From contig CAZPWM010000074.1 of the NCBI GenBank assembly GCA_964590575.1, forward strand, positions 1-16,145: a DNA stretch of 16,145 nucleotides, read 5' to 3'. Position 1 is the stretch's first letter; every line of letters begins with the position of its first letter. The stretch comes from an uncultured archaeon (GTDB lineage Archaea > Asgardarchaeota > Thorarchaeia > Thorarchaeales > Thorarchaeaceae). Under the pieces are notes generated by a model. That model worked only from the letters and a program-made list of their open reading frames with translations. It had not been told where the DNA came from and did not search any database. Positions 1 to 16,145 of this stretch are shown piece after piece. The position numbers and the translations under genes were made by a program.

Positions 1-123
1 CAAGGAGTACCAGGACTTCCTCTAGATCCACTTATTCTAATTCTCATCGGAGCAGGAGTTGTAATCGTTATTGTAATCTTGGTAATCCTCTCGAAGAAGA
101 AGGGAGGCGGCAAGAAGAAGTAG
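1..123 (+). CDS. 3' end of a gene (partial): C-terminal membrane anchor of a probable cell-surface/secreted protein
   Basis: My frame +1 translation is QGVPGLPLDPLILILIGAGVVIVIVILVILSKKKGGGKKK, stop TAG at 121-123. It has a hydrophobic TM helix and a polybasic tail, followed by a terminator-like hairpin. Not in the ORF track because it is truncated. Confidence 0.85.
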   Translation, partial: QGVPGLPLDPLILILIGAGVVIVIVILVILSKKKGGGKKK

Positions 124-143
124 TTCATAATATTCCAATGAAT

Positions 144-179
144 ACTTGGGTGGGTCCTCCCACTCAAGTCCTTTTTTTT
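144..179 (+). terminator. Hairpin + T-tract terminator
   Basis: ACTTGGGTGGG (144-154), loop TCCT, CCCACTCAAGT (159-169): 11 bp with one G-U pair, then T8 at 172-179. Lies between convergent genes. Confidence 0.75.
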
Positions 180-188
180 GTTAATCAA

Positions 189-1070
189 TCAGAGACCCCG
201 TAAGTAACTAGGTCTCAGTTTGCTTATGTCCTCACTATTGAGAGTATCAGACAGTACCTTTAGGATTATCTCTTTGTCAACATTCAGAGTGCCTCCAATG
301 GGGAGATAGTTAGAAGCGTGATTCGTCCTGAAGACACAATTTGATAGTTCAAGCCCTTCAACTAAAATCTTGAGCTCGTTCAGTATCTCCATTGGACGCA
401 TTGGTACAAACTCCGCTGACTTAACCATCTCGTCGATCCTTGTTCCTGGTGGAGTCATAAGGGTGAGAGCTCCTACATATTCCGGGTCTATCTCGTTGAG
501 GACTTTAGCTGTTGCTTGAGCGTGGCGAACGGAGTTTTCAAGTCCTCCTAGTCCAAGTATGATTGTGAGCGATAGTGGTATTCCTGCATCTCGAATCTTC
601 TTACACGCTTTGATGTTCTCTTCTGAATCAACACCTTTTCGAGACCATCGTAGTAAATCATCATCTCCCGTTTCCAATCCTAGGTATACGATACCGAGTC
701 CGGCATCCTTGATTTTTATCAGATCATCAACACTCTTATCTCGAACATCCTTTGCATAACCATAGACGCCAACTCTCTCCAAGTTTGGTAACTCAGGTTT
801 GAGTACATACAAAGTTTCAATGAGCTCATTTGTAGGGATTGCTAGTGCATTGCCATCTGCTAAGAAGACTCTACGAACTTTCTGTTTGTATGAATCAGGA
901 AGGGATTCTAGATCAGACTGAACTCCATTCGCACCTCGTATTCTGTATTGTTTCTGTTTGTATGAAACACAAAAGATGCAAGCGTTATGGGAGCATCCGA
1001 CTGTAGCTTGGAGGATGAGACTTCTTGCCTCACTTGGAGGTCTCCATATACTTCCTTCATATTTGAGCAT
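189..1070 (-). CDS. Radical SAM protein (RPPSE...GCSHNxCxFC family), substrate unknown
   Basis: CSHNACIFC cluster motif (CX4CX2C variant), FLADGNAL, YLGLETGDD, and C-terminal FRTNHASNYL, all typical of this widespread uncharacterised radical SAM group. Confidence 0.9.
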   Translation of the reverse strand: MLKYEGSIWRPPSEARSLILQATVGCSHNACIFCVSYKQKQYRIRGANGVQSDLESLPDSYKQKVRRVFLADGNALAIPTNELIETLYVLKPELPNLERVGVYGYAKDVRDKSVDDLIKIKDAGLGIVYLGLETGDDDLLRWSRKGVDSEENIKACKKIRDAGIPLSLTIILGLGGLENSVRHAQATAKVLNEIDPEYVGALTLMTPPGTRIDEMVKSAEFVPMRPMEILNELKILVEGLELSNCVFRTNHASNYLPIGGTLNVDKEIILKVLSDTLNSEDISKLRPSYLRGL

Positions 1071-1143
1071 TGAACATCACAAACAATTTGAGTAAATGGA
1101 TGCCGCCTCATCTTCTTTTGGGTGTATCCTATTGAGATACTCA

Positions 1144-2655
1144 TTATCCAAAAAGTGCTGAATATTTTGTATCCAAGTATTCGATGAACGGGTCTGCTGT
1201 TAATGACTTGCCAGTAATCTCTATAATCATTTCTGATGGGTCAAGTAAATTCGACTTTCTATGGACATTCTCAACAAGCCATTGAACTGGAATTGAGATG
1301 TTTCCCTCAGCAACATGCGTTTTCCACTCGGGAATATCAGCAGTCATTTTTTCCCGTATCATTGCAGCATAGAGATTTCCTAGAGTATATGTGGGAAAAT
1401 ACCCCCAGTATGCCCATGCCCAATGTACATCCTGAAGAGCTCCTTCAGTGTCTGTTTCTATATCCACTCCAAGATATCGCCTATACTTTTCATTCCAGAT
1501 TTCTGGAATATCTGAGACATCAATTTTACCATCAAACAAATCCTTCTCAATCTCAAATCGGATAATGATATGGAGGGCGTAAGTCATTTCATCCGCTAGT
1601 ACCCGAATCTTCGATGGTTCTACGAGATTAATCGCTTGGAGTAACTCCTGCTGAGATATGTCTTTGAATATTCCATTTGTGTGTTCAATAAAACGCGGAT
1701 AATAAAACTCCCAGAACTCTGGAGACCTCCCAATTATATTCTCCACAAATCTGCTTTGTGATTCACTGATACCGGAACCACAGCTTTTTCCAAGTTTCAT
1801 CCATTTCCATTCTGGATTTTGATTTTGATTGTGGATAGCATGTCCTGTTTCGTGTAGCCCTCCAAACATAGCTCTGAAAACATCATCCTCTGAATATTGG
1901 ATTGTGAACCTGACATCATCATAATATCCTGTTGTGAACGGATGCTCCGATTCGTCAATCCGGCCTCCGGCATTTTCAGAAGTTGTATCATAACCCATGA
2001 CTCTTGCCAAATCTGTTACTATTTTTCTTTGAATACTAGTAGGAACTTTGCGCTTCTTGAAATCAGTACGCACATTTTCACATATTGCACCATACTTCTT
2101 GACAAGGGGTATCAAACGCTTTCTTAAATCGAGAAAAACTTCGGAAATAGACTCTGTGGTCATTCTGGGCTCCCAATCATCCATAAACGCATCCAACTGA
2201 CATTTCGCTCCAATACCCTCCTTTATTTTCTCTGCAACATTCTTAGAGATATCAAGTAGTGTTATCAATTCAGATTCGAAAAGTTTCCAATTGTTGGTTT
2301 CTTTTGCTCGTTTCCAAGCTGTAGTAGCCACCGTTTGTTATATCGAATATATAGAATCGAGATCCTCAGGAATTTTCGAGAATTGGTCCAATTCTCTTCT
2401 GGTTAACTCAACTTCTCTTCTCTGAACTATATCTAAATTGTCACTTTCTTTCTCGAGTTTGGAAACAAGTCGTTCTAGTTTCTCATCTGTGACCATACGG
2501 TGATACAACTTGCTCATAAGTGCTAATTGCTCAGAACGCTGTTTGATCCCCTTTGGAGGTATATGCGTATAGAGATCCCATTGAATGATTCCACGCCCTG
2601 TCTGGAATTGAATCATTTCCTTTGTAATCTCCAACAGTCTTTCGTAAGACTCCAT
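1144..2655 (-). pseudogene. M32 (Taq-type) metallocarboxypeptidase paralog interrupted by one in-frame TAA at 2338-2340
   Basis: Track ORFs 2338..2739 and 1144..2331 are in the same frame: ...GAG GAT CTC GAT TCT ATA TAT TCG ATA TAA CAA ACG GTG GCT... Joined from ATG 2655 (GGGAG ~10 nt upstream) they give 503 codons colinear with 5040..6563. Motifs HPF, DVRFT, HETGH, IRVLAD, GALQDVHW and YFPTY are present. Confidence 0.85.
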
Positions 2656-2800
2656 GAAATTATACTCCCGAGCTCTGATGCTCTTACATCCCATTAGTTG
2701 GACGTCATGGATAGTAATGACTGTTGTGGAACTTCCCATGCCACTTCAATAAGGCCATAAGGATGATATCAACAAAAATGGAAACTGAGGTCTCGTTTCA

Positions 2801-3589
2801 GTGATTGACCATAATGTAGCAATTGAAAAATCAGAAACTATCAAACAATACTTTCATCAGCTCCTGAAGTCATCAGGAGAAGAAGGAGACATTGGTTTCA
2901 CGAGTTTCAAGACTATCTTTGATGATTTAATGCCTATCCAGCAAGAGAAACTCAGAGCAATCACAGGAGACCAATTTAATTCCCTATTGCATGAAGGATC
3001 AATGATCAGTATAGGAATTGCCTATAGAGATCCTATCATGAGCTACATTGATTCTCAATGTGAAGGAGAAATTGATTATTATCTTTGGAATAAGTATGCG
3101 CTAGAATACAATCGGCTCAATCAGATTCTTAATCAGATGTCAAAGAAGATTGCTGAACGATTTGATGGCATCCCACTTACTGCAACTATTGGCGGAGTAG
3201 ATGACAAGGTTAACCATGTAAAGGATTATTTTGGTATGGTCATTTCCCACCGAGTTGTTGCGGAAAATGCAGGAATAGGATGGAGAGGAAAGAATCAACT
3301 AATTATCCATGACAAGTATAGTTGCGCGATAAGATTTACAACTATCATAGTCCCATTCCCACTGAGCTGGAGCAAGAAGGCTGAATCAAGATGTAGCGAA
3401 TGTAGTGCTTGTGAAGATGTCTGTGGCTTTATTAAATATCGAGATCTACTTCCAGATTATAGAGAGAATTGTCGGCGATACATCCTGTTTCTAAAATCAA
3501 AAGGAATTAAGAAAGACATTTGTGGCAAGTGCATCAAAGCTTGCTACCAGAGCAGCATCTTCCAGGATATCTTCTCACTTCCTGCTTGA
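2801..3589 (+). CDS. QueG / reductive-dehalogenase-like 2x[4Fe-4S] protein (epoxyqueuosine reductase-like)
   Basis: SHRVVAENAGIGWRGKNQLII motif, then CSECSACEDVC...C...CGKCIKAC (8 Cys in the QueG arrangement). Confidence 0.8.
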   Translation: MIDHNVAIEKSETIKQYFHQLLKSSGEEGDIGFTSFKTIFDDLMPIQQEKLRAITGDQFNSLLHEGSMISIGIAYRDPIMSYIDSQCEGEIDYYLWNKYALEYNRLNQILNQMSKKIAERFDGIPLTATIGGVDDKVNHVKDYFGMVISHRVVAENAGIGWRGKNQLIIHDKYSCAIRFTTIIVPFPLSWSKKAESRCSECSACEDVCGFIKYRDLLPDYRENCRRYILFLKSKGIKKDICGKCIKACYQSSIFQDIFSLPA

Positions 3590-3659
3590 CCGAGTTGCAA
3601 GATTAATAACCTTTCAAGAGTATGTTTTCCTAGACAGATAGTTCTTCAAATCGAGCACT

Positions 3660-4415
3660 TTGGGAATCATGGTTGGAGGCATTAAAACGATTAATACACT
3701 AGGTTCGATAGTTCTAGCTCTTGGGAATTCTCCAATCACTAGACTTGGTATGAAATTCTGGCAAGAGCTTGAAGATCTACTAGGTCCAATCTTGGGCCCT
3801 ATCGTTCGAGGGTTCTTTGAACCTATTTACAGAACCTTAGAGAATCCTGTTTTCAGAACTCAGTTATTATCAGCTATCATCTGGACTGCTATGATTGTTG
3901 GCGGACTTGTATTTGTGGCTTATGAAGCACCCAGTTTCTTAAGTTGGATTATGGGTGGTCAAACTTCACCAGTAAGAAAACAAGTTACATCCCAAACTAA
4001 TCAAACCAGAGCTCACCGACAATCAGTAGAGCGACGAACTGAATCCCAGTCTAGAGTGGATGAGGAGCGAGGTCGAAAACAAGCATTTGTAGATGCATCC
4101 GGAGTCAAGGTTCAGTCCAAGGTCAAACAACAGCGAGAAGAATTTATTCTGACTGTCCATGTGAATAATGGAAGTGACCATCCGATAGAGATGGTGGTTG
4201 TAGACCTCGACCTACCAGCTGATATTGATACAGCAACTGGCTCTTTCAGGATGCAGAGATTAGGATCAATCGCATCTGGCCAGACGGAGGTTGCAGAATT
4301 TAGACTTCGAGATCGTGGCGGAGATGTTACAGCAGTTAGAGGATACATTGAATTCCTTGGTGCGTCATATGAAATATCTAAGATCTCATTACCAGCACCT
4401 GTGATTGAAGAGTGA
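3660..4415 (+). CDS. Hypothetical membrane-anchored protein with C-terminal Ig-like beta-sandwich domain
   Basis: One TM segment (LLSAIIWTAMIVGGLVFVAY), a polar/charged linker, then a beta-rich domain (LTVHVNNGS...VDLDLP...LGSIASGQTEVAEFRL). The start is uncertain and may be the later ATG of MKFWQE. Confidence 0.7.
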   Translation: MGIMVGGIKTINTLGSIVLALGNSPITRLGMKFWQELEDLLGPILGPIVRGFFEPIYRTLENPVFRTQLLSAIIWTAMIVGGLVFVAYEAPSFLSWIMGGQTSPVRKQVTSQTNQTRAHRQSVERRTESQSRVDEERGRKQAFVDASGVKVQSKVKQQREEFILTVHVNNGSDHPIEMVVVDLDLPADIDTATGSFRMQRLGSIASGQTEVAEFRLRDRGGDVTAVRGYIEFLGASYEISKISLPAPVIEE

Positions 4416-4422
4416 AGATCAA

Positions 4423-4938
4423 CTAATACATATCGTAGCCAGATGATGCAAGTCTTTGCTGCTCGCTATCGCCACCACGTAGCATTGCAGTACCTTTCAT
4501 GTATTCCTTGTATTCGTTCCCAAATCGCGAGAGCATCGATTGATCTTCAAAACGTGCTAAGATGTACCAAATGGCAACGAACACAGCAATGGCTGGGATA
4601 AGAATAAGGGATCTGAAGAAGCATACGTAAGCCAGATTCATATAGATGATTGCCGCGGAAATCGGTTGTCGTATTTTGGCATAGATTCCCTTGTTAGGGA
4701 ATTCGATCATATCCATAGGCTTCATTCGTGTCTGTTTAAATTGATGTGCGTTAGATAGGTATCGTACGAATTTCAAGGTGAAATAACACCCAATCAATAC
4801 GAAAATGTAGTCCCATAGTTCCGCTGTTGATCTCATATACCCTAAACCAAACCATAATAGGCCTGTAAAATTAATGATTGCCAATGAAGGTCGTATGATG
4901 TTATACGATCCTGTGTTTTCTGAAATTTCTGAGGCCAT
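4423..4938 (-). CDS. ICMT/PEMT (Ste14-like) integral membrane methyltransferase family protein, divergent
   Basis: Several TM helices. GIYAKIRQP resembles G(P/I)YxxxRHP, and EDQSMLSRFGNEYKEY resembles EExxLxxxFGxxYxxY. Confidence 0.75.
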   Translation of the reverse strand: MASEISENTGSYNIIRPSLAIINFTGLLWFGLGYMRSTAELWDYIFVLIGCYFTLKFVRYLSNAHQFKQTRMKPMDMIEFPNKGIYAKIRQPISAAIIYMNLAYVCFFRSLILIPAIAVFVAIWYILARFEDQSMLSRFGNEYKEYMKGTAMLRGGDSEQQRLASSGYDMY

Positions 4939-4992
4939 CTTTCGCTATTACCCTCATATCTTACTTATTCCTGAACATAGATAACTCTTAGC

Positions 4993-5031
4993 AAAAAAAG
5001 GAGAAATCGGGTGCATATGCATGAACACCCG
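4993..5031 (-). terminator. Hairpin + T-tract terminator of the intact M32 gene
   Basis: CGGGTG (5008-5013) ... CACCCG (5026-5031) with inner CAT/ATG pairing. A7 at 4993-4999 gives a U-tract on the minus strand just after the stop at 5040. Confidence 0.6.
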
Positions 5032-5039
5032 GAAGTAAA

Positions 5040-6563
5040 TTAGAAACCAAATAGCGTCGAGTACTTGTTTTCTACATATCTAAGGAACGGATCAGCAGTA
5101 AGTTTCGTCCCAGTCACCTTTTCCATTAAATCAGCTGGGTCATACATTGCTGACTGAATGTGTACTTTCTCTTTCATCCAATTAACAATGGGTATAATCT
5201 CTCCATTAGCAATTCTGCTCAACCAATCAGGCATATCTTTTTGCATCTTGTCGAGCAACATCCCATCGTAGATATTGCCTAGTGCGTAGCTGGGGAAATA
5301 ACCAAAGTATCCACTAGCCCAGTGTGTATCTTGTAGGACACCATTGGCATCGTCAGGGACATCAATTCCAAGATATTCGCTGTATCTCTCATTCCACACC
5401 TGTGGCAATTCGGACACAGTAATCTTGTCTGAGAATAGGTCTCGCTCTATCTCAAATCGAACGATTATGTGTAAAGAATATGTGACCTCATCAGCCTCTA
5501 TACGGATGAGGGAAGGCTTAACCAGATTCATAGCTTTGATGAATGTAGCGTCATCAACGCCTGGGAATGTACCCCCTGTGAACTCCTTCAGTTTGGGCAA
5601 ATAGAATTCGAGGAATTCTGGCGAGCGACCAATCATGTTCTCAATGAATCTAGATTGAGACTCATGGACTCCAAATGAAGCATTTGTACCAATTGGAGTG
5701 TATTTCCATTCAGGATTCAGATTTTGCTCATAGAGAGCATGACCAGCTTCATGGAGAATGGCATAGATAGCAGAGGACACATTGTCTTCATGATATTTGA
5801 CAGTGATTCTCACATCATCGTAATATCCTGTGGTGAATGGGTGTTCTACCTCGTCTATCCGACCTCCTGCTTGATCAGTTACTGTGTCATAACCAACCAT
5901 AGTTGCTAAGTCTGTGGCAATCTTTCTCTGAATATCAATAGACACTGTTTTACTCAGGAATGATGAATCGAAATCCTTGGAAGCATCTGCACATTTCTTG
6001 GTGAGAGGTACTAGTCTGTCCCGTAGTTCGCTGAAGACCTTGGTGATTTGCTTAGATGTAATTCCTCTCTCAAACTCATCAAGCATGCTATCATATAGGA
6101 TAGGAATACCCTTTACCTTCATCTCAATCTCTGCGCGTTCTCTCATCAAGTCAACTGTCTTCTGCAATTCAGGTTCAAATTTCTTCCAATCATTAGCCGC
6201 TTTCGCTTTCTTCCATGTTTCCAAACTAATCGGTTTTTGCTTTCCAATTCTAGCAACGAGGTCTTCTGGAATCTTGGTCTCCTTATCATATTCTCGACGC
6301 ACGATGAAGACATTTCGATTTTGGACTTTACTTAATGTCTTGGACTTCTCTTCTGATTTGGTAAGTAGTTTACCAATTTCAGGATCTGTACCCATTCTAT
6401 GCAGTATCTGTTGTAGAATTGCCATCTGTTCGCTACGTAAAATCAACCCTTTTGGAGGCATGTGCGTTTCATAATCCCATTGGACTACTCCTGCCACACT
6501 ACCAAGGAGAATATATTCTTTCATTCTGTTCATGAGATTGTCATACGCTTCCATATTTGACAC
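5040..6563 (-). CDS. M32 thermostable carboxypeptidase (Taq/PfuCP-type), intact
   Basis: HPF, DVRIT, HEAGH (HEXXH), HESQ, IRIEAD, GVLQDTHW and YFPSY motifs are all canonical. The true start may be ATG 6554 (GGGTG upstream). Confidence 0.95.
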   Translation of the reverse strand: MSNMEAYDNLMNRMKEYILLGSVAGVVQWDYETHMPPKGLILRSEQMAILQQILHRMGTDPEIGKLLTKSEEKSKTLSKVQNRNVFIVRREYDKETKIPEDLVARIGKQKPISLETWKKAKAANDWKKFEPELQKTVDLMRERAEIEMKVKGIPILYDSMLDEFERGITSKQITKVFSELRDRLVPLTKKCADASKDFDSSFLSKTVSIDIQRKIATDLATMVGYDTVTDQAGGRIDEVEHPFTTGYYDDVRITVKYHEDNVSSAIYAILHEAGHALYEQNLNPEWKYTPIGTNASFGVHESQSRFIENMIGRSPEFLEFYLPKLKEFTGGTFPGVDDATFIKAMNLVKPSLIRIEADEVTYSLHIIVRFEIERDLFSDKITVSELPQVWNERYSEYLGIDVPDDANGVLQDTHWASGYFGYFPSYALGNIYDGMLLDKMQKDMPDWLSRIANGEIIPIVNWMKEKVHIQSAMYDPADLMEKVTGTKLTADPFLRYVENKYSTLFGF

Positions 6564-6607
6564 CCTAAATTATGAAAACAACCAATCTATTGCTCGAATC
6601 TTCCTCG

Positions 6608-7543
6608 TTATTTCTGTTCCGGACTGACGGTTTTTGTCCTGAGTGGATAATTAATGATGATTATTCCAATCACTACCAAAAGTAAGCCTATTCCATATGT
6701 CCAGTAAAGTGTATCCTGCAAGAGCAAATATGAGAAGACAGTTCCGAAGACTGGTACAAGATTGATGAATCCCCCAGCTCTAGTGGCACCAATTTCCTTT
6801 ATGCTTATAAAATAAAATAGGAAACCAATGAATGTGACACAAATTCCAAGATAAAGTGCAATGACCCAAAATATAGGATCAACCATCGCAGGAAGTGACC
6901 AGACTTCTTCAGTCAATGCCCCCATTCCAAACAGAATGGTTCCTATCATTGAACCTCCTGTGGTGACCTCAAGAGGAGAGTGTGTTTTCATTGCTTCTTT
7001 GCCTATGGAAGAATAGAGCCCCCATGTAAACATTGCTGCAAGAATAATCAGATTCCCAACTAAATAATCTATATTGAAATCGAGGAGAGCTTGAACTCCG
7101 ACTACGAAGATCACTCCTAGGAAAGCCAGCAGGAACCCAGAGTACTGCCAGCTTTTCCCTAACCGTTCTTTGTGATAGATGTGAGCAACTAAACTAACAG
7201 TTGCAGGATTAAACCCTGCAATAATCGCTCCTTGTGTAGCAGTTGTAAAACGCATGCCCGTTAGGAAGAGGACACCATACCCAAAAATACCGGTCAGACC
7301 CACCAGGAATAATATCTTGAAATTAGACCTTCGAAAAATACGTCTTGGTTCAGACTCTGTTGCAAAAAGAAGGATAAGAAAAAGAATGCTAGCTGTTAGG
7401 AATCTGAAGAATCCTATAGTCATTGGTGGTGCTATCCCAACGATGATCTTTGCAGAAGGCCAACTACCACCCCAGAATGCCATGACCACCACAAGCATGA
7501 AGTAATATCTGAGCGGGTTTTTTGTTGATTCTGCAGTCATCAA
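6608..7543 (-). CDS. EamA/DMT superfamily transporter (10 TM, two EamA repeats)
   Basis: FWGGSWPSAK, FFRF, second repeat WGLYSSIGK, IGATRAGGFINLVPVF. Confidence 0.92.
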   Translation of the reverse strand: MMTAESTKNPLRYYFMLVVVMAFWGGSWPSAKIIVGIAPPMTIGFFRFLTASILFLILLFATESEPRRIFRRSNFKILFLVGLTGIFGYGVLFLTGMRFTTATQGAIIAGFNPATVSLVAHIYHKERLGKSWQYSGFLLAFLGVIFVVGVQALLDFNIDYLVGNLIILAAMFTWGLYSSIGKEAMKTHSPLEVTTGGSMIGTILFGMGALTEEVWSLPAMVDPIFWVIALYLGICVTFIGFLFYFISIKEIGATRAGGFINLVPVFGTVFSYLLLQDTLYWTYGIGLLLVVIGIIIINYPLRTKTVSPEQK

Positions 7544-7617
7544 ATGCTCCCAGTCATAGCGACTGAGTCGTAGATATAAACAGACCTGAATCGGTAAGAT
7601 ACTGAGTTCCGAGGTTC

Positions 7618-7884
7618 CTATCGAAATTGATTTTCTTTCAATTGATTCTTCGATTCTTTGTCAACAGAGTATACACAATAACAAACTCCGCAAAAACCAA
7701 CAACCATAGTAATGATGGCAATCTCAGCACCCCAAGTATAGTCAGTTCCTATTCGGTTTCGATTAAACCAGAAGTATGCAAAAATAATGATGAGCACGGG
7801 TATGAGATTCATTACCCTGTTGGACAAGCACCTACCATCTTCTTCATCTGCTGCTAACCAATCATTACCTGCAGAGTGAGCCAT
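7618..7884 (-). CDS. Small hypothetical 2-TM membrane protein
   Basis: 88 aa, two hydrophobic segments, Cys cluster FCGVCYC. Fills the gap on the same strand as the EamA gene. Confidence 0.6.
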   Translation of the reverse strand: MAHSAGNDWLAADEEDGRCLSNRVMNLIPVLIIIFAYFWFNRNRIGTDYTWGAEIAIITMVVGFCGVCYCVYSVDKESKNQLKENQFR

Positions 7885-7962
7885 CTTTCTTCACTAGAGA
7901 TTTTCTTATTTTATGGTTATCAGTTTATAGTAAGGACGCGCTTCGGTTGTGCATGTCAATTA

Positions 7963-8005
7963 CACAAACGTTTTAAGACAATACAACACAAAACGCACAA
8001 ACGTT
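7963..8005. promoter_or_regulatory. Direct-repeat putative regulator sites around the thioredoxin promoter
   Basis: CACAAACGTT at 7963-7972 and 7996-8005, plus CACAAAACG at 7987-7995. They flank a TTTTAA TATA-like box at 7971-7976. Confidence 0.4.
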
Positions 8006-8017
8006 AGAGGTGTTCCC

Positions 8018-8464
8018 GTGCTGAATGACGACGAACTGGAAGAGATCCGACGTAGAAAGATGCAGATTCTTATGGAACGAGCTCAACAACCCCAAATCTT
8101 GGAACCAATGGCAAATGGCCAAGTCAATTTATTGACTGATGCAAACTTTTGGATAACTATTCAGCAGACCAAATTAGCGTTCGTCGACTTTTTCGGAGAG
8201 TGGTGCAACCCTTGCAAGGCACTTGCTCCAATATTCACAGAATTGGCTCAAGACTATAAAGGGAAGGTGTACTTTGCTAAGATCGACATTGACCGAAACA
8301 GACGAGCTACATCTCAATTCGGTGTTCAATCAGTCCCTATGGTCATAGCCTTCAAAGATGGAAAACCCCTTGGGAAATTGCCAGGTCTCCGACCTTATGC
8401 TGACTACGATTCTATTCTTGAGCAGATGGTTGGTAAGGGCCCGGATGAAAGTAGCCACGTCTAG
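8018..8464 (+). CDS. trxA: Thioredoxin with archaeal N-terminal DDELEEIRRRK extension
   Basis: VDFFGEWCNPCK active site, FAKIDID, FGVQSVP cis-Pro loop. Start re-called to GTG 8018 (GAGGTG RBS just upstream) instead of 7949. Confidence 0.92.
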   Translation: MLNDDELEEIRRRKMQILMERAQQPQILEPMANGQVNLLTDANFWITIQQTKLAFVDFFGEWCNPCKALAPIFTELAQDYKGKVYFAKIDIDRNRRATSQFGVQSVPMVIAFKDGKPLGKLPGLRPYADYDSILEQMVGKGPDESSHV

Positions 8465-8474
8465 AATAGAGTGC

Positions 8475-8606
8475 GACCCGGAACAAGACCAAACGAGAAA
8501 TTTCCAACACGAGAATGGATGCACTGAATACGAGAAAGCTGTGGATTGTGAGCTTCAATGCGAGATTCCTATGCCTTATTCCGGGTCTGGGTTAGGATGC
8601 CTAACC
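8475..8606 (-). ncRNA. Candidate novel structured non-coding RNA with four UCUCG motifs
   Basis: Stems found by hand: 8590-8596/8600-8606 (7 bp perfect), 8475-8489/8573-8587 (15 bp), 8521-8528/8554-8561 (8 bp), 8538-8540/8551-8553 and 8503-8506/8516-8519. All three non-Watson-Crick positions are G-U pairs on the minus strand (A-C mismatches on plus). TATA-like CTTATATT at 8640-8633. Confidence 0.6.
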
Positions 8607-8632
8607 ACGTGAGAAAAACAGCATTAAGTTTG

Positions 8633-8651
8633 AATATAAGGTGTGGTTTCG
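8633..8651 (-). promoter_or_regulatory. Putative TATA box (with possible BRE) for the candidate ncRNA
   Basis: Minus strand reads CGAAACCACAC-CTTATATT, ending about 27 nt upstream of the 5' hairpin at 8606. Confidence 0.4.
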
Positions 8652-8745
8652 TAGCAGCAATATCCATTAGATTTATTTGGTCAAAAACTGGGCTTCGCGG
8701 TTATCATCCGTGATGTCCTTGACTCGTTCTATGAGAGAATTGATG

Positions 8746-9618
8746 TTATTTCAGACATGCATGTGATTTCAGATTGTTAATTTTACCATTAATCACGGCT
8801 ATGGGCATTGCCTTTGCGTTTATCGAATAACCATAATTTCCTTCATTGTCCACCACTATGATGCCAGCCTCACTACCAGTCTTTTCCTCGAACATGTCCA
8901 TTCCCTTCTTTGCAGCAGACATGACATCAAGCCCCTCTTCAACATAGAGCGCTGTCATTCTACTTAATAGAACACGCATAATGTGTTCACCCCAACCTGT
9001 TGCTGAAGCTCCGCACACATCATTCGCATATGCCCCAGCTCCCATGATAGGAGAATCTCCTACTCTCCCAGGTAGTTTCTTCTGGATTCCCCCTGTAGAT
9101 GAGGTTGCAGCTATATTACCATCAGTATCTACAACCAGGCAGCCTACCGTGTCGCCAGCAGGAGAGATGTTGGGCATCTCAATCACTCCACATTCGACTT
9201 CTTGACGATACCCTTCCTCAATCATCTTTTCATAGACTCTCTTTGCGTTTTCACCAGCAAAGAAATTATAATCCGTCTTCTCCATGATATATCGAGCTAA
9301 TGAAATTGGATTATGAATTCCAATTATTGCTCCAACTGAACCGAACTGAAGATTCTTCCCGTCAACAATCATTGCATCTAGTTCACGGAGACCATCTTGA
9401 TTAACGGTTGCCCCTTTACCGGCATTTAGATTTCCGCAGCTCTCCATGAAAAGTGTACATGCCTCAGCAGCATCTAGTACTGACCCTCCATCCGTGAGGA
9501 CCTTAAAGCCTGCATTTGCAGCCTTTTCAACATGTTCGATTCCTATAGGGATTCTCTCATCTTTCCAAGAACCTGCTCCACCATGGACAATTATCATTGG
9601 AAGTTTCATATTCATCAC
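8746..9618 (-). CDS. iaaA: Isoaspartyl peptidase / plant-type L-asparaginase (Ntn hydrolase)
   Basis: IIVHGGAG, LDAMIVDG, autocleavage site GD|TVG, TSSTGG, GRVGDSP, SATGWGE. The start may be ATG 9615 or 9609. Confidence 0.93.
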   Translation of the reverse strand: MMNMKLPMIIVHGGAGSWKDERIPIGIEHVEKAANAGFKVLTDGGSVLDAAEACTLFMESCGNLNAGKGATVNQDGLRELDAMIVDGKNLQFGSVGAIIGIHNPISLARYIMEKTDYNFFAGENAKRVYEKMIEEGYRQEVECGVIEMPNISPAGDTVGCLVVDTDGNIAATSSTGGIQKKLPGRVGDSPIMGAGAYANDVCGASATGWGEHIMRVLLSRMTALYVEEGLDVMSAAKKGMDMFEEKTGSEAGIIVVDNEGNYGYSINAKAMPIAVINGKINNLKSHACLK

Positions 9619-9678
9619 CGCGAATCGATGCTTAATCGTCGAAAAGTATTGCCGTGATAACCCTATCTCTTCATTAAT

Positions 9679-10161
9679 TTAGAAATCAAATCCAAGTCCT
9701 GATTCTATTCGCCCACCGTACAAGCTGTCCTTCAGACCTTGATATTCATGCGCGGACATTCCAATCTCGCCTGTAGCGACTACTCGAACACGTATTGGCA
9801 TTTCATGACTGAACGTTATATTATATTCTGCCTTCTTTGGATTCAGACAGAAAAAGTATACTGCAACCACCTCGACAATAATCACCAATGCAATATATGC
9901 AAAAATCCCGAATAGAAACGCATAGGGAGATGCCAACACGAACATGAACAGTACGGGTATACCAAGTAGCAAAGCAATGCAAGGATAGAAGCAGAGCTTC
10001 ATGTCATGTTTCGTTTTAGTCAAAATGATATGATGTTCTGATTTTACTTCCATTATGTAATCCTTTCCAAGATATGAAGCATTCCAAGATTTCACCCTAT
10101 ATTTGACATCTGCCATAGTATAATTGTCAGGAACCGTGAATTCGTCATTAAATACGGACAT
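9679..10161 (-). CDS. Hypothetical 2-TM membrane protein (paralog of 10220..10741)
   Basis: Start re-called to ATG 10161 (AGGTGG RBS), which removes the overlap with the upstream gene. Shares TVPDNYTM, RVKSW, ILTKxKHDMK and FFCLxPxKA with its neighbour. Confidence 0.8.
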   Translation of the reverse strand: MSVFNDEFTVPDNYTMADVKYRVKSWNASYLGKDYIMEVKSEHHIILTKTKHDMKLCFYPCIALLLGIPVLFMFVLASPYAFLFGIFAYIALVIIVEVVAVYFFCLNPKKAEYNITFSHEMPIRVRVVATGEIGMSAHEYQGLKDSLYGGRIESGLGFDF

Positions 10162-10219
10162 GTTTTTCCACCTACTTCCGTTCTTGTTTACACATTCATT
10201 TAACCAATTTGAATCACTG

Positions 10220-10741
10220 TTAGTAATTGAGAGCTGGACCTCCGAATGGATCAGCTCCACCAAGGATAGCAGATTTGAGTGATTCGTATTCATACGCTGA
10301 CTTTTTCAGCTCTCCTGATCTATGAATTTGAATTTTAATTGGTAATTCATTTCCGAATCTCATTTCGAAGACTGCTTTTTGGGGTTTTAGACAGAAAAAT
10401 GCGACAGTAATCGCCATAATTACACCAATAACGGCGACATAGCCTGCCATTGCATTCAACAATGCTTCATAACTATAGGTTGGCTGAGTTATAAGAAAAG
10501 GTATCATCAGAAAAACACTCAGAAACATACCGACACATCCATAGCAACAAATCTTCATGTCGTGTTTCGCTTTCGTAAGAATGACGTGTTTCTCTGAAAC
10601 AACCTCCATCACATATTCCTGTCCTGAAGGAGTAACAAGCCATGACTTCACTCTTTTTTTGATATCTTCCATTGTATAATTATCAGGAACGGTGATTTCG
10701 TCGTCAGATGGAAGTATATTCGACCCCTCAAATTCGTACAT
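10220..10741 (-). CDS. Hypothetical 2-TM membrane protein (paralog of 9679..10161)
   Basis: GAGGTG RBS. Full-length similarity to the downstream gene. Confidence 0.82.
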   Translation of the reverse strand: MYEFEGSNILPSDDEITVPDNYTMEDIKKRVKSWLVTPSGQEYVMEVVSEKHVILTKAKHDMKICCYGCVGMFLSVFLMIPFLITQPTYSYEALLNAMAGYVAVIGVIMAITVAFFCLKPQKAVFEMRFGNELPIKIQIHRSGELKKSAYEYESLKSAILGGADPFGGPALNY

Positions 10742-10802
10742 CCAAGCACCTCACACCTACGGTCTTCTGTTTGTACTGCTCAGCTATTAATCTTATCGGC
10801 TG

Positions 10803-10849
10803 AAAAAACAGAGACGAAAAATAAATCGAAGAGGGGTCATAGACCCCTC
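10803..10849 (-). terminator. Hairpin + T-rich terminator of 10866..11294
   Basis: Perfect 8-bp stem GAGGGGTC-ATA-GACCCCTC (10831-10849), followed on the minus strand by TTCGATTTATTTTT...TTTTTT. Confidence 0.7.
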
Positions 10850-10865
10850 CCAAAAGTACTAAGAA

Positions 10866-11294
10866 TTACCACTGAGTACCTTCGAATGCTGCTTTGATTG
10901 ATCCCTGCATTAGGTAAATGATTACAATGAGTGAAATCACGATTGAAGGCGCCATAGCAATCAACATTAATGAAAGGAATATTCCGCCAAGAATGCCAGC
11001 AAGAGCAAAGACTAGTACAAAGCCAAGAATTAGACTGATGAGTTGCATTACGATTGCAGCCATCCTTGACCAGGGAATCATCTGGAATAGAGCTATGCCA
11101 ATAATCAAGTTGATTATCGCCATTATTACATAGTATGCTCCATACAGACCTCCATAAACAAGCAGATTTGCTGGTGTACTAATCAGGTTCAATACTGCAC
11201 CCAGAATCAGTAGGATTGCTAGTATCGTTACACCCAATGGTCTTTTCTTAACTGGTGATGAATAACCAGTAGTTGGTGTTGGTATTTCCGCCAT
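10866..11294 (-). CDS. Hypothetical 4-TM membrane protein (KRPxGVTILAIL type)
   Basis: KRPLGVTILAIL start of TM1, ALFQMIPWSR, IIYLM..IKAAF pattern common in archaeal 4-TM proteins. GGAGGG RBS. Confidence 0.85.
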   Translation of the reverse strand: MAEIPTPTTGYSSPVKKRPLGVTILAILLILGAVLNLISTPANLLVYGGLYGAYYVIMAIINLIIGIALFQMIPWSRMAAIVMQLISLILGFVLVFALAGILGGIFLSLMLIAMAPSIVISLIVIIYLMQGSIKAAFEGTQW

Positions 11295-11458
11295 AAACTT
11301 TCCCTCCAGATTAAAGGAGTGATTATGGAGAGGTAAATCGTTACTAATATATCTCCCGCTTACCTATTTTGCATAGCTCGTATTGTTTTTCTTTATTCCA
11401 CAATATGTTCTCAAATAATCTTAGTCAAACATGAAATCATGTACACTTAAGTTCAGAA

Positions 11459-12907
11459 TTGTATTCAAATCACCAAATGATTACCCTTCGTTACCTCTCT
11501 CGAGATGACCTTGATTCCATTCATCATGCTACATTGGAAATACTAGAAAATACCGGAGTTGCAATAAAGAATGAGCATGCCCGGGATTTGCTAGAAGATT
11601 CCGGGTGCACGGTAGAAGACAGACATGTAAAAATTCCTTCCTCACTAGTGAAGGAATCCATTAGCAAAGCTCCATCGTCATTCAATCTCTACTCTCGTGA
11701 AGGGGACAAATCTTACTCTATCGGATCTGATAACATAGTCTTCAATCCTGGATCATCAGCTGTTTATTTCAAGGACAGAAAAACAAGAGAGATTCGCAAG
11801 GGAACTTTGAATGATTGTATTGAACTCGCCAAGGTTGTCGAGGATCTCGAACATATCAAAGCTCAGAGTACTGCACTAGTGCCTTCTGATGTGCTTGACA
11901 ACCTTTCAGGGCTGTATAGACTCTACATCATCTTGAAACATTCATCAAAACCGATTATCACAGGAGCGTTCAGGAAAGAGGATGTAGTGAACATGAAACT
12001 ACTGCTTGAAGCTTCGGTAGGAGGTTCTGAGGAACTCGCTCAAAAACCTCGAGCAATTTTTGACTGTTGTCCGACATCACCTCTTTCGTGGGACGACACT
12101 GCTTCTCAACATTTGATGGATTGTTGTACGTATGGTATTCCTGCAGCAATAGTACCCGCACCATTGATAGGAGCTACAAGTCCAATTACAATCCAAGGCA
12201 CACTAGTCCAAACTAACGCAGAAATCCTGAGTGGAGTAGTCATATCCCAACTGACGAATTCCAGGTTTCCTATTGTTTATGGAGGTGCACCCGGGTCATT
12301 TGACATGAAATATGGTACTCCGAGATTTAGCGCAGTCGAGGCGATGCTCACAGCTTGTGCTTCAACTGAAATCGGAAAGCATTATGGGTTACCTACTCAA
12401 TCATACTTGGGAACAAGTGATGCCAAGGTTGAGGATTCGCAAAGTGGCTTTGAATCTGGTTCGGGTTTGATCTTCGGAGCACTATCAAAAATCAATATCA
12501 TTTCAGGTCCAGGTATGCTTGCACAACTAAACTGCCAATCTTTAGAAAAACTTGTTATTGATAACGAATTGTGCGGTTCAGCCTATAGATTCTCAAGAGG
12601 TATTGATTTTGAGGATATTGATGTATTTACAGAATTGATTTCAAAGGTAGGCTCAAGTGGGCAATACCTGAACCAAAAACATACCTCAAAGAAATTGAGA
12701 TCTGAACATTTCATGCCTTCAGATGTCATATGCAGACTGACTGCAGGCTCTTGGATGGAGTGTGGTTCAAAGAACACCTTTGATAGGGCTCGTGAGAAAG
12801 TGAATGTAATACTACAAGACCATACTCATGAGGATCCAGAGCAAATCGAAGAATTGGATCAAACCTTCGATGAGATCAAGAAGAAATACAATTCTTCTGG
12901 AAATTAA
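11459..12907 (+). CDS. Trimethylamine methyltransferase (MttB) superfamily corrinoid methyltransferase, non-pyrrolysine type
   Basis: IHHATLEILENTGV, PTSPL, GATSPITIQGTLVQTNAEILSG, SDAKVEDSQSGFES, SLEKLVIDNE. No in-frame TAG; the residue before SDAK (the Pyl site in methanogen MttB) is Thr. Confidence 0.93.
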   Translation: MYSNHQMITLRYLSRDDLDSIHHATLEILENTGVAIKNEHARDLLEDSGCTVEDRHVKIPSSLVKESISKAPSSFNLYSREGDKSYSIGSDNIVFNPGSSAVYFKDRKTREIRKGTLNDCIELAKVVEDLEHIKAQSTALVPSDVLDNLSGLYRLYIILKHSSKPIITGAFRKEDVVNMKLLLEASVGGSEELAQKPRAIFDCCPTSPLSWDDTASQHLMDCCTYGIPAAIVPAPLIGATSPITIQGTLVQTNAEILSGVVISQLTNSRFPIVYGGAPGSFDMKYGTPRFSAVEAMLTACASTEIGKHYGLPTQSYLGTSDAKVEDSQSGFESGSGLIFGALSKINIISGPGMLAQLNCQSLEKLVIDNELCGSAYRFSRGIDFEDIDVFTELISKVGSSGQYLNQKHTSKKLRSEHFMPSDVICRLTAGSWMECGSKNTFDRAREKVNVILQDHTHEDPEQIEELDQTFDEIKKKYNSSGN

Positions 12908-12928
12908 TGCAAAATAGGTTGTGAGCTA

Positions 12929-13630
12929 ATGAAAGATGTAGTGTCTGAGATTGATTGCATTAGAGCCAATGGCGACAATCGTGAGAAGAAGCGTGAAACA
13001 ATCGCCTTGGAAGCACAGATGCAATTGATAGTCAATGAGCAGCATGTCACGGATTTTCTATACAGTGCTGGTATGGATGAGCAGCTTGTAATTGGATACT
13101 TGTTATCTTCTGGATTGATAGCAGACCTCAAAGACATTGACAAAATAGAGGTAGGAAACGAGGTTGGCAAGGTGTTGATTTCGGATAAGGATGATAGGGA
13201 AGTACTCATCAAAGACGCTGGCATCACCATTTCTCACAGACAACTTATCGATATCCGTGCAAGGCTTCTAGATAACCAACCACATAATCGAGCTACCCGC
13301 GGATTCCATGGTGCAATTCTTTGGGAACTATCGACTGGCAAATGGTTCACTTGCGAGGATATTGGTCGACATAATGCCGTTGACAAAGTGATAGGTTACG
13401 GTCTTCAGAACGGATTTACACTCTCAGAGTCCATGGTTCTACTTTCTGGAAGACTTGTTTCAGATATCGTAGCAAAATGTAGGAATAGTGGAATTCCTCT
13501 CATGGCCTCTATGACTGTTGCAACCGATGGAGGAATTCAAAAAGGCGTTGAGTCAAACATGACAATCATCGGTGGACTCTCAGAAGATGGCTTCTGGTTG
13601 TACAATGAGGGAGTTGTCAAAGTAACATAA
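12929..13630 (+). CDS. fdhD: FdhD/NarQ family formate dehydrogenase accessory protein
   Basis: IGYLLSSGLI, TRGFHGA, EDIGRHNAVDKVIG, SGRLVSDIVAK. Starts 21 nt after the MttB-family stop. Confidence 0.88.
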   Translation: MKDVVSEIDCIRANGDNREKKRETIALEAQMQLIVNEQHVTDFLYSAGMDEQLVIGYLLSSGLIADLKDIDKIEVGNEVGKVLISDKDDREVLIKDAGITISHRQLIDIRARLLDNQPHNRATRGFHGAILWELSTGKWFTCEDIGRHNAVDKVIGYGLQNGFTLSESMVLLSGRLVSDIVAKCRNSGIPLMASMTVATDGGIQKGVESNMTIIGGLSEDGFWLYNEGVVKVT

Positions 13631-13818
13631 GAAGAATTAAGAACTCCTCATGATTCTTACAATTACTAAACCATTGGTGGTATGAATGTCAGACATTGAA
13701 ACTTGGGGAACATCCTCCTTTGAAGAGAAACATAAAGTAGTACTGAGTAACATGTCTGAAAAAATCAGAGTCTTGTCACAAACGAATCCTGTCCACTCAT
13801 ATAGAGGAGCCTATCAGA

Positions 13819-14721
13819 ATGGCAGCAGAAATAATCGCTAAGAAATCGCGAGAACTTTACGCTTTCGCAATTGTAGTCGGACTCTTTCTCTTGATAGGGC
13901 TTTTCTACATCAATGCATGGGATCTATCCGCCCTCATTTCCACAGACTACATGATCTTTCTCTTTTCTATGTCAGGTGTAACAATGAAGGTGATTAGTGG
14001 AATTGGGATAATGCTGACTTATGCTTCGTTGTGCAGGTTTGTTTTGGGATTTTTTTCAGATAGAATGAAAGGAAATCCATCTTTTGCTAGAAGAATAAAA
14101 TTAGCGCTCCTGATACCGGTTGTAGTTCTTGTTGCATATGGAATATTCAAAATCGTAGGTGTGTCCATTTCAGGTGGGGGTACTATTGATTTGCTAATCA
14201 CAATCTATGGTATTTGGTCATTGATGATATCTATCTATGTGCTTCCTGCTATCCAAGGAAGATATCAACCTGAATACAAGAGGTCTAGGAAAGACGAAAT
14301 TCGAAAACGATTTGGTGATGCAAAATTCTCGCTCTGGAGTGGTTACCAGACCCGAGTGCATAAGGAGTACGGCAAGGTATATGCAAAAGAGTTTGAAAGG
14401 TATGGAGAGAGAATGGACTACCTTCGAGCTCAACTTAGTGGAGTCATGCTGCTTCCATTAGGTATCTCATTGATTGTATTTCCTCCACTCGTTTTACCTT
14501 TAATTGTGCTTTGGCTGCGCTCTTTCACACTACATAAGAAGCCGTTGACCCTCTTTGAGAGGATATTCCTAGCTACAATTGCGATTGGAATGATGCTATT
14601 GAGTACATTCATATTCGTGATACTAGATGTTGCAGTAACGCAGGTACTCCTTGATACAGTCTATGGTCTGGGAATTCTCACCAGTATCATTGTCCTCGGA
14701 TATATTGTGATATCTTCCTGA
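13819..14721 (+). CDS. Hypothetical polytopic membrane protein (~7 TM with central basic soluble loop)
   Basis: 300-aa ORF, GAGGAG RBS, multiple hydrophobic helices. No family recognised. Confidence 0.8.
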   Translation: MAAEIIAKKSRELYAFAIVVGLFLLIGLFYINAWDLSALISTDYMIFLFSMSGVTMKVISGIGIMLTYASLCRFVLGFFSDRMKGNPSFARRIKLALLIPVVVLVAYGIFKIVGVSISGGGTIDLLITIYGIWSLMISIYVLPAIQGRYQPEYKRSRKDEIRKRFGDAKFSLWSGYQTRVHKEYGKVYAKEFERYGERMDYLRAQLSGVMLLPLGISLIVFPPLVLPLIVLWLRSFTLHKKPLTLFERIFLATIAIGMMLLSTFIFVILDVAVTQVLLDTVYGLGILTSIIVLGYIVISS

Positions 14722-14882
14722 TTGTATACCCTATTTCCACATCAACCTTCGTTTTGACCTCAAGGGTGAAAAGCGTACATTAGAATGTTAACATCAAAAT
14801 CTGGAGACACTGTATATCAAACCTGTTGGTCGAATAAATTAATGGAAGGGGAAACTAGTCTGCATATTTAAGAAAAAGAAAT

Positions 14883-15383
14883 CTATTCTTTTCCAAATGC
14901 ATTACTGACTCTTGCCATCGGACAACTTTCTTTGTTCATACAATTGTGACATAGAATTGAAAAGGATAGAAAGAAATGTGTGAAAAATAAACCGAGTAAA
15001 ACCAGAACAACACCAAAAAGAGTACTATTCCAATAAAGAATAAAAAGTGAAATAAATCCAATCAAATAATATACTGAACCGAATATCCCGACGAAAATTG
15101 CACCGAGTTCTAGCGCTCTTTTGCTATATTCTTTTTTTCTATAGACTACTTTTGCTAAAAAGGGCATGAAATATAATTGCAGCACTCCAGGACATAATTT
15201 ACTCTGAAAAGGACACTGCGAACAAATTATTCCACCTGCAAAATTGGTGAGGATATAAAACAGAATGAATAGTAACAACAATATGATTGATTTTGATGCT
15301 AGTAGAATTATAACTCCTAAGAAAGAAATGACAAGAGAGATTGTAGAAATCGTCAATTTATTTCTAACACTCTTAGAGAACAT
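14883..15383 (-). CDS. Hypothetical 4-TM membrane protein with two Cys clusters
   Basis: CSQCPFQSKLCPG after TM2 and CHNCMNKESCP after TM4. Confidence 0.75.
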   Translation of the reverse strand: MFSKSVRNKLTISTISLVISFLGVIILLASKSIILLLLFILFYILTNFAGGIICSQCPFQSKLCPGVLQLYFMPFLAKVVYRKKEYSKRALELGAIFVGIFGSVYYLIGFISLFILYWNSTLFGVVLVLLGLFFTHFFLSFSILCHNCMNKESCPMARVSNAFGKE

Positions 15384-15537
15384 AATTATTCAACTATATC
15401 ATCCGATAAGAAAGATTCGAAGATAAACTCAGATATTTCGATGGAACTAAAAGAGAAAAGGGGTTAATGAAAAAATCTCCAATAAGTTACGGCCAGAAAG
15501 TTAACCTTCATTACCACCGATTCATGTGATATGAATC

Positions 15538-16145
15538 ATGAGCTCAAGAAGAATAGGCGCACGAGGTATATTGGTTTCGTTTGATGATCCATACCGCACT
15601 AATGTCTACATCATCCTCGGGGACGAACTTGTGTTTGTGCTAGACACATTTCTTGGAAACGACTCGATGAAGATTGTACATCGGTTGATAGAAGATGAGG
15701 GGTGCAAAGGAATGCCCGTAGTAGTCTTCAATTCCCACGCAGATTACGACCATTATTGGGGGAATGGTGCGTTCAGGGATGCGATAATCGTTGGACATGA
15801 ACATTGCAAGGAGCGTATTCTTTCTGAGGGTGAAACAAGTCTTGTGAAGTATGCAGACCATCAGAGAGGTGAAATCGAGTTAATACCTCCTAATCGTACA
15901 TTTCAAGAAGCCTTGACGTTTGAAACTGATGGTGTGAAATTCTTCCATACACCTGGACACACTCTCGACTCTTCATCGTGCTTTGACGAACGGGATAGAG
16001 TGCTCTTTGTGGGCGATAATGTTGAGAGTCCAATCCCCTATCTGAATCATGCTAATTTTGATCAATATATCCGAAGTCTGGAGTCGTATTTCAAACTTGA
16101 CTGGAAATACCTTATTGCTGGTCATGACCCTCTTTTGGAAAACTC
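15538..16145 (+). CDS. Metallo-beta-lactamase-fold hydrolase (partial, runs off the window)
   Basis: My translation from ATG 15538: MSSRRIGARGILVSFDDPYRTNVYII...LDT...NSHADYDHYWGN...HTPGHT...FVGDN...IAGH. Absent from the ORF track because there is no stop in the window. Confidence 0.9.
   Translation, partial: MSSRRIGARGILVSFDDPYRTNVYIILGDELVFVLDTFLGNDSMKIVHRLIEDEGCKGMPVVVFNSHADYDHYWGNGAFRDAIIVGHEHCKERILSEGETSLVKYADHQRGEIELIPPNRTFQEALTFETDGVKFFHTPGHTLDSSSCFDERDRVLFVGDNVESPIPYLNHANFDQYIRSLESYFKLDWKYLIAGHDPLLEN

Follow-up and report, generated by a model that had tools for sequence, protein, structure and literature searches.

A candidate stand-alone structured RNA gene of one Thorarchaeota genus, with a near-invariant arm that may dock a protein

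Our analysis identifies what is very probably a real, stand-alone structured RNA gene in an uncultured archaeon of the Thorarchaeaceae. In our leading, still tentative reading, it is a single-copy, independently transcribed non-coding RNA gene of about 140-165 nt, belonging to one Thorarchaeota genus and acting through one of its arms, P4, as a dock for protein. The gene lies on a stretch of DNA of 16,145 nucleotides, referred to here as the window, within the 281-nt gap between a thioredoxin gene on the plus strand (7949-8464; Pfam Thioredoxin, E 6e-24) and an Asparaginase_2 gene on the minus strand (8746-9618; Pfam E 4e-72). The RNA is read from the minus strand, so that the thioredoxin gene is convergent with it and the asparaginase gene lies upstream on the same strand. 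The whole predicted RNA, of approximately 140 nt, extends over positions 8469-8608 and matches two covariance models over its full length, with 149.4 bits for R1 and 148.8 bits for R2; window coordinate 8609-p corresponds to RNA position p. Its predicted ends, 8608 and 8469, were placed from the promoter spacing and from a T-rich tail.

The fold distinguishes the two strands. RNAfold assigned the minus strand an energy of -47.4 kcal/mol (z -4.19), with none of 200 shuffles equally stable, and the plus strand -36.7 kcal/mol (z -1.18), with 30 of 200 shuffles equally stable. This asymmetry arises because the long stems contain three non-Watson-Crick pairs, all of them G-U on the minus strand, which turn into A-C on the plus strand. 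An initial annotation, made from the letters of the window, had proposed a minus-strand RNA at this location and had read the three imperfect pairs as G-U wobbles; its sequence and coordinates proved accurate, the wobbles are present as described, and the z-scores fix the strand that it had chosen.

The overall architecture consists of a 5' hairpin (P1), a long closing stem (P2), a short helix (P3) and a three-way junction with two arms, P4 and P5, all on the minus strand. P1 is the 7-bp hairpin GGUUAGG-CAU-CCUAACC (8590-8606), and P2 is a 15-bp stem whose 5' strand occupies 8573-8587 and whose 3' strand occupies 8475-8489, as given by RNAfold and, for P2, also by compensatory changes. RNAfold recovered the 7-bp hairpin and the 15-bp stem enclosing two arms that the initial annotation had drawn. 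To that drawing we add P3, in which AGGAAU (8565-8570) pairs with AUUUCU (8496-8501); this helix is found in the MFE fold, closes the junction and covaries in relatives. The P4 arm (8521-8561) comprises 7 + 4 bp, an apical loop CACAAUCCAC at 8541-8550 and a 9-nt bulge on the 3' side, UUCUCGUAU, at 8528-8536. P5 (8503-8519) is the variable arm and is represented here by a weak 4-bp hairpin, UCCA-UUCUCGUGU-UGGA.

Comparison with relatives indicates that this structure is maintained by compensatory change. In a structure-blind MAFFT alignment of 15 sequences, the 34-pair structure was paired in 94.6% of cells, and 7 pairs carried double changes; the covariation score was 0.170 against 0.097 in shuffles, a value that 0 of 500 shuffles reached, and slid registers, used as a control, paired in at most 50% of cells. 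When the set was extended to 31 distinct sequences, with pairs counted on an alignment fitted to the covariance model, double changes were observed in 14 of the 34 pairs, and again none of 500 shuffles reached the covariation score. An independent prediction by RNAalifold also arrives at P1, P2 and P4, with compensation in 8 of its 31 pairs.

The individual helices differ in how they vary across these 31 sequences. Compensatory double changes affect 7 of the 12 modelled pairs of P2 and 4 of the 5 pairs of P3, the latter being paired in 77.6% of cells, with a first pair that may be G-U, C-G, G-C or U-A. P1 is paired in 97.8% of cells and has one pair that changes from G-C to U-A; its loop varies freely, with 21 variants, and is a GNRA-like or other tetraloop in 10 of the 31. 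P5 forms a hairpin in 30 of the 31 sequences, among which at least five unrelated stem/loop sequences occur, and its stability ranges from -2.9 kcal/mol here to as low as -14.1 kcal/mol in relatives. A coding role was ruled out, since every reading frame is interrupted in all but at most 5 of the 31 sequences, and the core carries 1- and 2-nt indels. We also discarded a pseudoknot in which the P4 loop would pair with the 5' end: among the first 15 sequences, G or A at RNA position 1 went together with C or U where the P4 loop ends, and members L067 and L068 break this association.

The RNA is preceded by a predicted promoter of its own. The block GCTACGAAACCACACCTTATATTCA (8631-8655, minus strand) combines a BRE-like GAAAC with a TATA-like TTATATT (8633-8639), which ends 27 nt ahead of the first G of the hairpin, as the initial annotation had noticed for the TATA-like box, and an archaeal BRE/TATA arrangement recurs in 29 of the 31 distinct copies. 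In these 29, the TATA-like heptamer starts 28-32 nt upstream of the model start; the two exceptions are L065, which has the variant TTTTATC, and L079, which lacks the heptamer. The aligned promoter consensus, GCTACGAAAC.AC.CCTT(A/T)TATTCA, retains both the BRE-like and the TATA-like element, and the block resembles the BRE/TATA found upstream of tRNA genes in the same genome. The spacer of about 22 nt between promoter and RNA is not conserved, being randomised among copies.

At the opposite end, a pyrimidine/T-rich tail, GCACUCUAUUCUA (8462-8474, minus strand), runs up to, or into, the stop codon of the thioredoxin gene that converges on it, and relatives carry T-rich runs after the closing stem, such as TCTTTCT, GTTTCT and TTTCTTTT; judged from its composition, this tail is likely the termination zone. 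Three generic attributes of an archaeal stand-alone ncRNA gene are found here: a BRE/TATA at a fixed distance in 29 of 31 copies, a covarying structure and no ORF.

The distribution of the gene is restricted to a single genus. No second copy was detected in the 3.4-Mb, 194-contig assembly by either blastn or the covariance model, and the RNA is carried by 21 of 27 other genomes of the genus, a count that includes one genome (G011) in which a contig end truncates the copy and only blastn detected it. By blastn, 17 of 24 genomes of the same genus and 0 of 16 genomes of other genera were positive. Model R1, applied across the class, matched 20 of 27 genomes of the genus and none of 59 elsewhere (16 other genera), and model R2, applied to a phylum-wide draw, matched 7 of 7 and none of 143 Asgard genomes elsewhere. 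A strict core pattern, searched in one genome each of 185,579 species, matched 18 contigs, of which 15 are titled Candidatus Thorarchaeota, 2 "Promethearchaeota archaeon" and 1 "uncultured archaeon." A looser pattern matched 18 metagenome contigs, every one a full-length member, and 0 viral contigs.

The thioredoxin orthologue is present in all 16 genera of the family. On the 3' side of thioredoxin at 28 loci, from other genera and from genome G012 of the genus, the model run with its filters off produced nothing better than a match of 11.1 bits (E 0.69). With a model restricted to P4, matches outside the genus were only marginal; the best of these (G094, 27.4 bits) falls within a 241-aa ORF without a promoter and was rejected, as was a weak P4-like match in the genome under study (C20, 17.6 bits, E 0.28), which is inside a 591-aa ORF.

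Within the genus, the gene can be lost. In G012, the RNA gene is gone and both neighbours are kept, with the stops of asparaginase and thioredoxin 22 nt apart; the spacer (L102 1476-1497) holds a remnant resembling the RNA 3' end, namely the 3' strand of P2 and the T-rich tail, which indicates that the gene was deleted there. The RNA was not found in five further genomes of the genus, and these same five also lack the thioredoxin orthologue (best E ~1e-13, compared with 1e-66 or better in carriers), a joint absence that may reflect a larger deletion or an assembly gap. The deletion in G012, together with the five non-carriers, implies that the RNA is not essential. The most divergent member, L064 1501-1652 (G017), scores 54.5 bits with R1; its P4 barely pairs and its loop is changed (AAAAUCAGAUU), and it may be a decaying copy.

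A genus-restricted element that has been lost in G012, and whose P5 is degenerate in this clade, might be regarded as a young or decaying sequence without function, for example the remnant of a mobile element or virus. However, the RNA is single-copy and occupies one syntenic site, viral contigs lack it, and no integrase or transposase was found near it in the loci examined. In addition, its promoter and P4 are under strong purifying selection next to a randomised spacer, and its helices are maintained through compensatory changes, so that we consider a functionless element highly improbable. A MITE or dispersed repeat, which the initial annotation had named as an alternative, was likewise rejected given one copy in the assembly and a syntenic site in relatives.

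The genomic neighbourhood provides further information on the independence of the gene. In relatives, the usual 3' neighbour of the RNA is the convergent thioredoxin gene, followed in most loci by an EamA transporter. Of the 19 loci examined, 13 have thioredoxin directly after the RNA, and in most of the rest it is no more than 2 kb away. An S26e ribosomal protein gene, on the RNA strand and about 110-185 nt downstream of the RNA, intervenes in G005 and G011 (L009 1032-1313, minus; L016 193-522, plus); the other loci have no S26e gene there, and a TPR or NosD gene intervenes in two further genomes. Upstream, the neighbour is asparaginase in 9 loci and a NosD-like (NosD/beta-helix) gene in 6, differing by species, and the RNA is consequently not the 3' UTR of a single gene. 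Read-through from the trxA 3' UTR, which the initial annotation had listed as a possible source of the transcript, was misassigned: trxA is on the other strand, and the upstream gene on the RNA strand is asparaginase.

This arrangement nevertheless calls for consideration of a role in cis, in which the RNA would serve as a structured terminator or as an insulator separating the convergent genes, or would act in antisense on the 3' end of the thioredoxin mRNA. The RNA 3' end adjoins the thioredoxin stop codon, the two genes are adjacent or nearly so at most loci, and the thioredoxin orthologue is also missing in 5 of the 6 RNA-negative genomes of the genus. Against this, S26e separates the two genes in two genomes and TPR or NosD in two others, all 15 other genera sampled, as well as G012, have the orthologue but not the RNA, and a terminator needs neither a dedicated conserved promoter nor an invariant internal arm. 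A cis element is, in our assessment, improbable.

Contigs of several assemblies end inside the RNA gene, as observed at the end of G002:C70 (L013) and at the starts of G002:C16 (L025), G020:C402 (L014) and G011:C182 (L016). In G002, two contigs share about 75 nt inside the gene, with NosD flanking one side and thioredoxin the other, and the breaks probably reflect strain variation of the upstream neighbour. An attB or other integration site, suggested by these contig ends in G002, G020 and G011 and by the differing 3' flanks, was dismissed, as the flanks carry thioredoxin, EamA, S26e, TPR or NosD and no integrase.

Several other features of the window and of the genome were recorded. A second M32 (carboxypeptidase Taq) gene at 1144-2739 (minus strand) is divided into two ORFs by one in-frame TAA (2338-2340), and a paralogue without interruption is located at 5040-6563. 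Two tandem, overlapping paralogous ORFs of 204 and 173 aa at 9679-10741 (minus strand) have similar N-terminal motifs and hydrophobic segments, and neither has a Pfam match. The ORF of the MttB family (trimethylamine methyltransferase) at 11459-12907 (plus strand) has no internal stop and would therefore be a family member without pyrrolysine. In the same genome, ARAGORN calls a tRNA-SeC at G000:C120:2154-2244 (plus strand), from which the organism probably uses selenocysteine.

The most striking feature of the single sequence, the recurrence of UCUCG, did not prove to be a property of the family. The motif was correctly located by the initial annotation, as CGAGA on the plus strand at 8494, 8510, 8531 and 8561, and had been interpreted as the basis of a multivalent sponge, which would titrate an RNA-binding protein following the logic of CsrB/RsmY or pair with CGAGA targets. 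In this genome, the four copies are unpaired, three of them read UUCUCGU, and such recurrence is rare in dinucleotide shuffles, where a 5-mer recurs at least four times in 81 of 5000 and a 7-mer at least three times in 13 of 5000; the closest relatives retain 2-3 copies. Among the 31 distinct members, however, the motif is present four times in 2, three times in 4, twice in 8, once in 15 and not at all in 2.

The position of each copy is also informative. The first instance is kept in 5-6 of the 31 and is otherwise mostly UCGCG or CCAG; the second, in the P4 bulge, is kept in 25 and is the sole conserved copy; the third occurs only in 12, those with a short P5; and the fourth occurs in 2. Three of the four sites fall within segments that covary as helices or are replaced outright, and the arm whose loop carries the P5 copy gives way in other species to hairpins of unrelated sequence. 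Nor is there any enrichment of CGAGA in the window as a whole, where 31 matches compare with an expectation of 26.4. Relatives thus uphold one part of the conservation that the initial annotation had set as its test, the covarying stems, and fail to uphold the other, the number of UCUCG motifs, and the sponge is largely refuted and hardly tenable as an explanation. By the sequences compared, four-copy presentation is a trait of this genome and of a near-identical metagenome copy rather than of the family, and the case illustrates how a repeat that stands out in one sequence may be no more than lineage noise.

The likeness to the bacterial CsrB, RsmY and RsmZ RNAs is limited accordingly to the recurrence of a short motif, four times and unpaired, in one genome. 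The many conserved motif copies of those RNAs are missing here, where 15 of the 31 members have a single copy, and the motif is UCUCG rather than GGA. To our knowledge, no CsrA-type partner is known in archaea.

Other known RNA classes do not account for the gene either, in agreement with the description of the RNA as an unrecognised family. Rfam 15 (4227 models) gave no match at gathering score in the window; with E up to 10 over 8380-8780, the only match was SNORA50 (E 4), which lies outside the RNA on the opposite strand and which we attribute to chance, and in 8 other family members nothing was found on the RNA with E up to 5. The initial annotation had set aside tRNA, SRP, RNase P, 5S and C/D box identities from the letters, and each of these was tested here with the same outcome. 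ARAGORN finds no tRNA gene in the window and 16 elsewhere in the genome. The genome's SRP RNA is on C124, at full length (83 bits, E 6.5e-19, below the Rfam gathering score), and its true 5S rRNA is on C112 (55.9 bits). RNase P RNA is missing from this assembly and is present in 24 of the 27 genomes of the genus, mostly carriers of the RNA described here, which argues against a replacement of RNase P RNA. RUGAUGA and CUGA boxes occur together in none of the 31 sequences, as would be needed for a C/D box sRNA, and an ACA no more than 6 nt after P2, as in an H/ACA guide RNA, is found in only 3 of 30.

Some structural resemblances deserve mention. Like 5S rRNA, the RNA is of about 120 nt in scale and has a closing helix that leads into a three-way junction bearing two arms, but it has no match to the 5S model at E up to 10. 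Like the Y RNAs of the Ro60 RNP, of about 100-150 nt, it has a long, partly conserved 5'/3' stem that closes a multi-branched interior; in contrast to them, it carries an extra 5' hairpin outside the closing stem and has no Rfam Y RNA match. A Y RNA/Ro60 identity was rejected because the TROVE domain (PF05731) has 0 matches in the genome, which is 91% complete, while controls match in 2 genomes. As a curiosity, the 3' strand of P1 and its linker read CUAACCC in 20 of the 31 members, and CUAACCC is the core of the vertebrate telomerase template. A template function was excluded, given that this segment is base-paired and that the genome has no RVT_1 reverse transcriptase or TTAGGG-type arrays.

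The element that the family conserves most closely is P4. This arm of 44 nt is near-invariant, with its 7 + 4 bp, a loop of 10-12 nt (CACAAUCCAC(UU)) and the 9-nt bulge UUCUCGUAU; across 17 distinct variants, it has 25 invariant columns and a mean column identity of 85%. The loop is invariant in 16 of the 17 variants, and one pair of the arm changes from G-C to A-U in 5 of the 31 sequences. Hardly any sequence change is seen at the base-paired positions in P4, in P1 and in the outer 7 bp of P2 (GACCCGG/CCGGGUC), whereas P2b, P3 and P5 of the same genomes have drifted with covariation. Since covariation would be enough to preserve a helix, the constancy of these sequences suggests that the helices themselves are recognised.

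On this basis, we propose that P4 may be a sequence-specific docking site for a protein. P2, P3 and P5 would stabilise the molecule as its scaffold, and P1 would cap the 5' end and protect it from decay; the whole could serve as the RNA component of an RNP specific to this lineage, or it could regulate a protein. Tertiary contacts, ligand binding or catalysis would account for the invariance of P4 equally well. The genus-only range offers no deep conservation that would support a core cellular role.

The main rival of the protein-dock reading is a trans-acting base-pairing sRNA, in which the P4 loop, the bulge or both would serve as seeds for mRNAs and the remainder as scaffold. Small size, an own promoter, restriction to a genus and a conserved single-stranded loop, here of 10-12 nt, are in keeping with archaeal sRNAs, as is the near-complete invariance of the loop among the P4 variants. 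The closest parallels are RNAs such as sRNA154 of Methanosarcina mazei, which is reportedly lineage-specific, confined to one genus and about 100-150 nt long, with its own promoter and several stem-loops; our RNA is alike in being a stand-alone gene of this size class with its own promoter, several stem-loops and a one-genus range. It differs from that type in having no Rfam sequence or structure match and no target found, and in that the stems of its key arm, and not the loop alone, are invariant in sequence, which the seed model does not need.

Target searches, though crude, also weigh against pairing. Exact 9-12-nt complements of the loop or bulge occur in the genome at chance frequency, and the sole 12-mer match (C23) is on the wrong strand of its gene, that is, sense-identical to the mRNA. 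By counts of longest complements, complementarity to the assembled parts of 16S, to SRP RNA and to 5S rRNA does not exceed that of shuffles. An ORF for a Glu/Leu dehydrogenase (G000:C137:4496-4516, minus strand) contains perfect complements of 11 and 8 nt, 2 nt apart, to two unpaired parts of the RNA. We treated this site as chance: the gene is found in 3 of 27 genomes of the genus, these 3 do not keep the site, and in G069 it is degraded with the RNA unchanged. We rank a protein-binding or RNP role for P4, itself only a possibility, above the base-pairing sRNA, which we regard as unlikely.

A ligand-binding or catalytic RNA, with a pocket formed by P4 and the junction, was also evaluated. A compact three-way junction whose unpaired nucleotides are invariant would suit such a molecule, but no riboswitch or ribozyme model matches at E up to 10, most genomes have no downstream gene to regulate, and no cleavage-site signature was recognised. 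This reading appears decidedly improbable.

Returning to protein recognition, a more specific and even more provisional version of it is that a newly born gene of the Asgard lineage encodes the RNA subunit of a genus-specific RNP, with the P4 loop and bulge as putative recognition module. In the openly available full-text literature, we found no small or structured RNA of this kind reported for Asgard archaea. If true, no lineage-specific structured RNA of an RNP would have been described in Asgard archaea before this one, and G012 would offer a natural deletion for comparison. The RNA also represents a clean case of a recently arisen structured RNA gene. As a well-supported RNA family not described before, in which a promoter and a covarying fold accompany an arm that stays invariant, it provides a handle for RNA-protein biochemistry in an uncultured lineage near the origin of eukaryotes.
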